Shown here: piece by piece, positions 1-64,000 of the stretch | How positions within the stretch are numbered: the stretch's first letter is position 1 | How the letters are laid out: each line of letters opens with the position of its first letter | DNA from: Minisyncoccota bacterium | GTDB lineage: Bacteria > Patescibacteriota > Minisyncoccia > UBA6257 > UBA9933 | Direction: 5' to 3' | DNA length: 64,000 nt | Assembly: GCA_041653755.1 (NCBI GenBank) | Contig: JBAZEU010000001.1 | Coordinates: forward strand, 129,398 to 193,397 | The notes under the pieces: generated by a model | The model's input: the letters and a program-made list of their open reading frames with translations, nothing else | What the model was told of the DNA's origin: nothing | The model's database searches: none | Program-made: the position numbers and the translations under genes

Positions 1-7
1 GGGGAAA

Positions 8-400
8 ATGGAATTCAATAAGCTCGTAGAAAGATATCACACGGTATTTGCTGTGCTCATCAAAAAAAGTTTAACCAAAGAGGAATGGGGCAATTTGATA
101 TTCAAAGATTGTCTTGCAGTGGTCCTCGAGTGCGAAAGATGCCAAGAGCATACGATTGAGTCACTTGCTAGGACAAGGATGCAAGAAATAGGGACTTTTC
201 AAGATTGGAAGAACGTTAGAGAAAAAGGCTTCAATGTCTTAGGAGATCTCCATCACCGGGCCTTCGATATGATGCGCTCGTTGGCAAAAACCATCAACGA
301 GTGGAAAATGGTCTATGATGCCGCCGAAGATGACGAGGGTCGTGCGAAGGCACTCGCAAAGATCAGAGAGCTGTGTGAGAAAGACGAAGACTTAAAATAA
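8..400 (+). CDS. hypothetical protein
   Basis: 130-aa ORF with no recognisable motif; followed by a hairpin terminator. Confidence 0.45.
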   Translation: MEFNKLVERYHTVFAVLIKKSLTKEEWGNLIFKDCLAVVLECERCQEHTIESLARTRMQEIGTFQDWKNVREKGFNVLGDLHHRAFDMMRSLAKTINEWKMVYDAAEDDEGRAKALAKIRELCEKDEDLK

Positions 401-423
401 GTAATTTGAACGATAATAAAACC

Positions 424-458
424 GGAGCCGGTGTGAATCTACATCGGCTCCTTTTTTA
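424..458 (+). terminator. intrinsic terminator
   Basis: GGAGCCG-loop-CGGCTCC stem followed by T6. Confidence 0.6.
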
Positions 459-504
459 TTCTTTTACTTCCCATTAATATTTTTTTCTGGTAAAGTATTT
501 TTAT

Positions 505-576
505 GCCGGTGTAGCTCAGTGGCAGAGCAGCGCTTTTGTAAAGCGAAGGTCGGGGGTTCAAATCCCTTCACCGGCT
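505..576 (+). tRNA. tRNA-Thr (anticodon UGU)
   Basis: Cloverleaf GCCGGTG...CACCGGC with GTTCAAATCC T-arm; anticodon loop TTTGTAA; G27-A43 mismatch as in E. coli tRNA-Thr. Confidence 0.8.
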
Positions 577-589
577 CAGAAAAATTATT

Positions 590-661
590 GCCGATGTAGT
601 TCAGTGGCAGAACGCTTTCTTGGTAAGAAAGAGGTCGTGGGTCCAATTCCCACCATCGGCT
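590..661 (+). tRNA. tRNA-Thr (anticodon GGU)
   Basis: Cloverleaf GCCGATG...CATCGGC; anticodon stem CTTTC/GAAAG with loop TTGGTAA. Confidence 0.8.
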
Positions 662-715
662 CACGAATTTTTATTAAAGCTGGTCAGAGAGGATAAAATA
701 TGTTAATTTAATTGT

Positions 716-889
716 ATGGCGAAATCAAAATTCAGCGAAAATTTAATAAGGTTAAAATGTGGCGTTTGCGGACGCATCAATTATTATACCCGCAAAAATA
801 AGAAAACCGTTCAGAAGAAATTAGCCCTGAAAAAACATTGTAAGTGGTGTAAAAAACACACGGCTCATAAAGAGACCTCTAAAAAATAA
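716..889 (+). CDS. rpmG: 50S ribosomal protein L33
   Basis: 57-aa ORF MAKSKFSENLIRLKCGVCGRINYYTRKNKKTVQKKLALKKHCKWCKKHTAHKETSKK with two CxxC pairs; below the 60-aa cutoff of the ORF track. Confidence 0.8.
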   Translation: MAKSKFSENLIRLKCGVCGRINYYTRKNKKTVQKKLALKKHCKWCKKHTAHKETSKK

Positions 890-893
890 AGAG

Positions 894-964
894 GGGAGTT
901 TAGGTAAGTGGTATACCGGCGGTCTCCAAAACCGCATTCGGGGGTTCGATTCCCTCAACTCCCG
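894..964 (+). tRNA. tRNA-Trp (anticodon CCA)
   Basis: Acceptor GGGAGTT/AACTCCC; anticodon stem GCGGT/ACCGC with loop CTCCAAA; T-arm GGGGGTTCGATTCCC. Confidence 0.85.
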
Positions 965-973
965 CTTTTATAT

Positions 974-1606
974 ATGAATCCTAATTACGAAAATCTTGTA
1001 AATTCTCTCATTAAAGACGGGTATCTAAAAACTCCGGAGATTATAGAAGCGTTCAAAACGATCGACCGAGTTAACTTTGTCAGAGAAGAAGATAAAGAAA
1101 ATACTTATGTTAATGCGCCGCTCCCGATTGGTTTCGATCAAACAATCTCACAGCCACTCACCGTCGCTTTTATGTTGGAACTTTTAGAGCCGAAGAAAGG
1201 AGAAAAGATTTTAGATGTCGGCGCCGGTTCCGGATGGACATCGACCTTATTAGCGCAAATAGTTTCAGAAACCGGGAAAGTTATTGCGTTAGAATTAATT
1301 CCTGAACTTTGTGAATTCGGGAAGAAAAATGTATCTAACTATAATTTCGTAAAAAAGGGGATTTTGAATTTTCTTTGCGCCGACGGTTACAAAGGATTTG
1401 AGGAAGAAATGCCTTTTGATAAAATTTTGGTTTCAGCGGCTGCTTCGGAAATTCCTCCTGCTTTGAAAAAACAATTGAAGATTGGCGGAAGAATAGTTGT
1501 GCCGATTGGCCAGAGCATTTTTGTTATAGAAAAACACGAAAAAGATCAATTTACTGAAAAAGAGTATTTTGGCTTCAGTTTTGTGCCGTTGGTGAAAGGG
1601 AAATAG
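974..1606 (+). CDS. pcm: protein-L-isoaspartate O-methyltransferase
   Basis: SAM motif ILDVGAGSGW plus PLPIGFDQTISQP and overall PIMT layout. The track ORF starts at 908 inside tRNA-Trp, so the start is moved to ATG 974 (MNPNYEN). Confidence 0.75.
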   Translation: MNPNYENLVNSLIKDGYLKTPEIIEAFKTIDRVNFVREEDKENTYVNAPLPIGFDQTISQPLTVAFMLELLEPKKGEKILDVGAGSGWTSTLLAQIVSETGKVIALELIPELCEFGKKNVSNYNFVKKGILNFLCADGYKGFEEEMPFDKILVSAAASEIPPALKKQLKIGGRIVVPIGQSIFVIEKHEKDQFTEKEYFGFSFVPLVKGK

Positions 1607-1653
1607 GCACTTATCCTCGTGTTTTTGTTAATAAATAGCCCCAAGAAGGGCTA

Positions 1654-1682
1654 TTGACATTTTCGTAGCGAACTGGTATAAT
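1654..1682 (+). promoter_or_regulatory. sigma-70-type promoter (TTGACA-17-TATAAT)
   Basis: Perfect consensus hexamers with a 17-nt spacer, about 75 nt upstream of the 1758 ORF; GGAGG RBS downstream. Confidence 0.5.
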
Positions 1683-1757
1683 TACGATAGAATTAGAATT
1701 AAAAACTGAATAAAGGAATTATACAGATTTCAACTTTTAAACTTTTGGAGGAGTAAA

Positions 1758-2225
1758 ATGACAAAGAAAATGATGTTGGTGGGGATTGTAGTGGCTTTAA
1801 TTAGCTCTTGCATCTTGTTACCGACGGCAAAAGCAGAAAGTTTAATTTCGTTGGATGTTCTCACAGATATTGGTATGAAACTGGCAAACGGAAAGCATTT
1901 AGACAGCCACGATCTGAAGACCATCGTGAAGGATGCTTCTAGAAAGGACGAATTGGAAGTTTCGGTTATCAATGTTTCTGATATTTCTATCTCTGTGATA
2001 ATTGACGGGAAATTCGAAAAAAAGATTGGGCAAGGCGGAATATGGAAAAGACCTAAATCTCTTTCGGTTCCTTGTCTGGAAGGAGAAGACATAAGGCACA
2101 GGATAGAGATTATAGGAGAAAGAAACGGAGAATTTGTCAGCATGGGGAAAACTCTCTACGCATACAGAGGAATGGGTACGAGTGATGACGGGCACATCAA
2201 AGTAACGAAAAGTAATCTTCGGTGA
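1758..2225 (+). CDS. secreted hypothetical protein
   Basis: N-terminal signal peptide (MTKKMMLVGIVVALISSCILLPTAKA), own promoter and terminator. Preferred over the overlapping minus-strand ORF. Confidence 0.55.
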   Translation: MTKKMMLVGIVVALISSCILLPTAKAESLISLDVLTDIGMKLANGKHLDSHDLKTIVKDASRKDELEVSVINVSDISISVIIDGKFEKKIGQGGIWKRPKSLSVPCLEGEDIRHRIEIIGERNGEFVSMGKTLYAYRGMGTSDDGHIKVTKSNLR

Positions 2226-2241
2226 TCTCGGATATCTCTAA

Positions 2242-2290
2242 ATCTCGGAGGTTTCGTGGTGAAAACCATGTAAACCTCCGAGATTTTTTG
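2242..2290 (+). terminator. intrinsic terminator
   Basis: 13-bp stem ATCTCGGAGGTTT...AAACCTCCGAGAT followed by T6. Confidence 0.7.
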
Positions 2291-2305
2291 TTATTATAAT
2301 GGCTA

Positions 2306-2334
2306 TTGACATTGTTTTAAATGGCTGATATAAT
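2306..2334 (+). promoter_or_regulatory. sigma-70-type promoter (TTGACA-17-TATAAT)
   Basis: Consensus hexamers with a 17-nt spacer; shares the GGCTATTGACAT motif with the promoter at 1654. Confidence 0.45.
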
Positions 2335-2411
2335 TCAACCAGTTCTTAGATTTATAAATAAGTAATAAAAAGCCGAAGACATCGGCTTTTAACTCTAAAG
2401 GAGGAAATAAG

Positions 2412-3194
2412 ATGAGGAAGCTGATGATAGGATCAGTCGGGATGTTGTTGATTGTGGCTTTCTGTTTCTTTGGCATAACGGCCGAAGCATTAGATATTCA
2501 GGCCAGACCAGCGGCGGCAATAAGCCAAGCGAACATTCCTGATGCCTCAACGGTATTAGGAAGCGATCCATGGAGGGATCGTGCGGGTCGTATTCTTCCC
2601 GGAAGAACATCCTTTGTTCTCCAGAAAGAATTGATAGCTCGAACACAGGGCTTTAAGAGTAAAAAGTGGGTGACCGTTCGTTTTTGCCCTGGATACATTT
2701 TTGCGGTTCTGCCTGATACTGGCGAAGTTGATTATATTGTGCAATGCGGTAATCCTATCCGCGCAACGGATGGATCCAAAATCCGCATAATTCTTCAACA
2801 GTCAGAAGAACAGCCCGTGCAAAGAGAGTGCCTGGTTAGTCAGGTTGAAGCTGAACCGCAAGCTTATGCCCAACAATCCGTTCAACGACAGTCTGTTTAT
2901 CGGCAAGAATCGAAATTCGATCATTACAATAGATTGGTCGGTGATTCGCTTCTTACGGTTACCGGTTCGAATTTTCGACATGGCGATGACGATTTAGGAT
3001 GGTGGACTCTTGGAGGAGCGATCGTGAGTCGCATAATATCAACTTCAAGAGGACAGAAATATAATGGAGAGTCGTTGCTTGAGGATGGAATTCGCGGCGG
3101 GATAGGTTATGCAGCAAGTTCAGATTCTGAGGAGGATATAGTTTATATCAATTCAGATTCTGATGATGGCTCCGATGGAGACGGCGGAAACTAA
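2412..3194 (+). CDS. secreted hypothetical protein with acidic D/S-rich C-terminus
   Basis: AAGGAGG RBS and signal peptide; GC content visibly higher than neighbouring genes. Confidence 0.6.
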   Translation: MRKLMIGSVGMLLIVAFCFFGITAEALDIQARPAAAISQANIPDASTVLGSDPWRDRAGRILPGRTSFVLQKELIARTQGFKSKKWVTVRFCPGYIFAVLPDTGEVDYIVQCGNPIRATDGSKIRIILQQSEEQPVQRECLVSQVEAEPQAYAQQSVQRQSVYRQESKFDHYNRLVGDSLLTVTGSNFRHGDDDLGWWTLGGAIVSRIISTSRGQKYNGESLLEDGIRGGIGYAASSDSEEDIVYINSDSDDGSDGDGGN

Positions 3195-3215
3195 ATCGCA
3201 AGAGATAAATTTATT

Positions 3216-3247
3216 CCCCAGGGAAAATCAATTGATTTTCCCTGGGG
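3216..3247 (+). terminator. strong hairpin (probable terminator)
   Basis: 14-bp stem CCCCAGGGAAAATC/GATTTTCCCTGGGG; no T-run on the + strand. Confidence 0.4.
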
Positions 3248-3332
3248 GCACATTTCGAACGCTTTATTATAAATAGAACGCTCGAAACGCGCTAAATCGT
3301 AAGCGTCGTAATTAATTAAAAGAAAAAATAAA

Positions 3333-5408
3333 ATGATTAAGTTATTCGAAAGAAGAAATTATTTGAAAGTATTATCAACCACTGTTCTTTTGGCGGCTGT
3401 TTTAATGCCGGCTGGCATAATTCAGGCAGCTTCATTTACGGCCGATAAACCGACATTAAGGGTTTCTAATTATACAGATCATCCGAATTCTAATTCTGAT
3501 TGGTTTTCTTCTGTTTCTGCCGATGCTGGGGACATTATAAGTTTCAATATTTATTATCATAACAGTTCTAACGAAGCTGCAAATCAAACAAGAGTAAAAT
3601 TAAATTTGCCTTCAGGGCAATTTACCAGCGGTTCTATTTCGGCCACTGTCTCTGCTCAAGATGCTAACCAGATGAATGGTTCGGTATCTGTTTCGTTGAG
3701 CTCTAGTCAAGCACTTACTTTGAGATCAGGAGAAATTTTCTGGTATAAAAACGGCAATGTTGATTATAGTCAATCTCAGTCGCTTCCTTCTGGCCAGAAT
3801 GGCAGTGAAATAATTTCTGGTTCGGGAATTAACTTGGGTAACATTCCGGCCGGAGATCGTGGACAAGTGGTTGTTAGGGTTCAAGTCGGCAGTAATTCTT
3901 CCGGTTCCGCTCCGGTAGTCAACACAAATTCAGCTTATTCAATTTATCAAAATTCAGCTTATTTAAGCGGCAATGTTGATCCGAACAACAGTAATACTGA
4001 TTTTTGGTTCGAGTATGGCACAAATAGTTCTTTGGGTAGTACAGTTAATTTTCAATCGATTGGATCGGGAGACAGTTCAATAAATGAAAGTTATTATCTT
4101 TCTGGTCTTCAATCGAATACAACTTATTATTATCGAGCTGTTGCGAGAAACCAATATGGTACAAATTATGGAAGCATTTTAAATTTCTACACTCAATCAG
4201 GCTCTAATAATAATTCTTCCGCCCCTACTGTTTTTACCAATTCCGCCACTTCGATAACTTATAACTCCGCAGTGTTAAACGGATCAATTGATGCGAATGG
4301 AAGTTATACGAACGCTTGGTTCGAATACGGCACTTCGCAATCATTCGGATATACAACTGGTTCTCAAAGCGTAGGAAGCTCTAACTATTCAAACGATTAT
4401 TCTTCTTACATTTCTAATCTTTCTCCTAACACAACTTATCATTATCGAGCTGTTGCATCCAATAGCTATGGCACAAATTATGGAGGGACATTGACGTTCT
4501 ATACCAACAGTTCTGGTCAGATTTATTATTCTAACCAGCCGACTGTTACAACCGTAAACGCTTCGCCCGTTTATCAAAATTCTGCTTTAGTAAATGGTTC
4601 TGTCAATCCTAACGGCGGTTATACAACTGCGTGGTTTCAGTGGGGCACTAATAATAATTTAGGGAATACCACTGTTTCTCAATCAGTCGGTTCCGGAACA
4701 AACTTTACAAATAGCGTAGCCGCTTTGACGGGACTTTCTGCGAACACAACTTATTATTATCGGGCAGTGGCCTCTAATAATTCGGGCACGGTCTACGGAA
4801 ACATTTTGAGTTTTAACACTCAAGCTACGACCCCGGTTGTTTACCAATATACTCAACCGCAAGTGATTTATGTTTCTAACGCGGTTAAAACTGCATTGCC
4901 TTCGTTAGTGCTTTTGATCTCTAATGCCGACAGAGAAACAGCGATCGCTGGAGGTGAACTGCATTATGTTGTGGTTTATAAGAATTTAAGTCAGCAAAAA
5001 TTAACAGACGTTGTGTTAAAAGTTATTTTTCCGTTAGAAGTTAATTATGTTAGCTCAAATCCAAAAGCGATTTCTCTTGAAGGGAATACTATTACCTATC
5101 GAGTTGGGACTTTAGACCCAGACGAAGAGGGATCTATGGATGTTGAATTTGCGGTAAAAAACTCCGTACGTAACAATGACTCACTGATTTTCTCTGCGAC
5201 ATTAGATTACCAAGATAAAAATAACGCTCTTCATTCTGACAATACTTTCCTTTCAGTATCAGCAAGCAACAGACCAAGCTTGCTTGCTTCTTTGTTCAGC
5301 ATTGGCGGATTTGGTGGCATACTCTTTTGGGGATTGATTTTAGGAATTATTATCGGTTTCCTAATCTACTGGTTTGGGTTAAGAAGAAGGTTTGTTAAAA
5401 GTTACTGA
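3333..5408 (+). CDS. large cell-surface protein with four Fn3-like repeats, a DUF11-like domain and a C-terminal transmembrane anchor
   Basis: Signal peptide; four ~100-aa repeats ending ...NTTYYYRAVA.N.YGTNYG; C-terminal hydrophobic segment followed by RRRF. Confidence 0.7.
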   Translation: MIKLFERRNYLKVLSTTVLLAAVLMPAGIIQAASFTADKPTLRVSNYTDHPNSNSDWFSSVSADAGDIISFNIYYHNSSNEAANQTRVKLNLPSGQFTSGSISATVSAQDANQMNGSVSVSLSSSQALTLRSGEIFWYKNGNVDYSQSQSLPSGQNGSEIISGSGINLGNIPAGDRGQVVVRVQVGSNSSGSAPVVNTNSAYSIYQNSAYLSGNVDPNNSNTDFWFEYGTNSSLGSTVNFQSIGSGDSSINESYYLSGLQSNTTYYYRAVARNQYGTNYGSILNFYTQSGSNNNSSAPTVFTNSATSITYNSAVLNGSIDANGSYTNAWFEYGTSQSFGYTTGSQSVGSSNYSNDYSSYISNLSPNTTYHYRAVASNSYGTNYGGTLTFYTNSSGQIYYSNQPTVTTVNASPVYQNSALVNGSVNPNGGYTTAWFQWGTNNNLGNTTVSQSVGSGTNFTNSVAALTGLSANTTYYYRAVASNNSGTVYGNILSFNTQATTPVVYQYTQPQVIYVSNAVKTALPSLVLLISNADRETAIAGGELHYVVVYKNLSQQKLTDVVLKVIFPLEVNYVSSNPKAISLEGNTITYRVGTLDPDEEGSMDVEFAVKNSVRNNDSLIFSATLDYQDKNNALHSDNTFLSVSASNRPSLLASLFSIGGFGGILFWGLILGIIIGFLIYWFGLRRRFVKSY

Positions 5409-5435
5409 GATAAATAAAGGATTGATATGTAAAAA

Positions 5436-5466
5436 CCGTCCCGATTCTAATCGGGACGGTTTTTTG
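5436..5466 (+). terminator. intrinsic terminator
   Basis: Stem CCGTCCCGA...TCGGGACGG followed by T7. Confidence 0.7.
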
Positions 5467-5483
5467 TTAAAATAGAATTAAAT

Positions 5484-6362
5484 ATGGATATAAAAGAACA
5501 AAATAATGGTTATGAAAAAATTGGTCCGACAGCTTGGGGCGTATCATATTCTCGTTCTCTCTCCGATATTAAATATGCCGCAGAGATTTTTCATGAATTG
5601 GAACTCAGTATAAAAACAACTAGTAAAGAAGAAGTTGAGTACTTTGAGGCATCCAAAAAATCTAAGCTTGCACCGCAATTCGAGGCAAGACAAAAACTTA
5701 TAGACCGTTTAATCGAAGAAAATAAGAATGATCAGATTTTAGAAATTGCTGCTGGTTTTTCTTCTCGTGGATTGGCTATGACCGAAAAAAATGATTCTTT
5801 GAAATATGTCGAGGTTGATTTGCCGTATATAGCAGAACATAAGAAACAAATTCTTCAGGTATTGTCTTCTAAATACGGAATTAATCCGAGTGTAAATCTG
5901 CGCATAGAAAGTGGCGACGCACTTGATTTGAATTCTTTATTTGAATCTGTAAAATATTTTGAACAGAAGCCGATTTCTGTTGTTAACGAAGGTCTCTTAC
6001 GATATTTAAGTTTTGACCAAAAATCTATTGTAGCCAAAAATGTTCATGCATTGTTAGAGAAATTTGGGGGTGTTTGGATTACGTCAGACATCACTCTAAG
6101 AAGAATACTTACATATGAGCAAGAAAGAGAAAGTAATCGAGAAAGAGTTTTAGCATTGTCAGGAATTAATGTAGTGGAGAATAGTTTTGATAATGCAGAG
6201 GCGGCAAAAATATTTTTCGAAAATCTGGGATTTAGTGTTGAGAAGCATGGCTTTCCAGAAGTTATAGATCAATTGGTATCTCCTGAAAAATTGGGCTTGT
6301 CTATGGGCAAGGTTCAGGAAATGATCAATAATCTCGTTGTTTTTGTCATGAGGGTCAGATGA
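5484..6362 (+). CDS. class I SAM-dependent methyltransferase (LCM / TIGR00027-like)
   Basis: N-terminal GPTAWGVSYSRS...; LEIAAGFSSRG resembles the L.GAG.DTR motif. Confidence 0.5.
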   Translation: MDIKEQNNGYEKIGPTAWGVSYSRSLSDIKYAAEIFHELELSIKTTSKEEVEYFEASKKSKLAPQFEARQKLIDRLIEENKNDQILEIAAGFSSRGLAMTEKNDSLKYVEVDLPYIAEHKKQILQVLSSKYGINPSVNLRIESGDALDLNSLFESVKYFEQKPISVVNEGLLRYLSFDQKSIVAKNVHALLEKFGGVWITSDITLRRILTYEQERESNRERVLALSGINVVENSFDNAEAAKIFFENLGFSVEKHGFPEVIDQLVSPEKLGLSMGKVQEMINNLVVFVMRVR

Positions 6363-6448
6363 TATTTCAGTCGTCTGGATTATCATAAAAGAACTGTAAA
6401 AGTTTTATATGTCTGTCAGTGGGCAGGTTTTTTTGGTAAAATAGAAAG

Positions 6449-8176
6449 ATGCCAACCCCAGCAGAAGAAATCAAGAATAAAATCGATATAGTTGATTTTA
6501 TTAAGAGTTATATTACTTTAAGGCCGGCAGGCAGGAATTTTAAGGCTAATTGTCCTTTTCATAAGGAAACTGCGCCTTCTTTTATTGTTTCGCCGGATAA
6601 ACAAATTTGGCATTGTTTCGGTTGTAATAAAGGAGGGGATGTTATTAAGTTTTTGATGGAGCACGATAATTTAGAATTTCATGAAGCACTGGGAATTTTA
6701 GCGGAGAAAGCCGGTATAGAATTAAAAAGAATCAATCCAGCCGAGCAAAAACAAATTGGGGTCTTATACGATATTTCCGAGAAAGCAAAAGAATTTTTCA
6801 AAAAAAATCTTGGGACATCGCCGGAAGCGATGAAATATTTAAAAGACAGGGGGTTGAAAGATAAAACGATTGAAGAATTTGAAATAGGTTTGGCGTCGAA
6901 TAATTTTGACGAACTAACTAAGCATCTCATGGGGCTTGGTTACAACGTCAATGATATTGAGAGAAGCGGTTTGTCAGCGAAGAGCAGGGGAGGAACTTAT
7001 GTTGATAAATTTAGAGGACGATTAATTTTTCCAATTTATAATCATTTCGGGAAAGTGGTTGCGTTCGGCGGAAGAATTTTGCCGTGGGCTGATTCTACGG
7101 GTGAGCTCGCAAAATATATCAATAGCTCTGATAGTTTAATTTATAATAAATCACGAATTCTTTATGGTTTTCATAAAACCAAGAGCCATATAAAAGACAG
7201 CGGTTTTGCCGTATTGGTGGAAGGTTATATGGACCTTTTGATGAGCTATCAGGATGGGGTAAAAAATGTAGTAGCGGTTTCGGGCACGGCTCTGACTCCG
7301 GACCAATTAAGAGCATTAAGGCGTTATACAGACCAATTGGTCTTTTGTTTTGACACTGACAGTGCCGGGCTTAATGCGGCTGAAAGATCGATCGACCTAG
7401 CTCTTTCTGGCGATTTTGACATTAAAATTTTAGTTTTAAAGGATTTCAAAGACCCGGCTGAAATGGTTTTTGGTTCTCCAGGTGTTTTGGTAAAAGCCGT
7501 TAAAGATGCTAAGCCAATTATGGAGTTCTACCTCGATTATTATAAACTTAGTGATTTTAATTCGGTTTCAGGAGCTGAAGTGCCGAATTTCAAAAAAATT
7601 CTTCGTTCGCTTTTGACAAAAATTAAAAATTTAACTAGTGCCGTTGAAAAATCTTTTTGGCTTAAACAACTTTCCAAAAGATTTAATATTGATGAGAATT
7701 CATTAATAGAAGAATTAGATAAAATAAAAACTGATAAAGAAGACAAGAAAGAGGGGATTATTGAAAAGCCATCTTTTTCTCGATGCGAGTTAATCAGTCA
7801 GCGGTTAATTGTTTTGGCGTTGATTAACAAATCATTTCAGTCAGAAATTGAAAATATCTTTGAATTTTTATCAAAGGATTATCAAAAAGTGTTTAATAAT
7901 TTGATTAACAAGCAAACCCTTGAGAATAAACAGCAAGAGGACTTGGCTAAATATATTTTATTAGTTTCCAGTGTCGGTTTGGAGAAATTAGACGAAGAAA
8001 AAACAAAAGATGAATTTGCGTCTCTCGTTACTGAAATAAAATTGGATTTTTTCAAGGGAAAGCGCGGAGCAATGGCACAAGCCATTAAAGAAGCGGAAAA
8101 GAGCGGTGATGAAGAAAAACTAAAGACCGTTCTTAGCCAGTTTGACGAAATTTCAAAAAAGATACAAAATAGATAG
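6449..8176 (+). CDS. dnaG: DNA primase
   Basis: CHC2 zinc finger (CPFHKETAPSF...HCFGCNKGGD) and Toprim region (VLVEGYMD, DTDSAG). Confidence 0.9.
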   Translation: MPTPAEEIKNKIDIVDFIKSYITLRPAGRNFKANCPFHKETAPSFIVSPDKQIWHCFGCNKGGDVIKFLMEHDNLEFHEALGILAEKAGIELKRINPAEQKQIGVLYDISEKAKEFFKKNLGTSPEAMKYLKDRGLKDKTIEEFEIGLASNNFDELTKHLMGLGYNVNDIERSGLSAKSRGGTYVDKFRGRLIFPIYNHFGKVVAFGGRILPWADSTGELAKYINSSDSLIYNKSRILYGFHKTKSHIKDSGFAVLVEGYMDLLMSYQDGVKNVVAVSGTALTPDQLRALRRYTDQLVFCFDTDSAGLNAAERSIDLALSGDFDIKILVLKDFKDPAEMVFGSPGVLVKAVKDAKPIMEFYLDYYKLSDFNSVSGAEVPNFKKILRSLLTKIKNLTSAVEKSFWLKQLSKRFNIDENSLIEELDKIKTDKEDKKEGIIEKPSFSRCELISQRLIVLALINKSFQSEIENIFEFLSKDYQKVFNNLINKQTLENKQQEDLAKYILLVSSVGLEKLDEEKTKDEFASLVTEIKLDFFKGKRGAMAQAIKEAEKSGDEEKLKTVLSQFDEISKKIQNR

Positions 8177-8220
8177 ATATTGATCAGAAAGTATATCCTC
8201 GCTTAAATTAAAAGAACTTT

Positions 8221-9459
8221 ATGAAAAAAAGAAAAAAACCATCTAAAAAAACCAAAAAGATTTCAAAGAAGAAAAAAGTTTCCGGCAAGAACAAGAAAAA
8301 AACTAAAAAAAATAAGCCGGCTAAAAAGAAAAAGGTTTCTAAGAAAGTCGTTAAGAAAGCCGCTAAAAAAGTTAGCGGTCCGAAAAAAAGATTCAAGTTC
8401 GACGAAGGGCTAATCGAAGAATTAATCAAGAAGGGGAGACCCCGCGGTTTTGTGACTGACACTGAAATTTTTTTCTATTTTCCGAATATCGAAGAAGACA
8501 TAGAGTTTTTAGAAGAATTATATAACCGCCTGGATAAAGCCAATATTAAAGTTATCGAAACTAATCAATTAATTCAGTCAGCCGAAGAAACTGAAAGAAT
8601 TGGCGAGGAAAGCTCTCTTGAGACACCCGATGCCGTTCAAATATATCTGAAAGAAATCGGCAAAACGCCGCTTTTAACCGGTGATGAGGAAAAAGAACTG
8701 GCGAAACGAGCCGAGAAAGACGACGAAGAAGCAAGGCAGAGATTGATTAAATCAAACCTTAGATTGGTGGTTTCCATCGCTAAGCGTTATGCCCGCCGAA
8801 GTCCGCAACTTTCAATATTGGATTTAATCCAGGAAGGGAACATCGGTTTAGCAAGAGCAGTTTCGAAATTTGATTATCGAAAAGGATTTAAATTTTCTAC
8901 TTATGCCACTTGGTGGATAAGACAGGCAATTACCAGAGCTTTAGCGGATCAATCTCGAACTATCAGAATTCCAGTTCATATGGTAGAGATTATTTCTAAG
9001 TATACTCAGACAAAAAGGCGTTTGTCGCAGGAGCTTGGCCGGGAACCATTACCAGAAGAAATATCTATTGAAATGGGCATAGAGGTCGATAAGATACACT
9101 ATATTCAAAAAATTTCCCAGGAAGTTCTTTCTTTGGAATCGCCAATCAGCGAAGACGATGAGGATTCAACTCTTCAAGAATTCATCAGAGATGAGAAAAG
9201 CTTAACTCCTGTTCAATTAGCCGATCAGACTCTTTTAAGAGAAAAAATTAAAGAAGTGTTGGTTGATTTGGCGGAGAGAGAACAGGAAATTTTGAAAATG
9301 AGATTTGGATTAACAGATGGAATTACGCACACCTTGGAAGAGGTAGGCAAAAAATTCAACGTTACCAGAGAAAGAATTCGTCAGATAGAAGCCAAGGCCT
9401 TAGAAAAAATCAGAGGGCACCAAAAGTCAAAGATTTTAGAAGAATATAAAGAGTCGTAA
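8221..9459 (+). CDS. rpoD: RNA polymerase sigma factor (sigma-70 family) with poly-Lys N-terminus
   Basis: Region 2-4 motifs ([41 protein letters not shown]; [21 protein letters not shown]); the dnaG-rpoD pairing is classic. Confidence 0.9.
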
Positions 9460-9474
9460 TTAAAAAATTTTACC

Positions 9475-10053
9475 ATGAGCAAAAAAATATTTTTGATAGT
9501 ATTTTGTTTCTTGCCAGTTATTTCCGTTTCAATGCCGGCAAACGCTCAGATCGTAACCAGCACTGCGACCACTACCGCAACCAGTACGATTGCTACAAGC
9601 ACCGCGACAACAACCGTGACTAGCACGGAAGAAATTCAATTAGAGGATTTAAGCATTGAAGAGCCGGGCATCTTGCCGGGCAACCCATTCTATTTTTTCA
9701 AAGAATGGCGAAGAGGATTTCAGTCATTGTTCACTAAAAATCCAGCCAAGAAAATTGAGCTAACCATTGAAGTCCTTAATAATAAAGCCGCTGAGATAAA
9801 GAAGCTTGAAGAAATTGCGCCACAAAACGTAGAAGCATTAAAGAAGGCGATTTTAAGTTATCAAGAAACACTTAACCAGCTAAAAGATCAGCTCAAATCC
9901 TCGGGGAGCGTTAATTTAAATACTCAAATGGATAGATTATTGAAATACCAAAGATTCTTTGAGGATTTAAAATTAAAAGTTGGTCAAGGATATGATAGCG
10001 TTATTGATTCAGTCCAGGAAGAAATTAATGAAATTATTGCAGGAATTAAATAG
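9475..10053 (+). CDS. secreted hypothetical protein (DUF5667-like)
   Basis: Signal peptide, T/A/S-rich linker, then a NPFYFFKEWRRGF motif. Confidence 0.45.
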   Translation: MSKKIFLIVFCFLPVISVSMPANAQIVTSTATTTATSTIATSTATTTVTSTEEIQLEDLSIEEPGILPGNPFYFFKEWRRGFQSLFTKNPAKKIELTIEVLNNKAAEIKKLEEIAPQNVEALKKAILSYQETLNQLKDQLKSSGSVNLNTQMDRLLKYQRFFEDLKLKVGQGYDSVIDSVQEEINEIIAGIK

Positions 10054-10071
10054 AAATAAATAGTTGTTGAA

Positions 10072-11778
10072 ATGCTCTCTGAAGAAATTAGAAAATCTTT
10101 TCTTGAGTTTTTTAAAAAGAAGGGGCACATAGTCGTTCCTTCTTCATCTTTAATTCCAGATGACCCGTCAGTTCTTCTTACTACTGCCGGAATGCAGCAA
10201 TTCAAAAGATATTATACCGGAGAATTAAATCCGTTAAGCGATTTCGGTTCTCAGAGAGTAACTTCAATACAAAAATGTTTTCGAACTTCTGACATTGATG
10301 AAGTTGGTGATGATTCGCATGATACTTTTTTTGAAATGCTGGGTAATTTTTCTTTCGGCCCGGTTGGCCCGGATAATCCTTTAAATAACGGGGAAGACGG
10401 TTATTTTAAAAAATCAGCCATAAATTGGGGTTTTGAATTTTTAAACAAAGAATTAAAAATTGATTCCAAAAGAATAAAAGTTTCGGTTTTCGAAGGCGAT
10501 GACGATGTTGAATTTGATAAAGAATCTTATGAAATCGTAAAGCAACTGGGTTTCTCGGAAGAACAAATCATAAAAGGGAATAGGAACGACAATTTTTGGG
10601 GGCCGACAGGAAATAACGGCCCTTGTGGCCCAACTGTAGAATTTTATGTTGATGACCTTGAGATCTGGAATTTAGTTTTTAACGAATACTTTAAAGACGA
10701 AAACGGTTTAAGAAAATTAAATAATCCGGGCGTTGATACTGGGATGGGGATAGAACGTTTGGCGATGGTTTTACAAAAAGTTCCGACGATTTTTGAAACT
10801 GATTTATTTGAACCGATTATATCTATTTTGTCCGTTGAATTATCGTCTCGCGCTAAAAGAATTATAGCTGATCACTCGCGGGCCATAGCCTTTTTGTTAT
10901 CTGATGGCGTACGCCCTTCAAACAAAGAAGCTGGTTATGTTTTAAGAAGATTAATGAGGAGGGTTATCGTTTATGAAAATAATCTAGATTTGAATATTCA
11001 AGAATTGCTTCGCAGGATTATCGATGAATATAAAAATATTTATCCGGAATTAAATGAGGATGTTGTTATCTCTGAATTTGATATTGAAAGCAAGAAATTT
11101 AAATCAGCCCTAATAAAGGGGGTGGGGGAGCTGAAGAAGCTTGAAACCATTGATGCTCAACAGGCATTTAAGCTTTATGAGAGCTACGGTATTCCTTATG
11201 AAGTAATAAAAGAAATTGGCGCTGAAAAAGCTATTTCTTTAACGCGTGAAGATTTTGACGAAGAATTTAAAAAACATCAGGAAATTTCTAGGGCTGGAGC
11301 TGAAAAGAAATTTGGCGGACATGGAATAATTTCAGAAGAAGACGAAAAGACAAAAGTAAAGTTGCATACTGCGACCCATTTGCTTCATTGGGCGTTGAGA
11401 GAAGTTTTAGGCAAAGAAGTTCAGCAAATGGGGTCGGATATTAATTTAGAACGGCTTCGTTTTGATTTCAGCTTTGATCGCAAACTAACCGCTGAAGAAC
11501 TTAAACAAATCGAGGATTTGGTCAATCAAAAAATTAAAGAAAATTTAGCCGTAACATTCCAGGAAATGCCCAAGGAGGAAGCCGAAAAAACTGGTGCCTT
11601 AGCGTTTTTCAGGCAAAAATATCCAGATATTGTTAAGGTTTATTCTATCGGCGATATAAGTAAAGAATTTTGTGCAGGACCGCACGTAAAAAATACAGGC
11701 GAAATAGGGACTTTTAAAATTTTGAAAGAAGAATCGGTGAGTGCCGGCCTAAGAAGAATAAAAGCTACGATAACATAA
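10072..11778 (+). CDS. alaS: alanine--tRNA ligase (compact form)
   Basis: AlaRS N-terminus (SSLIPDDPSVLLTTAGMQQFK; GPCGPTVEFY...EIWNLVF) and editing-type HxxxH...CxGxH motifs (HTATHLLH; CAGPHV). Only 568 aa. Confidence 0.8.
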   Translation: MLSEEIRKSFLEFFKKKGHIVVPSSSLIPDDPSVLLTTAGMQQFKRYYTGELNPLSDFGSQRVTSIQKCFRTSDIDEVGDDSHDTFFEMLGNFSFGPVGPDNPLNNGEDGYFKKSAINWGFEFLNKELKIDSKRIKVSVFEGDDDVEFDKESYEIVKQLGFSEEQIIKGNRNDNFWGPTGNNGPCGPTVEFYVDDLEIWNLVFNEYFKDENGLRKLNNPGVDTGMGIERLAMVLQKVPTIFETDLFEPIISILSVELSSRAKRIIADHSRAIAFLLSDGVRPSNKEAGYVLRRLMRRVIVYENNLDLNIQELLRRIIDEYKNIYPELNEDVVISEFDIESKKFKSALIKGVGELKKLETIDAQQAFKLYESYGIPYEVIKEIGAEKAISLTREDFDEEFKKHQEISRAGAEKKFGGHGIISEEDEKTKVKLHTATHLLHWALREVLGKEVQQMGSDINLERLRFDFSFDRKLTAEELKQIEDLVNQKIKENLAVTFQEMPKEEAEKTGALAFFRQKYPDIVKVYSIGDISKEFCAGPHVKNTGEIGTFKILKEESVSAGLRRIKATIT

Positions 11779-11779
11779 A

Positions 11780-12961
11780 ATGTTTTCATTTCTAAAAAAC
11801 TTTTTCCGGAACAACAAAAAAGACAATTTTTTGATAATGAGTTTTTTGGAGAACAGGACAGAACTAGTTGCTTTAGAAGCTGATTTTATAAACAAAGATT
11901 TAGAAATAAAAACTATTTTTACAAAAGAGATGCCGGACGCTCTAATTGCTAAAGATATCCCGTTAGAAATCATAACCTATTTAAAAAAGATTTTTTCGAG
12001 CGTTTTTTATCCCAAGGCCTATAAAGTGATTTTTGTTTTCGGGCCAGGATTAGCGGTAACTAATTTCGGATCAGTGAGCGTTTTGCGCGACAACATTCAC
12101 GAATTAATAACTGAGGCCAATCTCGAAAATTTAATTTCTAAAGCGACATTCAATTTTTTCGGCCCTCATCGAAAATATGCCAGTAACCGATTCAACGCTT
12201 CAGAACTTGAAACGCTTATTTGCGATGTGAGAATTTATGATGTTTTACTCGATAAGCATCCGAGCATTAATCTTCTGAAGGAAAAAGGCAAGAAATTGGA
12301 ATTTTATCTTAGCGAAACATTTTGCCATCGTGATTTTTTGAAGAAAATAATTTCTCTTTTGCCGGCTCGGGCGAAGCTGGCGTTTATCACCGAGGGGGGA
12401 TCAACGCTGGTTCATTTAGCCGCTCGATTTCTAAAAAAGCCGTTTTTATTCGCTAGAGTCGGTCTTCACGAGACCAATCTTTTTTTGAAAGCTAAAGATG
12501 GGAATATCAGTTATTTTGACAGCTTTGAATGGGGGAAAGACGTCCTTTATGCGTCTTTGGCCAAAGAATTATGCGTTTCTAAAGAAGTTGCTAAATCAAT
12601 TTTAATGCGTTATCTTAAAAATAATACATCGTCTTTATTTGCGAGAAAGCTCGGTCTTTTGGTTAAAAAAGAATTGGCTTTGTTGAATAAAGGCCTCGAG
12701 ATAATGAAATCAAAAGCCAAAATAAAATCTTTAGCTCTTGAGTTGGAACCATTGCTTATTAAAGATTTGAAACTGAAAAATATTTCATCTAAGTCGTTAA
12801 TGTCTATAGATTCTGAAACAATTTTAAACTTTTTTAACTTTCAAACAGACAATGGCCTCGGTTTATACAGCTTAGCTGCTTTATTAGAGTCATATTTCAC
12901 TCCACAAGAAGATTTGATTAATAAATTAGCGAGGCGAAGAATGAGATGGTTAATTCCTTGA
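11780..12961 (+). CDS. hypothetical protein, possibly actin-like ATPase (PilM/FtsA-like)
   Basis: ITEGGSTLVHLAARFL resembles the GGG..L motif of the FtsA/PilM family; weak N-terminal similarity. Confidence 0.35.
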   Translation: MFSFLKNFFRNNKKDNFLIMSFLENRTELVALEADFINKDLEIKTIFTKEMPDALIAKDIPLEIITYLKKIFSSVFYPKAYKVIFVFGPGLAVTNFGSVSVLRDNIHELITEANLENLISKATFNFFGPHRKYASNRFNASELETLICDVRIYDVLLDKHPSINLLKEKGKKLEFYLSETFCHRDFLKKIISLLPARAKLAFITEGGSTLVHLAARFLKKPFLFARVGLHETNLFLKAKDGNISYFDSFEWGKDVLYASLAKELCVSKEVAKSILMRYLKNNTSSLFARKLGLLVKKELALLNKGLEIMKSKAKIKSLALELEPLLIKDLKLKNISSKSLMSIDSETILNFFNFQTDNGLGLYSLAALLESYFTPQEDLINKLARRRMRWLIP

Positions 12962-14316
12962 ACAACAATCCTCCGAAAAAAATAAAAATGGTTGATATTG
13001 TCAGGCCGCCGAAAAAAGTTGAAACGCAGAAGAAAATAGAACCAAAAAAAGAAGTTGTCGAAGAAGAGATTAACCAGATTTTTTATTCCGAAGAAAAGAA
13101 GATTGGAACACTGAAATATATAAAACCTATAATCCCGAAGAAAGAAGTGCTCCCGAGAAAACCAAGAGAAAGAAGGCCTTTTAAAAAAATTCCTTTTAAG
13201 TTGGTGTTAGCCATTGTCGTTGTTTGTGTCTTAGTCTATTTAGCTTTTTGGATTTTGCCCAAAGCCGATATTAACATTGTTACCAAAAAAGCGTCTTTGG
13301 ATATTAATGAACAAATAGTAGCGACTAAAAATATAAGCGGAGTTAGTATCGGTCCAAAACAAGTTCCAGCCGAAGTTTTTTCTCAAAAAAAGAATGACGT
13401 TTTTTCTTTCCCGGCAACAGGGAAGAAAAACGTTGAAAGAAAAGCCAGCGGCTCAATAACAATTTTTAATACTTTTAGCTCAGATAACCAGCCATTAGTG
13501 GCTAATACCCGTCTTCTTGCGCCAGACGGAAAAGTTTTTCGTCTAGAAAAAAGCATTGTTGTTCCGGGCGCTAAAATCGTTGGAGGCAAAATTGTTTCTT
13601 CAAGCATTCAAACAACTGTTATCGCTGATAAACCGGGGCAGCAATATAATATTGGGCCAACGGCTAATTTTACTATTCCTGGTTTTCAAGGATCAGAAAA
13701 ATACCAAAGTTTCTATGGCAAATCAGACGTTTCTATGAGCGGCGGTTTTATCGGCGAAGTTAAGGTGCCGACAGAAGAAGATATTAAAAAAGCGAAAGAA
13801 AGCTCAGAGAAATCCCTGAAAGAATATCTTGATTCTTTCTTCGCCGTGCAAATTCCTCACGACTTTAAGATTATTGACGGAGCAAGTCAGTTTAAGGTTT
13901 TGAAAGAGGAAGCCGGCAAAGAAGCGGATGATCAGGGGAATTTTCCTCTTGTTATTGAAGCGGAAGCATCCGCTATTGGTTTTAGGGAAAGCGATGTTAT
14001 AGCTATCTTTTCTGATATGGCAAAAGGAAAGCTTGCTGATGGATTTACTCTGAATACTTACGAGATCTCATACGCTAATGCTAATGCCGATTTTGTGAAG
14101 GGGATTCTTAATTTCTCGGCTGATTTCAACGGGATGTTCAACCCGCCGATAGATATAAACGCTTTCAAGCGGCAAATCGTTGGTAAAAATGAGCTTGATC
14201 TTAAAACCTTTATTTTTGCCCAGCCCGACATTGAAAAAGCAACTATTTCTTTCTGGCCGTTCTGGGTTAAAAAAGCCCCGAACAACATAAACAAGGTTAA
14301 TATAACGGTTAAATAG
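12946..14316 (+). CDS. membrane-anchored hypothetical protein
   Basis: Single transmembrane helix (LVLAIVVVCVLVYLAFWIL) after a basic N-terminus; overlaps the upstream gene (operon). Confidence 0.4.
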   Translation: MVNSLNNNPPKKIKMVDIVRPPKKVETQKKIEPKKEVVEEEINQIFYSEEKKIGTLKYIKPIIPKKEVLPRKPRERRPFKKIPFKLVLAIVVVCVLVYLAFWILPKADINIVTKKASLDINEQIVATKNISGVSIGPKQVPAEVFSQKKNDVFSFPATGKKNVERKASGSITIFNTFSSDNQPLVANTRLLAPDGKVFRLEKSIVVPGAKIVGGKIVSSSIQTTVIADKPGQQYNIGPTANFTIPGFQGSEKYQSFYGKSDVSMSGGFIGEVKVPTEEDIKKAKESSEKSLKEYLDSFFAVQIPHDFKIIDGASQFKVLKEEAGKEADDQGNFPLVIEAEASAIGFRESDVIAIFSDMAKGKLADGFTLNTYEISYANANADFVKGILNFSADFNGMFNPPIDINAFKRQIVGKNELDLKTFIFAQPDIEKATISFWPFWVKKAPNNINKVNITVK

Positions 14317-14330
14317 GTTTTGCCGAAGGG

Positions 14331-14359
14331 TTGACTTTTTAGGTGATTTAGATTAATAT
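14331..14359 (+). promoter_or_regulatory. promoter (TTGACT-17-TAATAT)
   Basis: Upstream of infA and the ribosomal protein run. Confidence 0.45.
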
Positions 14360-14364
14360 TATTT

Positions 14365-14574
14365 TTGGTTTTTATGAAAGAAAAAATTGAAGGAGTCGTT
14401 ATCGAATCATTGCCGGGAACCAATTTTTTGGTTGAGCTAAAAGACGGAAAGAAGATTTTGGCTTATCTTTCCGGTAAGATGAGATTGTATTACATTAAAG
14501 TATTGCCAGGAGATAGAGTGCAGATGGAGTTAAGCCCTGATGGGCAAAGAGGAAGAGTCGTAAAAAGACTTTAA
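14365..14574 (+). CDS. infA: translation initiation factor IF-1
   Basis: S1-like motif [16 protein letters not shown]; the true start may be the second Met (MKEK, 14374). Confidence 0.85.
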
Positions 14575-14649
14575 GGATGGGTTTATGGGTGCAACTTAGA
14601 AAGGTTGCGTAAACTGCAAACTGATTTTTATTTACAAAATATATATAAA

Positions 14650-14766
14650 ATGAAAGTACAGCCATCGGTAAAGAAAATTTGTAAAAATTGTAAAACAGTT
14701 CGACGTCGAGGTCGAATTTTTGTGATTTGCAAAAAGAATCCAAAACATAAACAAAGACAAGGATAA
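14650..14766 (+). CDS. rpmJ: 50S ribosomal protein L36
   Basis: 38-aa [41 protein letters not shown], absent from the ORF track. Confidence 0.85.
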
Positions 14767-14769
14767 CAC

Positions 14770-15156
14770 ATGAGAATTGCAGGGATTAACATCCCAGACC
14801 AAAAAAGAATAGAATTCGCTTTAACCTATATTTACGGCATAGGCGATCATACGTCTGGCCAGATTTTAGAAGCAACAAAGATTGATAAGTCAAAAAGAGC
14901 AAAGGACTTAAGCCCAGAAGAGCTTAATAAAATTACAAAAGAAATCGCTTCAAGAGGAATAAAAATCGAAGGAGAGTTACGGCAAGTTATAAAATCTAAC
15001 ATTACTCGATTAAAAGAAATCAGCTGTTATCGGGGAATAAGACATCAAAGAGGTTTGCCGGTCAGAGGCCAGCGCACCAAGACCAATTCTCGAACAGTGA
15101 GAGGAAACGTCAGAAAAACGGTCGGCAGCGGAAAAAGAAAAGTAGATTTGAAGTAA
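14770..15156 (+). CDS. rpsM: 30S ribosomal protein S13
   Basis: MRIAGINIP...IRHQRGLPVRGQRTKTN. Confidence 0.9.
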   Translation: MRIAGINIPDQKRIEFALTYIYGIGDHTSGQILEATKIDKSKRAKDLSPEELNKITKEIASRGIKIEGELRQVIKSNITRLKEISCYRGIRHQRGLPVRGQRTKTNSRTVRGNVRKTVGSGKRKVDLK

Positions 15157-15181
15157 AAGTTTAAATAAATTTATTCGTATC

Positions 15182-15634
15182 ATGGGAAAGAAAAAAGTTA
15201 TCAAACAAACCGAAGCAGAGGTTTTAAAAGAAAAAGACGTTGTTGATGCAGCTAGCGTTGCGAAGAAATCAACTAAAGCAGGCAAAAAGATTGAGACCTG
15301 TCGAGTTTATGTTAATGCTTCTTATAACAACACTCTTATGACAATGGTTGATAAAAATGGCGGTGTTTTAGGTTGGGCATCAGCCGGTTCAATGGGTTTT
15401 TCCGGTCCGAAAAAATCAACTCCTTTTGCCGCTTCAAAAGTTGCCGAGGTAATAAACGAAAAAATGAGACAGCTTGAGCCGCAGACGGTGGAAATTATCG
15501 TTAAGGGCATCGGTAGCGGTCGTGATTCCGCAGTCAGATCAATTGCAGGCGGCGGATTTAATATAGTTTCAATCAAAGACGTAACTCCAATTCCACACAA
15601 TGGTCCGAGACCTAGAAAAGTAAGAAGAGTTTAA
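15182..15634 (+). CDS. rpsK: 30S ribosomal protein S11
   Basis: NNTLMTMVD...GWASAGSMGFSGPKKSTPFAA. Confidence 0.9.
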   Translation: MGKKKVIKQTEAEVLKEKDVVDAASVAKKSTKAGKKIETCRVYVNASYNNTLMTMVDKNGGVLGWASAGSMGFSGPKKSTPFAASKVAEVINEKMRQLEPQTVEIIVKGIGSGRDSAVRSIAGGGFNIVSIKDVTPIPHNGPRPRKVRRV

Positions 15635-15642
15635 TTTTTTCA

Positions 15643-16254
15643 ATGATTCATCTAAAAGAGAAAAAAGAAAGATCATTAGGAGCCAAGCTTTTTCTGAAAG
15701 GGGAGCGTTGTAATTCTCCAAAATGCGCTTTAACAAGAAGACCTACTCGTCCAGGAGTGCACGGAAAAAGAAGAAAAATTGTTTCTGAATACGGTCATCA
15801 GCTTTCGGAAAAGCAGAAGATTAAATTTAGCTATGGCTTAAACGAAAGACAGATTGAAACAATTTTCCAAAAGGCTTTGAAAAAACCGGGAGCCATCAAA
15901 GATTTTATTGTTAAAGAGCTGGAAACGCGATTGGACAACGCGGTCTTTAGACTTGGGTTAGCATCTTCAAAAAGAGTAGCCCGGCAAATGGTTTCTCATA
16001 AGCATATTCTTGTGAACGGGAAAAGGGTGTCAGCTCCTTCTTATAAAGTTTTAGTCAATGACGTGATAAGCATCAGGCCCCAATCGAAAGACCTTCCTCT
16101 TTTCAAGGAATTGAAAAATACTTTGAAGAATTATCAGCCGCCAGTTTGGTTAGCGCTGGATCAGGAAAAAATTGAAGGCAAAATTTTAGCTCTTCCTTCG
16201 GAGGTCGATAGCATATTTGATATTAACTTAGTAGTCGATTATTATTCAAAATAA
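15643..16254 (+). CDS. rpsD: 30S ribosomal protein S4
   Basis: N-terminal C..C.. region and S4 domain (LVNGKRVSAPSYKV). Confidence 0.9.
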   Translation: MIHLKEKKERSLGAKLFLKGERCNSPKCALTRRPTRPGVHGKRRKIVSEYGHQLSEKQKIKFSYGLNERQIETIFQKALKKPGAIKDFIVKELETRLDNAVFRLGLASSKRVARQMVSHKHILVNGKRVSAPSYKVLVNDVISIRPQSKDLPLFKELKNTLKNYQPPVWLALDQEKIEGKILALPSEVDSIFDINLVVDYYSK

Positions 16255-16262
16255 TATTATAC

Positions 16263-17030
16263 ATGAATCAGCCAAATATCTTAGAATCAATAAAAATTAA
16301 AACTGTTTCCGAAACCGAGCAAAAAGGAGTTTTTGAGATGGAAGGCCTCTATCGCGGTTATGGGACAACAATGGGAAATGCCTTGCGCAGGATACTTTTG
16401 TCGTCTCTGAAAGGAGCGGCCGTCACGAAAGTAAAAATTAAAGGGGTTAATCATGAGTTTTCTTCCGTTGAAGGAGTTATGGAAGATGTCATTGAAATCG
16501 CTTTAAATCTCAAAAGAATTCGTTTTCGAATGCATACCGATGAGCCTCAGGTTTTATCTTTGAAGGTTAAGGGGGAGAAAGAAGTAAAAGCCGAAGATAT
16601 AGAAACTAACGCTCAAATTGAGGTTATTAACCTTGATAGTCATATTGCTACTTTGACCAGCAAAAGCATGACCTTGGAGATGGAACTGACAATCGAAAAA
16701 GGGTTGGGATATGTGCCGACCGAAGAAAGAAAAACCGAAAAGCTATCAGTTGGAACAATTGCTATTGATGCTATTTTTACGCCGGTAACAAATGTTAATT
16801 TTACGGTTGAAGATATGCGAGTAGGGGAAAGAACTGACTATAACCGTTTGAAACTTCTGATTGATACTGATGGGACTGTTAGTCCGTCAGCCGCTCTTAA
16901 AGAATCAATAGACATTTTAAAGGCTCATCTTGAAAAAATTTCTATTTTTGATGTCAAAGGAGTGAAAGAGCCAAAAGAAGCCAAAAAAGAAACTGTTAAA
17001 AAGGCAAAGAAAGCCGGTAAAAAGAAATAA
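16263..17030 (+). CDS. rpoA: DNA-directed RNA polymerase alpha subunit, N-terminal domain only with Lys-rich tail
   Basis: Alpha-NTD motifs (GYGTTMGNALRRILLSS); only 255 aa, ending KKETVKKAKKAGKKK with no alpha-CTD. Confidence 0.85.
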   Translation: MNQPNILESIKIKTVSETEQKGVFEMEGLYRGYGTTMGNALRRILLSSLKGAAVTKVKIKGVNHEFSSVEGVMEDVIEIALNLKRIRFRMHTDEPQVLSLKVKGEKEVKAEDIETNAQIEVINLDSHIATLTSKSMTLEMELTIEKGLGYVPTEERKTEKLSVGTIAIDAIFTPVTNVNFTVEDMRVGERTDYNRLKLLIDTDGTVSPSAALKESIDILKAHLEKISIFDVKGVKEPKEAKKETVKKAKKAGKKK

Positions 17031-17036
17031 CGCATC

Positions 17037-17390
17037 ATGAAGCATAAGGTCAGGGGAAGAAAATTTCATCGTAAGAAAGGGCAACGAAATGCCCTTTTGA
17101 AGATCTTGGCTAATAACTTGATTATCAAAGAGAAGATAGAGACCACCAATGCTAAAGCTAAAGAAATAAAACCAATCGTGGAAAAATTGGTTACTTTAGC
17201 CAAAAAGAATAATTTGGGAGCGTTCCGTATTCTTCTTTCGCGTTTGCCGAGAAAAGCCGCTCAAAAAATTTTTTATGATCTTGCTCCTCGCTATAAAGAT
17301 CGCAAGGGCGGATATTTAAGAATAATCAAAGGCACAAAGCCAAGAAGAAAAGATGCTACCATAGTTTCAATAATAGAATTTATAAAATAA
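17037..17390 (+). CDS. rplQ: 50S ribosomal protein L17
   Basis: MKHKVRGRKF.RKKGQRNALLK... Confidence 0.9.
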   Translation: MKHKVRGRKFHRKKGQRNALLKILANNLIIKEKIETTNAKAKEIKPIVEKLVTLAKKNNLGAFRILLSRLPRKAAQKIFYDLAPRYKDRKGGYLRIIKGTKPRRKDATIVSIIEFIK

Positions 17391-17435
17391 ATTATATATC
17401 GAATAAAATTCGCTATAGAGTTTGTTAAATAAGAA

Positions 17436-17777
17436 ATGGATTACACTATTGACGCTAAAAATAAAAAATTAGGACGGCTCGCTTCAGAGATAGCGATAAT
17501 TTTACAAGGCAAAAAAACTCCGAAATACGAGCCGCGTTTGGATTTGGATTTTAAAGTAACCGTTAAAAACATTGATAAGCTTGATATTAACGCTAAGAAG
17601 TTTGAGACAAAAATTTATAAGCATCACACCGGTTATATCGGCCATTTGAAAGAGAGAACGTTGAAGGTTGCTTTTGAAAAAAGTCCGGCTTGGGTTTTGA
17701 AACACGCTGTTTCCGGAATGCTCCCAAAAAATAGATTACTGGCAAAACGAATTAAAAGATTAGTAATTGAGAATTAA
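17436..17777 (+). CDS. rplM: 50S ribosomal protein L13
   Basis: L13 N-terminus and KLGRLASEIA motif. Confidence 0.9.
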   Translation: MDYTIDAKNKKLGRLASEIAIILQGKKTPKYEPRLDLDFKVTVKNIDKLDINAKKFETKIYKHHTGYIGHLKERTLKVAFEKSPAWVLKHAVSGMLPKNRLLAKRIKRLVIEN

Positions 17778-18276
17778 AATGACAAAGAAAGTTATTGCTA
17801 AAACAAAAGAGGTGAAAGAAGCGAAAAAACTCGCCTTCGACAAGGCTCCCGCCGCCGCTAAGGCTTTGGCAGGCAAGTCGGCAGGCAGAGAAAAATATTT
17901 TGAAGCGGTTGGCCGAAGAAAAACCTCAATTGCGAGGGTCCGGCTTTATACCAAGCAAGGCGATATTGTTGTTAATGATAAAGATTATTCAAAATATTTC
18001 CCGACTTTACGTCTTCAAAAAGCGGTTATCTCACCGATAAAAGAATTGAGCGTAGCCGATAAAGTAGGCGTTACGGCGAAAGTGCAGGGAGGCGGAATAA
18101 ATTCTCAAGCTGGAGCAGTCCGATTGGGCATCTCAAGAGCATTGGTTTTGTACAACGCTAATTTCAGAAAGCCGCTGCGAAAAGTTGGCTATCTGACGCG
18201 GGATGCTCGCGCAGTTGAGCGAAAGAAATACGGCCTTAAAAAGGCCCGACGCGCTCCACAATGGAAAAAGAGATAA
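17767..18276 (+). CDS. rpsI: 30S ribosomal protein S9 with Lys/Ala-rich N-terminal extension
   Basis: C-terminal GGGINSQAGAVRLGISRAL...RKKYGLKKARRAPQWKKR; about 35-aa N-terminal extension. Confidence 0.85.
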   Translation: MRIKMTKKVIAKTKEVKEAKKLAFDKAPAAAKALAGKSAGREKYFEAVGRRKTSIARVRLYTKQGDIVVNDKDYSKYFPTLRLQKAVISPIKELSVADKVGVTAKVQGGGINSQAGAVRLGISRALVLYNANFRKPLRKVGYLTRDARAVERKKYGLKKARRAPQWKKR

Positions 18277-19187
18277 AAATTTACGACCTTATTATTGTTG
18301 GTGGTGGACCGGCAGGAATTACTGCTGGCATTTATGCTAGCCGGTCAAAATTGAAGATTCTTCTAATCACCAAAGACTTTATTGGTCAGATTGGGAATAG
18401 CGCATTAGTTGAAAATTATCCTGGATTGGAAAAAATTACCGGTCTTGAATTAATGTCTAAATTAAGAAAGCACTTGGAAACTTTTCCGATAGAGACGCGC
18501 AATAACGAAAAAGTTATAAAAATTGACAAAAATAAAGATGTTTTTTGGGTTGAAACTGATAAAGGCAAATATCTTTCGAAAACCATAATTCTTGCCGTAG
18601 GCAGAACTTATAAGCAATTGAACGTTCCGGGAGAAAAAGGATTGCTTGGGAAAGGCGTATCGACTTGTTCGATTTGCGATGCTTATTTCTTTAAAGATAA
18701 AGACGTGGCGGTTGTTGGTGGAGGAAACAGCGGATGTCAGGCGGTTCTCGCGCTTATGCCGTTGGCAAAAAAAATATATTTGTTCAGCAAAGATAATAAG
18801 CTGGTTTGCGAAAAGATTTATCAGGATAGAATCTCAAATTTTGCCAAGCTTGAAGTCCTCTATGATGTTGAAATAAAAGAAGTTTTGGGACAGAACCATG
18901 TTGAAGGAATTAAGGCGGAGCTTAAAAACGGAGAAGAAAAAACTTTTAAAGTAGACGGAATTTTTGTCTCAATAGGATATAAACCTCAAACGGATTTTGT
19001 GAAGGGCTTTGTTAACCTTGATAGTTTAGGCCATATAATCGTGAATCCCCAAACAGCTGAAACATCTCAATCGGGAGTTTTTGCCGCTGGTGACGTTACC
19101 GATGCTTTCCCTAAGCAGGTTGTGATTGCTACTTCTCAAGGAGCAACAGCGGCTATTTCGGCTTCAAAATATCTAGAAAATAGATAG
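18261..19187 (+). CDS. trxB: thioredoxin-disulfide reductase
   Basis: FAD site GGGPAG, redox CxxC (CSIC), NAD(P) site GGGNSG. Confidence 0.8.
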   Translation: MEKEIKIYDLIIVGGGPAGITAGIYASRSKLKILLITKDFIGQIGNSALVENYPGLEKITGLELMSKLRKHLETFPIETRNNEKVIKIDKNKDVFWVETDKGKYLSKTIILAVGRTYKQLNVPGEKGLLGKGVSTCSICDAYFFKDKDVAVVGGGNSGCQAVLALMPLAKKIYLFSKDNKLVCEKIYQDRISNFAKLEVLYDVEIKEVLGQNHVEGIKAELKNGEEKTFKVDGIFVSIGYKPQTDFVKGFVNLDSLGHIIVNPQTAETSQSGVFAAGDVTDAFPKQVVIATSQGATAAISASKYLENR

Positions 19188-19220
19188 TATAACGGTTTTT
19201 ACTATATAATAGATTCAGGT

Positions 19221-20639
19221 ATGACTTACAAACCTACAATCGGTTTAGAAATCCATACAGAGCTAAAAACTGCGCAAAAGATGTTTTGCGGTTGTTCGAA
19301 TGACCCGGAAGAAAAAAGACCGAATATTAATGTTTGCCCTATTTGTTTGGCCCACCCGGGAGCGTTGCCGACTATTAATAAAGAAGCGGTGGAAAAGGTC
19401 ATACAAGTTGGTTTGGCTTTGGGTTCTAATTCGCCAGCTGGCGAATCTAAATTCGACCGTAAAAATTATTTTTATCCGGACCTGCCAAAGGGTTATCAAA
19501 TTTCTCAATTTGATGCGCCGCTCTGCGTTGGCGGGAATTTAAATAATATCCGAATTACCAGAATTCACCTTGAAGAAGATACAGCTCGTTTACTTCATTC
19601 AAATAAAGACGATTCTTCTTTAGTTGATTTTAATCGTGCCGGAATGCCATTGATGGAGCTGGTGACTGAACCGGACATTAAAAGCGCTGAAGAGGCGTTA
19701 AGTTTTGTAAAAGAGTTACAGCTGATTTTAAAATATTTGGGTGTGTCCGATGCTGATATGGAAAAAGGTCAGATGCGTTGTGAAGTGAATATATCGTTAT
19801 CAAAAAATGATAAATTAGGCACAAAGGTAGAAATAAAAAATTTGAATTCTTTCAGGGCAGTAGGGGAGTCAATTAAATATGAAATTGAAAGGCAGACAGA
19901 AGCGTTAGAAAAAGGAGAAAAAATTGTTCAGGAGACAATGGGTTGGGATGATATAAAGAAAAAAACAATTAGCCAAAGGACAAAAGAAGAGTCGCATGAT
20001 TATCGTTATTTCCCCGAACCGGATTTGCCGCCATTAGATTTAACAAAACTCGATTTAGAAAACTTAAAACGTGATTTGCCGGAACTGCCGGTCCAAAAGC
20101 GCGAAAGATTTATTAAAGAATACGGCTTAACCTCTCAACAAGTTGAATTATTGGTTATTGACCGTTTTGCCGGAAAATTTTTCGAAGAAGCCGTATCGGA
20201 ACTACAAACTACTAACGATAAACTACTAACTAATTTATACAATTATTTAACCAGTGATTTGTTTGGTCTGATTTCGCAGACAAAAATCGGGTATAAGGAT
20301 TTGAAAATTACGCCAGAGAATTTTGCGGAATTGATGAATATGATCGATAAAAAAGAAGTTTCTACCCGTACCGCAAAAGATGTTTTGAAAATTATGCTTG
20401 ATACTGGCCGTGATCCATTAGAGATTATTGAAAGTGAAGGGCTGAAACAAATTTCTGATGAATCTGGGATTATAGAAGTTGTTAAAAAAGTTATTTCAGA
20501 AAATCCGAAACCAGTTGAAGATTATAAGAAAGGCAAAGAAAACGCCATTCAGGCGTTGATAGGTAAAGCAATGGGACAGTTAAAAGGCAGAGCAAATCCA
20601 GAATCGTTGAAAAAGCTGATAAAAGAAAATTTAAGGTAG
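19221..20639 (+). CDS. gatB: Asp-tRNA(Asn)/Glu-tRNA(Gln) amidotransferase subunit B
   Basis: IGLEIHTELKT...CPICLAHPGALP; YqeY-like C-terminus. Confidence 0.9.
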   Translation: MTYKPTIGLEIHTELKTAQKMFCGCSNDPEEKRPNINVCPICLAHPGALPTINKEAVEKVIQVGLALGSNSPAGESKFDRKNYFYPDLPKGYQISQFDAPLCVGGNLNNIRITRIHLEEDTARLLHSNKDDSSLVDFNRAGMPLMELVTEPDIKSAEEALSFVKELQLILKYLGVSDADMEKGQMRCEVNISLSKNDKLGTKVEIKNLNSFRAVGESIKYEIERQTEALEKGEKIVQETMGWDDIKKKTISQRTKEESHDYRYFPEPDLPPLDLTKLDLENLKRDLPELPVQKRERFIKEYGLTSQQVELLVIDRFAGKFFEEAVSELQTTNDKLLTNLYNYLTSDLFGLISQTKIGYKDLKITPENFAELMNMIDKKEVSTRTAKDVLKIMLDTGRDPLEIIESEGLKQISDESGIIEVVKKVISENPKPVEDYKKGKENAIQALIGKAMGQLKGRANPESLKKLIKENLR

Positions 20640-20683
20640 TTTATCTCTTGTATTTCTTCCTTGTATCTTAGATAATTAATTAA

Positions 20684-21298
20684 ATGTCTAAATTAGCAAA
20701 AACCCTTGCTGTCATTGGAGTTATCTCTATGTTGGTTCCTTCTGTTTTTGCCGTTTCTAACGCTGATTTACAGGCTCAACTTAATGCTCTTTTAGCTCAA
20801 CTTCATTCTCTTCAGACCCAACTGAATCAAGGCAGCTCTTGCCCTTCTGTTGTTTTCTCAAAAGACTTGGAATTAGGATCAGTTGGCGACGATGTCAGAG
20901 TTTTGCAAAACTTTTTAATTTCTTCTGGTGTTGGTCCGAAGGCTAGAGTGTTGGAAGCTCATGGGACCACCAGATATTTTGGCCCCCTAACCCAAGCTGC
21001 CTTAATTGAATACCAACAGTCAGTGAATATTTCTCCAGCTATTGGATATTTTGGCCCCATTACCAGAAATTACATTAATTCTTTATGTGTCACAACAACC
21101 CAAACATCTGATTTAACTATTTCAACTTCCACTGCCTCCAATGGTTTAATTCTTCTGGTTCCAACTGTTACCACCCAATCTGCTAGCTATGTTTTACCTA
21201 ATGCCGCTACCTTAAATGGTTCTATCGTTGATGAAGGAAGTTCTTCTTTAACTAGTATTGGTTTTGAGTACGGTCTAACTACCAGCTATGGTTTATAG
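20684..21298 (+). CDS. 5' part of a secreted PG-binding / Fn3-repeat surface protein, ending at an in-frame TAG
   Basis: Signal peptide; PG_binding-like segment (DVRVLQNFLIS...LIEYQ); first Fn3-type repeat is cut by TAG 21296-21298. Confidence 0.6.
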   Translation: MSKLAKTLAVIGVISMLVPSVFAVSNADLQAQLNALLAQLHSLQTQLNQGSSCPSVVFSKDLELGSVGDDVRVLQNFLISSGVGPKARVLEAHGTTRYFGPLTQAALIEYQQSVNISPAIGYFGPITRNYINSLCVTTTQTSDLTISTSTASNGLILLVPTVTTQSASYVLPNAATLNGSIVDEGSSSLTSIGFEYGLTTSYGL

Positions 21299-21391
21299 AT
21301 TGTTTATCCTTTTTCAGGAGGGACAGGTTCTTTCCTCTTATTTGTCGCTGGTCTGGCTCCTGACACCACTTATCATTTCAGAGCCAAAGCC

Positions 21392-22555
21392 ATGAATACT
21401 AATGGCTGGGGTTATGGAGCAGACCAAACCTTAACTACGGCCACAATCTTAAACTATTCCTATCCAGCTGGAGGCGAAACAGCTATCCCTCCTACTGTTC
21501 CAACCATCACCACTCAAGCTGCCACCAATGTGGCCACTTCTACGGTTACCTTAAATGGAACTTTAACAGCTGAAGGAGGAGCTTCATCCACTATCTCTGG
21601 TTTTGATTACGGACTTACAGATGCTTATGGCACTGAAGCCACTTCTACTTACAATGCTGGAGTAGGCACTTTTTTAGAAAATATTACCAGTTTAACTCCC
21701 AATACCACTTACCATTTTAGAGCCAAAGCCAAGAATTCAGCTGGTTGGGGTTATGGAAGTGATACAACATTAACAACAATTTCCACTTCTACATTAACTA
21801 CCAACGCAGCTACTGATCTGGCCGCTACCACTGCTACCTTGAATGGAACCTTAACTGATGAAGGTCATTCATCTTCAACTATTGTTGGTTTTCAATACGG
21901 ACTTACAGACAGCTATGGTTCTGAAGCCACTTCCACTTATTCAGGAGGGACAGGAGCTTTCTCAAAAGGCATTACAGGTTTAACAGCCAGTACTCTTTAC
22001 CACTTCAAAGCTGAAGCCAAGAACTCTGCTGGTTGGGGTTATGGAAGCGATGCGACGTTGACTACAAATGCGCCACCGGCACCTCAAACAGGATATGTTG
22101 ACCCTTCATCTGACGTATCGGTAACGTGGACAAGTGGCGCACCAGCTGACCCAACAACCCATTATACTAGAGTAGACGATGGGATAAGACAACCGAACGC
22201 TTGTGATGAAGCAAATTGGAATGGTGTGGCTTCAAATACAGGAGGAATTGACACATTTGGAATGACAAATATTGAAGGAATAGCCACTGCAACTAATATA
22301 ACTATATGGGTAAATGGGACGCTGGTTGCTGGAACTGTACCTATCTACGGTTACACCAATTTAACCGGAGCAACAACAAAGACTGCTTTTGGTTTTGCTG
22401 CTTTTACTAAAGCGTGGAAAAGTGTAAGTTTTAATGGCACTTGGACGCAAGCAGACATAGACTCTTTGCAAGTTAGCGTTGAAATGGGAAATACTGGCGG
22501 TTCTGTGAGTATGACTGCATATGGAGTATATGCTGTCATAACCTACACCCAATAA
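21392..22555 (+). CDS. 3' part of the same surface-repeat protein
   Basis: Same frame as 20684..21298. Repeat units ...TTYHF(R/K)A(K/E)AKNSAGWGYGSD...; the repeat homology continues upstream to 21299 directly after the TAG. Confidence 0.6.
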   Translation: MNTNGWGYGADQTLTTATILNYSYPAGGETAIPPTVPTITTQAATNVATSTVTLNGTLTAEGGASSTISGFDYGLTDAYGTEATSTYNAGVGTFLENITSLTPNTTYHFRAKAKNSAGWGYGSDTTLTTISTSTLTTNAATDLAATTATLNGTLTDEGHSSSTIVGFQYGLTDSYGSEATSTYSGGTGAFSKGITGLTASTLYHFKAEAKNSAGWGYGSDATLTTNAPPAPQTGYVDPSSDVSVTWTSGAPADPTTHYTRVDDGIRQPNACDEANWNGVASNTGGIDTFGMTNIEGIATATNITIWVNGTLVAGTVPIYGYTNLTGATTKTAFGFAAFTKAWKSVSFNGTWTQADIDSLQVSVEMGNTGGSVSMTAYGVYAVITYTQ

Positions 22556-22627
22556 GGATAATAGATTACGTTGCGTTCGCGGTCTCTGATCCTACGAGGC
22601 GTCATAGACCCGGAGGGGCAATAAAAT

Positions 22628-23605
22628 TTAATAAAGAAAATTTTTAACTAATTTTTTGGCCTCTTTATAATTTTTTATCCATTTGATTATTTTGTCTTTT
22701 TTGAACCACGTCATTTGGCGTTTGGAAAATTGCCAGGTTTTTTGATTCAAAATTTCAATCATTTTTTCTTTAGTGATTAATTCGCGAAGGTAATAAGAAA
22801 TATACCTGTATTCTAAGCCCAATTCATCTAATCGTTTCCATGTTAATCCTCGTTGGTATAACTTTTTAATCTCTTCTATCATCCCTTGTTTTAGCCGTTT
22901 TTCTAGCCGGATTTTAATCAATTTTTGTAGTTCTTCTTTTGGTTTTTTTATCCCGATAATTAAAACATCAAACGTTGCTGTACGCTGATTTAAATCTGAT
23001 TTATGCGGATTTGGTTTGCCGGTGATTAAAACAATCTCTAACGCTCTGATTAATCGGCGTTTATTATATTTATCAATGTTTTTTGCTCTTTGCGGGTCAA
23101 GTTTTTTTAGTTGCTTGAAAAGTTCTTCAATGGATTTTTTCTCCAGTTTTTCTCTTAATTTTTTCTGTGGCGGAACTTCCGGAATTTGCCAGTTGTAAAT
23201 TAAAGAATAAATATAAAAAGCCGTACCGCCGCAGATTATTGGGATTTTACCTTTGGCTATGATTTTTTTTATAGCTTTTTTTGCCAGTTTTTGGTATTGC
23301 GCAACCGTGAATCTATTCTTGGGCGAAGCTATGTCTAGGAGATGGTGACGAATGCCTTGATGATAGAATTCTGAACTCTGAATTCTTAATTTTGAATTAA
23401 GGTCTTTCGTGACCTTTCCGGAGCCAAGATCAAGGCCTTTATAAACTTGTCTTGAATCAGCCGAAATAATTTCAATCCCGTTTATCCCGAATGTTTTTCG
23501 GGCCTGCCCGGAACTTAAGTGGAGGGCAATCTTTACAGCCAAGCCCGATTTTCCCGAGGCAGTAGGACCAAGAACAACGATTATTTTGTCTTTTTTATTC
23601 ATCAT
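22628..23605 (-). CDS. miaA: tRNA dimethylallyltransferase
   Basis: P-loop VVLGPTASGKS; IPT family layout. Confidence 0.85.
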   Translation of the reverse strand: MMNKKDKIIVVLGPTASGKSGLAVKIALHLSSGQARKTFGINGIEIISADSRQVYKGLDLGSGKVTKDLNSKLRIQSSEFYHQGIRHHLLDIASPKNRFTVAQYQKLAKKAIKKIIAKGKIPIICGGTAFYIYSLIYNWQIPEVPPQKKLREKLEKKSIEELFKQLKKLDPQRAKNIDKYNKRRLIRALEIVLITGKPNPHKSDLNQRTATFDVLIIGIKKPKEELQKLIKIRLEKRLKQGMIEEIKKLYQRGLTWKRLDELGLEYRYISYYLRELITKEKMIEILNQKTWQFSKRQMTWFKKDKIIKWIKNYKEAKKLVKNFLY

Positions 23606-23627
23606 TTCCTTGATATGATTATACTAT

Positions 23628-24623
23628 ATGAATATAGCTTTTTTCGAAACTGAAAAATGGGAAAAGGACTATTTATCCCAGAGAATTAAGGATTATCAAC
23701 TAAGCTTTCTTGAGAAGCCGTTAACGATCGAAAACGTAAATGAAGCGCAAAACGCCGAAATTATTTCGGTTTTTATTTATTCTAAAATTGACAAAGCGGT
23801 TTTGGACAAATTACCTAACCTGAAATTAATCGCTACTCAATCTACCGGTTTCGACCACATTGATATTGAAGAGTGTAAAAAAAGAAATATTGTTGTTTGT
23901 AATGTTCCTTTTTACGGAGAAAATACGGTTGCCGAGCACACTTTTGCTTTAATTCTTTCTATTTCAAGAAATATTCATAAATCATATTTAAGAACCACTC
24001 GAGAAGATTATACTATCGAGGGTCTCAAAGGTTTTGATTTAAAAGGGAAAACAATTGGTGTCATCGGTACCGGTCATATCGGCGAACACGTGATAAGAAT
24101 TGCCAAGGGTTTTGAAATGAATGTTTTGGCTTTTGATGTGAAGCAAAACAGTGAGCTAGCAACTAAATTGGGATTTCAATATGTCTCATTGGAAGACTTA
24201 TTGAAGCAGTCAGATATTATTACTCTTCATGCTCCTTATAATGAGAATACACATCATATGATAAATAAAGAGAATATTGGTTTAATTAAACCCGGCGCGG
24301 TCTTAATAAATACCAGTCGTGGTGGATTAGTTGATACTGAAGCATTAATAGAGGCCTTGGATAAAAAGCTTTTATCCGGTGTCGGTTTGGATGTTCTGGA
24401 AGGAGAAGAGCTTATTAAAGAAGAAAAACAGCTTTTATATGATCCGAAAAAGATAAATGATTTAACCCAGCTCGTTAAAGACCATATTCTTTTAAGCAGA
24501 GATAATGTAGTTTTTACGCCTCATATCGCGTTTTATAGCCAGGAAGCATTGGAAAGAATTTTAGATACCACGATTGAAAATATAAAGAATTTTATTGCTG
24601 GAATCCCCAGTAATAAAATATAA
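23628..24623 (+). CDS. D-isomer-specific 2-hydroxyacid dehydrogenase (NAD-binding)
   Basis: GVIGTGHIGEHV Rossmann motif; catalytic-domain signature. Confidence 0.8.
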   Translation: MNIAFFETEKWEKDYLSQRIKDYQLSFLEKPLTIENVNEAQNAEIISVFIYSKIDKAVLDKLPNLKLIATQSTGFDHIDIEECKKRNIVVCNVPFYGENTVAEHTFALILSISRNIHKSYLRTTREDYTIEGLKGFDLKGKTIGVIGTGHIGEHVIRIAKGFEMNVLAFDVKQNSELATKLGFQYVSLEDLLKQSDIITLHAPYNENTHHMINKENIGLIKPGAVLINTSRGGLVDTEALIEALDKKLLSGVGLDVLEGEELIKEEKQLLYDPKKINDLTQLVKDHILLSRDNVVFTPHIAFYSQEALERILDTTIENIKNFIAGIPSNKI

Positions 24624-24670
24624 ATAATTTTGTTTCAGGAAAATCGCAAAATACAGTGCAGTAAGGTAAA

Positions 24671-26428
24671 TTACTTTTTCTCTTCGATTTCCTCGAGAAT
24701 GTCTTTTATAAATTCTTCCGGAGTTTTCGTTTCTGATTTTTCAGTTCTGGTGTTCGTTATATTTATATTTTTTGCGGCAATTTCTTTGTCTCCGATAACC
24801 ACGATATAGGGGATTTTATTGATTTTTGCTTCTCTAACCTTTTTGCCAACAGTTTGGTTGTCTTCGTCCAAAGTAGCTCTTATCCCGTTTTCATTTAATA
24901 AGCTAAAAACTTCTTGCGCGTAATTTTTATGGCTTTCATTAACGGTTATTATTGAAATTTGAATAGGGGATAGCCAGACAGGAAAAGCGCCGGCATAGTG
25001 TTCTATCAAAACCCCGATAAATCTTTCCAAAGATCCCAATAAAGCCCGGTGGAGCATGAATGGCCTTTCCTTTTGTGATTTTTCGTTAATGAAATCGATA
25101 TCAAACCTTTCCGGCAGGTTAAAATCAACTTGAAGAGTGGATATTTGCCATTCCCGGCCAAGCGAATCTTTTACTTTGATATCCATTTTCGGGCCGTAAA
25201 AAACCGCTTCGCCTTCTTCTATCTCAAAATCCCACCCAGCCTTTTTAATCCCTTTTGCCAGCATGTTTTCCGATTCTTTCCATAATTCATCAGAACCTAA
25301 ATATTTCTTTTTATTTTTAGGGTCACGGACGCTCAATGCCACTCGGAAATCTTTAAACCCAAAGGTTTCGAGAACATCTTTTGTCAGTTTAATAGCTTTT
25401 TCAATTTCTTCTTCTAATTGGTCTTTGCGGCAAATTATATGGCCATCATCTTGCGTAAACCCTCTGACACGAGTTAAGCCGTGAAGAACCCCTGACTTTT
25501 CGTAGCGATAAACCGTGCCAAGTTCAGCGTATCTTATCGGCAAATCACGGTAACTTTTCGGAGAATTTTTATAAATCATTAAATGCATCGGGCAGTTCAT
25601 CGGCTTCAAATAATATTTTTCTTTTTCCACTTCAAGAGGGGAGTACATACCTTCTTTATAGTTGGTCAAATGGCCGGAAATTGAAAAAAGTTTTTCACTG
25701 CCGATGTGAGGAGTGCGAACAAGATCATAACCATTTTTAAGATATTTCTGAATAATAAAATCCTCAAGAATTTGGCGAAGCAATGCGCCTTTGGGCAGCC
25801 AGAGCGGAAGTCCTTGGCCGACCTCTTCAGAAATCATAAAAAGTCCAAGTTTTTGGCCGAGTAACACATGATTTCTTTTTTCTGATTCTTCAAGAATTCT
25901 TAGATATTCATCAAGTTGTTGTTTGTTTTCAAAAGCAATGCCATAGATTCTGGTGAGCATTTTATTTTTTTCACTGCCTTTCCAGTAAGCGCCGGCAAGT
26001 TTGGTAAATTTAAACGACTCGGGGTCGATTTCAGAAGTATTTTTAATATGCGGACCAGCGCAAAGATCAACAAACGAACCGGTTTCATATACGGAAATTT
26101 TTTCTTTTGTTTTTTGGAGTTCTTTGATGAGCTCTAATTTGTACGATTGATCCTTAAAAAGTTTTTTTGCTTCAGCGGCAGTAATTATTTTCTTTTGAAA
26201 ATCTAGTTTAGATTTTATCAGTTCTTTTACCCGTTTTTCGATCTTCGGCAAATCCTCTTCGGCTATTTTCCTTCCGTTTCCTCCGGGCAAATCGAAATCA
26301 TAGTAGAAGCCGTTTTCAATAGTTGGTCCGATGCCCAACTTTGTTTTCGGGTACATTTCTAAAACTGCCATTGCCATCAAATGACTTAAGGAATGTCTTT
26401 TCGCGTCTAAATTGCTCTCTTTCGCCAT
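24671..26428 (-). CDS. thrS: threonine--tRNA ligase (no N-terminal TGS domain)
   Basis: Class II motifs and editing-domain HxxxH (HSLSHL); anticodon-binding C-terminus. Confidence 0.9.
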   Translation of the reverse strand: MAKESNLDAKRHSLSHLMAMAVLEMYPKTKLGIGPTIENGFYYDFDLPGGNGRKIAEEDLPKIEKRVKELIKSKLDFQKKIITAAEAKKLFKDQSYKLELIKELQKTKEKISVYETGSFVDLCAGPHIKNTSEIDPESFKFTKLAGAYWKGSEKNKMLTRIYGIAFENKQQLDEYLRILEESEKRNHVLLGQKLGLFMISEEVGQGLPLWLPKGALLRQILEDFIIQKYLKNGYDLVRTPHIGSEKLFSISGHLTNYKEGMYSPLEVEKEKYYLKPMNCPMHLMIYKNSPKSYRDLPIRYAELGTVYRYEKSGVLHGLTRVRGFTQDDGHIICRKDQLEEEIEKAIKLTKDVLETFGFKDFRVALSVRDPKNKKKYLGSDELWKESENMLAKGIKKAGWDFEIEEGEAVFYGPKMDIKVKDSLGREWQISTLQVDFNLPERFDIDFINEKSQKERPFMLHRALLGSLERFIGVLIEHYAGAFPVWLSPIQISIITVNESHKNYAQEVFSLLNENGIRATLDEDNQTVGKKVREAKINKIPYIVVIGDKEIAAKNINITNTRTEKSETKTPEEFIKDILEEIEEKK

Positions 26429-26464
26429 AGGCCTATTTTAGTAAAAAAAGACGTTAAAATCAAT

Positions 26465-29400
26465 CTAATTTATCTCTATCGCTCCTTGGCAGACGATCTT
26501 TGGTTCATCATTGCGCCAAGATAGTTGTCCTTCAATCACTAAAATATTATTCTCCCGCCAAATTGTTGGATTTTTAGCCAAGGCATCAGCGAACACAACA
26601 ACTTCAACGGATGAATCGAAATCCTCGATTTTTACAAAAAGAATTGGCTGACCATTTTTACTGATGATTCTTTTAATCGTAGAAATAATTCCGGCGATTC
26701 TTATCCTGTTATTGCTGCGTTTGAAAGCGCCAAAAGTATGAGTTTTCCCATTATCCCCGTTGCCAATAACTTCTTTTATTGGCGATGCTTTATATCCTTT
26801 TATCTGAGATTGATAATCACTTAATGGGTGACCGGAGATATAAAGACCGAGCAGTTGTTTTTCCCATGCCAGTTTTTCTTTTTTGGAAATCGGCTGGGCT
26901 GGTTTTAATTTTAAGCCGCCGTTGCCATTCGGATAATTTGAACCAAAAAGATTGTCTTGGGCATTATCTTTTTCTTTTTTGGCGTTTTGCCTGAAAGATA
27001 TAATTTCTTCAATACTTGCCAAAAGAGTGTTTCGGTCTACGTCTAAAGAATCAAAGACGCCGGTTTTTGTTAACGCTTCCAAAGATTTTTTATTTAAATC
27101 TTTGTGGCTGACTCTTGAGATAAAATCAGAAAAATTAATAAATGGTCCGGAACGCATCCTTTCATCGATTATAAAATCTACAATGTTTTTACCAACATTT
27201 TTTATGGCCAATAAACCAAATCGGATATTTTTTTCTTCCGGAGCGAAATATGAAAAACTTTTGTTTATATCAGGCGGTAAAACGATAATCTTTGATTTTT
27301 TCGCTTCGGCTATCAAAAACGCAATCCTTTCTATGTCGCTAGAATCAGCATTTAAAAGAGAGGTCATAAATTCGGTTGGCCAGTGGGTCTTCAAATAGGC
27401 CGTTTGGTAGCCAATAAGGGCGTAGCAGACGCTGTGGCTGCGATTAAAGCCATATTTAGCGAACGGTTCAAACCATTGCCAGATTGTTTCGGCCGTCTTT
27501 TGATCTATATTCCTCTTTAACATTCCTTCGATGAGCTTCCCTTTTTGCATATCGAGGAGAGATTTAATTTTCTTACCGATAGCTTTTCTTAATGTGTCAG
27601 CCTCAGAGAGAGAAAAGCCGCCCATATTTCTGGCGATTTCCATCATCTGTTCCTGATAAATTCCAATGCCGTAGGTTTTTGAAAGAATTTTTTCCAAGTC
27701 AGGATGAATATAAGTGATTTTTTCTTGCTTATGTTTTCTTTTAATATATTGCGGAATAAGCTCCATCGGGCCGGGACGATACAAAGCAACCATCGCTATA
27801 ATGTCTTCAAGCTCGGTGGGCTTTAATTCTTTTAAGTAGTGGCGCATACCGCTGCTTTCCAGCTGGAAAACGCCGATAGTTTCCGCATTCTGGAATAATT
27901 GGAAAGTTTTTTTGTCGTCTAGCGGTATCTTTGAAATATCAATTTTTTCTCCGGTGAGTTCGAAAATTAATCGAATTGTCTCTTCGATAATGGTTAAGTT
28001 TTTTAATCCCAAGAAATCCATTTTTAAAATTCCTAAATCTTCGATGGAATGCATTTCGAATTGAGTAATAATAAGATTTGGATCTTGTGGTGCTCTTTGG
28101 AGGGGAACAATTTCGGTCAGCGGATCTTTGGAAATCACAATACCGCAAGCATGAACAGAGGCGTGTCTGGCCACGCCTTCGAGATGAGAAGCGGCATCAA
28201 TTATTTTTTTAGCATCGTCGTTGCTTTCATATAAGCTTTTTATATCAGCTACTTTCTCAAGCGATTCCTGAAGACCCATCATTGGCGGAATTAATTTTGA
28301 CAATTGATCGCATAATGCGTAAGTCATGCCTAAAGCCCTCCCAGCATCTCTAATTGCAGCGCGGCTGGCCATTGTTCCGAAAGTGATAATTTGCGCAACT
28401 TTATCCTCGCCGTATCTTTGTTTAACATAGCCTAAAACTTCATCGCGTCTGACGTCGGTAAAATCGATATCGATATCAGGCATTTGGATTCTGTCCGGAT
28501 TCAAAAATCTTTCAAAGAGAAGGTCGTATTTTATCGGGTCGACATCTGTTATGTTCAAAATGTAGGAGACAATGCTACCGGCGGCTGAACCTCTTCCCGG
28601 GCCAACGACAATGCCCTGATTTTTCGCCCAGTTGACGATGTCTTGAACGATTAAAAAGTAGTCGGCAAAACCGGTCTTTTCGATTACCGAAAGCTCATAC
28701 GCTAGACGCTCTTTTGCGGCTTCGTCTGTTTCTGGATAGCGTTGAGGGAATCTTTCGTTAATTAATTGTTCTAAATAAGTATTGCTATTTTCACCGGTTG
28801 GCAACGGAAATTCTGGAAGTCGTATTTGATTTAACGTTATTTGGACATTGCATCGGTCAGCGATTTTTACAGTATTCTCAATGGCTTTAGGAAGGTCTTT
28901 GAAATTTTCTATCATTTCTTCCGGCGTGGACATTGAAAGATCGTCTGAAAAAGTTAATCGTTTTTCGTCGGTGACTTTGTTCCCGGTTTGAACAGCCAAC
29001 AAAATATCTTGGTATTCAGCATCTTCTTTTCTTAAATAATGGATGTCTTGGGTGGCGACTAAAGGAATGCCAGTTTCTTGAGAGAGTTTTTTAAGATCTT
29101 TATTTACTTTTTCGATTGCTTCAACTTTCGGATGGTGGCCAATTTCTATGAAGAAATTATCTTTCCCAAAAATATCTTGATAAGTTTTTGCGACCTCTTT
29201 GGCTTGTTCGAATTTGTTATTCAAAATCAATTGTGGAATTTCTCCTTGCATGCAGCCGGATAAAGCAATTAGCCCTTCGTGAAGTTCTTTTAAGATTTCT
29301 TTATCAGCCCGCGGTTTATAATAGAAGCCTTCAAGGTTTGCTTTCGTGACAATCTTCAATAAATTTTTCCAGCCGGTTTCATTTTCGCAAAGAAGGGTGA

Positions 29401-29665
29401 GATGAAAATATTTTCCGTTGGCTTGAACACTTTTTTCGAAACGGCTTTCAGGCGCAACATACATTTCAACACCTAAAATTGGTTTGATTTCAAATTTTCT
29501 CGCCGCCTTATAGAATTCAATTGCGCCATAAAGATTACCGTGATCAGTTAAGGCTATGGCATCCATTCCCAGTTCTTTTACCCGTTTGACTAAATCCTCG
29601 ATCTTAGCCAACCCATCAAGTAGGGAGTAATGACTATGCGTATGTAAATGAATAAACTTTGACAT
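26465..29665 (-). CDS. dnaE: DNA polymerase III subunit alpha
   Basis: PHP domain (HLHTHSHYSLLDG), polymerase core, OB domain. Confidence 0.9.
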   Translation of the reverse strand: MSKFIHLHTHSHYSLLDGLAKIEDLVKRVKELGMDAIALTDHGNLYGAIEFYKAARKFEIKPILGVEMYVAPESRFEKSVQANGKYFHLTLLCENETGWKNLLKIVTKANLEGFYYKPRADKEILKELHEGLIALSGCMQGEIPQLILNNKFEQAKEVAKTYQDIFGKDNFFIEIGHHPKVEAIEKVNKDLKKLSQETGIPLVATQDIHYLRKEDAEYQDILLAVQTGNKVTDEKRLTFSDDLSMSTPEEMIENFKDLPKAIENTVKIADRCNVQITLNQIRLPEFPLPTGENSNTYLEQLINERFPQRYPETDEAAKERLAYELSVIEKTGFADYFLIVQDIVNWAKNQGIVVGPGRGSAAGSIVSYILNITDVDPIKYDLLFERFLNPDRIQMPDIDIDFTDVRRDEVLGYVKQRYGEDKVAQIITFGTMASRAAIRDAGRALGMTYALCDQLSKLIPPMMGLQESLEKVADIKSLYESNDDAKKIIDAASHLEGVARHASVHACGIVISKDPLTEIVPLQRAPQDPNLIITQFEMHSIEDLGILKMDFLGLKNLTIIEETIRLIFELTGEKIDISKIPLDDKKTFQLFQNAETIGVFQLESSGMRHYLKELKPTELEDIIAMVALYRPGPMELIPQYIKRKHKQEKITYIHPDLEKILSKTYGIGIYQEQMMEIARNMGGFSLSEADTLRKAIGKKIKSLLDMQKGKLIEGMLKRNIDQKTAETIWQWFEPFAKYGFNRSHSVCYALIGYQTAYLKTHWPTEFMTSLLNADSSDIERIAFLIAEAKKSKIIVLPPDINKSFSYFAPEEKNIRFGLLAIKNVGKNIVDFIIDERMRSGPFINFSDFISRVSHKDLNKKSLEALTKTGVFDSLDVDRNTLLASIEEIISFRQNAKKEKDNAQDNLFGSNYPNGNGGLKLKPAQPISKKEKLAWEKQLLGLYISGHPLSDYQSQIKGYKASPIKEVIGNGDNGKTHTFGAFKRSNNRIRIAGIISTIKRIISKNGQPILFVKIEDFDSSVEVVVFADALAKNPTIWRENNILVIEGQLSWRNDEPKIVCQGAIEIN

Positions 29666-29817
29666 AATTGTATGTAGACTTGCCCCGTTAGATTTGAGCA
29701 GAGCGAAAATCTATGCGGGGTGAACGAATTTCATAATAAGTTTAATAAAAAAGATAAGGATATTATATAATATTAAATGACTTTAATATATCGAGCTAAA
29801 GCTCGCTATACAAACCC

Positions 29818-30540
29818 GTGATTAACAAAAAATCGAAAAAACCCAAATACATTATTGGTATAGATGAGGTTGGTAGGGGACCGTTGGCCGGACCAGTTGT
29901 GGTAGCGGCTTTAGCGCTCCCACAAAATTCCTGCCTGTCCGGCAGGCAGGCAAAATTAAGAATTAAAAATGCAGAGTTGAGAACTACGGAAAAATCTAAA
30001 AATTCTGAATTCTTAATTCTGCATTCTAAATTAGCGAAGCTTAGGGACTCTAAAAAACTTTCACCGCAACAAAGAGAAAAATGGTTTGATTGGGTAAAAG
30101 AAAATAAAATTCTATACGCAGTTGCATCAGTTTCGCCAAGAATAATTGATAAAATTAATATATCGAACGCCGCAAACTTAGCAGCCCAAAACGCTCTCGA
30201 GCGTTTAATTAAGAATGCCGTGCCTGCCGGCAGGCAGGCAGAATTCAGAATTAAGAATTGTAAGGTTTTCCTTGACGGCGGACTGTATCTAAAAAGATTC
30301 AAGATTCAAGATCTAAGATGCAAGACAGTTATTCGGGGTGACGAAAAAATTCCAGCGATCTCTTTGGCTTCAATTGTTGCAAAAGTCACGCGTGATAAAA
30401 AAATGAAGGAATTTCATAAAAAATATCCTCGTTATGGTTTTGATAAGCATAAGGGCTATGGGACGAAATATCATATCAGAGCCATCAAAAGAAATGGTGT
30501 TTCAAAAATACATCGAAAAAGTTTTTTGAAAAACTTTTGA
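29818..30540 (+). CDS. rnhB: ribonuclease HII carrying two in-frame repeat-derived insertions
   Basis: GIDEVGRGPLAGPV...DSKKLS...KGDEKIPAISLASIVAKVTRD...YGFDKHKGYGTKYH; about 35 aa and about 12 aa of extra sequence at the repeat sites. Confidence 0.85.
   Translation: MINKKSKKPKYIIGIDEVGRGPLAGPVVVAALALPQNSCLSGRQAKLRIKNAELRTTEKSKNSEFLILHSKLAKLRDSKKLSPQQREKWFDWVKENKILYAVASVSPRIIDKINISNAANLAAQNALERLIKNAVPAGRQAEFRIKNCKVFLDGGLYLKRFKIQDLRCKTVIRGDEKIPAISLASIVAKVTRDKKMKEFHKKYPRYGFDKHKGYGTKYHIRAIKRNGVSKIHRKSFLKNF
29929..30040. repeat. MITE-like element: GC hairpin (CCTGCCTG-TCCGG-CAGGCAGG) plus inverted AGAATTA-heptad arrays, in-frame inside rnhB
   Basis: Left array AAAATTAAGAATTAAAAATGCAGAG and inverted right array CTGAATTCTTAATTCTGCATTCTAAATTAGC resemble the arrays flanking the 4HB gene at 59021/59399. 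Confidence 0.55.
30217..30262. repeat. second, solo copy of the GC palindrome (CCTGCCGGCAGG) plus heptad array (AGAATTCAGAATTAAGAATTG) inside rnhB
   Basis: Same composite architecture as 29929..30040, left half only. Confidence 0.5.
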
Positions 30541-30551
30541 GATTTGACTAT

Positions 30552-30580
30552 TTGACATAATCGATTGACTTCAGTATTAT
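30552..30580 (+). promoter_or_regulatory. promoter (TTGACA-17-TATTAT)
   Basis: Consensus -35 with a near-consensus -10, upstream of the 30626 ORF. Confidence 0.45.
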
Positions 30581-30625
30581 TAAGATAATTTTTAGCAACT
30601 TTAATTTAAAATAACGGAGGGGAAA

Positions 30626-30994
30626 ATGAACAGGGCAAAAGGCATTATTAGAACGATCGGCATAGGAAGGTTTGAAGAAATTTGTAATAGTATCGGTCTT
30701 GACGGGAAAGGTCTTGATCGGAAGCAAAGACATGTTTTGCGAAGAATTTTTAGACATTACGACAATATTAATGAAAGCAAAGAGCGTTATCCGAGCAGTG
30801 AAGAAGTGGAGAAAGGCAAGAAAAAATTTTTCGAGTATGAAGTAATACTGCATAAAGTTTCTAACTCTGAAGCAAAAATACTTTGCTCAGCTATCTCAAT
30901 GATTCAAAAAGAACGAGACAAGAAAGTTAGACAAGAATTACCCGCCCAACGAAACTCTGTTGGGCGGTTTTTTTTGTTGCTTGTTTATTGCTGA
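30626..30994 (+). CDS. hypothetical protein
   Basis: GGAGG RBS; the ORF runs through the terminator hairpin at its 3' end. Confidence 0.45.
   Translation: MNRAKGIIRTIGIGRFEEICNSIGLDGKGLDRKQRHVLRRIFRHYDNINESKERYPSSEEVEKGKKKFFEYEVILHKVSNSEAKILCSAISMIQKERDKKVRQELPAQRNSVGRFFLLLVYC
30941..30976 (+). terminator. intrinsic terminator
   Basis: CCGCCCAAC...GTTGGGCGG followed by T8. Confidence 0.65.
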
Positions 30995-30995
30995 G

Positions 30996-31023
30996 TTGAC
31001 AAAATCTTCTAATAAGCTAAAAT
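30996..31023 (+). promoter_or_regulatory. promoter (TTGACA-16-TAAAAT) for groES-groEL
   Basis: Hexamer match; no CIRCE inverted repeat found. Confidence 0.4.
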
Positions 31024-31036
31024 AACTACCTATACA

Positions 31037-31330
31037 ATGAACCTCAAACCACTTTCAAACCATATTTTTATAGAGCCGGTTGAAGAAGAAAAGATTACTC
31101 AATCGGGTATTGTTTTGCCTGAAACAGCGGATAAAGAAAAGCCAATAAAGGGCAAAATTTTTGCTGTTGGTTTAGGAAAGAAAAACGATAAAGGAGAAAT
31201 AATCCCAATGTCTGTGAAAGTGGGGGATATGATTTTATTTAAAAAATACGGTCCTGACGAAATCGAAATTGAAGGGAAAAAATATTTGGTCGGCGATGAA
31301 GACGATGTATTAGCAATTTTGGAATCATAA
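31037..31330 (+). CDS. groES: co-chaperonin GroES
   Basis: Typical GroES sequence (LKPL.N.I.IEP; VGDMILFKKYG). Confidence 0.9.
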   Translation: MNLKPLSNHIFIEPVEEEKITQSGIVLPETADKEKPIKGKIFAVGLGKKNDKGEIIPMSVKVGDMILFKKYGPDEIEIEGKKYLVGDEDDVLAILES

Positions 31331-31332
31331 GT

Positions 31333-32955
31333 ATGGCCAAACAAATCTTATTTAATGAAAACGCAAGAGCGGCGTTAAAAAAGGGGATTGATAAATTAGC
31401 CGAAGCGGTCAAAATGACTTTGGGCCCGCGTGGACGAGCAGTTGTGATTGAAAAGGGTTATGGCGCGCCGCAGGTAACTTTCGACGGAGTTACTGTTGCC
31501 AAAGAAATTGACTTACAGGAAAAATATGAAAAGTTGGGCGCTGATTTCATTAAACAAGCCGCTGAAAAAACAAATGATAATGTAGGCGACGGGACAACCA
31601 CTTCGGTTGTTTTAGCGCACGCCATAATTGATGAAGGAGAAAAATTAATCCGCGAAAAAGGATTTAACGTCATTCAATTAGCCGAAGAGCTTAAGAAATC
31701 AAGCGAAGAAATTATAAAAAACTTAGAAAGCCAAAAGGAATTAATCGAAGAGAACAAAAAGATAAAAGAAGTAGCGACTTTAGCGGCTAAAGACGGAGAA
31801 ATGGGCAGTTTAATCGCCGAGGTAATGGAAAAGATCACTAAAGACGGCGCTGTCACGGTTGAGGATTCTAATACCGTGGGCAACTCTTATGAAATTGTTG
31901 AAGGGATGGAATTTGATCGTGGTTATATTTCTCATTATATGATGACTAATCCTGAAAGAATGGAGGCGGTTTTGGAGAACCCCTATATTTTAATTACTGA
32001 CAAAAAAATATCAGCAATTAACGAGCTTCTTCCTTTATTAGAAAAACTTATAAAAGAGGGGAAGAAAGAGCTTGCTATTATTGCTGAAGATGTTGATGGA
32101 GAAGCATTGGCAACGCTTGTTGTTAATAAGCTTCGAGGAATTTTCAATATTTTAGCCGTAAAGGCGCCAGGTTTTGGCGATAGGAAGAAAGAGATGCTTG
32201 AAGATATTTCTGTTCTTACCGGCGCTACTGTTGTTTCAGGGGATTTAGGAAAGAAGCTGGAAAATGTTGAAATAGCAGAATTAGGCCAAGCCCATCGAAT
32301 AGTTGCGAATAAAGATAAAACGACCATTGTTGGTGGTAAAGGAGATAAAAAATTTGTTGACGATAGAATCAGTCAAATTAAAAATCAAATCGCAAAAAGT
32401 GATTCAGAATTTGATAAAGAAAAATTGCAGGAACGGCTTGGAAAACTTTCTGGCGGCGTAGCGGTAATCAAAATTGGTGCGCCAACCGAATCAGCCCAAA
32501 AAGAATTGAAACAGAGAGTTGAAGATGCGGTTTTTGCGACTCGCGCAGCCATGGAAGAGGGAATTGTTCCCGGCGGAGGAATCGCTCTCTTCAACGCAAT
32601 TTTGAATAAAGAAAACAGTTCGATTTCCACTGCGGCCTATTCGATTTTAAATTACGCCTTACAGGCGCCTCTTTCATCGATTGTTACCAACAGCGGCGGG
32701 TCAGCCAATGTCGTTATTAAAGAATTAACAACCAAGAAAAAATTATACGCGGATAACTGGCTTGGTTTTAATGCGGTCACGAAAAAGATTGTTAATCTTA
32801 AAGAAGACGGGATTATTGATCCATTGAAAGTTGTTAAAACCGCTTTTATTAACGCGTTATCGGTAGCCAGCAATTATCTAGTTGTGGGCGCGGCGATAAT
32901 TGACTTGCCGGAGAAAAAAGACGATCACAATCATGCTTCGCCGGGAGAATACTAA
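31333..32955 (+). CDS. groEL: chaperonin GroEL
   Basis: MAKQILFNENAR...GPRGR.VVI...; ATP site DGTTT. Confidence 0.95.
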   Translation: MAKQILFNENARAALKKGIDKLAEAVKMTLGPRGRAVVIEKGYGAPQVTFDGVTVAKEIDLQEKYEKLGADFIKQAAEKTNDNVGDGTTTSVVLAHAIIDEGEKLIREKGFNVIQLAEELKKSSEEIIKNLESQKELIEENKKIKEVATLAAKDGEMGSLIAEVMEKITKDGAVTVEDSNTVGNSYEIVEGMEFDRGYISHYMMTNPERMEAVLENPYILITDKKISAINELLPLLEKLIKEGKKELAIIAEDVDGEALATLVVNKLRGIFNILAVKAPGFGDRKKEMLEDISVLTGATVVSGDLGKKLENVEIAELGQAHRIVANKDKTTIVGGKGDKKFVDDRISQIKNQIAKSDSEFDKEKLQERLGKLSGGVAVIKIGAPTESAQKELKQRVEDAVFATRAAMEEGIVPGGGIALFNAILNKENSSISTAAYSILNYALQAPLSSIVTNSGGSANVVIKELTTKKKLYADNWLGFNAVTKKIVNLKEDGIIDPLKVVKTAFINALSVASNYLVVGAAIIDLPEKKDDHNHASPGEY

Positions 32956-32976
32956 AATAAATCATTTAGCAGCTTA

Positions 32977-33015
32977 AAACAGGACACTTTCTTGCGGGAA
33001 AGCGTCCTGTTTTTA
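32977..33015 (+). terminator. intrinsic terminator
   Basis: ACAGGACACTTTC...GAAAGCGTCCTGT followed by T5. Confidence 0.65.
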
Positions 33016-33097
33016 TACAGCCGTTTTTTATGTTACAATTTATTTACCTGAAAAGGTCGAAGTATTAACAAAAAATAAAACAATAAAATATAAAATA

Positions 33098-33652
33098 ATG
33101 AAAAAAATATTAGTCGTATTACTCGCTATTATCGCTATTATCCTGCTTTACGGCTTATTCACTTATAACCGTTTAGTCAGTGGCCGAGAAAACATTGATA
33201 ATCAATGGGCACAAGTGCAAACTGAATATCAAAGGAGGTTTGATCTTATCCCAAACTTAGTGGAGTCAGTTAAAGGAGTGATGAAGCAAGAGCAGTCGAT
33301 TTTTAACGCTTTAGCCGAAGCTCGAACACATTATAGCGGTGCTCAAACCGTTGACGAAAAAGCAGCAGCCGCAACAGAAGTCGAAGGTGCTTTAGGAAAA
33401 CTTTTAGCCATCGTGGAGAATTATCCTCAATTGAAATCATCAGATAATGTTCAAACCTTAATGGCTCAGCTTGAAGGAACTGAAAATAGAATCAGCGTTG
33501 AGAGAAAAAGATTTAATGACAAAGTTCGCGATTTCAACTTAATGATCAAGCGTTTTCCGTCAAATATCGTTGCGCAAATGTTCGGTTTTTCTGAACGTTC
33601 ATATTTTGAAGCGCCTACTGAAACCCAGAATGCTCCAAAAGTAGAATTGTAG
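33098..33652 (+). CDS. LemA family protein
   Basis: Transmembrane helix plus YNRLVSGRENIDNQWAQVQTEYQRRFDLIPNLV. Confidence 0.8.
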   Translation: MKKILVVLLAIIAIILLYGLFTYNRLVSGRENIDNQWAQVQTEYQRRFDLIPNLVESVKGVMKQEQSIFNALAEARTHYSGAQTVDEKAAAATEVEGALGKLLAIVENYPQLKSSDNVQTLMAQLEGTENRISVERKRFNDKVRDFNLMIKRFPSNIVAQMFGFSERSYFEAPTETQNAPKVEL

Positions 33653-34534
33653 ATGATTAAACGCCATTTAGTTTTAGGATTATTATTGCCAATAATAGTG
33701 CCGTTGGTTGTTTTTGCGTATGTAAATCCTGGTAAGCCGTCTGGTTTTGTAAATGATTTTGCCGGTCTTTTAAATGATTCTCAACGCCAACAGCTGGAGC
33801 AAAAGCTTTCGGCATTCGAAAAAAGCACAGGCAATGAAATTTCAGTAGTTACGATTTCTAATTTGGGAGGAGATACGATTGAGAGTTTTGCCGTAAAACT
33901 TTTTGAGGATTGGGGAATCGGCAAAAAAGGGAAAGACAATGGTGTGCTAATTCTTGTAGCAAAAGAAGACCGCAAAGTTCGTATCGAAGTCGGTTATGGG
34001 CTGGAAGGTTCTTTAACCGATGCCCAAAGTTATTGGATTATCAACAATGAAATTCTTCCTGCGTTTAAGCAAAATAATTTCTATCAAGGTATTGATAGCG
34101 CGACAGATAAAATTATTTCTGCTATCGGCGGAGAAGTAATCCCGTCAGCTGAGACAAATTCGAAAGCAAACAATAGCGGAGTTGATCCGATTGATTTGGT
34201 ATTTTTTGGATTTTTTGGATTGATGTGGCTTTCAAGTATTTTTGCCCGTTCAAAATCGTGGTGGGCCGGAGGTATTGTTGGGGGTATTGCAGGCGTTATA
34301 ATCGGCCTTATCAAGGGATTTATGTTTGTGGGGATCATCAGTTTGGGCGTTTTGATTCCTTTAGGCCTTCTTTTCGATTTTGTAGTTTCGAGATCTTATG
34401 CTAAAAGTAAGACATTAGGACAAAGGCCGCCCTGGTGGATTGGTGGGGGGAGTTCTGGCTCTGGGGGTGGCGGAGGATTTGGCGGGTTTGGCGGCGGAAG
34501 TTCTGGCGGCGGCGGCTCAAGCGGCAGTTGGTAA
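33653..34534 (+). CDS. TPM-domain protein (YgcG-like) with Gly-rich C-terminus
   Basis: FVNDFAGLL...SVVTI..LGGD...NGVLILVAKEDRKVRIEVGYGLEG; start overlaps the lemA stop. Confidence 0.75.
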   Translation: MIKRHLVLGLLLPIIVPLVVFAYVNPGKPSGFVNDFAGLLNDSQRQQLEQKLSAFEKSTGNEISVVTISNLGGDTIESFAVKLFEDWGIGKKGKDNGVLILVAKEDRKVRIEVGYGLEGSLTDAQSYWIINNEILPAFKQNNFYQGIDSATDKIISAIGGEVIPSAETNSKANNSGVDPIDLVFFGFFGLMWLSSIFARSKSWWAGGIVGGIAGVIIGLIKGFMFVGIISLGVLIPLGLLFDFVVSRSYAKSKTLGQRPPWWIGGGSSGSGGGGGFGGFGGGSSGGGGSSGSW

Positions 34535-34551
34535 AAATATATACAAAATAC

Positions 34552-34950
34552 ATGGAAAAAATTGAATCTGAAAATTTAATCAAAGGAACAGAAGATGTGG
34601 AACGCTACGAGAAAATACGTGAAGAACTTTTAACTTGGCTTCCGGGGCAGGATCCGAAAAATCTATATTCTGATTTGATAAAAGCAGGCATGGAAGAAGG
34701 TAAGTTAACCAACGAACCGTTGGAAATATTTGCGCGCTTTAAAGAGGGGAAAATAACAATGGAAGAATTTATAGACGCAAGGGATGAATATGTTCGTGGC
34801 GTGGAAGGAAAGTTAGTCAAGCAAGAAAAATCAGAAAAGGAGCGCAACGAAGAGTTAGAGAAGGATAGCGGAATTGTTTTGCTTAATCTTCTATCGAACA
34901 AATTTAATACAGTTGAAGACACTCTAGAAAGATTGAAAAGAGGAAATTAA
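34552..34950 (+). CDS. hypothetical protein
   Basis: [15 protein letters not shown]; the 5' part of the track ORF (34435) overlaps the TPM gene out of frame and is unlikely to be coding. Confidence 0.45.
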
Positions 34951-34961
34951 AATAAAATTTT

Positions 34962-35049
34962 GGAGAGGTCGCATAGTGGCCTAGTGCGTCCGCTTGGAAA
35001 GCGGATATACCGAAAGGTATCCAGGGTTCGAATCCCTGCCTCTCCGCCA
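34962..35049 (+). tRNA. tRNA-Ser (anticodon GGA), CCA encoded
   Basis: GGAGAGG...CCTCTCC acceptor, long variable arm (TATACCGAAAGGTATC), anticodon loop TTGGAAA, T-arm GGGTTCGAATCCC. Confidence 0.85.
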
Positions 35050-35111
35050 AGTCGAGCGAGGTTATCCCGCTCGATACGCGCTAAATTTAAAACGAATAGC
35101 GAAAAAATAAT

Positions 35112-35948
35112 TTGAGTTCTAATATATACCAAAAAATTCTTGCTTTTTACCCCTTTCTAACTAAAAGAGAGAAAGATTCTTTTAAGAGAAAAGCCGCTCC
35201 TATTATAAGGAATGGTGCTTCCAATAATCTGGAATTAAAAGAAATAATTGAAAAATTATTGCGATTATTGAATAATCCACATGCTGATATTAAAAGATAT
35301 AAGAAATCAACAAAAAAAGAAGCCGAGAGAAAACATTCACCATCTTTTAACATAGAGAAGAAAATCATTTTTATAAAAATCTCTTCTTGGACAATGTGGC
35401 TCGGAGATTTTAGTAAAAAGTTAGTTAATGTATGCGTCAAAAATTTAAATAAATATGATGGGATAATCATTGATGTCAGAGAAAATTATGGCGGTTCTTC
35501 AAGCACAGCTTTTAATTTTGCAAGAATCTTCTTCGATAAATCAGTTATTTATGGAAGATTTATTAAGAGAATCTCGGATAAAGGATTAAAAACTAGCATA
35601 GGAAGATTATCGCCCGACAAAAAAAATTTTATTAATAAGCCGATTGTAATATTGGTCTCTAAAAAATGTTTTAGTTCAACAGAATTATTTCTTTCCCTTT
35701 TCAAAATTTCTAAAAGAGCGGTTATAATCGGCGAAAAAACCCGTGGCGGAAGCGGTTGCCCTATATCTGAAATAATAAAGATAAATAAGGTAAAATACAT
35801 TGTTAGAATACCAACTTGGAGATTTTTTCTAAAGGGGAAAAATAAACCAATAGAGAAAACAAAGATCAATCCCGACCTTACTTATAAAAAGAGCGATATT
35901 GAAGAATTTGCGAAAAAATATTTATTAGAACACCATAAAAACGATTGA
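35112..35948 (+). CDS. S41-family (C-terminal processing) peptidase-like protein
   Basis: ILVSKKCFSSTELF (Ser) ... IIGEKTRGGSG (Lys) resembles the S41 Ser/Lys dyad region; no PDZ domain evident. Confidence 0.4.
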   Translation: MSSNIYQKILAFYPFLTKREKDSFKRKAAPIIRNGASNNLELKEIIEKLLRLLNNPHADIKRYKKSTKKEAERKHSPSFNIEKKIIFIKISSWTMWLGDFSKKLVNVCVKNLNKYDGIIIDVRENYGGSSSTAFNFARIFFDKSVIYGRFIKRISDKGLKTSIGRLSPDKKNFINKPIVILVSKKCFSSTELFLSLFKISKRAVIIGEKTRGGSGCPISEIIKINKVKYIVRIPTWRFFLKGKNKPIEKTKINPDLTYKKSDIEEFAKKYLLEHHKND

Positions 35949-36134
35949 GATGAACCATGCGATAAACTTAATAAATGAATTTGAGACAGATTTTAAAATT
36001 GTATAGCCAGTGAAATTAGACCTGCTCGAGACGCGTCATTGTGGTAGAATAAAACTAGTTAAAATAACATTATGGACTTGGCCGACCACGGTTCTAGCCC
36101 GAGACGACCCGCCAAAATTACGTAATTTTATTAT

Positions 36135-36623
36135 ATGGAAAAACTAAGAGATGTAACGCTCGTCTTTTTAATAGAAAAAGACGAGGGGAGAATAGATAAA
36201 ATTTGTCTTGCGATGAAAAAGAGAGGATTTGGAGCGAATAGATGGAATGGCGTCGGTGGAAAAGTTCATGATGGCGAAACCTTGGACCAGACCGCGAAAA
36301 GAGAGGCAAATGAAGAAATAGGAGTTGATTTGAAAAATCTTATTAAAATTGCCGAATTGTCTTTTTATTTTCCGCATAATTCGGATTGGAACCAAATGGT
36401 GCATGCGTATTTTTGTGAAGATTGGGAAGGCGATCCGGTTGAATCCGAAGAAATGAAACCCGATTGGTTTTCTATCCCAGAGATACCATATTCAGAAATG
36501 TGGCCAGCTGATAATTTTTGGCTTCCAGAAGTTATAAATGGTAATCTTTTAAAAGCTGTAATCCATTTCGGGGAAGGGGATGTTGTCTTGGATAAAAAAT
36601 TAGATATTATAGAAAAGTTTTAG
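36135..36623 (+). CDS. NUDIX hydrolase
   Basis: Nudix box GGKVHDGETLDQTAKREANEEIGV. Confidence 0.75.
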   Translation: MEKLRDVTLVFLIEKDEGRIDKICLAMKKRGFGANRWNGVGGKVHDGETLDQTAKREANEEIGVDLKNLIKIAELSFYFPHNSDWNQMVHAYFCEDWEGDPVESEEMKPDWFSIPEIPYSEMWPADNFWLPEVINGNLLKAVIHFGEGDVVLDKKLDIIEKF

Positions 36624-36631
36624 AATTTATT

Positions 36632-37120
36632 ATGGAGAATAATCAATATCTACACGAAGTAGCGATAACGGCCATTATTATAAAAGATGGGAAATTTTTG
36701 ATTACCAGAAGATCCCCGAATAAAAAAAGATTTCCTGGGATGTGGACTGTGCCAGGCGGAAAAATGGAGTCCAATGATTATTTACAATTGCCTAAAGATA
36801 CAGAACATTATTGGTACAATGTCTTAGAAAGGACTTTAAGAAGAGAAGTGAAAGAAGAAGTTGGAATTGATATCGATAATATTGAATACGTGACAAGCTT
36901 AGCGACTGTCCACGTTGATGGCAGTCCTTCGTTGGTAATTTCTTGCGCAGCGGATTATATCTCTGGTGAAATCAAGCTTCAAGCCGAAGAAAATGACCAA
37001 TTCGCTTGGGTCAGCTTAGAGGAAGCGAAAAGTTATCAGCTTCTTGATGGAATTTATGACGAATTAGTAATGGTTGAGAATAAAAGGAATGGGGAAAAAT
37101 CCGAATGGAAACGTTTTTAA
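36632..37120 (+). CDS. NUDIX hydrolase
   Basis: Nudix box variant GGKMES...RTLRREVKEEVGI. Confidence 0.7.
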   Translation: MENNQYLHEVAITAIIIKDGKFLITRRSPNKKRFPGMWTVPGGKMESNDYLQLPKDTEHYWYNVLERTLRREVKEEVGIDIDNIEYVTSLATVHVDGSPSLVISCAADYISGEIKLQAEENDQFAWVSLEEAKSYQLLDGIYDELVMVENKRNGEKSEWKRF

Positions 37121-37127
37121 TAAATCT

Positions 37128-37640
37128 ATGAACAAAAAACTTATTTTTATCATCGTAATAATTTTAATACTGGGAGGAGTTATTTTAAGTTTGAGATTAT
37201 TGAACGGCGGGGAGGACAATTGGATTTGCGTGAAGGATCAATGGGTGAAACACGGAAATCCAAGTTCACCGCAACCAACAACTGGTTGCGGGCAAGAGAT
37301 TATAAAGGGTTTTAGCAATGACAAAATTAAGCTCGATAATTTAAAATCTAACGATGAGATTTCGAGTCCGCTTACGATAACGGGGAAAATAAAAGGAACT
37401 TGGTTTTTCGAAGGAAGTTTTCCCGTGATTCTTGTTGATTGGGACGGCAAAATTATTGCGCAAGTTCCAGCTACGGCTAAAAGCGATTGGATGACAGAAG
37501 ATTTTGTGCCGTTTGAAGCAATAATTAATTTCCAAAAGCCCAGCTATGGGGAAAAGGGGAGCTTGATTTTCAAAAAAGATAATCCATCCGGGTTGCCGCA
37601 AAATGACGACGCGATAGAAATACCAGTAGTTTTCAAATAG
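37128..37640 (+). CDS. membrane-anchored protein with Gmad2-type Ig-like domain
   Basis: Transmembrane helix MNKKLIFIIVIILILGG; C-terminal SSPLTITGKIKGTWFFEGSFPV...; the start is moved from the track's 37074. Confidence 0.5.
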   Translation: MNKKLIFIIVIILILGGVILSLRLLNGGEDNWICVKDQWVKHGNPSSPQPTTGCGQEIIKGFSNDKIKLDNLKSNDEISSPLTITGKIKGTWFFEGSFPVILVDWDGKIIAQVPATAKSDWMTEDFVPFEAIINFQKPSYGEKGSLIFKKDNPSGLPQNDDAIEIPVVFK

Positions 37641-37647
37641 CAGTTAG

Positions 37648-37676
37648 TTGACAAAAAAGGAGAGGTGAAGTAGTAT
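37648..37676 (+). promoter_or_regulatory. promoter (TTGACA-17-TAGTAT)
   Basis: Consensus -35 with a 17-nt spacer, driving the short structured transcript below. Confidence 0.45.
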
Positions 37677-37682
37677 ATCTAT

Positions 37683-37789
37683 ATCCGTAGATAACAGGCA
37701 ACCATCCGCGCTATAGCGGGGCAAGTAAGTCCTGTCGAGGAAATACAATGAGTTAATTGTGTTTTGTGTCTGCGAGAGCAGACATTTTT
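37683..37789 (+). ncRNA. candidate small structured RNA or rplJL leader (unclassified)
   Basis: Promoter upstream; hairpins ATCTA-TATCCG-TAGAT and CCGC-GCTATA-GCGG; ACAGG...CCTGT enclosure; ends in terminator TGTCTGC-GAGA-GCAGACA plus T6 (37766-37789). Confidence 0.4.
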
Positions 37790-37802
37790 TATCCCTCACC
37801 CT
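37790..37802. repeat. left arm of perfect 13-bp inverted repeat ATCCCTCACCCTT
   Basis: Exact reverse complement of 38074..38086. Confidence 0.6.
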
Positions 37803-37816
37803 TTAAGAATAAGATT

Positions 37817-38074
37817 ATGTTTTTCGTTTATATATTGAGGTCAAGAAAAGATAATAGTTTTTATATAGGTTTTGCCCCAGAATTACGCAAAAGGTTGGAA
37901 AAACATAATCAAGGATTGGTGAGATCAACAAAAAACATCAGGCCAATGGAGCTAATATATTTTGAAGGATATAAATCAAAAACAGATGCTTTAATTCGTG
38001 AAAGAAGATTAAAACGTTTTACCAAAGGATTTGCGTCATTAAAAAGTCGTTTAGTAAATTCATTAAATTCTTGA
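37817..38074 (+). CDS. GIY-YIG nuclease family protein (YhbQ/UPF0213-like)
   Basis: MFFVYILRS..NSFYIGFAPELRKRLEKHNQG...RERRLKR; the track ORF starts at an upstream TTG (37757) that lies inside the preceding terminator, so an ATG start is preferred. Confidence 0.7.
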   Translation: MFFVYILRSRKDNSFYIGFAPELRKRLEKHNQGLVRSTKNIRPMELIYFEGYKSKTDALIRERRLKRFTKGFASLKSRLVNSLNS

Positions 38075-38086
38075 AGGGTGAGGGAT
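38074..38086. repeat. right arm of 13-bp inverted repeat AAGGGTGAGGGAT (overlaps rplJ RBS and ATG)
   Basis: Reverse complement of 37790..37802; AGGGTGAGGG serves as the SD for rplJ. Confidence 0.6.
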
Positions 38087-38594
38087 GAAGAGCAAACCAC
38101 AAAAACAAAAGGAAATGGATTCGGGAGAAAAGCTTTTGAAAGAAAGCGAGAATTTGATTTTCGTTAATTTTAGCGGAGCGACAATGGAGGATTTAAAGAG
38201 CTTAAGGGCGGACTTAAAAAAACAGAAGGATAGTTTTAAGGTTGTAAAGAAAAGATTATTGAAAATTGTTTTACAAAAACTTGGAGTTGATTTCGATCCG
38301 ACTCAATTTGATGCGCAAGTTGGGACTATTTTTGTAACCGATAAGGATATAGCTGTTGCAGCTAACGCGGTCCATAAATTATTTAAAGCAAAACAAAGAG
38401 CTAAGGCAGAATTTAATATTCTAGGCGGGTATGATATGGGAAATAAAGTTTTTATTGACGAGTCAAGAATGAAATTGATCGGACAATTACCGGCAAAAGA
38501 AGTTGTATTGGCACAGGTGTTGGGAATGATCGCATCGCCGATACAGTCAATGTTATATATATTAAATGAAAGGTCGAAACAGACGAAATCCTAA
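38085..38594 (+). CDS. rplJ: 50S ribosomal protein L10
   Basis: L10-like N-terminus (IFVNFSGATMEDLKSLRADLKK...FKVVKKRLL) and position directly upstream of rplL. Confidence 0.8.
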   Translation: MKSKPQKQKEMDSGEKLLKESENLIFVNFSGATMEDLKSLRADLKKQKDSFKVVKKRLLKIVLQKLGVDFDPTQFDAQVGTIFVTDKDIAVAANAVHKLFKAKQRAKAEFNILGGYDMGNKVFIDESRMKLIGQLPAKEVVLAQVLGMIASPIQSMLYILNERSKQTKS

Positions 38595-38709
38595 TTTCTA
38601 AGCTCTAATTTCTAAACAAATTCAAATTATCAAAATCCAAAGAGTTTAGAATTTAGTTATTTAGACATTGTTTAGGATTTAGGTATTAGGATTTAGAATT
38701 TCAAAATAT
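38595..38709 (+). repeat. 115-bp TAGGATTT-rich intergenic element (rplJ-rplL spacer)
   Basis: Both ends closely match the reverse complement of 52762..52876 (TAATTTCTAAGCTCTAATTTCTAAA; TGTTTAGGATTTAGGTATTAGGATTTAGAATTT). Confidence 0.5.
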
Positions 38710-39075
38710 ATGGATAAATTACAAGATATTATTTCAAAAATAGAAACATTAACCACTGTGGAGTTGGCTGACTTAGTAAAAGCAATGGAAGAGAAATTTG
38801 GTATTTCCGCCGCCGCTCCAGTCGCAGCTGCAGCCGCAGGTGGCGCAGCAGCCGCAGAAGAAAAAACTTCTTTCAATGTTATTTTGAAAGCAGCCGGTGA
38901 GCAAAAAATAAATGTTATTAAGGCTGTGAAAGAAATTACCGGTCTTGGTTTGAAAGAAGCTAAAGACTTAGTTGACGGCGCTCCAAAGCCGATCAAAGAA
39001 GGAGTCAAGAAAGAAGAAGCGGATGAAATGAAAAAGAAATTGGAATTAGTTGGTGCGGTAGTAGAATTAGGGTAA
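38710..39075 (+). CDS. rplL: 50S ribosomal protein L7/L12
   Basis: Ala-rich hinge [19 protein letters not shown] and C-terminal domain ([20 protein letters not shown]). Confidence 0.9.
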
Positions 39076-39104
39076 AAATTTAATCAGCTCGTCTTATGAG
39101 CTGT

Positions 39105-39179
39105 GGGCGGTTAGTTTAATGGTAAAACATTGCATTCACATTGCAGAGAGCATAGGTCCGATTCCTATACCGCCCACCA
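39105..39179 (+). tRNA. probable tRNA-Val (anticodon CAC), atypical T-loop
   Basis: Acceptor GGGCGGT/ACCGCCC, D-stem GTTT/AAAC, anticodon stem TTGCA/TGCAG with loop TTCACAT. T-loop reads TCCGATT (C at position 55), hence uncertain. Confidence 0.5.
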
Positions 39180-39188
39180 CTGCCTTTC

Positions 39189-39217
39189 TTGTGAAAAACC
39201 TTGTTTTATGGTATAGT
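39189..39217 (+). promoter_or_regulatory. promoter (TTGTGA-17-TATAGT)
   Basis: Hexamers with a 17-nt spacer upstream of the 39297 ORF. Confidence 0.4.
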
Positions 39218-39218
39218 C

Positions 39219-39247
39219 AAAAAGACACTAGGGAATAGTGTCTTTTT
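39219..39247. terminator. bidirectional hairpin (A-run / AAGACACTA-GGGAA-TAGTGTCTT / T-run)
   Basis: Symmetric hairpin flanked by A5 and T5 immediately after the promoter. Confidence 0.4.
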
Positions 39248-39296
39248 AATAGAGAAGCTCTTTTCCAACTTTTTCGCCAAAAGGAGGCGGAGATAT

Positions 39297-40034
39297 ATGA
39301 ATAGTAGCGCAAGGAAAATGGGGGAGTATTTTGGTGGACTTTTCTTTATTGTGTGTTTTTTGTTCGTCGGCTTGCATAGTCCTTTTCATGGAACGAAAGT
39401 TTTTGCGTCAGGCAAAGTTTCGGTTTCAGAAGTTCATTATTCACCTGATGTATTATTTTTTACAGAGGAGGACATTGCGACTGTAAAAGAAAATGTCGTG
39501 AAATGGGCGAAAACGGTTTCGGGCGTAGAAAGACACAAAGACGTCGATCTTTCTTTAATTCCGAAAAAGGATTATTTTAAGACAGGAGAGGAAATTGAAG
39601 GAATTGATTTTGCAGTCGATGCGTATGTTTATGCAATATCTTTGACCAAGAAAGAAAAGTTAAAAGAGATTGGAGATAACTGGCATCAATCTTTTTCAGA
39701 AATTCAAGAGAAGGTTAGAGAAGCGCTGCTTGAAAATGTTTTGTCTGGCAAAGAAATATTAGGCACCGTGTTAGATCCGATTGAAACGGGAATGGTTTCT
39801 GTTTTTTCTTCGACTGCTCTGGAAAACCAAAAAGAAAATATTTTTATGCCATTAGGGAAATATCCTCCTGCTACGCAGTTGACTATAGAAGCCAAGGGAG
39901 GAGAATTTTCTCAGTGGAGAATAGCGAGCAGAAACAACAAAGCCGTGTTTTTTATAAAAGAAAATCCAGCAAAGATTTATCTAAACGATAATTGGATGAT
40001 AACGGCGATATTCAAAAACCCTCCCGAAAAATAA
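39297..40034 (+). CDS. membrane-anchored hypothetical protein
   Basis: AAGGAGG RBS, ATG MNSSARKMGEYFGGLFFIVCFLFVG (transmembrane). The track ORF start (39201) overlaps the promoter and hairpin. Confidence 0.5.
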   Translation: MNSSARKMGEYFGGLFFIVCFLFVGLHSPFHGTKVFASGKVSVSEVHYSPDVLFFTEEDIATVKENVVKWAKTVSGVERHKDVDLSLIPKKDYFKTGEEIEGIDFAVDAYVYAISLTKKEKLKEIGDNWHQSFSEIQEKVREALLENVLSGKEILGTVLDPIETGMVSVFSSTALENQKENIFMPLGKYPPATQLTIEAKGGEFSQWRIASRNNKAVFFIKENPAKIYLNDNWMITAIFKNPPEK

Positions 40035-40057
40035 TCAGTGGAAAAAGTTTTCAAGAA

Positions 40058-40092
40058 GACCCCGATCTTTACAGATTCTCGGGGTCTTTTTT
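40058..40092 (+). terminator. intrinsic terminator
   Basis: GACCCCGA...TCGGGGTC followed by T7. Confidence 0.7.
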
Positions 40093-40197
40093 GTTGAAAA
40101 CGTAAAAGTTGATAAATTGTCGATAACTTTTTACTTACTTCTTAAAAGATGGCTTAAACAAACAACTTTTATTTTTTAAAAAACAATTTGAAAGTGG

Positions 40198-40226
40198 TTG
40201 ACGGAGTAGTAGCGGTGGAGTAGAAT
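40198..40226 (+). promoter_or_regulatory. promoter (TTGACG-17-TAGAAT) for the mraZ leader
   Basis: About 180-nt structured leader follows, with hairpins CCCGCC-ATCG-GCGGG and the 10-bp CTCAATGTGA...TCACATTGAG. Confidence 0.45.
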
Positions 40227-40406
40227 GAAATGAAAGTGGGGAATTGTGGATAACTATGGGGATAAGTACCCAAAGTGGTGAATAAGTCCCAATTTTGTCC
40301 GAATAGAATGAGGCTACAAAATTGAGGATCCCGCCATCGGCGGGATGCTCAATGTGATAGTAATATTTACTTCACATTGAGTTCGTAAATATTAATCAAC
40401 ATTGGC

Positions 40407-40838
40407 ATGTTCATCGGCGAATATCAACATAACTTAGACGTAAAGGGAAGGGTAGCGATACCAGCTAAATTTCGAGCTAAATTGACAGAAGGAGCAATTA
40501 TCACTCGGGGATTGGATCGCTGCCTTTTTGTTTTCACCAGGAAAGAATGGGAAGTCTTAGCTCAAAAATTAGTTGCTTTACCGTTGGCTCAATCAAATTC
40601 AAGAGCTTTTGTGCGTTTGATGCTCGCCGGCGCAATTGACGTGGAAATTGATTCGCAGGGAAGAATTTTGATTTCTGATTACTTAAGAAAATACGCCGAC
40701 TTAAAAAAGAAAATTGTTTTTGCCGGACTTTATAATCGTATTGAAATTTGGGATACGGATGTTTGGAAAGAGTATAAACGAAAGACCGAAAACGAATCGG
40801 AAGAAATAGCGGAAAAATTATCAGAGCTAGGGATTTAA
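40407..40838 (+). CDS. mraZ: transcriptional regulator MraZ
   Basis: MFIGEYQHNLDVKGRVAIPAKFR; duplicated SpoVT-AbrB halves. Confidence 0.9.
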   Translation: MFIGEYQHNLDVKGRVAIPAKFRAKLTEGAIITRGLDRCLFVFTRKEWEVLAQKLVALPLAQSNSRAFVRLMLAGAIDVEIDSQGRILISDYLRKYADLKKKIVFAGLYNRIEIWDTDVWKEYKRKTENESEEIAEKLSELGI

Positions 40839-40842
40839 GAAT

Positions 40843-41742
40843 ATGCCGCACATTCCCGTTCTTTTAAAAGAGGCAATAGAAATTTTAGATCCAAAGCCGG
40901 GAGAATTTTTTATTGATGGGACAATCGGAGACGCTGGACATTCAGCTGAAATTTTAGAGAAGATTGGTTCCGAAGGAAAACTTTTAGGAATTGATTGGGA
41001 TAAAGAAGCTATCGGAAGATTAAGAAACGAAAAGTTTCAAAATTCTCAAAATATATTTTTAGTGAATGATAATTACGCGAATCTGCCTGAAATTTTAAAA
41101 AAGAAAGATTTAGAGAAAGCTGATGGATTAATTTTGGATCTGGGATTTTCTTCAACTTTATTAGAAACATCGAACAGGGGATTCAGTTTCAGAAATTCGT
41201 CGGGCAACGAAGAACCGTTGGACATGAGATATAACGAAGAAACAAAATTGACTGCCGCCGATGTTGTAAATCGTTTCAAAGAAAAAGATTTAGCGGAAAT
41301 TATTTTCCAATACGGCGAAGAAAGATTTTCAAGAAGGATTGCCAAAGCAATTATCGAAGAGAGAAAGAGGAAACCGATCAAAACCACTTCTGACTTGGTG
41401 GAGATTATAGGAAGAGCCGTTCCAAAAAATTATGAAAATCATCGGATTCATCCAGCCACCAGAACTTTTCAGGCATTGAGAATTTATGTCAATCAGGAGT
41501 TAAAGAATTTATCGAAAGTATTAAACAATTTAGATTTAATTTTAAAAACAAAAGGTCGTTTAGCGGTTATATCATTTCATTCTTTAGAGGACAGAATAGC
41601 AAAACAAACATTTAAGGAATTAGAAAAAGAAGGGGAAATTAAGATTTTAACCAAGAAACCGATAAGGGCCAGCGAGGAAGAAATTAAGATGAACCCCCGT
41701 TCTAGATCAGCCAAACTAAGAGCAGCGATTTTAATAAAATGA
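40843..41742 (+). CDS. rsmH: 16S rRNA (cytosine1402-N4)-methyltransferase
   Basis: HIPVLLKEAIEIL...DGTIGDAGHS. Confidence 0.9.
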   Translation: MPHIPVLLKEAIEILDPKPGEFFIDGTIGDAGHSAEILEKIGSEGKLLGIDWDKEAIGRLRNEKFQNSQNIFLVNDNYANLPEILKKKDLEKADGLILDLGFSSTLLETSNRGFSFRNSSGNEEPLDMRYNEETKLTAADVVNRFKEKDLAEIIFQYGEERFSRRIAKAIIEERKRKPIKTTSDLVEIIGRAVPKNYENHRIHPATRTFQALRIYVNQELKNLSKVLNNLDLILKTKGRLAVISFHSLEDRIAKQTFKELEKEGEIKILTKKPIRASEEEIKMNPRSRSAKLRAAILIK

Positions 41743-42050
41743 CAATTATTCAGCCAAATAAACATAAAAATAAGCTTAATCTAATCATCGCCTTGTTGCT
41801 TCTTGCTATAGTGGCTTTAGTCAGCCAAGGTATTTATCTTTATTCGCAATCAGTAAATTTTCGCCACGATATTACAAAGATGGAAAAGGATGTCCGAAAT
41901 ATAGAGGTGGCTAATGCAGAGATGAAAAATAAGCTTTTTGCCTTGTTTGAGCCAAGCAACATAAAAACTGTTACCGAAAATAGCGGATTGATTGAAGACA
42001 AAAATCCTCAGTATATGAAAGAGTTAGATAATCCTTTAGCAAAAAGATAA
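41739..42050 (+). CDS. FtsL-like small membrane / coiled-coil protein
   Basis: Position between rsmH and ftsI; single transmembrane helix plus coiled-coil. Confidence 0.5.
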   Translation: MTIIQPNKHKNKLNLIIALLLLAIVALVSQGIYLYSQSVNFRHDITKMEKDVRNIEVANAEMKNKLFALFEPSNIKTVTENSGLIEDKNPQYMKELDNPLAKR

Positions 42051-42068
42051 AAGTAATATGTTTGTATC

Positions 42069-43709
42069 ATGAAATGGCGAATAGGGCTTTTAGTATTTTT
42101 ATTTGGCTCGCTTTACGCGGTCTTAACTTTTAACTTATATAATCTTCAAATTAAGCACGGCCTGATTTTTGCGACACAAGCCGCTGATCAAAACAGGCAA
42201 TCAGGACTTTCAATCCCTAATCGAGGGAATATTTATTTTGTTGACAAAGATAATAGGCAAATTCCTGCCGTTCTTAATAAAGAATTTTCAATAATTTACG
42301 CTGTCCCGACAGAAATCGCAGATTCGCTTGAAACCGCTTCTCAAATTTCTGCTATAGTCGGGCAATCGGTTAATGCTTTGAAAGAAGCTTTATCAAAACC
42401 AAAATCTCAATACGAACTTTTAGTTTATAAGGCGAGTGATGATCAAATAAAGCAAATTCAAGACCTTAAGGTCAAAGGTATTTATATCACAAAGGAGCTT
42501 TTGCGTTTTTATCCGCTTGGCGAAAGAGCTTCACAGGTTTTAGGATTTGTCGGACCAAATCAAAATGATGATGGAATTACCGGTCGTTATGGCATAGAAG
42601 CGTATTTTAATGATCTTTTGGGAGGTCAAACAGGTCAAATTCAAGGCGATTTTATAATCAAGCCGAAAAACGGTGATGATTTAGTTCTTACTATTGATCC
42701 GAATATTCAGTTAGAAGCAGAAGATATTTTAAAAAACCTTGTAGAAGAATACAAAGCGAGCGCCGGCATGGTGATTGTAGAAGAACCGAAAACCGGAAAA
42801 ATTTTAGCAATGAATAGCGTTCCTAGTTTTGACCCAAATAATTATTCTAATTATAGCCTTTCGAGTTTTTTGAATCCTGTTGTCCAAGCAGTTTATGAGC
42901 CCGGTTCGGTTTTTAAGGTCCTTACAATGTCCGCAGGAATCGATAGCGGAAAAATTACTCCGCAAACAACGTACGTCGATAAAGGATCAGTAACATATAA
43001 CGGGAAAACAATTCAGAACTTTGAATTGAAAACTTATGGCAAGCAAACAATGACAAATGTCATTGAAAATTCTATAAACACAGGAGCGGTTTTTGCCGAA
43101 CGACAAACCGGTCACGAAACTTTTTATAATTATCTGAAAAACTTTGGTCTTAATGTTGCGACCGGAATCACTTTGCCGGGAGAATTAAAGGGGAATCTTA
43201 GCAATTTGGTCAACGGAAAAGATATAAATTATGCTACTGCCTCTTTTGGTCAGGGGGTGGCAGTAACACCAATTGAAGTTATAAATGCTATTGCGGCGAT
43301 TGCTAATAAAGGTAAATTAATGAAACCATATATTGTAGCCAGCGAAAAACCAACAGTAATTCGTCAGGTAATTTCTGAAAATACCGCTAACCAAGTAGTC
43401 CAAATGATGGTTTCGGCCGTAAAAGTAAACAAGGTGGCTGATATCAAAAATTACTCTGTTGCTGCGAAAACCGGGACTGCTTTTGTGCCCAATTTTAAAA
43501 CTGGCGGTTACACAGAAGATGTTATTAACACTTATATTGGTTTTGCTCCGGCATATGATCCGCGATTTATTATTTTATTCAGAATAGACAAGCCAGCAGG
43601 AGCCATTAGCGCTGGTAGAAGCGTAGTGCCGGCCTTTAAAAAATTGGCAGAATTTCTTTTAAATTATTACAATGTGGCGCCTGATCAGTTAGACAACGCT
43701 AATCATTAA
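42069..43709 (+). CDS. ftsI: penicillin-binding protein (FtsI/PBP2-type transpeptidase)
   Basis: Transmembrane anchor; SxxK (SVFK), SxN (SIN) and KTG (KTGTA) motifs. Confidence 0.8.
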   Translation: MKWRIGLLVFLFGSLYAVLTFNLYNLQIKHGLIFATQAADQNRQSGLSIPNRGNIYFVDKDNRQIPAVLNKEFSIIYAVPTEIADSLETASQISAIVGQSVNALKEALSKPKSQYELLVYKASDDQIKQIQDLKVKGIYITKELLRFYPLGERASQVLGFVGPNQNDDGITGRYGIEAYFNDLLGGQTGQIQGDFIIKPKNGDDLVLTIDPNIQLEAEDILKNLVEEYKASAGMVIVEEPKTGKILAMNSVPSFDPNNYSNYSLSSFLNPVVQAVYEPGSVFKVLTMSAGIDSGKITPQTTYVDKGSVTYNGKTIQNFELKTYGKQTMTNVIENSINTGAVFAERQTGHETFYNYLKNFGLNVATGITLPGELKGNLSNLVNGKDINYATASFGQGVAVTPIEVINAIAAIANKGKLMKPYIVASEKPTVIRQVISENTANQVVQMMVSAVKVNKVADIKNYSVAAKTGTAFVPNFKTGGYTEDVINTYIGFAPAYDPRFIILFRIDKPAGAISAGRSVVPAFKKLAEFLLNYYNVAPDQLDNANH

Positions 43710-43711
43710 CG

Positions 43712-44947
43712 ATGAAAGACAAAGCAATCAAAATTTTAAAATGGAAGATAAAGAAATTGGCTCAGTGGACGATTTCGCGTTATAAACCAACCGTGATTGC
43801 GATAACCGGTAGCGCTGGAAAAACTTCTGCCAAAGAAGCGATTTACGCAGCGTTAAAAGATTTCAATATCGTTCGAAAATCAAGCGGTAACTTTAATAAC
43901 GAAATTGGAATGCCGTTAACGATTCTGGGTGATTGGCAAAAGATTTCCGGAATTTCTTTCTGGCCGAAAGTGATTTTTTCTTCTTGGGGTAAATTGATTT
44001 CAAAATCTAAATATCCGGAAATTTTAATTTTGGAATATGGCGCTGATAAGCCAAACGATATCAAGTATCTTTTAGAAATCGCAAGACCAAAAATAGCCGT
44101 AATTACGGCGGTTGGAGATATTCCAGTTCACATTGAAGCGTATCCAGACAGAGAATCATTAATTAGAGAGAAATCGCGATTGATTGAACAATTGCCAGTT
44201 TCTGGTTATGCGGTTTTAAATGGCGATGATCCGATAGTCAAAGAAATGCAAAACAAAACTCGCGGCAATGTAATGACTTTTGGATTTTCTGAAATGACTG
44301 ATGTGAGAATAATAAATTTTGAGATTTATTTTGAAGACAAAAATCCTATGGGAGTATCTTTTAAGCTGGAATATAAGGGAGGAGTGATTCCTTTTAGAAT
44401 TATGGGAGCTTTGGGTAGAGGTCAGGCCTATGCGGTTGCTGCGGCGAGCTGCGTGAGCTTGATTTTAGGATTAAATTTGGTCCAGATTTCCGAATCAATA
44501 TCTAAAAATTATGAAGTTCCGTCTCGAAGAATGAATTTACTAAAAGGGAAAAAAGAGACAACGATTATTGATGATAGCTATAATGCTTCGCCAATAGCTG
44601 CCAAGGAATCATTAATGGCGTTAGGTGAGATACAAAACGCGCGAAGAGTCGCTATTTTAGGAGATATGCTGGAATTAGGACGATATTCTCCTGAAGCCCA
44701 CGAAGAGATAGGCGCTTTAACGAAATCAAAAGTAGATGTTTTGATAACTGTTGGGCCGCGATCAAGATTTATTGTTGAGGGAGCGTTGGCTAAAGGTTTC
44801 GATAAGAACAAAATCTTTGGTTTTGCTACCGCGAATGAAGCCAAAAAGTTTATTCTAGAAACCATTAGAAAAGGCGATGTGATTCTGATTAAGGCATCAA
44901 GGGCAGTGGGTTTGGATAAAATTGTTGATGATCTTAAGGCGTCGTGA
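43712..44947 (+). CDS. murF: UDP-N-acetylmuramoyl-tripeptide--D-alanyl-D-alanine ligase
   Basis: Mur ligase P-loop IAITGSAGKTS; dcw-cluster context. Confidence 0.85.
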   Translation: MKDKAIKILKWKIKKLAQWTISRYKPTVIAITGSAGKTSAKEAIYAALKDFNIVRKSSGNFNNEIGMPLTILGDWQKISGISFWPKVIFSSWGKLISKSKYPEILILEYGADKPNDIKYLLEIARPKIAVITAVGDIPVHIEAYPDRESLIREKSRLIEQLPVSGYAVLNGDDPIVKEMQNKTRGNVMTFGFSEMTDVRIINFEIYFEDKNPMGVSFKLEYKGGVIPFRIMGALGRGQAYAVAAASCVSLILGLNLVQISESISKNYEVPSRRMNLLKGKKETTIIDDSYNASPIAAKESLMALGEIQNARRVAILGDMLELGRYSPEAHEEIGALTKSKVDVLITVGPRSRFIVEGALAKGFDKNKIFGFATANEAKKFILETIRKGDVILIKASRAVGLDKIVDDLKAS

Positions 44948-44963
44948 TACTCTCTTTAAGATT

Positions 44964-45038
44964 GCCCTTGTCGTCTAGTCTGGCCTAGGACACATGGTTC
45001 TCATCCATGAAACTCGGGTTCGAATCCCGACGAGGGTG
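44964..45038 (+). tRNA. tRNA-Glu (anticodon CUC)
   Basis: D-arm GTCTAG..GGCC.AGGACAC typical of tRNA-Glu, anticodon loop TTCTCAT, T-arm TCGGGTTCGAATCCCGA. Confidence 0.85.
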
Positions 45039-45040
45039 CA

Positions 45041-45529
45041 ATGGAAAATAATTTTGATGCCATCATAGTCTTAGGACACGGACAAAGGGAAAGGAAGATT
45101 GGCGAGATATTAAAAAATCGATTAGATAAGGCCTTTGAGATTTCTCAGGAAAATAAAGAGGCAATGATAATTTTGAGTGGGGGAAAGGTTTATTCAAACG
45201 ATTTTTCCGAGGCAGAAATAATGGCGGGATTTTTAGAAAAAAGGGGGATAGCAAAAGAAAGTTTTATTTTAGAAGATAGGTCTAAAAACACTTTCGAAAA
45301 TCTGATAAATTCTAAAAAGATTGTAGAAGAATACGGCTTTGAAAGGATTGCCTTAATAACAAGTGATTATCATTTAAAGAGAGTGAAGATGATCGCGAAA
45401 ATGATAGGTTTGAATATTTCCGGATTCTCTGCGATTTCGAAAAAGAATGTTGGATTTATATTTAAAAAGTCGATGACAGAATTTTTTAAAATAATTTTCG
45501 ATTACCTGCGGGTTAAAATATGCGCCTAG
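45041..45529 (+). CDS. DUF218 (YdcF/ElyC/SanA-like) domain protein
   Basis: IIVLGHG...LSGGKV...SEAEIMAGFL...ITSDYHLKR. Confidence 0.6.
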   Translation: MENNFDAIIVLGHGQRERKIGEILKNRLDKAFEISQENKEAMIILSGGKVYSNDFSEAEIMAGFLEKRGIAKESFILEDRSKNTFENLINSKKIVEEYGFERIALITSDYHLKRVKMIAKMIGLNISGFSAISKKNVGFIFKKSMTEFFKIIFDYLRVKICA

Positions 45530-45873
45530 CTATTATTAAAGAAGTCATTAAAGACAAATACCTTAGAACGATTTTCGCGATAAGCGCCTTGCTTTTATTG
45601 ATTGTTTTTACGCTAATTTGCTTTAAATTTATCGGCATCAGAAATCCGATAATTGTTCATTTTGATGTCTATAAAGGAATTGATTTTTTGGGAAGCCGGA
45701 TTGACGTGTTCGGTATCTTTCTGGCCGCCGTAGTGATTTTTTTAATAAATCTTTTTTTGTCTAATCATCTTTTTTATCGAGAGAGGTTTTTGTCTTATGT
45801 TTTTGCCGCTACAACACTATTTTTAGTTGTTTTGGCGCTGATAGCGATAGCCGCCATTATTTCAGTTAACTGA
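45520..45873 (+). CDS. small membrane protein (3 transmembrane helices)
   Basis: Three hydrophobic helices; overlaps the upstream gene. Confidence 0.45.
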   Translation: MRLAIIKEVIKDKYLRTIFAISALLLLIVFTLICFKFIGIRNPIIVHFDVYKGIDFLGSRIDVFGIFLAAVVIFLINLFLSNHLFYRERFLSYVFAATTLFLVVLALIAIAAIISVN

Positions 45874-45897
45874 TAAATTTGGTACACTTTACTTATG

Positions 45898-46037
45898 CCC
45901 AGTAGTATTACTGCGATATGATTAACTATAATCTTTCGTAGTAAGTCACTGGGATAAAGATTGATTAAATAATATAATATAATTAACCAATGCGATGAGT
46001 TAATCTAAAAAATTACCATCGCAGTTTCACTACTGGG
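45898..46037 (+). repeat. leader with inverted repeat CCCAGTAGTATTACTGCGAT ... ATCGCAGTTTCACTACTGGG and a third related inverted segment (45937-45953)
   Basis: Right arm abuts the ATG of the 46039 ORF; the middle segment CGTAGTAAGTCACTGGG can pair with the same left arm. Confidence 0.5.
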
Positions 46038-46038
46038 T

Positions 46039-46407
46039 ATGCCAGAAGAAGGTTTTGGGAAAGAGGAAATTGAAAGACAGCTTGAAAGCCGTTTAGAGAT
46101 TGAAAAACAGCCGGAGAAGAAGCCGGAATTTTTGAGTGAAACAGAAAAACAGGAAAAGGAGAAAATCCGGGAAGAAATCAAAAGAGTTAATTTTCAGCAA
46201 ACTGACGAAGAAGAAGCGCAAAAAGAAGCGGAATCTTTAAAGACAAAGGCTTTGCCAGGGAAAATAGACCGACTTTTTGAGTTAGCAAAAGATAAGGGAT
46301 TATTTTTCGCTTTGAAAATTGCCGAGAGCACCGGCGATGGATATCTGATTGATGTTTTTCATGACCTTTTAGCAAAAGACAGTTTTTTCAAGAAGTTTGT
46401 TCAATGA
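46039..46407 (+). CDS. Glu/Lys-rich hypothetical protein
   Basis: Stop overlaps the start of the ATPase gene (ATGA). Confidence 0.5.
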   Translation: MPEEGFGKEEIERQLESRLEIEKQPEKKPEFLSETEKQEKEKIREEIKRVNFQQTDEEEAQKEAESLKTKALPGKIDRLFELAKDKGLFFALKIAESTGDGYLIDVFHDLLAKDSFFKKFVQ

Positions 46408-48833
46408 TACAAACAATTATCACCTCAATTATTTTAGCTGCCGCAATTATCTTTTTAAGCGTTTTTTCGATGCGAGTTAAAACAAGAAAGAATATTTTGC
46501 AAAGTTTAGAAATGGTTTTGTTTTCGATACGGATTCCAAAACATGAAAAGAAAATAGAAGGTCAGGCAGCAACAGAAGCGAAAAACTTGATTGGTATGAT
46601 GGAACAGATTTTTTCTTCTTTTATCTCTTTAAAACCAAATAAAAATTTAAAAGGACCGGCGCGGATAGTTTTTGAAATTGCTTCGCAGCAAGGCGGTAGT
46701 GATATTGAATTTTTTGTGGCTGTGCCAAAATTTCTGGAAACCGGCATTGAAAAGCAAATTCAAGGAATTTATGCCGGTGCAGTCGTAGAAAAAGTTTTGG
46801 AGGATTACACGATTTTTGAACCAGACAGCGTTTCTACCGGCTCATATCTAAAACTTAACGAAGACGCATTTTTACCCATAAATACTTATTCTGATCTTCA
46901 GCAAGATCCTTTGGCGGGAATTACTAACGCATTAAGTAAGATTGTCATTGAAGAAGGCGCAGCGGTTCAACTTGTTTTAAAACCATTCAATTATCAAAAG
47001 TTTAGAAGTCAGGGGACAAAACTGATTTCTTTATTACGAGAAGGAAAGAAATTTAAAACTGCTTTAGCAGAAGCCAAAAAAAGCGCCGGGCTTAAACTTG
47101 CTGAAGAAGCGTTTTCTGGAGTAGCCGGCACAGGCAAAACATCGAAAGAAAAACAACAAGAAGACAATAAGAAGCAATACGGAGTTGATGAGACAGCGGT
47201 AGAAGTTATCGGCAAAAAAATAAAAAAGCCGTTATTTGAATCAAATATACGATTAGTTGTTTCAGCGAAAACAGCGGAAAGAGCTGAAGAAATTTTAAGC
47301 CATCTTGAGAGCAGTTTCGGCCAGTTAGCGTCTTCTAATAGTTTTAAAAGCGTAAAAATAAGACCGCGGCAACTTCATAATTTTATTCATAATTTCAGTT
47401 TCAGGGATTTTTCAGAAGCGGAAAAGAATATTTTGAATATAGAAGAGCTTTCGAGCATTTATCATTTTCCAACACCTTACTTGGAAACGCCGAATATCAA
47501 ATGGATAAAAAGCACTTATGCTCCACCACCAGTTGAGCTTCCGCAGTCAGGAGAAATGCTTTTGGGGAAGATTGTTTTCCGCGGAGAAGAAAAACCGGTT
47601 TATTTCCATTCGGTTGATGACAGAAGAAGGCATTTTTACGTCGTCGGACAAACCGGCACCGGTAAAAGCTCTTTGTTGCGCGAGATGATTCGTCAGGATA
47701 TTGAAAGCGGCAAAGGAGTGGCTGTAATTGATCCTCATGGCGATTTAATTGAAGATACTTTAGCTAATATCCCGAAAAATCGTCTTGAAGATGTTGTTCT
47801 ATTCGAGCCGTTTAATATGGAACGACCGATTGGTCTTAATATGCTCGAATATGATTCGCCGGAACAGAAGGATTTCGCGGTTCAGGAAATGATTTCTATC
47901 TTTCAGAAGCTTTTTCCGCCAGAAATTATCGGTCCGATGTTCGAGCATTATATGAGAAATGCGATGCTGGCGTTAATGGCGGATAAAAATAATCCGGGGA
48001 CTTTAGTTGAAGTTCCCCGTATTTTCACTGACGCAGAATTTATGGAAGAAAGATTAAGCCATGTGACTGATCCGATTGTTCGTTCTTTTTGGGAAAAAGA
48101 ATGGAAGCAGACAACCGGGCAAAGTAAATCAGAAATGTTGGGCTATGTTGTTTCAAAAGTCGGCAGATTCATTGAGAATGAAATGATGAGGAATATAATC
48201 GGCCAATCGCATTCAGGGTTTGATTTAGCGGAAGTTATGAATAATGGAAAGATATTTTTGGCGAATCTTTCAAAGGGGCAAACAGGAGAAGTGAATAGTT
48301 CGTTATTGGGATTAATTTTGGTCTCCAAAATGCAAATGGCGGCAATGAGAAGAGCAAATCTTCCGCAGGAAGAAAGAAAAGATTTTTATCTTTATGTCGA
48401 CGAGTTCCAAAATTTTACAACCGATAGTATCGTGACAATTTTGTCAGAAGCCAGAAAATATAAGCTTAATTTGATTTTGGCGCATCAATATATTCCTCAG
48501 CTTGAAGAACAGATTAAAAACGCGGTTGTCGGAAATGTCGGAACCATTGCTTCATTTAGGGTTGGAGCTGATGATGCTGAATTTTTGGAAAAACAATTCT
48601 CTCCGGAGTTTTCAAAGCACGATTTGGTTAATTTGGATAACTTTAACGCTATTTTGAAAATGATTATAAATAATAAGATTTCTACGCCTTTCAGGATGGA
48701 AACCATATTGCCAAAGAAAGGGGATTATGATATAATTCAACCATTGAGAGATTTATCGCAATTAAAATACGGAAAACCAAAAGAAATCGTGGAAAAAGAG
48801 ATTATAGAAAGATCGAAATTAGGGGCATTATAA
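46404..48833 (+). CDS. membrane-anchored FtsK/HerA-superfamily ATPase, type IV coupling protein (VirD4/TrwB)-like
   Basis: N-terminal transmembrane helix; Walker A GQTGTGKSS followed by VIDPHGD; Walker B LYVDEFQNF; about 350-aa N-terminal region of unknown type. Confidence 0.55.
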   Translation: MIQTIITSIILAAAIIFLSVFSMRVKTRKNILQSLEMVLFSIRIPKHEKKIEGQAATEAKNLIGMMEQIFSSFISLKPNKNLKGPARIVFEIASQQGGSDIEFFVAVPKFLETGIEKQIQGIYAGAVVEKVLEDYTIFEPDSVSTGSYLKLNEDAFLPINTYSDLQQDPLAGITNALSKIVIEEGAAVQLVLKPFNYQKFRSQGTKLISLLREGKKFKTALAEAKKSAGLKLAEEAFSGVAGTGKTSKEKQQEDNKKQYGVDETAVEVIGKKIKKPLFESNIRLVVSAKTAERAEEILSHLESSFGQLASSNSFKSVKIRPRQLHNFIHNFSFRDFSEAEKNILNIEELSSIYHFPTPYLETPNIKWIKSTYAPPPVELPQSGEMLLGKIVFRGEEKPVYFHSVDDRRRHFYVVGQTGTGKSSLLREMIRQDIESGKGVAVIDPHGDLIEDTLANIPKNRLEDVVLFEPFNMERPIGLNMLEYDSPEQKDFAVQEMISIFQKLFPPEIIGPMFEHYMRNAMLALMADKNNPGTLVEVPRIFTDAEFMEERLSHVTDPIVRSFWEKEWKQTTGQSKSEMLGYVVSKVGRFIENEMMRNIIGQSHSGFDLAEVMNNGKIFLANLSKGQTGEVNSSLLGLILVSKMQMAAMRRANLPQEERKDFYLYVDEFQNFTTDSIVTILSEARKYKLNLILAHQYIPQLEEQIKNAVVGNVGTIASFRVGADDAEFLEKQFSPEFSKHDLVNLDNFNAILKMIINNKISTPFRMETILPKKGDYDIIQPLRDLSQLKYGKPKEIVEKEIIERSKLGAL

Positions 48834-48846
48834 TTAATAAAAATAT

Positions 48847-49617
48847 ATGAACAATATTGAAAAAGGACATCAATTTGAAGCACCGATAGAAGAAAGGGGA
48901 AAAGAACTTCCTTGGGATGCTGAAAAAGAAATTACCAAAGATGATTGGCAGGCAATGAAAAGCGAACTAGAGCATTACAGGAAAATAGGTGGTTGGGGAG
49001 GATTTTCTTCGCAAGCAATGGAAATGAAAATAATTAATCCTGAGATAGATCTTAATCTTGATGAAAAAGACTGGGAAGGAATGAAATGGATGTTAGAATT
49101 TTACAGGAAAAGAGATAGGGATAATAGAGTAGAAGGTAATTTGGAGGATTTTACCAAACAAGCAATGGAAATGAAGATTATTAATTCTGAAACAGAGCTT
49201 AATCTTGATACTAAAACTTGGCAAGGTATGAAAAATGAATTAGAGGGTCACAGGAAAGAAATTGATTTGCTGAGGCATTTTTTACCCAGGCAGGCGATGA
49301 GAATGAAAATCCTTAGCCCCGAGATAGATCTTAACCTTGATGAAAAAGATTGGCAAAAGATGAAAGATGGATTAGAAGACCGTAGAAAACAGGGTAATTG
49401 GTGGGATTTTTGTTCACGGGCAATGGAAATGAAAATTCTTGATCCTGAAGTAGAACTTAACCTTGATGAAAAAGCTTGGCAAGGGATGAAAGATGGATTA
49501 GCTTTTCATAGAAAAGGGCATAATTGGTTGCATTTTTCTCATCAAGCAATGGGGATGAAAATTCTTGCTAGTCCAAGAGTTAAAATCCCTCCAGAAGGAG
49601 GATTAGAAGTGGAGTAG
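48847..49617 (+). CDS. tandem-repeat protein (five ~40-aa repeats of QAMEMKI..PE.DLNLDEK.WQGMK..LE..RK)
   Basis: Internal periodicity visible in the translation. Confidence 0.5.
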   Translation: MNNIEKGHQFEAPIEERGKELPWDAEKEITKDDWQAMKSELEHYRKIGGWGGFSSQAMEMKIINPEIDLNLDEKDWEGMKWMLEFYRKRDRDNRVEGNLEDFTKQAMEMKIINSETELNLDTKTWQGMKNELEGHRKEIDLLRHFLPRQAMRMKILSPEIDLNLDEKDWQKMKDGLEDRRKQGNWWDFCSRAMEMKILDPEVELNLDEKAWQGMKDGLAFHRKGHNWLHFSHQAMGMKILASPRVKIPPEGGLEVE

Positions 49618-49621
49618 ATAT

Positions 49622-50413
49622 ATGGAAACATTAAGACACGAAAATTCTGAAGAAGAAAAGTTAGCGATAGAAAACCTTTACGAAACAGCAGGGGAACATG
49701 TTGCTGAGTTTTTGCCGCAACTAAAAGAATTATCAAAGGAATTAAACGAGAAAGGTTTTCCGGTAGATGAAAATTGCAGAATAAAAATAGAATCATTTAT
49801 TGGCAAAGAAGGTTTTAGCGAAGAGATGATTCAAAAGGATAGTCAGGCAGCTCTTAGCTTAGAAAAGAAATTTTTGGAACAAGACGGAGATAAAGAAGTT
49901 CAAGAGAAAAACATTGGTGAATTGATGGAGATAATGAAAACCTTAGCTTTCAATAAACATTGGTTTCAAAGCCGCTTAATTGCCTTGAGAACCACTAAAT
50001 TTGATGATTATTTTAGTGGTATAGATGAGATCGTTTTCGATACTGAAACTCACCAACCGCTTGCGGCAATTGACACAACTACAAATCCTCAGGAAAAAGC
50101 TAAGTTGGTGAAAGAGCAAATTAAAAAAGGCGGCAGAGTAAGATATGGCTTTGATACAAAGGATGGTAAAGAAAAATCATTAAAAGATTTACCAACTTTT
50201 ATAATTTCTTTAACAGCGAAGGATCTTTCTAGGATAATAGAAGGCCTTAAAGGGAATGAAGAGTTTGATAAAAATTTTCATTACGAACAACAGATTATTT
50301 GGTCCTTAGGACAACAAAGTATTGCTTTTCAGGCCTTTGTTGATAAAGAAAACCCAGCGGTAAAGGAATCGTACCATAGGGCTGGAAAAATCTTTAAAGG
50401 TTTGATAAGATAA
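49622..50413 (+). CDS. hypothetical protein
   Basis: 4-nt gap from the upstream gene; no recognisable motif. Confidence 0.5.
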   Translation: METLRHENSEEEKLAIENLYETAGEHVAEFLPQLKELSKELNEKGFPVDENCRIKIESFIGKEGFSEEMIQKDSQAALSLEKKFLEQDGDKEVQEKNIGELMEIMKTLAFNKHWFQSRLIALRTTKFDDYFSGIDEIVFDTETHQPLAAIDTTTNPQEKAKLVKEQIKKGGRVRYGFDTKDGKEKSLKDLPTFIISLTAKDLSRIIEGLKGNEEFDKNFHYEQQIIWSLGQQSIAFQAFVDKENPAVKESYHRAGKIFKGLIR

Positions 50414-50458
50414 GAATCTATAGAAAGCTTAAGGCTTTATATATCAAATAAATTTGCT

Positions 50459-50764
50459 ATGAAAACAGCAGTAATTGAGACCGGCGGAAAGCAATATAAG
50501 GTTTCTGAAGGCCAAAAATTGAAGATTGAAAAACTTGCCGTTGATAAAGACGGCAAAGTTATTTTTGACAAAGTTTTGTTAGTTGCTGACAAAGACACGA
50601 AAATCGGAGGACCATATTTAAAAGGCGAAAAAGTGGAAGCGAAAGTTGTGAGACAAGGGAGAGATAAAAAGAAAATTGTTTTTAGATATCACTCAAAGAC
50701 TCGTTATAGAAAGAAAAAAGGTCACAGACAGCCTTTTACCGAAGTAGAAATAACTAAAGTTTAA
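50459..50764 (+). CDS. rplU: 50S ribosomal protein L21
   Basis: MKTAVIETGGKQYKVSEGQ. Confidence 0.9.
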   Translation: MKTAVIETGGKQYKVSEGQKLKIEKLAVDKDGKVIFDKVLLVADKDTKIGGPYLKGEKVEAKVVRQGRDKKKIVFRYHSKTRYRKKKGHRQPFTEVEITKV

Positions 50765-50795
50765 AAAAGAGAACGATTAACCGTTCTCTTTTTTA
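50763..50795. terminator. bidirectional intrinsic terminator
   Basis: A6-AGAGAACG-ATTAAC-CGTTCTCT-T6 between convergent rplU and recR. Confidence 0.7.
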
Positions 50796-51416
50796 AACCC
50801 TTCGGTCTAAGGCTGAACCAAGAGTATCTTCGTCGGCGAATTCTATTTCACCTCCTCGAGGAATTCCTTGGCCTAAACGGGTAATTTTTTTGGCAAACGG
50901 CCTGAGCTCTTGAATAAGCACAAGGGCATTCAGGTCGCCGTAAGAAGTAGGGCTGATTGCCAGAATAATTTCTTCAGCTTGGCCTTGTCCTGAGCTTGCC
51001 GAAGGGCTATTAAATTCTTTTTGGATAAAACTTTTAATATGGTTTAAGCGAAGTTTTTGGATGTTTTCCAGAACGCCGCTTTTTGAAAGTTCGCCTAAAA
51101 TCAAATATATGCCTTTGAATTTTTTTGTTTTTTCCAAAGAAATTTGGTCTGTTTCTTTTTCGACAACAGCGATTATTCTTTTATCTCTTTTTGGATCTTT
51201 GCAAATATCACAGAAATTGCCCGTATTAAGATGGGGAGCGAAGCATTGAGCGCATAATTTTAATGACTTTAAATTATTAATCGCTCTGGCAGTGTCGTCA
51301 AGTTTATCTTTTCCGCTATTTATAAAATAAAAAGCCAAGCGCGTAGCTTGTCTTGGGCCAACGCCAGGCAACTTAGAAAAAATTTCTATGAATTTTTCGA
51401 TGGGAGATGGAAGCAT
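50793..51416 (-). CDS. recR: recombination protein RecR
   Basis: HhH (LPGVGPRQATRLAFY), C4 zinc finger, Toprim. Confidence 0.85.
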   Translation of the reverse strand: MLPSPIEKFIEIFSKLPGVGPRQATRLAFYFINSGKDKLDDTARAINNLKSLKLCAQCFAPHLNTGNFCDICKDPKRDKRIIAVVEKETDQISLEKTKKFKGIYLILGELSKSGVLENIQKLRLNHIKSFIQKEFNSPSASSGQGQAEEIILAISPTSYGDLNALVLIQELRPFAKKITRLGQGIPRGGEIEFADEDTLGSALDRRV

Positions 51417-51417
51417 T

Positions 51418-52761
51418 CTATTCGTTTTCTACTTGATGTGTTTTATCAAGAGACACAAAACTTACTTTTTCAGCATCAAATTTTAATTTAACGGTACCCA
51501 AAGGACCGTTTCTGTGTTTGGAAACGAGAATTTCGGCCATGTTTTGTTCTTCAAGCGGGACATCAAGTCGGTCCCTATCTTTCCTGTAAATGAATAGAAC
51601 CACATCAGCATCTTGTTCGATAGAACCGGAGTCCCTAAGATCGGACAATCGAGGAATTTTTACTTCACGTTGGTCAACAGATCGAGAAAGCTGTGACAAT
51701 GCTAAGACAGGAGTATTCAATTCACGGGCCAAGCCCTTTAATCCTCGGCTTATTTCAGTTATTTGTTGGACCATATTTTCAGAATTGGTTCTGGGTTGAA
51801 TAAGTTGGAGATAGTCAACAACCAGCAAGCTTAATCCATGTTCTATCTGTAAGCGTCTTGCCATTGATCTCATTTCTAAGATATTCGGTGATGGCGTATC
51901 GTCTATAAAAAGAGGCGCTTTGGAAAGGCGATCTAAGGCCTCTTGGATCATTTCAAACTCTATATCGTCTGTCAGGCGGCCTGTTCTTAGCTTCCAGAGG
52001 GGTATTCCGGCTTCAGCGGCGATTAAACGGTCAACAACTTGCTCCCGGGACATTTCAAGAGAAAAGACGCCAACAGGCAGATTTTCTTTAACCGCAACAT
52101 TTCTGGCGATATCTAAGGCAAGGGCAGTTTTTCCCAATGAAGGTCTGGCGCCCAAAATAATCAAATCGGATTTTTGAAAACCGGAAAGAATACTGTCTAA
52201 TTCTTCGAAGCTGGTCGGAACTCCGCGAATTCTTTTTTCTCCTTGATGAAGTTTTTCGATTCTTTCATAAGCGTCTTTAAGATCTTCTTTAATTGGAGAA
52301 AAATGACTGCTGGTTGACGCTTGAGAAATGGCAAATATTTTTTTCTCAACTTCATCTAAAAATTCATCAGCTTCTTTGTCGGTGGAAAAAGCTTGTTCAT
52401 TTATCGAAGCAGAAGTGATAATTAATTCTCTGAAAACACTTTTGTGTTTTATAACTTCAGCGTAATGATTAATGTGGGCAGTGGTGGGAACTCCGTTTAT
52501 CAAATCGGTAAGGTATGATGATCCGCCGACATCGGCTAATTCTTTCTTTTCTTTTAAACGGGAAGTAACGCTTAAAATATCGATCGGTTTTCCTTTTGAA
52601 AATAAATCGATAATAATTTCAAAGATTCTTTGATGTTCCGGTTTATAGAAATCTTTCGGTGATAAAGAATCCGCTACTTTTATTATAGCGTTTGGTTCAA
52701 GCATCAATGCTCCTAAAACAGATTTTTCTGCGTCAATATCTTGTGGCGGAAGTTTTACCAT
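51418..52761 (-). CDS. dnaB: replicative DNA helicase
   Basis: DnaB N-terminus (DIDAEKSVLGALMLEP) and RecA-like Walker motifs (GARPSLGKT). Confidence 0.9.
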   Translation of the reverse strand: MVKLPPQDIDAEKSVLGALMLEPNAIIKVADSLSPKDFYKPEHQRIFEIIIDLFSKGKPIDILSVTSRLKEKKELADVGGSSYLTDLINGVPTTAHINHYAEVIKHKSVFRELIITSASINEQAFSTDKEADEFLDEVEKKIFAISQASTSSHFSPIKEDLKDAYERIEKLHQGEKRIRGVPTSFEELDSILSGFQKSDLIILGARPSLGKTALALDIARNVAVKENLPVGVFSLEMSREQVVDRLIAAEAGIPLWKLRTGRLTDDIEFEMIQEALDRLSKAPLFIDDTPSPNILEMRSMARRLQIEHGLSLLVVDYLQLIQPRTNSENMVQQITEISRGLKGLARELNTPVLALSQLSRSVDQREVKIPRLSDLRDSGSIEQDADVVLFIYRKDRDRLDVPLEEQNMAEILVSKHRNGPLGTVKLKFDAEKVSFVSLDKTHQVENE

Positions 52762-52876
52762 GCCTTTATAAAATCCTAAGTCCTAATATCTAAATCCTAA
52801 ACAAATCTTAATTACCGAATGACCAAAACCCGTTTTTAGAACATTTGAATTTTGGCTATTATTTAGAAATTAGAGT
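52762..52876 (-). repeat. TAGGATTT-rich intergenic element (inverted copy of 38595..38709), directly upstream of the dnaB start
   Basis: Reverse complement matches the ends of the rplJ-rplL spacer element. Confidence 0.5.
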
Positions 52877-54325
52877 TTAGAAATTAGAAATTTTTAATAA
52901 TAGTGGTCCTAGCGGTGTATCTTCTACACTATATCCTAACTTTTCTATTTTATTTCTCAATAGGTCAGCTGGGATAAACTGTTTATCCTTTCTTAATAAA
53001 TCACGCTTTTTTGCCAAATCCTTCACTTTTTTAGGTATTTTAAGCAGTTCCAATCTAATGCCTAATATGTCTAATTTAGCTTTAATTAGCTTGGTTATTG
53101 CTTTAGCTTGGTCTTTATCAAATTGCCAGATTTGATTTTGCCAGGAAGAAATCATGTCAAAAATTACCGACAAGGCCTTTGGAGTATTAAAATCGTTTTC
53201 TAAGGCTTCGGTGAAATTGCTGTCAAGAACTTCAATTAATTTATTTATTTCGAAAGAAGAACTTTTTTTATTGTTGGCGAGAATAATCAAATGCAATTTT
53301 CCTAAAAATTCTTTTATATTCTGAAGAGAATTTTTTGTTTGAAGAATTAGTTCGTCGGTGTAATTAATGGGGGATCGGTAATGGGATGATAAAATCAGCA
53401 TTCTTAAAACAGCCGGAGAATTATTTTTTAGGAAATCAGAGATTGAAATAAAATTTTTCAAACTTTTGGACATTTTTTTGTCATCAACCAAAAGAAAACC
53501 GGTGTGCATCCAAATTTTCACAAAAGGCTTTTTACCGGAAGCAGATTCCATCTGGGCGATTTCTGATTCGTGGTGAGGAAATTTTAAATCCATTCCGCCT
53601 CCATGAATATCGTATTGAGGACCAAAAAACTTCTCGGCAATAGCCGTGTCTTCAATATGCCAGCCGGGGCGGCCCCAGCCCCAAGGCGATTGCCACATTG
53701 GTTCGCCATCTAAAATTTGAAATTTTGATTTTTGATTTTGTTTAGAGTTTAGGGTTTGGGATTTAGGATTTGATTTCTTCCAGAGGGAGAAATCCAGCGG
53801 ATCTTTTTTCTGCGGATCTGGTTCAATACGCCAGCCGGGCCTCAATTGGTCTAGCGATTGCTTGGAAAGCTTGCCATAACTCTTAGCCTTTTTTACTTCA
53901 AAATATATTCCATTATCGGTTTCATAAGCAAAATATTTCTTTAGAAGGGTAGCAATTTGTTTTTGAATTTGTGGGATGTGATCGGTTGCCCGGGCATATT
54001 TATCTACTGAATCAATGCCAATTTTCTTCATTATTTTTTTGTATTCGGCCTCAAAGAACTTGGCTAATTCTAAAGGATTTTTATTGGTTTCTTTCGCGCG
54101 TTCAATAATTTTATCGTCGACATCGGTAATGTTTTGGAGGTAAAAAACCTTTATTTTTTGCGACCTTAAAAAACGAACAAAAGTGTCAAAAACAATATAG
54201 GTTCTGGCGTGACCAATATGAGGAAAATCATAAACAGTTGGTCCGCAGACGAATAATCTTAAAAAGCCCTTTTTGGGGAGTTCAAGGACTTGTTTTTTAT
54301 TAGAAAGAGTGTCGAGAATTTCCAT
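52877..54325 (-). CDS. cysS: cysteine--tRNA ligase with in-frame low-complexity insertion
   Basis: HIGH (HIGHARTY) and KMSKS motifs; 18-aa insert SNPKSQTLNSKQNQKSKFQIL encoded by repeat-like DNA. Confidence 0.9.
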   Translation of the reverse strand: MEILDTLSNKKQVLELPKKGFLRLFVCGPTVYDFPHIGHARTYIVFDTFVRFLRSQKIKVFYLQNITDVDDKIIERAKETNKNPLELAKFFEAEYKKIMKKIGIDSVDKYARATDHIPQIQKQIATLLKKYFAYETDNGIYFEVKKAKSYGKLSKQSLDQLRPGWRIEPDPQKKDPLDFSLWKKSNPKSQTLNSKQNQKSKFQILDGEPMWQSPWGWGRPGWHIEDTAIAEKFFGPQYDIHGGGMDLKFPHHESEIAQMESASGKKPFVKIWMHTGFLLVDDKKMSKSLKNFISISDFLKNNSPAVLRMLILSSHYRSPINYTDELILQTKNSLQNIKEFLGKLHLIILANNKKSSSFEINKLIEVLDSNFTEALENDFNTPKALSVIFDMISSWQNQIWQFDKDQAKAITKLIKAKLDILGIRLELLKIPKKVKDLAKKRDLLRKDKQFIPADLLRNKIEKLGYSVEDTPLGPLLLKISNF

Positions 54326-54339
54326 TGCAGAAAGTTATT

Positions 54340-55260
54340 CTAAAACCAACCCTTTTTCTTGAAGAAATTTAGAATCAGTAGGGTTAAGACAATTACCGCT
54401 CCGAATTCGATCCAGAAATCAGAAATAATGTTATTTGTTAAAAGAGGTTTCATTATTATCCCGGCTTGATAAACGCTTGTTAAAAGCACCAAAGGAAAAG
54501 TAAGAAAAGCCAATATTGTGATTCTTTGCGCTATAGAATTTATTTTTGTATTTAACAGCTGAGCGTTAGTTTCTTCGAATGATCCAATAGTTTCTTTGTA
54601 GTTAATACAATATTGAAGAACTCTCAAATAATCTCCTTCAAGATCAGAAAAATAAATTTGAATTTCCGGACCCCAGAAATTAGGCCCAACAATCGTTAGT
54701 GATTTAAAAACACTTTGTTGTGGTTGAAAGGACAAGTAAAAACTTAAAAGATCTCTTTTAACATAAGAAATATCTTCAAGCATTTTTCTCTCGTTGCCTG
54801 AAAAAAGTTCTTTCCTAATATTTTCTACTTTTTCATCAATGTGCCTTAATTGTTGGAAAGCATATGTTAGGCAATAGCCCATAAGATTATAAAGAAGACG
54901 GGCAGTGGTTCCTCCCAATGCTCTGCTTTTATAAGGTTCATCTCTATCCAACTTATCGGCAAATGAATCTATTGGCTCTAATCTTTCATAAGAAACAGAA
55001 ATCACTGTTTCTTTAGTTATGATAAAATCAACTTCTCCGCGTCTGCAGGTTCTTTGATCGTGATCATAAACTGGAAGATGATAAATAAAATAAAGATAAG
55101 AATCATCTCTTTCAACTTTTGATCTTACAGAAGGATGAAGCAATTCTTCCAATATAATCGGGTGGATAGAAAATTCTTCAGCCAGAAACTGGAGATCTTT
55201 AAGGGTTGGTTTTACGATATTCACCCATGTGACAGCGCCTTTTTTTATTTTTGCAGCCAT
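54340..55260 (-). CDS. CorA-family divalent cation transporter (divergent, no canonical GMN)
   Basis: N-terminal IHPIILEEL, two C-terminal transmembrane helices. Confidence 0.55.
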   Translation of the reverse strand: MAAKIKKGAVTWVNIVKPTLKDLQFLAEEFSIHPIILEELLHPSVRSKVERDDSYLYFIYHLPVYDHDQRTCRRGEVDFIITKETVISVSYERLEPIDSFADKLDRDEPYKSRALGGTTARLLYNLMGYCLTYAFQQLRHIDEKVENIRKELFSGNERKMLEDISYVKRDLLSFYLSFQPQQSVFKSLTIVGPNFWGPEIQIYFSDLEGDYLRVLQYCINYKETIGSFEETNAQLLNTKINSIAQRITILAFLTFPLVLLTSVYQAGIIMKPLLTNNIISDFWIEFGAVIVLTLLILNFFKKKGWF

Positions 55261-55330
55261 ATTAGTTTAATAATAATAGAATATATGTTTGAAAGCAACA
55301 ATGGATTGAGGTAAGATAAAGCTACTATTT

Positions 55331-55594
55331 ATGTCGATTATAAAGAAGAAAATTTCGCCGGAATATTTTAACCTCATATCTTCTGGAAAGAAGAACTTCG
55401 AGGTTAGGCTGGCTGATTTTGACATCAAAGAAGGAGATACTTTGGTGTTGGAAGAGTGGGATCCAGAAACTAAACAATATACTGGTAGAAAAATAGAGAA
55501 GAAAGCAACTTATATCTATAAATTTAATCTCAACGACTTCGGGCAGGCAGAACAGATCAAAAAAGACGGCTTGTTTGTTATTCGGCTTGATTAA
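55331..55594 (+). CDS. small PUA/ASCH-like hypothetical protein
   Basis: 87-aa ORF divergent from corA. Confidence 0.4.
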   Translation: MSIIKKKISPEYFNLISSGKKNFEVRLADFDIKEGDTLVLEEWDPETKQYTGRKIEKKATYIYKFNLNDFGQAEQIKKDGLFVIRLD

Positions 55595-55629
55595 AAGCTC
55601 TTGACTCTCTCTCAAAAACCGCTAAAATA

Positions 55630-56142
55630 GTGGTATTACTAATGGATATTCAAGATAAAAATTCGATTCCCGAAGAACAATCATCGGTTCCTGAACCAGA
55701 GATAAATGAGAAAATACAAACAAAGGAAGAGGAGTATCTTGATGGTTGGAAAAGAGCAAAAGCAGAACTTCTTAATTATAAAAAAGACGAAGCAAAAAGA
55801 TTTGAATCAATAATCAGATTTTCTAACGAGTCGCTAGTGAAAGAATTATTGTCGGTTCTTGATAGCTTTGATTTAGCAGAGAATTCTTTTGGAGAGGACG
55901 CAAAAGCTCAAAAAGGTTTCTATCTTATCAAAAGCCAGCTTGAAGATGTTTTGAAAAGAAACGGTGTGGAAAAAATTAAAATAGAAATTGGTGAAACGTT
56001 TAATCCGGAATTTCATGAAGCGGTTGCGAATGTTGATTCAGATCAGCCGACTGATTCAATAATTGAAGAAATAGAGTCGGGCTATATCTTAAATGGAAAG
56101 ATTATAAGGCCAGCGAGAGTAAAAGTATCAAAAGGTCATTAA
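55630..56142 (+). CDS. grpE: nucleotide exchange factor GrpE
   Basis: GrpE coiled-coil region and C-terminal beta domain; upstream of dnaK. Confidence 0.85.
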   Translation: MVLLMDIQDKNSIPEEQSSVPEPEINEKIQTKEEEYLDGWKRAKAELLNYKKDEAKRFESIIRFSNESLVKELLSVLDSFDLAENSFGEDAKAQKGFYLIKSQLEDVLKRNGVEKIKIEIGETFNPEFHEAVANVDSDQPTDSIIEEIESGYILNGKIIRPARVKVSKGH

Positions 56143-56159
56143 ATTAAATTTTTAAAAAT

Positions 56160-58043
56160 ATGTCAAAAATTATTGGAATCGATTTAGGAACAACTAATTC
56201 GGAAATCGCTATCGTCGAAGGAGGAGAACCAAAAATCTTGGAAAACCAGGAAGGAACACGGCTTACTCCATCAATAGTCGCAGTTACTAAGAATAACGAA
56301 AGAGTTGTCGGAGTTTTGGCCAAGCGTCAGGCGGTGGTTAATCCTAAAAATACTATTTTTTCCGTAAAGCGTCTTATCGGCCGCCGATTTTCTGACGCTG
56401 AAGTTCAGCGTGATAAAGCATGGCTGCCGTTTGATATTCAGCAATCTTCAGCCGGCGGAGTTGAAATTAAAATGGGTGATCGTTGGTATAAGCCGGAAGA
56501 AATTTCCGCGATGGTTTTAGGAAAATTAAAAGCTGATGCTGAAGCGAAATTAGGAGAAAAAGTGGAAGAAGCGGTGATTACCGTGCCAGCTTATTTTGAT
56601 GATACCCAAAGACAAGCCACTAAAAACGCAGGAGAAATCGCCGGCTTGAAAGTACGGCTGATTTTAAACGAACCTACCGCTGCTGCCTTAGCTTATGGAT
56701 TGAACAAAAAGAAAAATGAGCAAATCGTTGTTTATGATTTCGGCGGCGGAACATTTGATATTTCTATCCTTGAGGTTTCTGAAGATACGGTTCAGGTTAT
56801 TGCTACCGGCGGCGATACTCATTTGGGTGGAGATGATTTTGATAAAAGAATTGTTGAATATTTAATCAGTGAATATAAAAAACAGGAGGGGATCGATATT
56901 TCCAAAGATCCTTTAGCGCTTCAACGATTAAAAGAAGGAGCGGAACGCGCCAAACACGAACTTTCAACCGCGATAGAAAGTGAAATTAACTTGCCTTATA
57001 TCACCTCCGACGCTTCCGGCCCGAAACACTTTTTGATGAAATTAACCAGAGCTAAACTTGAAGAATTAATTCGCGAGTTGGTTCAAAAATCGATTGATTT
57101 GGTAAAGAAAACTTTAGATGAAGCAAAATTAAAACCTGAAGACATTGAAGAAGTTGTTTTAGTCGGAGGACAAACTAGAATGCCTTTAATTCAGGAAGAA
57201 GTTAAAAAACTTTTTAACAAAGAACCTCATAAGGGAATTAACCCGGACGAAGTGGTAGCTTCAGGTGCGGCGATTCAGGCCGGAATTTTTCAGGGAGACG
57301 TAAAAGATATTTTGCTTTTGGATGTAACGCCTTTGTCTTTGGGAATTGAAACATTGGGAGGAGTGAATACGGTGCAGATTGAAAAAAATACCACCGTTCC
57401 TACCGCCAAAACGCAAATTTTTTCAACAGCGGCCGATAATCAAACTTCTGTTGAGGTTCATGTGCTTCAAGGCGAAAGGCCAATGGCCTCCGATAACAGA
57501 ACTTTAGCAAGGTTTATTTTAGACGGCATTCCGCCATCTCCCCGGGGTATTCCGCAGGTTGAGGTAGCTTTTGACATTGACGCTAATGGAATTTTAACGG
57601 TTTCAGCCAAAGATAAGGCAACCGGCAAGAGCCAGCAAGTTAAGATCGAGGCTTCAACCGCTTTATCAAAAGAAGAAATAGAAAAATTAAAACAAGAAGC
57701 AAAAATTCACGAAGAGGAAGATAGAAAGAAAAAAGATACGGTTGAAGTCAAAAATCAAGCTGAACAATCAATTTATATAGCTGAAAAATCTTTGAGAGAC
57801 GCCGGCGACAAAGTCACTCAAGAAGTTAAAGACGCTGTTAACCAAAAAATCGAAGAATTGAAAAAAGTAAAAGATGGCAGTGATGTTGATGCGATAAAGT
57901 CAGCTGTCTCTAATTTGTCTTTGGAACTTCAAAAAATCGGCCAGGCAATGTATCATAAAGAAGAGCCGCCGAAGACAGAAGAACCGCCTAAGCAAGAACC
58001 GCCGAAAGAAGAACCCGGCAGCGGAACACCTAATCAACAATAA
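56160..58043 (+). CDS. dnaK: molecular chaperone DnaK
   Basis: [18 protein letters not shown], Hsp70 signatures. Confidence 0.95.
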
Positions 58044-58048
58044 TTTTA

Positions 58049-59020
58049 ATGGCAACCTTAATCAGCGAAAATCATAGGTTTGATAGTCCTACTATTAAGA
58101 TTATCTTTTTAGCGATTCTTGGAATCATCTCAATTTATTCTTTCGGTCATTATTTAAGTTTAACTTTTAATTCGACGATTGAAAGCCGGATGATGATGTT
58201 TGCGTTTATTGCCGCTGCTTTTTATTTGATTTTTTTCTTTTTCCAGGCAATCTTCGTAAGGTCCACTTGGGAAGGGAATCTGATTATTTTATTGGAAGCG
58301 ATTACTTTCGCTCTTGCTTTCCGCAATCATCTTTCGAAACCAATTCTTTTAGCTTTTGTTTTATTCTTTTTAGTTTTAATGGTTGGCAGATTTTCCGTGA
58401 AAAGAGAGATTGAGAATCATCTACGGTTATCGTTCCTTCGGGTCAATCGTTTAGCTTTTAGTTACGCGGTTACCGCAATGTCAATATTCTTAGCTATATT
58501 CGTGGGAGTTCTTTTTATGAGTTCTTCCATCGGTTTAGAAAAAATTTTAAGCCCAATAACAAACTTAACCGCTAAGATGCTGCCGGGGTCCAATTCGTCT
58601 AATCTTTCGACTAATTTAATAAGTTCAATGGTTCGCCAGCAATTGGATCAGGATCCAAAGTTTAAGGATTTATCTGAAACGCAGAAAAATCTGGTGATAA
58701 CTCAGGCGCTAGGCGAATTTGAAAAACAGATGGGCATGAGTTCAGCTAAAGATAATAAAAGCGCCAGTACAGGCGAATCATCGCTTATCGGAGGATTATT
58801 CAAGGGGCTGAATGATTTTTTTGCCAATATGGATGAACGAACAAAAATGTTGGTTGCCATAATTATTGCTATTTTAGTTTTTGGAATTATCAAAGCGGTG
58901 TTGGCCATTTTCAGCTGGCCTGTCACTTTTATCGCATTTTTACTATACGAATTGCTTTTAGCCACAAATTTTGCTAAAATTTCTCTCGAACAAAAAGAAA
59001 AAGAAGTGCTTAACCTGTAG
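58049..59020 (+). CDS. multi-pass membrane protein of unknown function (inside the dnaK operon)
   Basis: Several hydrophobic helices. Confidence 0.5.
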   Translation: MATLISENHRFDSPTIKIIFLAILGIISIYSFGHYLSLTFNSTIESRMMMFAFIAAAFYLIFFFFQAIFVRSTWEGNLIILLEAITFALAFRNHLSKPILLAFVLFFLVLMVGRFSVKREIENHLRLSFLRVNRLAFSYAVTAMSIFLAIFVGVLFMSSSIGLEKILSPITNLTAKMLPGSNSSNLSTNLISSMVRQQLDQDPKFKDLSETQKNLVITQALGEFEKQMGMSSAKDNKSASTGESSLIGGLFKGLNDFFANMDERTKMLVAIIIAILVFGIIKAVLAIFSWPVTFIAFLLYELLLATNFAKISLEQKEKEVLNL

Positions 59021-59056
59021 GGTTAATTAAGAATTAAGAATGCAGAATTAAGAAAG
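59021..59056. repeat. left terminal array of AGAATTA heptads (TAATTA-AGAATTA-AGAATGC-AGAATTA-AGAAAG) preceded by hairpin TTAACC-TGTAG-GGTTAA
   Basis: Inverted partner at 59399..59434. Confidence 0.55.
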
Positions 59057-59059
59057 ATT

Positions 59060-59401
59060 ATGGAAAAGGAAATTTATAAAAGATCCTGCGATTTTGCTAT
59101 TTCAGTGATAAGATTTTTGAAGAAAATTAACATAGATTCGGCAAATAGGGTAATAGCAGAGCAGCTAATTAGATCAATAACTTCAATATCGGCTAATCTT
59201 GCAGAAGGAAGCGCAGCTGTTTCTAAGAAAGAATTTATTAACTATGTCGGTATCGCAAGAAAATCGGCGGTGGAAACAGTGCATTGGCTGAAATTTTCGC
59301 ATCAAATTATTAATAGGGAAGAGATCAAGGAATTTATAAACGAAGGTAGTCAGATAGTAAGCATTTTATCAAAAATAGTTATTAATTCTAAAAACCGCTA
59401 A
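59060..59401 (+). CDS. four-helix-bundle protein (TIGR02436; 23S rRNA intervening-sequence protein family)
   Basis: ISANLAEGS...KEFINYVGIARKSAVETVHWL signature. Confidence 0.7.
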   Translation: MEKEIYKRSCDFAISVIRFLKKINIDSANRVIAEQLIRSITSISANLAEGSAAVSKKEFINYVGIARKSAVETVHWLKFSHQIINREEIKEFINEGSQIVSILSKIVINSKNR

Positions 59402-59434
59402 TTCTGAATTCTTAATTTTGAATTCTTAATTAGC
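59399..59434. repeat. right terminal inverted heptad array (TAATTCTGAATTCTTAATTTTGAATTCTTAATTAGC) followed by hairpin AGCAAAAT-TAT-ATTTTGCT
   Basis: Reverse complement is GCTAATTA-AGAATTC-AAAATTA-AGAATTC-AGAATTA. Confidence 0.55.
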
Positions 59435-59450
59435 AAAATTATATTTTGCT

Positions 59451-60578
59451 ATGAAGGATTATTACAAGGTTCTTGGCGTTGATAAAAATTCTTCGCCAGA
59501 AGATATAAAAAAGGCCTATCGAAAATTGGCTCATCAGTTTCATCCGCATAAAGCCGGTAAAGATGAGAAAAAATTTAAAGAGTTAAACGAAAAACTCAAG
59601 GAAATAAACGAGGCCTATAATATTCTTTCTAACGCCGAGAAAAAAGCGCAATATGACAAATTCGGACAGGTCTTTTCCGCCCAAGGCGGACCAGCCTCGG
59701 GCTGGGAAGGCGTACCATTTTCTGATTTTGGTTTTTCCGCCGATGGCGGATTTGATGTCGGAGGAGTATCTGATTTAGGCGATATTTTCAACGCTATTTT
59801 TGAAGGAATGGGCGTTAGGCAGAAAAGACGAACCTATAAACGCGGTTCAGATCTGGAATTTACGCAGGAAGTTTCCTTAGAGGAATCATTCAGGGGCATT
59901 GAAAAAACTTTAAAATTTAAAACATTTTTGAAATGCAGCAAATGCAAAGGCAAGGGCCACGACGAAAAAGCCGGTTTTGAAAAATGTACGGTTTGCGGCG
60001 GCAGAGGGGAAATTAGGGAAACAAAAAATACTTTTTTTGGAAGTTTTGCCCAGGTAAAGACGTGTGAAAAATGTTTTGGCACAGGACAAGTTCCGAATAA
60101 AGTTTGCGAAATCTGCAAAGGAGCCGGAAGAATCGCCGGAGAAAGAGAAGTAAAAATTCAAATTCTTCCGGGCGTCAGAGACGGACAACTTATCAAAATT
60201 GCTGGAATGGGTGAAGCCGGTGAAAGACAAACCGCAGAAGGAGATTTGTATGTTAGAATTAAAGTCAGACCGCATTCGGTTTTTGAAAGAGCAGGGGATA
60301 ATTTAAAAATTAAAAAAGACGTTAAGTTGGTTGATTTATTATTATCAAAAAAGTTAGAGATTCCAACTATTTCTGGAAACAAGCTGTCTATTGAAATTCC
60401 GGCTGGATTTGATATAAAACAAGATTTGAGGATAGGCGGAGAAGGAATGCCAATTTTTGGAAGTTATGGAAGAGGGGATTTGTTGGTTGAGTTGATGGTA
60501 AAGACGCCGAGAAAATTAAACGAAAAAACAAAGAAGATTCTAGAAGATCTTGGAAAAACAATGGACAATGAACGATAA
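59451..60578 (+). CDS. dnaJ: molecular chaperone DnaJ
   Basis: J domain (HPHK), G/F region, four CxxCxGxG zinc-finger repeats. Confidence 0.9.
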   Translation: MKDYYKVLGVDKNSSPEDIKKAYRKLAHQFHPHKAGKDEKKFKELNEKLKEINEAYNILSNAEKKAQYDKFGQVFSAQGGPASGWEGVPFSDFGFSADGGFDVGGVSDLGDIFNAIFEGMGVRQKRRTYKRGSDLEFTQEVSLEESFRGIEKTLKFKTFLKCSKCKGKGHDEKAGFEKCTVCGGRGEIRETKNTFFGSFAQVKTCEKCFGTGQVPNKVCEICKGAGRIAGEREVKIQILPGVRDGQLIKIAGMGEAGERQTAEGDLYVRIKVRPHSVFERAGDNLKIKKDVKLVDLLLSKKLEIPTISGNKLSIEIPAGFDIKQDLRIGGEGMPIFGSYGRGDLLVELMVKTPRKLNEKTKKILEDLGKTMDNER

Positions 60579-60581
60579 ACT

Positions 60582-60953
60582 ATGAACAAAGCGATTTTCA
60601 GATTTTTAGAGTGGCAAGTATATAAAGATGCAAAGAGTTTTAGACAAAAGGTAAAATCTTTAATTAATAAGAAATTCCCAAAGGAAGAAAGGTATAAACT
60701 TATTGATCAGATAGAAAGAGCTGCAAATTCAGTATGTTTGAATATTGCTGAAGGATCTAATAAACTTTCCGATATTGAATTAAGCCATTATCTTAATATC
60801 GCTTCTACTTCTATAGAGGAAGTTATTTCTGGGCTTGATTTGGCTAAAGATGATGGTTATATTACAGAAAAGGAATTTGAAGATTTTTGTCAGATGGCAG
60901 AAGAAGTTAGTAAACAACTTGTCGCCTTCGGCAAATTTGCACGCAATAGATAG
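60582..60953 (+). CDS. four-helix-bundle protein (TIGR02436 family), second paralog
   Basis: LNIAEGSNK...SHYLNIASTSIEEV; 3-nt gap after dnaJ. Confidence 0.65.
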   Translation: MNKAIFRFLEWQVYKDAKSFRQKVKSLINKKFPKEERYKLIDQIERAANSVCLNIAEGSNKLSDIELSHYLNIASTSIEEVISGLDLAKDDGYITEKEFEDFCQMAEEVSKQLVAFGKFARNR

Positions 60954-61011
60954 AAGTAGTTTGTTTCGTGTTCATCGTTCATCGTTTATATAGTTTTTGG
61001 TCGTAAAAAAC

Positions 61012-61084
61012 GCCCCGTTAGCTCAGTTGGTAGAGCAGCTCCCTTTTAAGGAGAAGGTCGAAGGTTCGAATCCTTCACGGGGTA
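61012..61084 (+). tRNA. tRNA-Lys (anticodon UUU)
   Basis: GCCCCGTTAGCTCAGTTGGTAGAGC...anticodon loop CTTTTAA...GGTTCGAATCC; acceptor 3' strand ACGGGGT. Confidence 0.8.
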
Positions 61085-61130
61085 CAAGGTCTGTAAAATA
61101 GTACACAAGAGCAGGTTTACCAGTCTTGGA
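61080..61130 (+). repeat. 47-bp direct repeat, copy 1, beginning in the tRNA-Lys 3' end (attL-like)
   Basis: GGTACAAGGTCTGTAAAATAGTACACAAGAGCAGGTTTACCAGTCTTG; one mismatch versus 62253..62302. Confidence 0.6.
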
Positions 61131-61171
61131 CCATCCTTGTTAAATTTTTGTAAATCTATATAATTATAAGT

Positions 61172-61555
61172 ATGAAATATAATTTTGCTCTTTTGTGTGA
61201 TAATGCTTTTATCCCTAGTCAGGGAGGTAAGCCTAATTTTACGGGTGTTTTTGGCGGTATAACAGCGTCTTTAGCTCCTGCCGTACAAAAGGATCTCTAT
61301 ATTGTTTTCAATTTTTCTCCAGAAGACGTAGAGCTTCATAAATTGGTCATAAGCATAAAGTCTCCTTCAAAAGGAGAGATTTATACTTACGAGGTTAAGC
61401 TTGGACCAGCAATTAGCAAAAATGAAGCGCTAGGCCATATTCTCCGTGTCTCTAATTTGAAACTAGAGGAAATCGGGGTTCATTCTATAGATTTTCTTAT
61501 CGATGGCAATTTATTACATACCTTAGATTTTAATTTTTCGGTTAATAAAAAATAG
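61172..61555 (+). CDS. hypothetical protein
   Basis: Own promoter-like TTGTTA...TATAAT upstream. Confidence 0.45.
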   Translation: MKYNFALLCDNAFIPSQGGKPNFTGVFGGITASLAPAVQKDLYIVFNFSPEDVELHKLVISIKSPSKGEIYTYEVKLGPAISKNEALGHILRVSNLKLEEIGVHSIDFLIDGNLLHTLDFNFSVNKK

Positions 61556-61568
61556 AAACTAATCAAAA

Positions 61569-61769
61569 ATGACAAACACAATAGCAGCCCTAAAATTTGA
61601 ATTAGTGGAGTGTAGGTCTTCTAGTTCAACAAAGTTAGGCGAAACGAGTGATACTTATGGCAATTTTAGTGATGACTTTACGCCATTTTTGTTGCTCGGA
61701 GCGCAAGATATCTTGGATGAAATAGGGCCTATTTCAAAAGAAGATTATGATTATTACGAGAATTTATAA
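61569..61769 (+). CDS. putative antitoxin (small acidic protein upstream of the MazF-like toxin)
   Basis: 66 aa; stop overlaps the toxin start (ATAATG). Confidence 0.4.
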   Translation: MTNTIAALKFELVECRSSSSTKLGETSDTYGNFSDDFTPFLLLGAQDILDEIGPISKEDYDYYENL

Positions 61770-62122
61770 TGCAGAAAGGGGATCTAAAATTCGGAGATAT
61801 AGCTTGGACAGATTTTGATCCGAGTATCGGTCATGAATTCCAGGGGAGGAGGCCAGCGTTAATTATTGAATCAGATATTCAACTTAACAAATCAAATCTC
61901 GTTACAGTCGTGCCGATTACTGGGAATACACAGAACAATTTGTTAACTGATGATATTTTAATTTTCACTGACGCATGTAACAATCTTAGAAACAATTCTG
62001 TGATTAAAATGTATTGTATAACATCATTTGACTACCTTCGTTTCCGTAAAAAAATTGGGAAGATTAATGCTGCAACTTCAACGAAAGTAAAATTTTATCT
62101 CCGAAAACATTTTGATCTATAA
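61769..62122 (+). CDS. PemK/MazF-family toxin (mRNA interferase-like)
   Basis: GDIAWTDFDPSIGHEFQGRRPALIIESD...LVTVVPITGN matches the MazF/PemK core. Confidence 0.65.
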   Translation: MQKGDLKFGDIAWTDFDPSIGHEFQGRRPALIIESDIQLNKSNLVTVVPITGNTQNNLLTDDILIFTDACNNLRNNSVIKMYCITSFDYLRFRKKIGKINAATSTKVKFYLRKHFDL

Positions 62123-62252
62123 AAAAGTATTATTTCGATAGAATTTCTGAGTAAGTTTGTCTCAAATTTTATAAATTCAAGCCATACTGGATTGTAACCG
62201 TCGCCAAGTTTTCAATTCTTCTATCATCCGGTTCCAATCAAGTCGCAAGTGA

Positions 62253-62302
62253 GGTACAAGGTCTGTAAAATAGCACACAAGAGCAGGTTTACCAGTCTTG
62301 AC
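62253..62302 (+). repeat. 47-bp direct repeat, copy 2 (attR-like), preceded by a degenerate tRNA T-arm/acceptor remnant
   Basis: GGTACAAGGTCTGTAAAATAGCACACAAGAGCAGGTTTACCAGTCTTG; upstream CCGGTTCCAATCAAGTCGCAAGTGAGGTACA resembles GGTTCGAATCC...GGGGTACA. Confidence 0.6.
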
Positions 62303-62346
62303 AATGAAGTTAACAAAAATCGCCAACGAGGCGGTTTTTTGGTAGA

Positions 62347-63066
62347 ATGAAACCTATGAAATCTACTCACGTAAAATTTGTTATTGACAAAAAATTAGAC
62401 ATAGAAAATCATCTGATTGGTTTAAGGTCTTACAAACAGAAGCTTCATTCTTATTATAACCAAAAAAAGAATAGTAAGAATGAAAGATACGAAAAGCTAT
62501 TAAAGCTTTCAGGCAAAAAAAGAAAAGATTTTATTAGAAAAGAACTAGTTGATGTTTATTCTCCTAAAAACAAAAAGAAGCTCGAAGAAATAAAAAATGA
62601 CGCACAAAAATATTGGGATAAAATCGAGAAAGACTTTTTTTCGAGGATCCAAAAGGTTTTTGGAAAACCATTCCCTTATCAAACGGTTAGAGGCGTTTTT
62701 TCAACAGCTAACAGGTTTGGCTATAACACGGGTAAGAGATGGTTCGCTACCAGTATAGATAGAAATAAGTTTTTTGCCATTGAAACAGCAATGCATGAAT
62801 TAACTCATTTTGTTTTTCATTATTATTTTTGGAAACAATGCGAAAAATACGGATTGAGCTGGAAACAAATCTGGAATATAAAAGAAGCATTTACTGTTCT
62901 ATTAAACTTAGAATTTGCCGATCTTAGATTGAGGTTGGATTATGGTTATCCAGAACACAAAGAAATAAGAAATTTTATAGCTAAAGAATGGAAAAAGGAT
63001 AAAAACTTTGAAAAAGTTTTAGATAAGACCTGTAAATTTGTCGCAAGTAATAAAAATAATAGATGA
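62347..63066 (+). CDS. hypothetical protein with HExxH motif (AMHELTHF), possibly a metallopeptidase
   Basis: Single HExxH; otherwise no recognisable domain. Confidence 0.4.
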   Translation: MKPMKSTHVKFVIDKKLDIENHLIGLRSYKQKLHSYYNQKKNSKNERYEKLLKLSGKKRKDFIRKELVDVYSPKNKKKLEEIKNDAQKYWDKIEKDFFSRIQKVFGKPFPYQTVRGVFSTANRFGYNTGKRWFATSIDRNKFFAIETAMHELTHFVFHYYFWKQCEKYGLSWKQIWNIKEAFTVLLNLEFADLRLRLDYGYPEHKEIRNFIAKEWKKDKNFEKVLDKTCKFVASNKNNR

Positions 63067-63207
63067 ATAGTTTCTAACGTCGTCCAGCCAGCGGTACGGA
63101 GTTCTGAAGGGTTTTAACTAAGATTGACGAAATAAAGCGTCTATTGTAGAGTAGCGATAGCTAAAAACTATCGTAGTTTTGTTTCACAACTAAAAAAGGA
63201 GAAGAAG

Positions 63208-63498
63208 ATGTCAACCAAGATTGATAATGCTCAGCTTACATTGGATCTTTTGAAAAATCTTTCAAAAGAGGAATTGAATCAAATTATGGCCCAAGCTGAA
63301 TTAAATTTTCTGGAGAAAAGAATTGTCTGGCTAAGGATTGGTTTAGAAGATAAAATTCCTCGCTCTTTTAAAGAAATAACCAAAGAAATTGGCCTTGGCA
63401 TGGAAACAATTTTTAAGATTGAAATGAAGACCTTGAGAAAAATAAGAACATCTCTAATCTCAGAAAGGAACCAAAATAAGGATATTGAGAAAAATTAA
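63208..63498 (+). CDS. small sigma-70 region-4-like HTH protein
   Basis: RSFKEITKEIGLGMETIFKIEMKTLRKIR parallels RpoD region 4 ([26 protein letters not shown]). Confidence 0.5.
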   Translation: MSTKIDNAQLTLDLLKNLSKEELNQIMAQAELNFLEKRIVWLRIGLEDKIPRSFKEITKEIGLGMETIFKIEMKTLRKIRTSLISERNQNKDIEKN

Positions 63499-63517
63499 GA
63501 AAACAAAAGGGGATATT

Positions 63518-63991
63518 ATGAAAAAAGTGGCATTCTTGGACAGAGATGGGGCGTTGATCTATGAACCGCAAGATACGTTTCAAGTTGATTCAGTTGACCA
63601 ACTAAAAATTTTGCCTGGCGTTGTAGAGAATCTTCAGCGTCTGCAACGACTCGGGTATCAACTGGTGATGGTCACTAATCAAGATGGTCTCGGAACTTCA
63701 AGTAATCCTCAGAAAAATTTTGAAGCTGTGCAAAATAAGCTCTTTGAGCTTTTGCAACAACACGGCATCAAACTTGATCAGGTATTTGTCTGCCCACATT
63801 TTCCTCAGGATAACTGTCTGTGTCGTAAACCAAAAACGGGACTCGTTGCAGGTTCCCTGGAAGAAGAGCCGATAGACCACGATGCGTCTCTTATGGTGGG
63901 GGATCGAGAAACAGATCGTCAATTTGCTAAGAATATCGGGGTTCGATTCTTGAAGATGGAAACGAACGGACACTTTCCCAATGTTGTTTAG
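63518..63991 (+). CDS. HAD-IIIA phosphatase (GmhB / histidinol-phosphatase-like)
   Basis: AFLDRDGALIYEP (DxDG), VTNQ, C.CRKPK, MVGDRETD; GC-rich relative to the rest of the window. Start at MKKVAFLDRDG; the track ORF starts at 63485. Confidence 0.75.
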   Translation: MKKVAFLDRDGALIYEPQDTFQVDSVDQLKILPGVVENLQRLQRLGYQLVMVTNQDGLGTSSNPQKNFEAVQNKLFELLQQHGIKLDQVFVCPHFPQDNCLCRKPKTGLVAGSLEEEPIDHDASLMVGDRETDRQFAKNIGVRFLKMETNGHFPNVV

Positions 63992-64000
63992 AGAATATTC

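Follow-up and report, generated by a model that had tools for sequence, protein, structure and literature searches.

Two nested tiers of repeat DNA at three loops of an RNase HII gene in Patescibacteria

The rnhB gene in the 64-kb window (the whole stretch of DNA that was analysed, from an uncultured CPR (Patescibacteria) host) encodes an RNase HII with extra segments at three loops, and the DNA of all three segments is a 7-nt tandem repeat. At two of these sites (A and B) the heptad array is split by a short GC-rich palindrome, a separate and discrete element that is nested in the arrays and is not part of them. We consider it likely (a probability of about 0.7) that the gene still encodes a working RNase HII, and that repeat DNA of two tiers, one nested in the other, has colonised three of its permissive loops and is read through there as tolerated, poorly ordered peptides.

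Organization of the rnhB gene

The gene and its repeat segments have the following positions in the window.

29818–30540, + strand: rnhB, RNase HII; intact, 240 aa, GTG start
29923–29929, + strand: heptad CAAAATT directly 5′ of palindrome A; first unit of the left array, split by palindrome A
29930–29950, no strand assigned: palindrome A, CCTGCCTGTCCGGCAGGCAGG; 21 nt, the canonical 20-mer with a T in the loop; conceptually translated within SCLSGRQA
29951–29983, + strand: left arm of hairpin A, CAAAATT AAGAATT AAAAATG CAGAGTT GAGAA; encodes KLRIKNAELR; Tandem Repeats Finder period 7
29998–30035, + strand: right inverted arm of hairpin A, AAAAATT CTGAATT CTTAATT CTGCATT CTAAATT AGC; encodes KNSEFLILHSKLA
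30205–30217, + strand: upstream part of array B, TTAATT AAGAATG; encodes LIKN (direct reading)
30218–30238, no strand assigned: palindrome B, CCGTGCCTGCCGGCAGGCAGG; 21 nt, the canonical 20-mer with a G after the initial CC; conceptually translated within AVPAGRQA
30239–30259, + strand: downstream part of array B, CAGAATT CAGAATT AAGAATT; encodes EFRIKNC; Tandem Repeats Finder period 7, 3.0 copies, 92% matches
30291–30326, + strand: array C, AAGATTC AAGATTC AAGATCT AAGATGC AAGAC (4.6 copies of AAGATTC); encodes KRFKIQDLRCK

The translation of the reading frame is exactly that quoted in the original prediction, and the insertions keep the frame, as had been claimed. The product matches the Pfam profile PF01351 at 113 bits (cut-off 25.8) and, in a phmmer search of PDB sequences, the T. 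maritima RNase HII 3o3g (E = 2.6e-31); Foldseek matches the predicted fold (AF2 model) to 3o3f, 3o3g and 7uwe with a probability of 1.00, as an RNase H-like fold. D16 and E17 (DEVGRG), G19-R20-G21, D77-S78-K79, D153 (FLDGG), D175 (GDE) and G213-Y214-G215 are all present, and the catalytic acidic residues and those of the GRG/DSK/GY substrate motifs are invariant columns in a 42-sequence alignment. Profile, fold, and catalytic and substrate motifs alike place the protein in the RNase HII family.

An independent assembly, L085 (6635 nt, 0 differences), has the same rnhB sequence, and that of another strain, L084, is 98.8% identical, so the inserts are not an assembly artefact. The eleven differences from L084 comprise seven outside the arrays, all synonymous, and four non-synonymous ones, all inside arrays (two in B and two in C); the enzyme core is under purifying selection. 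This organism may be able to do without RNase HII, in which case the tolerance of inserts would be weaker evidence here than in an essential gene.

Compared with 3o3g the protein has additional residues at ~36–66 and ~131–143, and array C corresponds to a gap of ~6 residues. Insertions relative to canonical RNase HII had been correctly recognised, but there are three and not two of them, array C having been missed. In the predicted fold the inserts sit in loops between secondary-structure elements; the AF2 model has pLDDT <50 at residues 38–70 and 136–142 and is confident in the core. The downstream part of array B directly precedes the strand bearing the catalytic D153, and array C is located between the D153 and D175 strands, where length varies among orthologues (DG-to-KGD distance of 13–37 aa).

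The finer anatomy of sites A and B is as originally described: palindrome A, a left array (placed at 29951–29976) followed by a 21-nt spacer, an inverted right array, the core of palindrome B (CCTGCCGGCAGG, 30223–30234) and the solo array at 30239–30259. Period-7 calls of Tandem Repeats Finder within rnhB are at 29952, 30001, 30239 and 30294. Site A combines an array with an inverted copy of it in a unit of ~95 nt that is able to fold into a hairpin; the 3′ part of the left arm (29968–29983) is predicted to pair with 30010–30025 in a 16-bp stem (z = -4.6), and the minimum-free-energy fold has palindrome A as a hairpin of 9 bp. Folding of region A has z = -5.5; that of region B is weak (z = -2.2).

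Heptad arrays in the window and in orthologues

The window contains twelve period-7 arrays, against 0.43 in block shuffles; every other period from 2 to 13 has 0–2 arrays, and period 14, which is twice 7, has five. The units include AAGAATT, AAGATTC and TTAGGAT. Arrays are located in non-coding DNA as well, including hairpins in intergenic spacers, and in frame within miaA and cysS of the same window, the cysS array being missing from the L081 orthologue. They are thus entities of the DNA level.

AAGAATT-type arrays at A and B are common, as repeat DNA, to all three of the close orthologues read at the DNA level (64–74% amino acid identity), and most of the aligned homologues have the corresponding peptides, the motifs KLRIKNAEL, KNSxFLILNSKLAKL and IKNxxxRIKNC recurring in many of them. 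The orthologous peptides are encoded by heptad-repeat DNA; homologous peptides without such DNA had been named as the observation that would count against the insertions. These arrays had also been read as a sign of recent activity, a claim that fails given their presence in 3/3 close orthologues; they are older than this strain, and may go back to a single ancient insertion or to several rounds of colonisation. Other orthologues have different heptads at the same loops (AAAGTTN and CTAACGA in L004, GATTTAN in L055, AAATTTG in L008), most of the more distant Patescibacteria rnhB orthologues have no arrays, and site C differs between rnhB genes that are ~90% identical. This pattern fits turnover at permissive loops and not a single recent jump of a MITE. 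A profile search of genome contigs with the RnhB alignment gave a best identity of 57% among the matches listed, with no close relative. Only tRNAs reach the Rfam gathering score in the whole window, and no family is matched at E = 1 within 29700–30700.

Arrays of the same kind bracket genes of the 4HB family (23S_rRNA_IVP, PF05635). One such gene is located at 59060–59401, and the two cassettes of the window, at 59024–59431 and 60558–60989, lie between protein genes. All 4HB genes observed (3/3) are bracketed by inverted heptad arrays, and within the 64 kb the only genes so bracketed are 4HB / 23S_rRNA_IVP genes, with no transposase among them. The rnhB arrays are 82–89% identical over 31–38 nt to the termini of the 59024–59431 cassette; the right arm of hairpin A matches the array on the 3′ side of the 4HB gene (59400–59437) with 89% identity over 38 nt, and the arms are 82% complementary. 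No target-site duplication is evident at the cassette ends. The proposed link between the rnhB insertions and the 4HB cassettes therefore holds for the arrays but not for the palindrome, which neither cassette of the window carries (0/2) and which is an independent 20/21-nt element, not a component of cassette or array.

A GC-rich palindrome nested in the arrays

The canonical palindrome, CCTGCCTGCCGGCAGGCAGG, is perfect, 20 nt long and sharply bounded. CCTGCC..GGCAGG occurs twice in the 64 kb (0.02 expected), both times in rnhB, so its copy number is low, and the other ten arrays of the window have none. A third CCGGCAGGCAGG, at 6524–6535, was rejected as an element, being ordinary coding sequence of the dnaG zinc-finger region (LRPAGRNFKANCPFH).

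Palindrome A is an exact 21-nt insertion relative to L209 (P0014), where the empty site reads CCACGAAATTC followed directly by AAAATTAAGAATT. At the position of palindrome B the sequence is a net 21 nt longer than in L081 and L083, where the array is uninterrupted (TTAATTAAGAATTCAGAATT). The possibility that palindrome B is a local duplicate of A was rejected, the array at B being orthologous to palindrome-free arrays in L081, L083 and L209. Alignment to orthologues, the check originally suggested for lineage-specificity, thus separates the two tiers: the AAGAATT-type arrays are shared, and the parts specific to this strain lineage are the two palindromes.

Among the 120 rnhB homologues listed, 115 have no palindrome. 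The five copies within rnhB genes are all 21-nt variants and all multiples of 3 nt. In three other rnhB lineages site A or B holds a separate 21-nt copy, in each case where two array units meet, and between lineages the extra base is at different positions and the element is traversed in different reading frames. The rnhB genes of L208 and L245 (~90% identical) constitute a filled/empty pair, TAAAACT[CCATGCCTACCGGCAGGCAGG]TAAAACT, that differs by precisely 21 nt and has no target duplication.

Outside rnhB, the palindrome occurs in at least 120 stretches from metagenomes and 35 from contigs classified as viral. Its hosts are low-GC metagenome contigs, presumably Patescibacteria for the most part, and higher-GC contigs classified as viral; several of the metagenome matches are near contig ends. 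The element is 20 nt long at 102 of 111 unique sites, and these 111 sites have neither complementarity beyond 20 nt nor target-site duplication, and no conserved flanking bases. A strong period-7 flank is present at 12/134 sites, compared with 1.1% of control positions (~8-fold enrichment). Most evaluable sites (84/114) are outside long ORFs, compared with 32% of control positions. The remaining 30 are inside long ORFs, where most read (L/M)PAGRQ; canonical 20-nt copies within ORFs imply one extra base from somewhere. Judged by their motifs, the palindrome-bearing metagenome ORFs probably include LeuRS, HisRS and MurB. Acceptance of repeats by an enzyme gene, originally called unusual, thus has parallels in the miaA and cysS arrays, in the three further rnhB lineages and in these LeuRS/HisRS/MurB-like ORFs. 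Many intergenic copies are followed by T-runs, an observation biased by a search pattern that required an A/T-rich flank, and some of these may be kept as terminators and not be purely selfish.

Clustering of the ORFs within ~5 kb of 120 palindrome copies yields only housekeeping families and, at eight of the loci, small GIY-YIG nuclease-like ORFs at a median distance of 1.9 kb, with no recurring transposase family and no RAYT-like (IS200/IS605-like) gene. BLAST searches of cultured collections gave no match in phages and only chance-level matches, to high-GC taxa, in plasmids. Full-text literature searches on the palindrome and on the LPAGRQ/PAGRQG peptides returned no description, and the papers found on repeats with a heptanucleotide unit, or on insertions in Patescibacteria/CPR that are palindromic or keep the frame, describe neither the palindrome nor the arrays. 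The palindrome family is widely dispersed, apparently undescribed, and behaves like a tiny mobile element.

A model for insertion, and alternatives

In the model that we favour, the arrays would change in length and sequence by slippage and by replacement, and within genes only in-frame, stop-free versions would survive, their peptides presumably being translated and neutral. The palindrome would have inserted twice, into A and into B, each time between two heptads and without target duplication or loss of target bases. Heptad arrays would be its preferred targets, and a putative trans-acting activity would presumably move it. Insertion without duplication is the product of single-strand hairpin transposition of the IS200/IS605-RAYT kind, and because palindrome insertion leaves no duplication, a step of this kind may be proposed here.

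The original prediction took each insertion, palindrome and arrays together, to be a MITE-like, gene-less derivative of the 4HB cassette that had recently transposed as a unit. The rnhB arrays do belong to the same heptad family as the cassette termini, insertion A has an inverted-repeat architecture like that of the cassette, and 3/3 4HB genes are bracketed in this way. However, the palindrome is missing from both cassettes and from the other arrays, and the array-only orthologues weaken the idea, since arrays A and B, shared with three close relatives, did not arrive recently with the palindromes. Target-site duplications are absent at the 111 palindrome sites, at the L208/L245 pair and at the 4HB cassette ends, and no transposase-encoding relative is present in the 64-kb window or in the palindrome neighbourhoods. 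Insertion A has inverted heptad arms with a 16-bp stem; at the same loops of orthologues arm length and heptad sequence vary, and fixed termini cannot be drawn. PF05635 is described as functionally uncharacterised, without known transposase activity (PMC11270868). We regard transposition as a unit as improbable, with perhaps one chance in ten left to it. Also unlikely, if a shade less so, is that the inserts are kept for a structure acting in cis, such as antisense pausing or termination, sites that affect RNase III processing or mRNA stability, or binding of the repeats by a protein, for instance 4HB. The strong folding of region A, the recurrence of the site A hairpin in predictions for L081 (z = -3.9) and L083 (z = -4.0), the array hairpins in the dnaB–cysS spacer of two genomes, the terminator-like scores of both rnhB palindromes on the antisense strand and the T-runs after many metagenome copies are consistent with such a role. 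So is synonymous-site conservation relative to L081/L083, which is 0.69–0.72 in the arrays and 0.42–0.43 in the core; this excess, absent relative to L209 and L206, is suggestive of DNA-level constraint and may partly reflect codon bias. Yet arrays are missing from many Patescibacteria orthologues and consist of unrelated heptads in others, only five of the 120 homologues listed carry the palindrome, region B folds weakly, no Rfam family is matched, and the array changes between strains are non-synonymous, with no obvious preservation of pairing.

Adaptive, lineage-specific loop extensions (e.g. a partner-binding surface) whose repeat-like DNA is a codon-bias by-product of K/N/I/L/R-rich peptides could account for the recurrence of the peptide motifs in many aligned homologues, and AT-rich codon bias would favour AAA, TTA, AGA, ATT and AAT. 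A 7-residue peptide repeat, however, predicts a 21-nt period and the observed one is 7 nt; the same arrays are present in non-coding DNA, the same loops have unrelated peptides and heptads, or none, in different lineages, every amino acid change between close strains falls in arrays, the inserts have low pLDDT, and the (L/M)PAGRQ peptide is shared by unrelated proteins. Adaptive extension is thus largely refuted and very unlikely. The least probable account, which we think can hardly apply, is that chimeric assembly at inverted repeats gave rise to the palindromes, or that rnhB is decaying. Inverted repeats and palindromes can break or mis-join short-read assemblies, and some metagenome matches do lie close to contig ends, but the gene recurs in independent assemblies, its ORF is intact with all catalytic residues, the seven differences from L084 outside the arrays include no non-synonymous one, and 5/5 rnhB copies are exact multiples of 3 nt.

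Relationship to known repeats

The closest analogues of these inserts would seem to be the Rickettsia palindromic elements (RPEs), intragenic REPs, and the STRR and SDR repeats of cyanobacteria. STRRs are reportedly 7-nt tandem arrays, often in inverted pairs able to form hairpins, that are dispersed and of unknown function; their units are specific cyanobacterial sequences (e.g. CCCCAGT) and are described as intergenic. The heptad arrays are similar in their 7-nt unit, the only period enriched, and in their inverted pairs. Unlike STRRs they are AT-rich, vary from locus to locus, are located inside coding regions and bracket 4HB genes, and they have neither the STRR1–3 unit sequences nor a cyanobacterial host. 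The GC clusters of yeast mitochondria are GC-rich palindromes of 30–50 bp in an AT-rich genome, optional between strains and occasionally in frame (var1), and we know of no link between them and heptad arrays. The rnhB palindrome is likewise short, GC-rich, scattered in AT-rich DNA and occasionally in frame, although the yeast clusters are in a eukaryotic organelle and have unrelated sequences. Intervening sequences of 23S rRNA encode a 4HB protein (PF05635) and have inverted repeats able to form a long stem. The cassettes at 59024–59431 and 60558–60989 similarly consist of a 4HB ORF within inverted repeats, but are situated between protein genes, and the rnhB inserts have no ORF of their own.

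SDRs of the Nostocaceae are said to be 21–27 nt long, with mobility inferred from filled and empty sites, and to our knowledge no enzyme is known for them. The palindrome resembles them, by description and not by sequence comparison, in its length of ~21 nt, in its filled and empty orthologous sites and in its nesting in other repeats; it differs in being perfect, in being frequently translated (by prediction), and in sequence and hosts. According to PMC5861425, SDRs insert into other repeats or palindromes, as SDR5 does into HIP1, and no SDR-like repeat has been found outside the Nostocaceae.

REP/BIME sequences are GC-rich palindromes of 20–40 nt, mainly extragenic and RAYT-linked, one end of which bears an unpaired tag, GTAG or CGTC (Di Nocera et al. 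2013, PMC3733652). The 20-nt palindrome is of this size and is likewise dispersed, mostly extragenic, often terminator-like downstream of genes and occasionally intragenic, and it inserts without target duplication, as would be expected of single-strand hairpin transposition. It is unlike REPs in being perfect rather than imperfect and in having neither a GTAG/CGTC tag nor conserved flanks, in its apparently low copy number (two in 64 kb), and in its marked preference for heptad arrays. Among the ORFs within ~5 kb of 120 copies no RAYT-like gene was seen.

RPEs, in the account available from PMC10969869, are palindromic repeats in frame in unrelated housekeeping genes, translated at fold-compatible positions (Ogata et al. 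2000, 2002), and form defined families of ~100–150 bp confined to Rickettsia. The rnhB inserts are similarly in frame and loop-located in a bacterial host with a reduced genome. In contrast to RPEs they comprise two nested tiers, heptad arrays of variable sequence and a perfect 20/21-nt palindrome that is 5–7x smaller than an RPE, and their hosts are Patescibacteria and other uncultured lineages. With units of 21 nt and ~95 nt, a Patescibacteria host and no match to Rfam or other families, they do not belong to the RPE families.

Discussion

Taken together, these observations allow a broader reading, which we put forward tentatively and think less likely than not. CCTGCCTGCCGGCAGGCAGG may represent a mobile element of extremely small size (20/21 nt), as yet undescribed, that moves without target duplication, homes to heptanucleotide arrays, and is spread across Patescibacteria, higher-GC uncultured lineages and viral-classified contigs. 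It would be tolerated as an (L/M)PAGRQ loop in aminoacyl-tRNA synthetase-like, cell-wall and repair genes, and even in tRNA genes. The 4HB (Avd-like) cassettes would perhaps generate or sustain the arrays that bracket them, and palindrome and arrays together would constitute a new two-tier mobile-DNA system.

Rickettsia is the textbook case of translated selfish palindromic DNA in housekeeping genes. The colonised rnhB gene would provide a second clear case of translated selfish DNA, in the Patescibacteria (CPR), with a unit far smaller than that of Rickettsia. It would account for some of the unusual low-complexity loops of Patescibacteria proteins and some of their variation in length, and pipelines for annotation and alignment should flag the (L/M)PAGRQ, KLRIKNAEL and KNSEFLILNS motifs as repeat-derived. 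For protein engineering, these natural experiments map three loops of RNase HII that accept insertions. The preference for arrays, the filled and empty sites that differ by precisely 21 nt and the sharp limits of the 20-nt unit would also give a handle on how the smallest mobile sequences move, a question that has stood since REPs and SDRs were described.

The rnhB gene and its inserts

The following rnhB features lie in the window:

29818–30540, plus strand: rnhB ORF, 723 nt, 240 aa
29930–29950: palindrome A, 21 nt
30218–30238: palindrome B, 21 nt
30291–30326: heptad array of the third insert (site C), AAGATTC ×4.6

Neighbors of rnhB are a minus-strand 1066-aa ORF (read as dnaE), an unassigned 122-aa ORF, and ORFs read as groES and groEL, whose counterparts in L085, an independent 6635-nt assembly, match Cpn10 and Cpn60. 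The rnhB product scores 113 bits against Pfam RNase_HII (cut-off 25.8) and matches solved bacterial RNase HII structures (E = 2.6e-31). Its nearest database proteins, one 98% and the others 52–71% identical, are ribonucleases HII annotated as Patescibacteria group, Candidatus Wolfebacteria or Paceibacterota, so the window derives from a CPR bacterium. In an alignment of 42 sequences none of the catalytic or substrate-recognition residues varies, and an AlphaFold2 model that took this alignment as input has a confident core matching RNase HII structures 3o3f, 3o3g and 7uwe_C (TM-score 0.80 on target for the last).

The inserts are not assembly artefacts, since rnhB is 100% identical in L085, and a further assembly (L084) is 98.8% identical to the window with both palindromes present. 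The window and L084 differ at 11 nucleotides in rnhB; all seven outside the arrays are synonymous, and all four non-synonymous differences fall in arrays B and C (codons 142, 143, 161 and 168). Purifying selection acts on the RnhB core but not on the peptides encoded by the arrays. The invariant catalytic residues, predicted fold and core constraint indicate a functional RNase HII gene. Six of the seven synonymous differences are packed into 31 nt (30360–30390; codons 181–191), possibly a short recombination tract.

Relative to T. maritima RNase HII, RnhB has extra residues at ~36–66 and ~131–143, plus ~6 at ~157–165. The original prediction described two insertions, with strings and coordinates that are correct throughout; both are present, but the third array was missed. 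As it proposed, the insertions are repeat-derived and in frame, with heptad and palindrome DNA inside an intact ORF, and they occupy loops: every insert falls between secondary-structure elements of the model, in which pLDDT is below 50 at residues 38–70 and 136–142 and residues 154–166 have no regular structure. The window's two copies of the motif CCTGCC..GGCAGG both lie within rnhB (expected 0.02). Period-7 self-similarity is found in 12 segments (0.43 in block shuffles), compared with 0–2 for each other period from 2 to 13 and five for period 14; three of the 12 are in rnhB. Region A is predicted to fold as a 9-bp GC hairpin and a 16-bp heptad hairpin (z = -5.5).

Heptad arrays and palindromes form two layers

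The rnhB inserts consist of an older, turning-over layer of heptad arrays and, inside it, a 21-nt palindrome that is younger and moves separately; codon-level comparison with orthologues tells these two tiers apart. Heptad DNA (e.g. AAATTAAGAATTAAGAATTCAGAATTAAGAATT) occupies sites A and B in three orthologues of 64–74% aa identity (L081, L083 and L209), and none of the three has the GC palindrome in rnhB. Orthologous peptides lacking repeat-like DNA had been named as grounds for rejecting a repeat origin; the peptides in these orthologues (KLRIKN.EL and IKN..FRIKNC) are coded by heptad DNA. L209 provides an empty site for palindrome A, reading CCACGAAATTC directly followed by AAAATTAAGAATT where the window reads CCACAAAATTC, CTGCCTGTCCGGCAGGCAGGC and AAAATTAAGAATT, a difference of exactly 21 nt; at site B the window is a net 21 nt longer than L081 and L083. 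Both 21-mers are nested at heptad junctions, one between two CAAAATT units and the other between AAGAATG and CAGAATT. The orthologues thus show the AAGAATT-type arrays to be older than this strain and the palindromes to have been added later.

These comparisons bear on the proposal that each insertion is one recently active MITE-like unit. The repeat derivation stands, but palindrome and arrays are separable, as the three orthologues carry arrays and no palindrome, and arrays common to all three do not fit one MITE with recent activity. No target duplication was found, the arms vary in length and sequence so that no fixed ends can be drawn, and no transposase-bearing parent emerged in the 64 kb covered. 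The original observation is confirmed and extended, and its interpretation is partly supported.

Array variation among orthologues and other arrays in the window

More distant rnhB orthologues have unrelated heptads in the same three loops (AAAGTTN and CTAACGA in L004, GATTTAN in L055, AAATTTG in L008), and most more-distant Patescibacteria orthologues have no arrays and are 195–210 aa long. Among 120 listed RnhB homologues, loop lengths were measured in the 115 with all four motifs, spanning 20–56 aa from GRG to DSKK and 13–37 aa from DG to KGD. Site C holds an array in L208 but is array-free in L245, two rnhB genes ~90% identical, and the site A hairpin is kept in L081 (z = -3.9) and L083 (z = -4.0). 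Together these point to DNA-level repeats with turnover at permissive loops; neither one recent transposition nor selection for a peptide is indicated. TAA occurs in all frames of a perfect AAGAATT array; by direct reading, the in-gene arrays substitute GCA or TCA for TAA every third unit.

These loops also seem to house other families of small GC hairpins. In L001, an rnhB locus in a MAG labelled Saccharibacteria (10100–10480), the palindrome at site A has decayed (CCTGCCTGCCGGTAAGCAGAC), site B carries a pair of different GC hairpins (TCCCGACGTAAAGTCGGGA and CCCCGACCAAAGCGTCGGGG) and site C an AATTCTN array. Judged from protein, different short GC-type inserts are present at site A in P0012 and P0032 and at sites A and B in P0100, P0066 and P0018; these inserts include FFCQRQIPGGS, which lies within the right array, as well as DPAGICQRQ and VDIQCDRDECPQ.

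Further arrays are present in the window:

23364–23399, minus strand: in-frame array in miaA, ~12-aa insert relative to B. halodurans MiaA (2qgn), encoding LNSKLRIQSSEF
38586–38706: gene-less hairpin of inverted heptad arrays, ribosomal L10–L7/L12 spacer (z = -3.6)
52766–52892: gene-less hairpin of inverted heptad arrays, dnaB–cysS spacer
53708–53772, minus strand: in-frame array in cysS, ~19 extra aa (KSQTLNSKQNQKSKFQILDG) directly ahead of the conserved PWGxGRPGWHIE motif
59060–59401 and 60582–60953: 4HB (23S_rRNA_IVP) genes, both bracketed by inverted arrays

L081, whose RnhB is 64% identical, also has arrays in its dnaB–cysS spacer (15186–15290), and its cysS orthologue is missing the 19-aa segment. 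Inverted arrays bracket all three 4HB genes examined (59024–59431, 60558–60989, and ~8759–9107 of L158), with a different heptad in each cassette (AAGAATT; ACGATGA; TAAAGTT). The layout is that of an rRNA intervening sequence, but sited between protein genes. A second miaA insert near the N-terminus (~23478–23510, minus strand; 11 aa, SSGQARKTFGI) contains a hairpin, CCCGAATGTTTTTCGGG, adjoining CCTGCCCGGA, possibly the remnant of a GC element. A 48-nt direct repeat (61081–61128 and 62253–62300; 98% identical) begins at the 3′ end of a tRNA (61012–61084), encloses ~1.2 kb with two small ORFs, and resembles att sites flanking a small element that has integrated.

Dispersal and insertion of the palindrome

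The canonical palindrome is a perfect 20-mer, CCTGCCTGCCGGCAGGCAGG, dispersed over at least 120 metagenome stretches, mostly low-GC contigs, some with names suggesting groundwater or activated sludge. At 111 unique sites it is 20 nt long in 102 and 21 nt in nine, complementarity ends exactly at the 20-nt edge, and no target duplication was found. A preference for arrays is seen as strong period-7 flanks at 12 of 134 sites (1.1% of control positions), where no other period stands out. Thirty of 114 evaluable sites are inside long ORFs, compared with 68% of control positions, and in-ORF copies mostly translate conceptually as (L/M)PAGRQ. By our motif reading, hosts include LeuRS-, HisRS-, MurB- and RluA-like proteins.

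Three further rnhB lineages among the 120 listed homologues carry separate 21-nt copies, at site A or site B and always where array units join:

P0084 (L206): CCTGCCTGCCGGTAGGCATGG
P0099 (L207): CCATACCTACCGGCAGGCAAG
P0006 (L208): CCATGCCTACCGGCAGGCAGG

The extra base is at differing positions and the internal reading frames differ, which argues for independent events in separate lineages. The decisive comparison is that of L208 (filled) with L245 (empty), at ~90% nucleotide identity: exactly 21 nt have been inserted where two TAAAACT heptads meet, with no duplication and no target bases lost.

A further 35 stretches containing the 20-mer come from IMG/VR contigs, most of them 54–68% GC, where it is again nested in heptad arrays such as GGTGAGA, TTCGTAT, TCTCGTC and CCAATGN. 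Nested copies in contigs of 54–67% GC (L210, L239, L233, L231, L218 and L215) show that the pairing is not limited to AT-rich Patescibacteria genomes. In viral-classified contigs, tRNA genes contain the 20-nt palindrome (L234 2239–2330, L211 ~8570–8660 and L241 ~495–560): in L234 it occupies the variable-arm position of a 92-nt tRNA-Met still called by ARAGORN, while the near-identical tRNA-like context in L211 and the D-loop-like context in L241 give no call. No palindrome was found in cultured phage records, and its frequency in plasmid records is at chance level.

Some intergenic copies are followed by T-runs and may double as terminators; the two in rnhB are terminator-like on the antisense strand only. 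Among ORFs near 120 palindrome copies no candidate mobilizing enzyme emerged. The most recurrent family is small GIY-YIG nuclease-like ORFs with a YFYVYILQS-type N-terminus, in eight loci (L097 and seven others among L086–L205; median distance 1.9 kb), which may reflect mere commonness in these genomes.

Proposed mechanism and relation to known systems

The data show directly that palindromes nest in arrays, insert precisely with no duplication, favor arrays and are dispersed, and that the host gene is constrained; the mechanism behind this is inferred. Heptad arrays would change by slippage and replacement, persisting within genes only if stop-free and in frame. The palindrome would be moved by a trans-acting activity, its insertion without duplication fitting single-strand hairpin transposition, and the inserts would be translated as tolerated loops.

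Cyanobacterial STRRs are heptamer repeats, which the heptad arrays parallel, and the SDRs of Nostocaceae are 21–27 nt long. The 21-nt palindrome parallels SDRs, which reportedly insert into other repeats and are restricted to Nostocaceae (PMC5861425). In Rickettsia, RPEs are palindromic repeats carried in frame by housekeeping genes (PMC10969869); the rnhB inserts behave like them but are not members, as sizes and host differ. The palindromes likewise behave like intragenic REPs, but differ in size and host and lack the GTAG or CGTC tag characteristic of REP superfamilies (PMC3733652). Full-text literature searches turned up no account of the palindrome, of the peptide it encodes or of heptanucleotide arrays in Patescibacteria. 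Translated selfish palindromic DNA is an already known class, and the rnhB system is a variant of that class.

Follow-up and report, generated by a model that had tools for sequence, protein, structure and literature searches.

A hairpin-bounded GIY-YIG nuclease cassette, probably mobile, between the L10 leader and rplJ in a patescibacterial genome

In the 64-kb stretch of DNA analysed here (the window), a small gene for a GIY-YIG nuclease lies between the leader of a ribosomal protein operon and its first gene, rplJ, and is enclosed by an inverted repeat whose right arm runs into the rplJ start codon. The question raised by this locus is whether the repeat marks the ends of an inserted element or a regulatory hairpin of the host, both of which had been offered as readings by the original prediction. 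The comparisons below favor a 294-nt cassette, probably selfish and mobile, which has been inserted between the U-tract of the L10-leader attenuator and the start of rplJ (probability roughly 0.8). Mobility is deduced from the distribution of the element, and no movement has been observed. The features of the locus, all on the forward strand, are as follows.

37648..37676 (+), promoter-like TTGACA-17-TAGTAT of the rplJL unit (10/12 consensus matches; the TTGACA and the -10 region are kept in aligned relatives)
37667..37798 (+), ribosomal protein L10 leader (RF00557-like) including its 3' terminator (Rfam match, conserved core, orthologs)
37766..37790 (+), attenuator/terminator hairpin GTGTCTGC-GAGA-GCAGACAT followed by a T run (terminator scan; kept in the minimum-free-energy fold)
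37791..37810 (+), left arm ATCCCTCACCCTTTAAGAAT (pairing with the right arm)
37792..38085 (+), inserted cassette TCCC...GGGA, 294 nt (absent at empty sites; same ends in two-armed elements elsewhere)
37813..37825 (+), start-codon stem, 5' half, GAUUAUGUUUUUC, over the nuclease start codon (perfect 13-bp complement of 37898-37910)
37817..38074 (+), gene for the 85-aa single-domain GIY-YIG nuclease, stop codon included (PF01541)
37898..37910 (+), start-codon stem, 3' half, GAAAAACAUAAUC, codons E28-Q32 (pairing, fold)
38067..38086 (+), right arm ATTCTTGAAGGGTGAGGGAT (pairing with the left arm; family-wide arm comparison)
38085..38594 (+), rplJ, ribosomal protein L10, 169 aa (PF00466, E=8e-13)
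38710..39075 (+), rplL, L7/L12, 121 aa (PF00542 and PF16320)

The rplJ site, filled and empty

The L10 leader in the window covers the full RF00557 model with 28.8 bits (E=0.0097), which is below the gathering score of 44; an Rfam search of the whole window at the gathering threshold returned tRNAs only, and the leader surfaced in a focused search by E-value. Orthologous leaders fall on both sides of this score, with L002 (52.5 bits) and L008 (46 bits) above it and L005 (37.0) and L009 (36.3) below it, and the core UCCGUAGA...CCGAGGAAAU is conserved in the alignment of relatives. The region 37667-37798 therefore resembles the Rfam L10 leader in having the conserved core and a terminator upstream of rplJL, but differs in that a 294-nt cassette stands between the leader and rplJ.

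Orthologous rplJ sites can be filled (the window, L009, L157, L158, and L159) or empty (L008, L010, L002, and L005). Five orthologous leaders that lack the nuclease gene carry neither arm and no Shine-Dalgarno (SD) sequence, and the L10 leader and terminator are retained in the four named. In L008 and L010, whose L10 is 85% identical to that of the window, the attenuator/terminator hairpin adjoins the ATG directly and the sequence reads ...GTGTCTGCGGAAGCAGACATTTTTATTACC-ATG. The insert boundaries drawn from the empty sites agree with the outer arm ends to ∼4 nt, and the filled rplJ site misses 5–6 nt (TTACC) of the empty site. The original prediction had named GIY-YIG copies without such repeats, together with orthologous leaders that already contain both arms without the GIY-YIG gene, as the sign of a regulatory hairpin; the comparison of rplJ upstream regions gave the reverse, with relatives that have no GIY-YIG gene having no arms either. 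Because the empty sites are without arms and arms are found family-wide, the arms are the ends of the 294-nt insert, and the alignments show 37792-38085 to be an insertion.

The cassette is also present in L009, whose L10 is 96% identical, and a lookup of contigs with identical L10 or identical nuclease found every contig with identical L10 to be filled and no polymorphic empty allele among either group. No further nuclease copy, arm core, or miniature was detected in the rest of the 64-kb window by tblastn and k-mer search, and since the window holds a single copy and all identical-L10 contigs are filled, the cassette may be fixed and inactive in the source species. A more distant trace occurs in L131 (L10 66% identical, rplJ DNA 70%), where a 27-nt stretch from the cassette 3' end (38058-38084) is found before rplJ with 27/27 identity, but with no ORF and no left arm; the segment is a remnant of the cassette.

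The inverted repeat and the nuclease

The sequences ATCCCTCACCCTT (37791-37803) and AAGGGTGAGGGAT (38074-38086) are exact reverse complements and occur once each in the 64-kb window. The original prediction had correctly described a real and exact repeat with this right arm, but it placed the left arm at 37790-37802 and made the arms too short. They reach 20 nt (37791-37810 and 38067-38086) with T(37804)·G(38073) as the sole mismatch, or alternatively 23 nt with 91% complementarity (37788-37810 and 38067-38089), and in L091, whose nuclease is 87% identical, a C at the position of T37804 results in a perfect 20-bp repeat. As had been stated, the arms enclose a single ORF (85 aa, 37817-38074) and the final bases of the right arm run into the L10 start codon. 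This arm contains the nuclease stop codon TGA (38072-38074), the SD-like GGUGA (38077-38081), and, as its final two bases, the A and T of the rplJ ATG (38085-38087).

Taken alone, the 13-bp repeat is not significant in the window, where six perfect 13-bp inverted repeats with arms 50–400 nt apart occur; Markov-simulated windows average 1.8 of them (maximum 9). Its significance derives from conservation across homologs and not from window statistics: a flanking inverted repeat scoring at least 10 (median 17) is found at 67/82 homologous GIY-YIG genes, as against 2/246 shuffled controls. The arms of the homologs have a median length of 20 nt and a spacing of 245–277 nt, and their inner halves vary from locus to locus yet remain complementary, with 1053/1075 positions forming Watson-Crick pairs. 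A second pairing, between the nuclease start region and nt ∼81–95 of the ORF, is found in 27/73 homologs versus 8/219 shuffles, with changes on both sides.

The 85-aa protein matches PF01541 with 58.9 bits (cut-off 22.6, E=6e-16) and consists of the catalytic domain only, without an extended DNA-binding region. The catalytic residues are conserved, with no variation at Y16, I17, G18, R26, and E62 across 35 sequences and almost none at Y5 and H30, and a dN/dS of 0.09–0.17, in a comparison that leaves out the misaligned L011 and L009, shows the nuclease sequences to be under purifying selection. The AlphaFold model (pLDDT 94) has its best structural matches in UPF0213 BH0048 (1zg2, the top match) and Slx1 (TM 0.62, rmsd 2.7 Å), and the I-TevI and UvrC domains match too; a profile built from the homolog alignment ranks BH0048 (1zg2, E=9e-10) and EF2693 (1ywl, E=7e-8) ahead of Slx1. 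The YhbQ/UPF0213 label given to the gene from its translation is therefore reasonable, BH0048 and EF2693 being the top profile matches and 1zg2 the top fold match. The designation SLX1/UPF0213-like is a statement of proximity and not a curated assignment, and an NCBIfam search with the nuclease gave no family-level match.

Nuclease homologs with 64–87% identity are named in Wolfe-, Niyogi-, Colwell-, and Sungbacteria, and L10 identity falls to 46% or less from the eleventh match on. High nuclease identity where L10 identity is low suggests horizontal spread of the nuclease and was counted in favor of a mobile cassette. A scan of IMG/VR viral contigs found no relative of the nuclease and thus no sign of a phage vector.

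Related elements and alternative readings

A metagenome scan with the right arm recovered 48 two-armed elements, which fall into size classes of 287–294 nt (14 full elements), 250 nt (4 decayed), ∼204–209 nt (7), 120–141 nt (22), and 62 nt (1). The elements found elsewhere share the ends TCCC...GGGA, and at protein-coding genes they extend exactly from a stop codon to the next start codon (TAA/TCCC...GGGA/TG); the 48 precede 33 different N-termini, and the stop codon abuts TCCC directly in 28/48. The ORF-less two-armed miniatures (n=30, 62–209 nt) carry near-identical arms before about 20 other genes, and one and the same 124-nt ORF-less element precedes three different genes (L096, L132, and L136). 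Nuclease relatives at 75–87% identity precede unrelated genes; for example, the L091 nuclease (87%) stands before an unrelated gene and the L092 nuclease (80%) before an RNase_H_2 gene, and the genes downstream of homologous cassettes include def, a GTPase, parA, T2SS-E, T2SS-F, mraY, and plsX. The ORF also occurs within LSU rRNA (5 loci), SSU rRNA (2 loci), and RNase P RNA, in P3 at 8 loci (the right arm being followed by AGGAAAGUCC) and in P9 in L065, and tRNA genes begin 0 to -4 nt from the right-arm end of adjoining cassettes. The RNase P RNA and rRNA sites are peripheral helices closed by the ∼20-bp arms, whereas the window copy lies in an mRNA leader. With the caveat that metagenome contigs can be chimeric at repeats, these comparisons show a large family of hairpin-bounded GIY-YIG cassettes in Patescibacteria with the site types listed. 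The original reading of a mobile cassette between a leader/terminator and rplJ is thus borne out by empty sites without gene or arms and by armed homologs at many unrelated sites.

Direct repeats at the insertion sites vary, with none at TAA/../TG sites, 4–5 nt at ATGA-type sites, and 10–13 nt at tRNA genes. Since no uniform target-site duplication was found among the element sites examined and bases are missing at rplJ, the element fits poorly to a simple cut-and-paste transposase, although it is like IS/MITE-like transposons in having terminal inverted repeats at its boundaries and non-autonomous copies with the same ends. Terminal inverted repeats that form an RNA hairpin and many short non-autonomous copies near gene starts are also features of miniature inverted-repeat elements in transcribed regions beside genes, such as the Neisseria Correia elements, and of REP/RAYT, the latter with a single associated nuclease gene, RAYTs being HUH tyrosine transposases. 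To our knowledge, Correia elements duplicate TA and have no dedicated enzyme, and neither they nor REP/RAYT rebuild a downstream start codon or have been reported in RNase P RNA. The sole ORF of the element encodes a GIY-YIG nuclease, which belongs to no known transposase class, and we know of no GIY-YIG protein acting as a prokaryotic transposase.

The best surviving alternative to a mobile cassette is that the arms act in RNA only, as those of an intervening sequence whose duplex is an RNase III substrate that excises the ORF from the host transcript, with spread by break repair (homing) or recombination and not via the ends; we consider this possible but doubtful. It would account for the constant ∼20-bp duplex, about two helical turns, for the occupation of peripheral helices of rRNA and RNase P RNA, and for the identical cassette 3' end at the same rplJ junction in two hosts 66% identical in L10. 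RNase III-excised 23S rRNA intervening sequences similarly have a long stem closing the insert in a peripheral structural-RNA helix, RNase III excision being putative in the present case. On the other hand, ORF-less miniatures at dozens of unrelated junctions would require insertion without flanking homology, and the 85-aa protein is without the DNA-binding domain that gives homing endonucleases their site specificity. The homing enzymes I-TevI and Seg share the catalytic fold and the presence or absence at a defined site among related genomes, but they have a long DNA-binding domain and one cognate site reached via flanking homology, in contrast to a bare 85-aa catalytic domain at dozens of unrelated sites. 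In T4 endonuclease genes, the endonuclease start codon is sequestered in a stem, as it is in the window cassette by prediction. The arm mismatches across homologs are few in total (9 G·U, 8 A·C, and 5 other), and with G·U not in excess over A·C they give no sign of selection specific to RNA pairing. In support of the RNA-only reading, GIY-YIG ORFs have been described in CPR rRNA insertions that belong to neither the group I nor the group II introns and are spread across sites of low conservation (Tsurumaki et al. 2024, PMC11270868). Relatives of the window cassette also occur in SSU and LSU rRNA helices, whereas the GIY-YIG passages of that paper mention no flanking arms, non-rRNA sites, or miniatures (PMC11270868).

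The closest known system comprises the Ssn nucleases (cd10448). These ssDNA nucleases measure about 94 aa, consist of a single GIY-YIG domain, and are mostly encoded by genes with flanking hairpin repeats (Chenal et al. 2025, PMC11893778). As described in the relevant parts of that paper, NTS-ssnA-NTS is similar to the window cassette in its tiny single-domain GIY-YIG protein and in a gene bracketed by inverted-repeat DNA ending ATxCCC...GGGxAT-like (PMC11893778); in each system, many ORF-less repeat copies lie elsewhere, and for each a comparison with an IS or with REP-RAYT has been drawn. They differ in that a complete short hairpin (20–50 nt) stands on each side of the Ssn genes, whereas here the gene is the loop of one split hairpin; neither flank folds by itself (0 kcal/mol for the left-arm region alone, folded as DNA), and the complementarity runs between the two flanks. 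Among solved structures, the window protein is nearest to UPF0213/Slx1, Ssn having been compared by its published description, and the published degenerate SRM motif, used as a regular expression, has 0 matches on either strand of the window. By term search, "tRNA" and "Patescibacteria" are absent from the text of the Ssn paper, and its passages on Ssn, as consulted here, describe no positioning at start codons, tRNA 5' ends, or RNase P RNA and rRNA helices (PMC11893778). Literature searches on GIY-YIG genes in connection with inverted repeats, RNase P RNA, tRNA, or Patescibacteria turned up no description of the architecture.

A domesticated Ssn-like system, in which a sequence- or structure-specific ssDNA nuclease serves the host (e.g., by limiting incoming DNA), the arms are its recognition hairpin, and the unit no longer moves itself or never did, is unlikely. 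The hairpin repeats of most Ssn genes, likened to an insertion sequence (PMC11893778), the strong purifying selection on the nuclease, and the fixation of the cassette in all contigs of the source species are consistent with it. It is opposed by the absence of the SRM motif from the window, by one hairpin split around the gene instead of one per side, and by UPF0213 and Slx1 as the closest solved relatives; in addition, the decayed 250-nt copies, the 27-nt remnant, and the many ORF-less junction copies resemble a cycle of invasion and decay.

Far less probable still is a host regulatory hairpin, in which the left arm evolved as an anti-SD to sequester the rplJ ribosome-binding site (RBS) and tune L10/L12 synthesis, with the nuclease merely in the loop. 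RNA folding, which the original prediction had called for, gave a very strong predicted arm pairing (−38.2 kcal/mol; pair probabilities ∼1.0; region z-score −5.98) that buries the SD-like sequence and the AUG of rplJ immediately downstream of the L10-leader attenuator, with a predicted unpaired probability of 0.004 for the rplJ start. According to these models, the stem should occlude the rplJ start, and translation of rplJ is likely to be affected as a by-product. The empty orthologous rplJ leaders, however, carry neither arm nor SD, near-identical arms are found on miniatures before about 20 other genes, and similar arms occur beside tRNA genes and inside RNase P RNA and rRNA, which are sites without translation. 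An anti-SD pairing tied to terminator readthrough is therefore not upheld as the origin or purpose of the repeat, there being no RBS at those RNA sites. The proposal that the right arm supplies the rplJ RBS is plausible, as GGUGA lies 3 nt from the AUG, but weak, because SD motifs show no enrichment in the source genome and rplJ at the empty sites has no SD. The notion that the G-rich right arm owes its existence to a role as RBS was rejected, as the same core flanks RNA genes in a genome without SD enrichment. A chance inverted repeat, to which the six such repeats in the window against 1.8 expected might point, has a negligible probability and is ruled out by the counts of 67/82 homologs versus 2/246 shuffles and by the absence of the repeat from the empty sites.

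A proposed mechanism and its meaning

Under the preferred reading of a mobile cassette, the nuclease gene occupies the loop that a 20-bp terminal inverted repeat closes off, and a selfish element, now or formerly mobile, would depend on host transcription, which at this locus would start at the rplJ promoter and be subject to L10-leader attenuation. The arms would make the insert tolerable to the host by sealing it off in an RNA helix, and the outer end of the right arm would restore the downstream start codon and supply the GGUGA 3 nt upstream. The nuclease ORF ends within the right arm, 10 nt ahead of the rplJ AUG, and because its stop codon falls there, a terminating ribosome could free the rplJ start; alternatively, RNase III cleavage of the ∼20-bp duplex would expose it. 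The second stem, over the nuclease start codon, may keep translation of the nuclease low. At the DNA level, by analogy with Ssn and its flanking hairpins, the nuclease probably recognizes the arm hairpin or cruciform and mobilizes both full and miniature elements.

A bolder and tentative proposal, which we hold to be possible and no better than that, is that these elements represent a novel class of mobile element in prokaryotes, with a bare SLX1/UPF0213-like GIY-YIG nuclease as sole protein. The enzyme would recognize the DNA hairpin formed by the ends of the element and mobilize the ∼290-nt cassette together with ORF-less miniatures, with survival restricted to sites where the RNA stem renders the insertion harmless. 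Such sites would be stop/start junctions, where the start codon is rebuilt and translational coupling restored, the 5' ends of tRNA genes, and helices in RNase P RNA and rRNA. If this proposal is true, the rplJ copy would be a nuclease gene placed under ribosomal-protein autoregulation.

If the reading of the family is true, many of the small genes annotated as "GIY-YIG nuclease family protein" in Patescibacteria would belong to one hairpin-bounded family with miniatures, and the non-intron GIY-YIG insertions in patescibacterial rRNA genes would fall in the same family. The loci described here show protein-coding genes lodged within RNase P RNA (P3/P9), and elements placed to the base from stop to start codon with the start codon rebuilt offer a tidy solution for genomes with almost no intergenic space. 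Together with the work on Ssn, hairpin-reading single-domain GIY-YIG enzymes may represent a mobility engine, and they are of interest as small structure- or sequence-specific nucleases. At the rplJ locus, an essential and autoregulated ribosomal-protein operon carries a 25-bp predicted stem over its first start codon, so that translational coupling or RNA processing could be put to the test there.

The cassette in front of rplJ

The window comes from a low-GC (37%) bacterium, a member of Candidatus Paceibacterota by the source name attached to the identical nuclease protein, and carries the following features around the 5' end of rplJ.

37648-37676: predicted promoter TTGACA-17-TAGTAT, upstream of the cassette
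37766-37790: terminator hairpin and T run, upstream of the cassette
37791-37803, + strand: left 13-mer ATCCCTCACCCTT, with its exact reverse complement at 38074-38086
37817-38074: 85-aa nuclease ORF, the sole ORF between the arms (GIY-YIG domain PF01541, E=6e-16)
38072-38074: nuclease stop codon, within the right arm
38085-38594: rplJ, directly 3' of the arms and followed by rplL

The original prediction described a perfect 13-bp inverted repeat bracketing nothing but the GIY-YIG ORF, and its content, exact complementarity and right arm (38074-38086) agree with the present analysis; the left arm lies one base further right, and the repeat is longer, with full arms of 20 nt (37791-37810 / 38067-38086) that contain a single T·G mismatch and remain 91% complementary when taken to 23 nt. 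The right arm ends two bases into rplJ, after the AT of the ATG start codon, and ATCCCTCACCCTT and its reverse complement each occur once in the window. Perfect 13-bp inverted repeats with arms 50-400 nt apart number six in the window vs ~1.8 expected, so the 13-bp repeat is unremarkable by itself and the case depends on comparison with relatives. Two perfect 16+16-nt palindromes in the window, at 3216-3247 (CCCCAGGGAAAATCAA/TTGATTTTCCCTGGGG) and 5431-5464 (AAAAACCGTCCCGATT..AATCGGGACGGTTTTT), are possible terminators.

An upstream leader and terminator had been called correctly, given the promoter, the terminator, a match between them to the L10 leader RF00557 that spans the whole model yet scores below threshold (28.8 bits, E=0.0097), and orthologous leaders that align with it and reach the gathering score in the relatives' rplJ loci L002 (52.5 bits) and L008 (46 bits). 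Relatives' rplJ loci were retrieved by exact-protein look-up, and the comparison of upstream regions proposed at the outset found leader and terminator kept at empty sites, from which the gene and both arms are absent. The same cassette is present in L009 (L10 96% identical by BLAST) and in three contigs with identical L10. In L008 and L010 (L10 85% global identity) leader and terminator match those of the window but lead into ...ACATTTTTATTACC-ATG, with neither the nuclease gene nor either arm upstream of rplJ. Two more empty sites are those of L002 (70%) and L005 (67%), where 10-16 nt separate the U-tract of the terminator from an rplJ ATG that lacks an SD. Alignment of empty and filled sites places the insert at about 37792-38085, with the arms as its ends, and the junction is imperfect, as the filled site lacks 5-6 bases (TTACC) that the empty one has. 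A further locus, L131 (L10 only 66% identical, rplJ DNA 70%), has the leader, the terminator and then only the cassette's last 27 nt before the rplJ ATG; this segment (oriented, about 3040-3120) is identical to window 38058-38084 at 27/27 positions, which identifies it as a cassette remnant whose right arm was left behind as the rplJ 5' end. A tRNA gene lies directly 3' of rplL in the window (39105-39176) and in L002:4163-4236, L005:3931-4002 and L008:1578-1649, and in all four rplJL is unlinked to rplKA or rpoB.

Arms, insertion sites and miniatures of the family

The nuclease consists of the catalytic domain alone, conserves the motif Tyr residues, Arg26 and Glu62, and has a dN/dS of 0.09-0.17 vs four relatives. 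Its structure model is confident (pLDDT 94), and sequence profile and fold agree in ranking UPF0213 proteins and Slx1, a structure-specific nuclease, as closest, ahead of I-TevI and UvrC. One genome per GTDB species was scanned with an alignment of nuclease homologues, which gave 80 loci, and the 70 nt before each start were compared with the region around the stop for a complementary pair scoring at least 10, with shuffled controls. Such arms occur in 67 of 82 homologous genes vs 2 of 246 shuffles (median score 17), are 20 nt long at the median and lie 245-277 nt apart. Their outer core is G/C-rich (CCCTCACCC, CCCCCACC, CCCCGCAC and similar), and the inner halves vary by locus yet stay complementary (e.g., TTCAAGCAT, TTAGGACAT, TTCGCGCAT). 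Pairing is Watson-Crick at 1053 of 1075 arm positions, and the mismatches (9 G·U, 8 A·C, 5 other) give no sign of pairing selected only in sense RNA. On these sequence comparisons, the arms are a family trait of the nuclease homologues. At L013:61-170, same-type arms (CCCCTCACTCTT / AAGAGTGAGGGG) enclose a tRNA gene (81-152) and not a nuclease ORF.

In about two dozen loci the end of the right arm forms part of a long ORF's start codon (...GGGA|TG), and at protein-gene sites the left arm often directly follows the upstream gene's stop codon (TAA|TCCC). The downstream genes are mutually unrelated, including peptide deformylase, translational GTPase, ParA, T2SS-E, T2SS-F, MraY, and PlsX. At five loci, and at a sixth whose arms are weaker, the right arm abuts the start of a tRNA gene (offset 0 to -4 nt), and a direct copy of nt 1-11/13 of the downstream tRNA (its first 10-13 nt) lies left of the left arm in L034, L040, L047, L060, and L068. 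The P4 strand, AGGAAAGUCC, comes immediately after the right arm at eight RNase P RNA loci, which puts the arms in the position of P3; such genes with a GIY-YIG ORF occur in several Patescibacteria.

L035, L048, L057, L059, L061, L070, L073, L074 (about 2960-3280 in most): GIY-YIG ORF in P3 of RNase P RNA
L065:2976-3272: 291-nt insert in the P9 hairpin, full-length RNase P class A match

In L061, about 160 nt further downstream, there is another hairpin with the same core but without an ORF. The ORF is also found within LSU rRNA (five loci) and SSU rRNA (two loci), in line with the non-intron GIY-YIG insertions that PMC11270868 notes in CPR rRNA genes. Direct repeats of 4-5 nt (ATGAA, ATGGA) flank ATGA-type gene junctions and none were found at TAA|..|TG sites, so that, with the 10-13-nt copies at tRNA sites, target duplication is not uniform; a constant duplication was sought at the insertion sites and not found.

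L10 identity is ≤46% from the eleventh match on, vs 64-87% for nuclease homologues, whose source names span several Paceibacteria-group candidate phyla. The closest nuclease outside the window's species (L091, 87%) has perfect arms and precedes a different gene, and an 80%-identical one (L092) precedes an RNase_H_2-domain gene. A search of viral contigs for nuclease relatives found none. Upstream of the 87%-identical gene in L091, the left arm and 12 nt of upstream flank are duplicated (451-487 and 621-657, 170 nt apart), with a spacer rich in ATCCGAAT/ATTCGGAT and TACGAAT words. A/T-rich word repeats (TTAGGATT, AATTCTTAA, TAAGAAT) also build imperfect inverted or tandem arrays in the window's intergenic spacers at 38586-38694, 29950-30260, and 59024-59432; L072 (~1000) and L091 (490-620) contain words of a similar kind.

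When metagenome contigs were searched for exact matches to the right arm plus ATG, 64 loci were returned, 48 of which have both arms: 14 full-length elements (287-294 nt), 4 of 250 nt with a 42-nt internal loss, and ORF-less elements of 204-209 nt (7), 120-141 nt (22), and 62 nt (one). The proteins encoded directly after the two-armed elements have 33 different N-termini, and their genes include rplU, rpmI, rpsH and dnaA-like, ksgA-like, and xerC-like genes; a stop codon directly adjoins TCCC in 28/48, and one 124-nt miniature is shared by three different gene fronts (L096, L132, L136). The original prediction's first reading, a mobile cassette between leader/terminator and rplJ, is supported: the insert is a hairpin-bounded nuclease cassette inserted at the leader/rplJ junction, and its family comprises miniatures and many precise insertion sites. 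In L021:2846-3270, an ORF-less 130-nt miniature is nested between a full cassette's left arm and the start codon. L120 and L140 (also L130 and L142) share a left flank and a 250-nt decayed element with two different downstream genes, either because copies of the element recombined or because the assemblies are chimeric at the repeat.

RNA folding and rplJ translation

The alternative first offered for the same repeat was long-range anti-SD pairing coupling rplJL translation to terminator readthrough. The proposed RNA fold, run on 37683-38130, does pair the arms, in a predicted 25-bp stem (37786-37810 / 38067-38091) that holds the ORF in its loop, with the terminator hairpin retained (region z-score -5.98), with a predicted arm duplex of -38.2 kcal/mol, pair probabilities of about 1, and an unpaired probability of 0.004 for the rplJ start region. 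SD-like motifs precede 9 of the window's 49 ORFs of at least 150 aa vs 15% at random positions; this lack of enrichment, with the SD-less rplJ at relatives' empty sites, suggests that initiation in this lineage is mostly A/T-rich and SD-independent. The anti-SD device is not supported. GGUGA 3 nt 5' of the rplJ AUG may help initiation, as predicted for the right arm, but a ribosome-binding site was rejected as the reason for its G-richness, since the 49 long ORFs show no enrichment of such motifs. A second stem pairs the nuclease start-codon region (37813-37825) with 37898-37910 (its own codons 28-32) over a perfect 13 bp; 27/73 homologues vs 8/219 shuffles have an equivalent pairing in which both sides have changed, so the stem is probably a conserved translational brake on the nuclease.

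Proposed mechanism and known systems

The mobile cassette would ride on rplJ transcription, which would place it under L10-leader attenuation, and its arms may make it tolerable by isolating the insert as one helix. Translation of rplJ would then need the arm stem to open, either by a ribosome that terminates on the nuclease stop codon, 10 nt before rplJ, or by an RNase III cut in the ~20-bp duplex, and the latter would also explain why rRNA and RNase P RNA tolerate such inserts. In DNA, the element ends probably form a hairpin that the Slx1-like nuclease recognises, by analogy with the Ssn nucleases and their flanking hairpins (PMC11893778). Ssn/SRM is the nearest described system and shares the tiny enzyme and the inverted-repeat association, but flanks the gene with a complete hairpin on either side, whereas here the hairpin is split around it; the SRM motif has no match in the window. 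Homing endonucleases resemble the cassette in nuclease fold and in their presence/absence pattern, yet carry DNA-binding domains and have one cognate site; intervening sequences and MITEs (e.g., Correia elements) share the RNA-hairpin logic. Full-text literature searches returned no account of a split-hairpin architecture around such a nuclease gene, of insertions that rebuild a start codon, or of RNase P RNA carrying nuclease genes. That the family forms a distinct class of nuclease-driven transposon is a tentative and rather doubtful proposal. The rplJ cassette opens onto a widespread element family, which makes the finding more interesting than it first looked.

Follow-up and report, generated by a model that had tools for sequence, protein, structure and literature searches.

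The conserved unit at this locus is a pair of genes, ORF1 and a membrane-anchored ATPase of the T4CP family (VirD4/VirB4 superfamily), and not the four-gene functional module that an earlier sequence-only reading had proposed. With slightly better than even confidence, we regard the pair as a chromosomal T4CP descendant and its partner, a motor that probably serves the T4SS of Patescibacteria. Relative to the orphan T4CPs already known, the new elements are a VirB4-like N-terminal domain and the dedicated partner ORF1. The DNA analyzed (the window) was 64,000 nt from a Minisyncoccota bacterium (GCA_041653755.1, contig JBAZEU010000001.1, positions 129,398 to 193,397, forward strand; GTDB lineage Bacteria; Patescibacteriota; Minisyncoccia; UBA6257; UBA9933), and all features described below lie on the + strand.

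Gene layout and the conserved pair

The four ORFs were found in the tight layout that had been described: ORF1 (46,039–46,407; 122 aa, an E/K-rich soluble protein), the ATPase gene (46,404–48,833; 809 aa), ORF3 (48,847–49,617; 256 aa, five helical repeats) and ORF4 (49,622–50,413; 263 aa). ORF1 and the ATPase gene overlap by 4 nt (ATGA), the inner gaps do not exceed 13 nt (13 nt between the ATPase gene and ORF3, 4 nt between ORF3 and ORF4), and rplU (ribosomal protein L21; 50,459–50,764) follows 45 nt past ORF4. The first strong terminator-like hairpin of the locus lies 3′ of rplU, and ORF1 to ORF4 are probably co-transcribed. The placement of these genes between rplU and a structured 5′ leader was also confirmed. 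The leader (45,880–46,045) folds with an MFE of −44.3 kcal/mol (z = −4.96); the 3′ arm of its long-range closing stem abuts the ORF1 start codon, and its inverted arms occur once in the whole window. The Rfam search gave no match for it, it was missing at two related loci (L089 and L090), and close relatives have only a 50–60-nt spacer in its place. The leader is specific to this genome and lies outside the conserved unit.

Gene neighborhoods were compared over 84 loci (this one and 83 fetched), with the synteny of ORF1 counted over 81. A member of the ORF1 family lay directly 5′ of the ATPase gene on the same strand in 74 of the 81 loci, with a median gap of about 10 nt (mostly −4 to +25 nt), whereas ORF3 was found in 0 of the 83 other loci and ORF4 in five. 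The pair adjoins dcw/murF genes in this clade and several others and a ribosomal-secY-adk-map block elsewhere. The setting is one of core housekeeping genes (dcw, ribosomal, replication), and no mobile or defense signature was found around the locus. A ~200-aa TM protein was observed at position −2 relative to the ATPase in related loci. As the sequence-only reading had stated, no other T4SS components were found in the ten large window ORFs scanned or in the genes flanking the operon. In 83 of the 84 loci, no T4SS gene was linked to the pair; the sole exception was L003, where genes for a polytopic VirB6-like protein and for a T4SS pilin lie some 5.6 kb downstream. The locus is not a conjugation system, a point on which the earlier reading was right: the ATPase stands outside conjugation loci here and in the 83 fetched loci.

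The E/K-rich character of ORF1 was verified, with 50% charged residues (21 E and 12 K) among residues 1–80. This N-terminal half is poorly conserved. The conserved part is a C-terminal helical motif (46,234–46,398; residues about 66–120, consensus KGVxFAVxVAxxMxDPYxLDxFHDxLAK), and L79, D105, and D109 were invariant in the family alignment (A7). ORF1 lacks a TM helix, and searches of Pfam, PDB, and PADLOC gave no match for it. The ORF1 HMM matched residues about 10–127 of 907–932-aa DUF8128 ATPases (E 1e-5 to 6e-9) as well as shorter fragments (down to E 1e-12), and hhalign of ORF1 against P0211 gave E 1.3e-5. In other Paceibacteria lineages, the ORF1 domain is fused to the N terminus of the ATPase, where it replaces the membrane helix. 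Synteny, tight spacing or overlap, and fusion show that ORF1 is a dedicated partner of the ATPase. No ORF1 homolog was found beside the non-Patescibacteria homologs of the ATPase.

The ATPase and its domains

Four Pfam families (T4SS-DNA_transf, TrwB_AAD_bind, DUF87, and TraG-D_C) scored above the cut-off on the ATPase; FtsK_SpoIIIE and HerA_C scored under it, and the VirB4 profiles CagE_TrbE_VirB, AAA_10, TraC_F_IV, and P-loop_TraG were all without a match. The protein is a T4CP-family (VirD4-type) P-loop protein of the T4CP/HerA superfamily, in agreement with the coupling-protein/HerA-like assignment made previously. The motifs reported for it, GQTGTGKSS (residue 415; Walker A, 47,646–47,672), VIDPHGD (residue 441), and LYVDEFQNF (residue 663; Walker B, 48,390–48,416), are present, and their columns were invariant in an alignment of 68 homologs. 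Both Walker motifs lie inside a RecA-like nucleotide-binding domain (47,559–48,713) supported by Pfam, the invariant motifs, AF2, and Foldseek. An insert at 47,859–48,203 (residues about 486–600) is all-helical in the AF2 model. The predicted transmembrane anchor (46,404–46,484) also held up, as a single N-terminal hydrophobic helix at residues 1–27 by hydropathy and 2–34 in AF2; it is followed by RVKTRK, which by the positive-inside rule places the remainder of the protein in the cytoplasm. Homologs of the ATPase number >5,000 and share 57–66% identity over the full length across Paceibacteria species.

The 350-aa region that had been called uncharacterized is present, but it corresponds to Pfam DUF8128 (46,506–47,558; residues about 35–385; precomputed PF26449), a domain carried by 1,236 representative clusters. 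The AF2 model of DUF8128 alone was alpha/beta (pLDDT 74.8, pTM 0.77). In the Foldseek search against PDB, each of its 14 matches with E ≤ 1e-3 was a TrwK/VirB4 chain (E 2e-7 to 5e-5, TMq 0.35–0.44), the matches that followed (E > 4e-3) were unrelated proteins, and the DUF8128 sequence profile found nothing in PDB. The model of the full ATPase (pLDDT 81.5) matched TrwK/VirB4 over its whole length (E 2e-15, ~900 aligned columns), and its C-domain superposed on TrwB with a TMt of about 0.6. These models predict that DUF8128 folds like the VirB4 N-terminal domain, with similarity at the fold level only.

Origin and possible role of the pair

The ATPase is descended from conjugative T4CPs. The T4CP of NZ_CP108778, a plasmid of the actinomycete Embleya (WP_331738717), aligned with it at 27% identity over 726 aa (E 3e-72). 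The cluster of this plasmid gene comprises TrbL/VirB6-like, PrgI, VirB4-like, T4CP, Replic_Relax, and NlpC/P60 genes, and the VirB4-like neighbor does match the VirB4 profiles that the ATPase lacks. Another homolog, on a Bacillus subtilis plasmid, adjoins the TcpC, TcpD, and TcpE genes.

The ATPase belongs to a known family; orphan VirD4-like T4CPs have already been reported. In the sections of Quinonero-Coronel et al. 2025 (PMC12102498) used here, VirD4-like T4CP homologs are counted in 2,918 of 3,035 Patescibacteria genomes, only 148 of them near virB4, and VirB4 in 2,417 genomes, fewer than the T4CP homologs; most Patescibacteria have a vertically inherited T4SS, with the VirD4-like homologs mostly far from virB4. 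The sequence-only reading had allowed that the ATPase might belong to a characterized family and its partners to a known system; the first part applies, whereas the three partners match no known system.

Under the favored explanation, the ATPase would be a Patescibacteria chromosomal descendant of a VirD4-family T4CP from a conjugative T4SS of single-membrane bacteria, composed of a membrane helix, a cytoplasmic DUF8128, a RecA-like core with intact Walker A/B, and an all-alpha insert. We infer ORF1–ATPase contact, oligomeric state, substrate, and transport direction as follows: ORF1 may attach to the ATPase on its N-terminal side, serving as a dedicated subunit or an adaptor, and the ATPase would form a membrane-associated hexameric NTP-driven motor, which would recruit a macromolecular substrate (DNA or protein) and push it toward a membrane channel. 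The channel is probably the Patescibacteria T4SS, whose genes lie elsewhere on the genome. Lineage-specific and probably co-transcribed, ORF3 and ORF4 stand outside the conserved machine. Two features atypical for VirD4 proteins, the VirB4-like N-domain and the presence of one TM helix only, count against this explanation, as do the absence of linked T4SS genes at 83 of the 84 loci and the restriction of the N-domain similarity to the fold level.

It is possible, although we consider it rather unlikely, that ORF1 and the ATPase act alone as an exapted, T4SS-independent housekeeping translocase, for instance by importing DNA or nucleotide polymers, by handling the chromosome during division, or by assembling another envelope structure. 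The lack of adjacent T4SS genes across the loci examined and the housekeeping-level conservation are consistent with such a role, as is the embedding beside dcw/murF genes or the ribosomal-secY-adk-map block, although this synteny may be mere gene-order conservation. In addition, Wang et al. (PMC10633639) observed no coupling protein inside the T4SS cluster, and TM-less homologs of the ATPase in Bacillus phages and plasmid-prophages have no conjugation genes in their annotated flanks. In the same sections of PMC12102498, the T4SS genes of Ca. Southlakia epibionticum are essential for epibiotic growth but its t4cp homolog, compared here as a T4CP homolog and not as an established DUF8128-type ortholog, is not; this dispensability and the wider distribution of T4CP than of VirB4 fit a T4SS-independent role, and the authors left exaptation of the orphan homologs possible. 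However, they also describe T4CP genes as commonly apart from virB4 even in conjugative elements, and the closest non-Patescibacteria homologs with interpretable context occupy the T4CP position of T4SS clusters. A motor serving the T4SS remains the preferred reading.

We consider it improbable that the four genes constitute one module in which ORF3 and ORF4 would regulate the ATPase, act as its adaptors, or be its substrates. Effectors and adaptors are frequently encoded beside T4CPs, and the tight spacing and the lack of a strong terminator-like hairpin ahead of rplU would suit this arrangement. However, the membership of ORF3 is largely refuted. The slot that separates the ATPase from rplU is variable, and ORF3 is a lineage-specific passenger within it. 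All five of its reported tandem repeats were located as AMxMKI (residues 57, 106, 150, 192, and 234) and WxxMK (residues 34, 76, 125, 169, and 211) pairs with a period of 42–49 aa; at the DNA level, the last two copies alone were detected (period 126 nt, 80% match). ORF3 had no match in Pfam, PDB, or PHROG. Its family forms arrays of 11–13 paralogs behind an unrelated AAA ATPase elsewhere, and in close relatives its slot is empty (L089) or holds a response-regulator-like gene (L090). ORF4, which has no Pfam match, represents a narrow Paceibacteria family (conserved motifs GELLE..KT..FN..WF, RTSKFDD..G.DE.IFD, and PLAAxDTTT) that is loosely linked to the ATPase. In favor of the module, ORF4 homologs lie directly downstream of the ATPase at four loci (L014, L015, L044, and L045), and 259- and 255-aa genes, alike in size and place only, occupy the ORF4 position at L089 and L090. 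At L086, the homolog is one gene away. Against the module, none of the genes called in the 6 kb on each side of the homolog at L087 encodes a DUF8128/T4CP ATPase, and the families of ORF3 and ORF4 are tiny (18 and 14 homologs) compared with that of the ATPase.

An anti-phage defense module based on a HerA/T4CP-like ATPase, as the defense-like reading would have it, is highly improbable: PADLOC mad8 matched ATPase residues 404–707 (E 4.7e-18, with HerA defense models weaker), but only the generic ATPase core is matched, no other mad genes and no nuclease, methylase, or sirtuin partner are present, ORF1, ORF3, and ORF4 have no mad or defense-model match better than E about 0.01, and the highly conserved, vertically syntenic gene occurs in one copy per locus with core-gene flanks rather than in a variable island.

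Comparison with known systems

Compared with VirD4-type T4CPs (TrwB of R388, Cagbeta, and Embleya WP_331738717), the ATPase has the same RecA-like domain with Walker A/B, all-alpha insert, TraG-D_C C-terminal region, and N-terminal membrane anchor, and its full-length homology to the Embleya protein is to a T4CP whose gene is flanked by those for a VirB4-like ATPase and for a relaxase. Unlike these proteins, it is chromosomal, vertically inherited, and apart from any T4SS or relaxase, has one TM helix instead of two, and is accompanied by a Patescibacteria-specific small partner; unlike TrwB, it carries a ~350-aa VirB4-NTD-like domain.

With VirB4 (TrwK of R388; PDB 7O42, 7O43, and 8RTD), the ATPase shares a two-domain organization of about 800 aa, and VirB4 chains ranked first in Foldseek for the full model and, for the N-domain, were the sole significant matches. 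The small gene directly upstream, ORF1, occupies the usual position of virB3, immediately upstream of virB4. Unlike VirB3, ORF1 is devoid of a TM helix, and unlike VirB4, the ATPase lacks a VirB4 sequence-profile match and nearby mating-pair-formation genes.

HerA and FtsK belong to the same P-loop superfamily, with a DUF87 match around Walker A and HerA lower-ranked in Foldseek, but these matches are confined to the P-loop region, and no NurA partner is present among the neighboring genes. The proteins of PHROG 5156 from Bacillus phages (phage G gp156, CP-51 gp91, and 0105phi7-2 gp033) are full-length homologs, most of the N-domain included (E 6e-87; tblastn 20–23% identity over 81–85% of the protein), and the 0105phi7-2 depositors also recorded an HHpred match to TrwK. 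In contrast to the ATPase, they lack both a TM helix and an ORF1 homolog. The ATPase gene belongs to the same class as the orphan Patescibacteria T4CP homologs of Quinonero-Coronel et al. 2025 (PMC12102498), and the DUF8128/VirB4-like N-domain, the ORF1 partner, the fused TM-less forms, and the ~200-aa TM protein at position −2 go beyond the descriptions in the sections of that paper used here.

Gene layout and genomic setting

The tight four-gene operon described by the sequence-only reading was borne out in its layout by the ORF coordinates. ORF1 (46039-46407), encoding a 122-aa small protein, overlaps the gene of the 809-aa ATPase (46404-48833) by ATGA, and a gap of 13 nt precedes ORF3 (48847-49617), which encodes a 256-aa repeat protein. 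ORF4 (49622-50413; 263 aa) follows after 4 nt and ends 45 nt before rplU. The ATPase motifs quoted in that reading were located at residues 415, 441, and 663, its N-terminal transmembrane (TM) helix was found as one helix, and the five tandem repeats of ORF3 were present, at 42-49 aa each. At the DNA level, Tandem Repeats Finder detected only the two youngest of the five. Exact look-up of the ATPase sequence returned no record, and ORF4 and homologues were used as queries instead.

Upstream of the locus lie the dcw block (mraZ-rsmH-ftsI-murF), tRNA-Glu, a DUF218 gene, and a small 3-TM protein, and downstream lie rplU, recR, and dnaB. Core genes in the window include dnaG, rpoD, alaS, thrS, dnaE, gatB, and cysS. 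The window represents core chromosome from a Patescibacterium of the Paceibacteria type, and the NCBI label on its proteins is "Candidatus Paceibacterota". No type IV secretion system (T4SS), relaxase, integrase, or defence genes were seen in the parts of the window examined, in agreement with the earlier view of a non-conjugative locus. At 45041-45873, the DUF218-family gene overlaps by 10 nt a gene for a protein of 117 aa; three TM helices are predicted in this protein, and no family match was found for it. Both genes are kept upstream of ORF1 in two close relatives, L089 and L090, and not in the wider locus set.

The structured leader noted before ORF1 was recovered as a 165-nt intergenic element (45880-46045), with a fold z of -4.96 against shuffled controls. 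Its long-range stem is formed by CCCAGTAGT...ACTACTGGG, the 3' arm abuts the ORF1 ATG, and the arms occur once in the window. Only 50-60 nt stand at this position in L089 and L090 (79% and 82% relatives, respectively), and a search against Rfam gave no match at E <= 1. A conserved riboswitch or leader RNA of the module was rejected on these grounds. The element may have been inserted recently, or it may act in lineage-specific control of translation.

The ORF1-ATPase pair and its variable neighbours

Conservation was assessed on 80 species-level ATPase loci from GTDB genomes and a few obtained by exact look-up, with counts taken from gene-by-gene clustering of 84 loci. The ORF1 family lay directly before the ATPase gene (position -1) and in the same orientation in 74 of 81 loci, usually with a spacing between -4 and +25 nt, whereas ORF3 was found in none of the other loci and ORF4 in five. 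What is conserved is therefore the pair of ORF1 and the ATPase. The proposed four-gene functional module was not supported, and ORF3, and largely ORF4, are passengers, not parts of the machine. At position -2, a protein of ~200 aa preceded ORF1 on the same strand in 44 of 79 loci (e.g. L001:6977-7585). In this protein, an N-terminal TM helix is combined with a conserved extracytoplasmic domain that contains Cys. No Pfam match was found for it, and no homologue occurs anywhere in the window; other lineages may use it as a third component that spans the membrane. Position +1 was variable, with efp on the opposite strand as the commonest occupant, and the recurrent flanking gene families across the 84 loci were housekeeping genes.

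ORF1 consists of a charged, variable N-terminal half and a conserved region of the last ~55 residues, with the consensus KGVxFAVxVAxxMxDPYxLDxFHDxLAK. The ORF1-family HMM matched the first ~125 residues of ATPases of 907-932 aa that carry DUF8128, the N-terminal domain of the ATPase (e.g. P0211, P0198, P0276, and P0291), as well as many fragments, with E down to 1e-12. The hhalign comparison of ORF1 with P0211 gave an E of 1.3e-5 over the conserved motif. The fused ORF1-like/DUF8128 ATPases (P0211, P0198, P0276, P0291, and P0304; L095:10001-12730) have no TM helix; P0291 and P0310 (in the P0227 cluster) come from Paceibacterota/Minisyncoccia, and one fused gene lies directly after the ribosomal-secY-adk-map block. 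Such a fusion argues strongly that ORF1 is physically and functionally tied to the ATPase, and it puts ORF1 on the N-terminal side of the latter. ORF1 itself showed neither a TM helix nor a PrgI/VirB3 match, and there were no mpf genes nearby.

The ORF3 slot was empty in L089. In L090, it was occupied by a 160-aa receiver-domain-like gene (10443-10925; Response_reg E 1.6e-5, below the cut-off), and because this gene stands where the window has ORF3, the ATPase-ORF4 interval is a variable insertion slot. The ORF3 family is small, with 18 homologues. It forms tandem arrays of 11-13 paralogues in two metagenomic contigs, namely L088:1-14227 (JGI 3300014205 Ga0172380_10004249) and an ENA contig of 12.5 kb. 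The array genes encode ~255-290 aa each, lie 2-12 nt apart, and share a common N-terminus, MSYNPDRINIHELTVEEPEK, and a common C-terminus, ...MKILAAEKVEVTDKGLEITM...PPIPEAKQF; they make up a diversified gene array. The arrays are located downstream of an AAA/AAA_5 ATPase of ~725 aa, and that of L088 is followed by a 435-aa protein with a HESGHH motif. The position of the arrays behind an unrelated ATPase indicates that ORF3 is a stray single copy from a family with its own context. No member of the family was found in IMG/VR viral contigs. ORF4 has 14 homologues with strongly conserved acidic motifs and no family or structure match was found for it; in this clade it is often, though not obligatorily, associated with the ATPase. 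Nothing credible was obtained for ORF1, ORF3, or ORF4 against Pfam, NCBIfam, PADLOC, PHROGs, or PDB profiles.

Two further observations concern the surroundings of the ATPase gene. About 1 kb of extra DNA directly follows it in L014:10340-11348 (probably in L046 too) and ends in a repeated copy of the last ~22 codons of the gene (KLKYGRPRALVEREIMERSKL), which suggests an insertion at the ATPase 3' end with target duplication. An intein was considered for the longer L014 and L046 matches and rejected, since the L014 gene has the normal length and the additional span corresponds to the duplicated 3' end ~1 kb downstream. In L003 (Nealsonbacteria CP179892.1; 16035-18454), T4SS-like genes lie ~5.6 kb downstream of the ATPase, with housekeeping genes between. 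One encodes a Cys-rich protein of 410 aa in which a T4SS_pilin domain scored 27.6 bits (cut-off 26.6), the other an 825-aa polytopic VirB6-like membrane protein, and L003 was the sole locus of the 84 with T4SS-like genes in range.

Family, fold, and distant relatives of the ATPase

Residues 387-739 of the ATPase matched T4SS-DNA_transf, TrwB_AAD_bind, DUF87, and TraG-D_C above the Pfam cut-offs (PF02534, 38.9 bits against 20.1; PF10412, 38.6 against 20.5; PF12696, 25.0 against 22), which upholds the initial assignment as similar to a VirD4-type coupling protein (T4CP). The protein fell far below the cut-offs of the NCBIfam equivalog models for specific TraD/VirD4 types, and no named T4CP is therefore its equivalog. 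It is extremely well conserved: the searches gave more than 5,000 homologues, with 57-66% identity over the full length across species. Walker A (residue 415), Walker B (residue 663), and many other columns were invariant in 68 sequences.

The AF2 model of the ATPase (pLDDT 81.5) contained a TM helix (2-34), an alpha/beta N-domain (37-360), a RecA-like core, and an all-helical insert (486-600). The predicted TM helix (residues 1-27) is single, compared with the usual two in VirD4-type T4CPs. When the full model was searched against the PDB with Foldseek, the top matches were to TrwK, the VirB4 of plasmid R388 (~900 columns, E 2e-15), followed by TrwB (the T4CP of R388), HerA, and Cagbeta. TrwB aligned with the C-domain at a TMt of 0.58-0.63 and E of about 1e-11 to 1e-12. 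The ATPase thus has the family profiles, the NBD with an all-alpha insert, and the N-terminal membrane anchor of VirD4-type T4CPs; their linkage to relaxase or T4SS genes was not seen in the examined parts of the window.

The N-domain is DUF8128 in Pfam (precomputed PF26449), which is present in 1,236 clusters at 50% identity. Modelled alone (pLDDT 74.8, pTM 0.77), it gave 14 significant Foldseek matches, all of them TrwK/VirB4 chains (E 2e-7 to 5e-5, TMq 0.35-0.44), and the remaining matches had E > 4e-3. TrwB and HerA were not in the list, so the resemblance concerns the N-terminal domain of VirB4 rather than a RecA fold. The DUF8128 sequence profile showed no link to any solved structure in the PDB, and the modelled domain resembles the VirB4 N-terminal domain at fold level only.

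Relatives of the ATPase extend to phages and plasmids. PHROG 5156, whose members include Bacillus phage G gp156, CP-51 gp91, and 0105phi7-2 gp033, matched the ATPase over its full length (E 6e-87), and the depositors of 0105phi7-2 recorded an HHpred match of gp033 to TrwK. TM-less full-length homologues were found in Bacillus phages (0105phi7-2, L091:4662-7205; CP-51, L092:3779-6514; phage G gp156) and in plasmid-prophages. These genes are preceded by small hypothetical genes that are not ORF1 homologues, and no ORF1 homologue was found beside the phage or plasmid ATPases.

Homologues were present in 279 plasmid records. The most informative of them, an 812-aa protein of Embleya sp. NZ_CP108778 (27% identity over 726 aa, E 3e-72), extends over most of the N-domain and carries an N-terminal TM helix. 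Its gene lies in a bona fide T4SS/relaxase cluster in the order TrbL/VirB6-like, PrgI, XF1762, VirB4-like ATPase (P-loop_TraG, AAA_10, and TraC_F_IV domains), T4CP homologue, Replic_Relax relaxase, and NlpC/P60. A second plasmid homologue, from Bacillus subtilis, adjoins TcpC, TcpD, and TcpE genes. These gene contexts indicate that the family holds the coupling-protein slot of monoderm conjugative systems, beside a separate VirB4. The B. subtilis homologue, on a 65-kb plasmid, was rejected as the T4CP of pLS20: it has 913 aa, lacks a TM helix, and is encoded beside Tcp genes, whereas the product of pLS20 gene 48 has 786 aa and two TM helices (PMC8557374).

Possible roles and comparison with known systems

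Patescibacteria have tiny genomes, yet nearly all retain a T4CP-like ATPase. The one species with workable genetics requires its T4SS for epibiotic growth. Quinonero-Coronel et al. (2025, PMC12102498) catalogued 5,713 VirD4-like T4CP homologues, spread over 2,918 of 3,035 Patescibacteria genomes; just 148 of these homologues lie close to virB4. They report VirB4 in 2,417 genomes and almost no relaxases. Orphan Patescibacteria T4CPs were therefore already known. Wang et al. (2023, PMC10633639) recognised no coupling protein inside the T4SS cluster, which is essential, and literature searches for DUF8128 and for DUF87 with CPR returned no papers. In the passages searched, no description was found of a VirB4-like fold for the N-domain, of ORF1 as a partner or of its fusion, of the ~200-aa position -2 protein, or of the split TM-anchored and fused soluble forms. 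The main interest of the present results lies in the N-domain fold assignment and the partner and fusion evidence, which sharpen the question posed by a near-universal Patescibacteria gene. A two-protein pair, fused in some lineages and joined in others by a third, extracytoplasmic neighbour gene, together with a VirB4-N-domain-like DUF8128 and core gene neighbourhoods, turns the "orphan T4CP" label into testable hypotheses on interaction, localisation, and T4SS dependence.

The ATPase is anchored in the membrane, and the positive-inside rule puts most of the protein in the cytoplasm. Its NTPase site is intact, a motor domain of T4CP type is joined to an N-domain of VirB4 type, and the protein has a dedicated partner. 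We hold the identity of the ATPase and the two-gene core, taken jointly, with high confidence. The ATPase would assemble as a hexamer, ORF1 would bind the N-domain as an adaptor or regulator, and ATP would drive the recruitment or translocation of a macromolecule, a transport that would most simply serve the Patescibacteria T4SS encoded elsewhere. Coupling of the pair to a T4SS has about an even chance of being correct, and the explanation as a whole, a T4CP-descended ATPase with an ORF1 partner that probably serves the T4SS, leans slightly towards the probable.

The main rival is a T4SS-independent role of the pair. Its case draws on the lack of linkage to T4SS genes, on the existence of TM-less fused and phage versions, and, from the 2025 catalogue (PMC12102498), on the wider spread of T4CP homologues than of VirB4 and on Southlakia epibionticum, in which the t4cp homologue was dispensable for epibiotic growth and T4SS genes were required; its authors keep exaptation of t4cp homologues open on this result. 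In its fullest version, the pair would be a near-universal housekeeping machine, a surviving VirB4-VirD4 intermediate (VirB4-type N-domain plus T4CP-type motor) that imports or handles polymers, nucleic acid or other, for example at the host-epibiont interface or in cell division, in a membrane-anchored (split) and a soluble (fused) form. We consider this version unlikely. A HerA-NurA or FtsK translocase was not supported: HerA_C (E 0.013) and FtsK_SpoIIIE (E 0.02) matched below the cut-off over the P-loop only, with no full-length family match, and no nuclease neighbour was found. The defence-like reading proposed earlier fails. For MADS or other HerA-type systems, PADLOC gave its mad8 model alone, confined to the ATPase core, the flanks are core genes and not a variable defence island, and ORF1, ORF3, and ORF4 gave nothing better than an E of about 0.01.

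The T4CP-descended ATPase was also compared with VirB4, with which it shares, at fold level, a two-domain plan with a VirB4-type N-domain. The VirB4 families CagE_TrbE_VirB, AAA_10, TraC_F_IV, and P-loop_TraG were not matched by it (none at E <= 1), and the usual virB3/prgI and mating-pair-formation neighbours of VirB4 were not found beside it. The VirB4-like neighbour in the Embleya cluster, unlike the ATPase, does match VirB4 sequence families.
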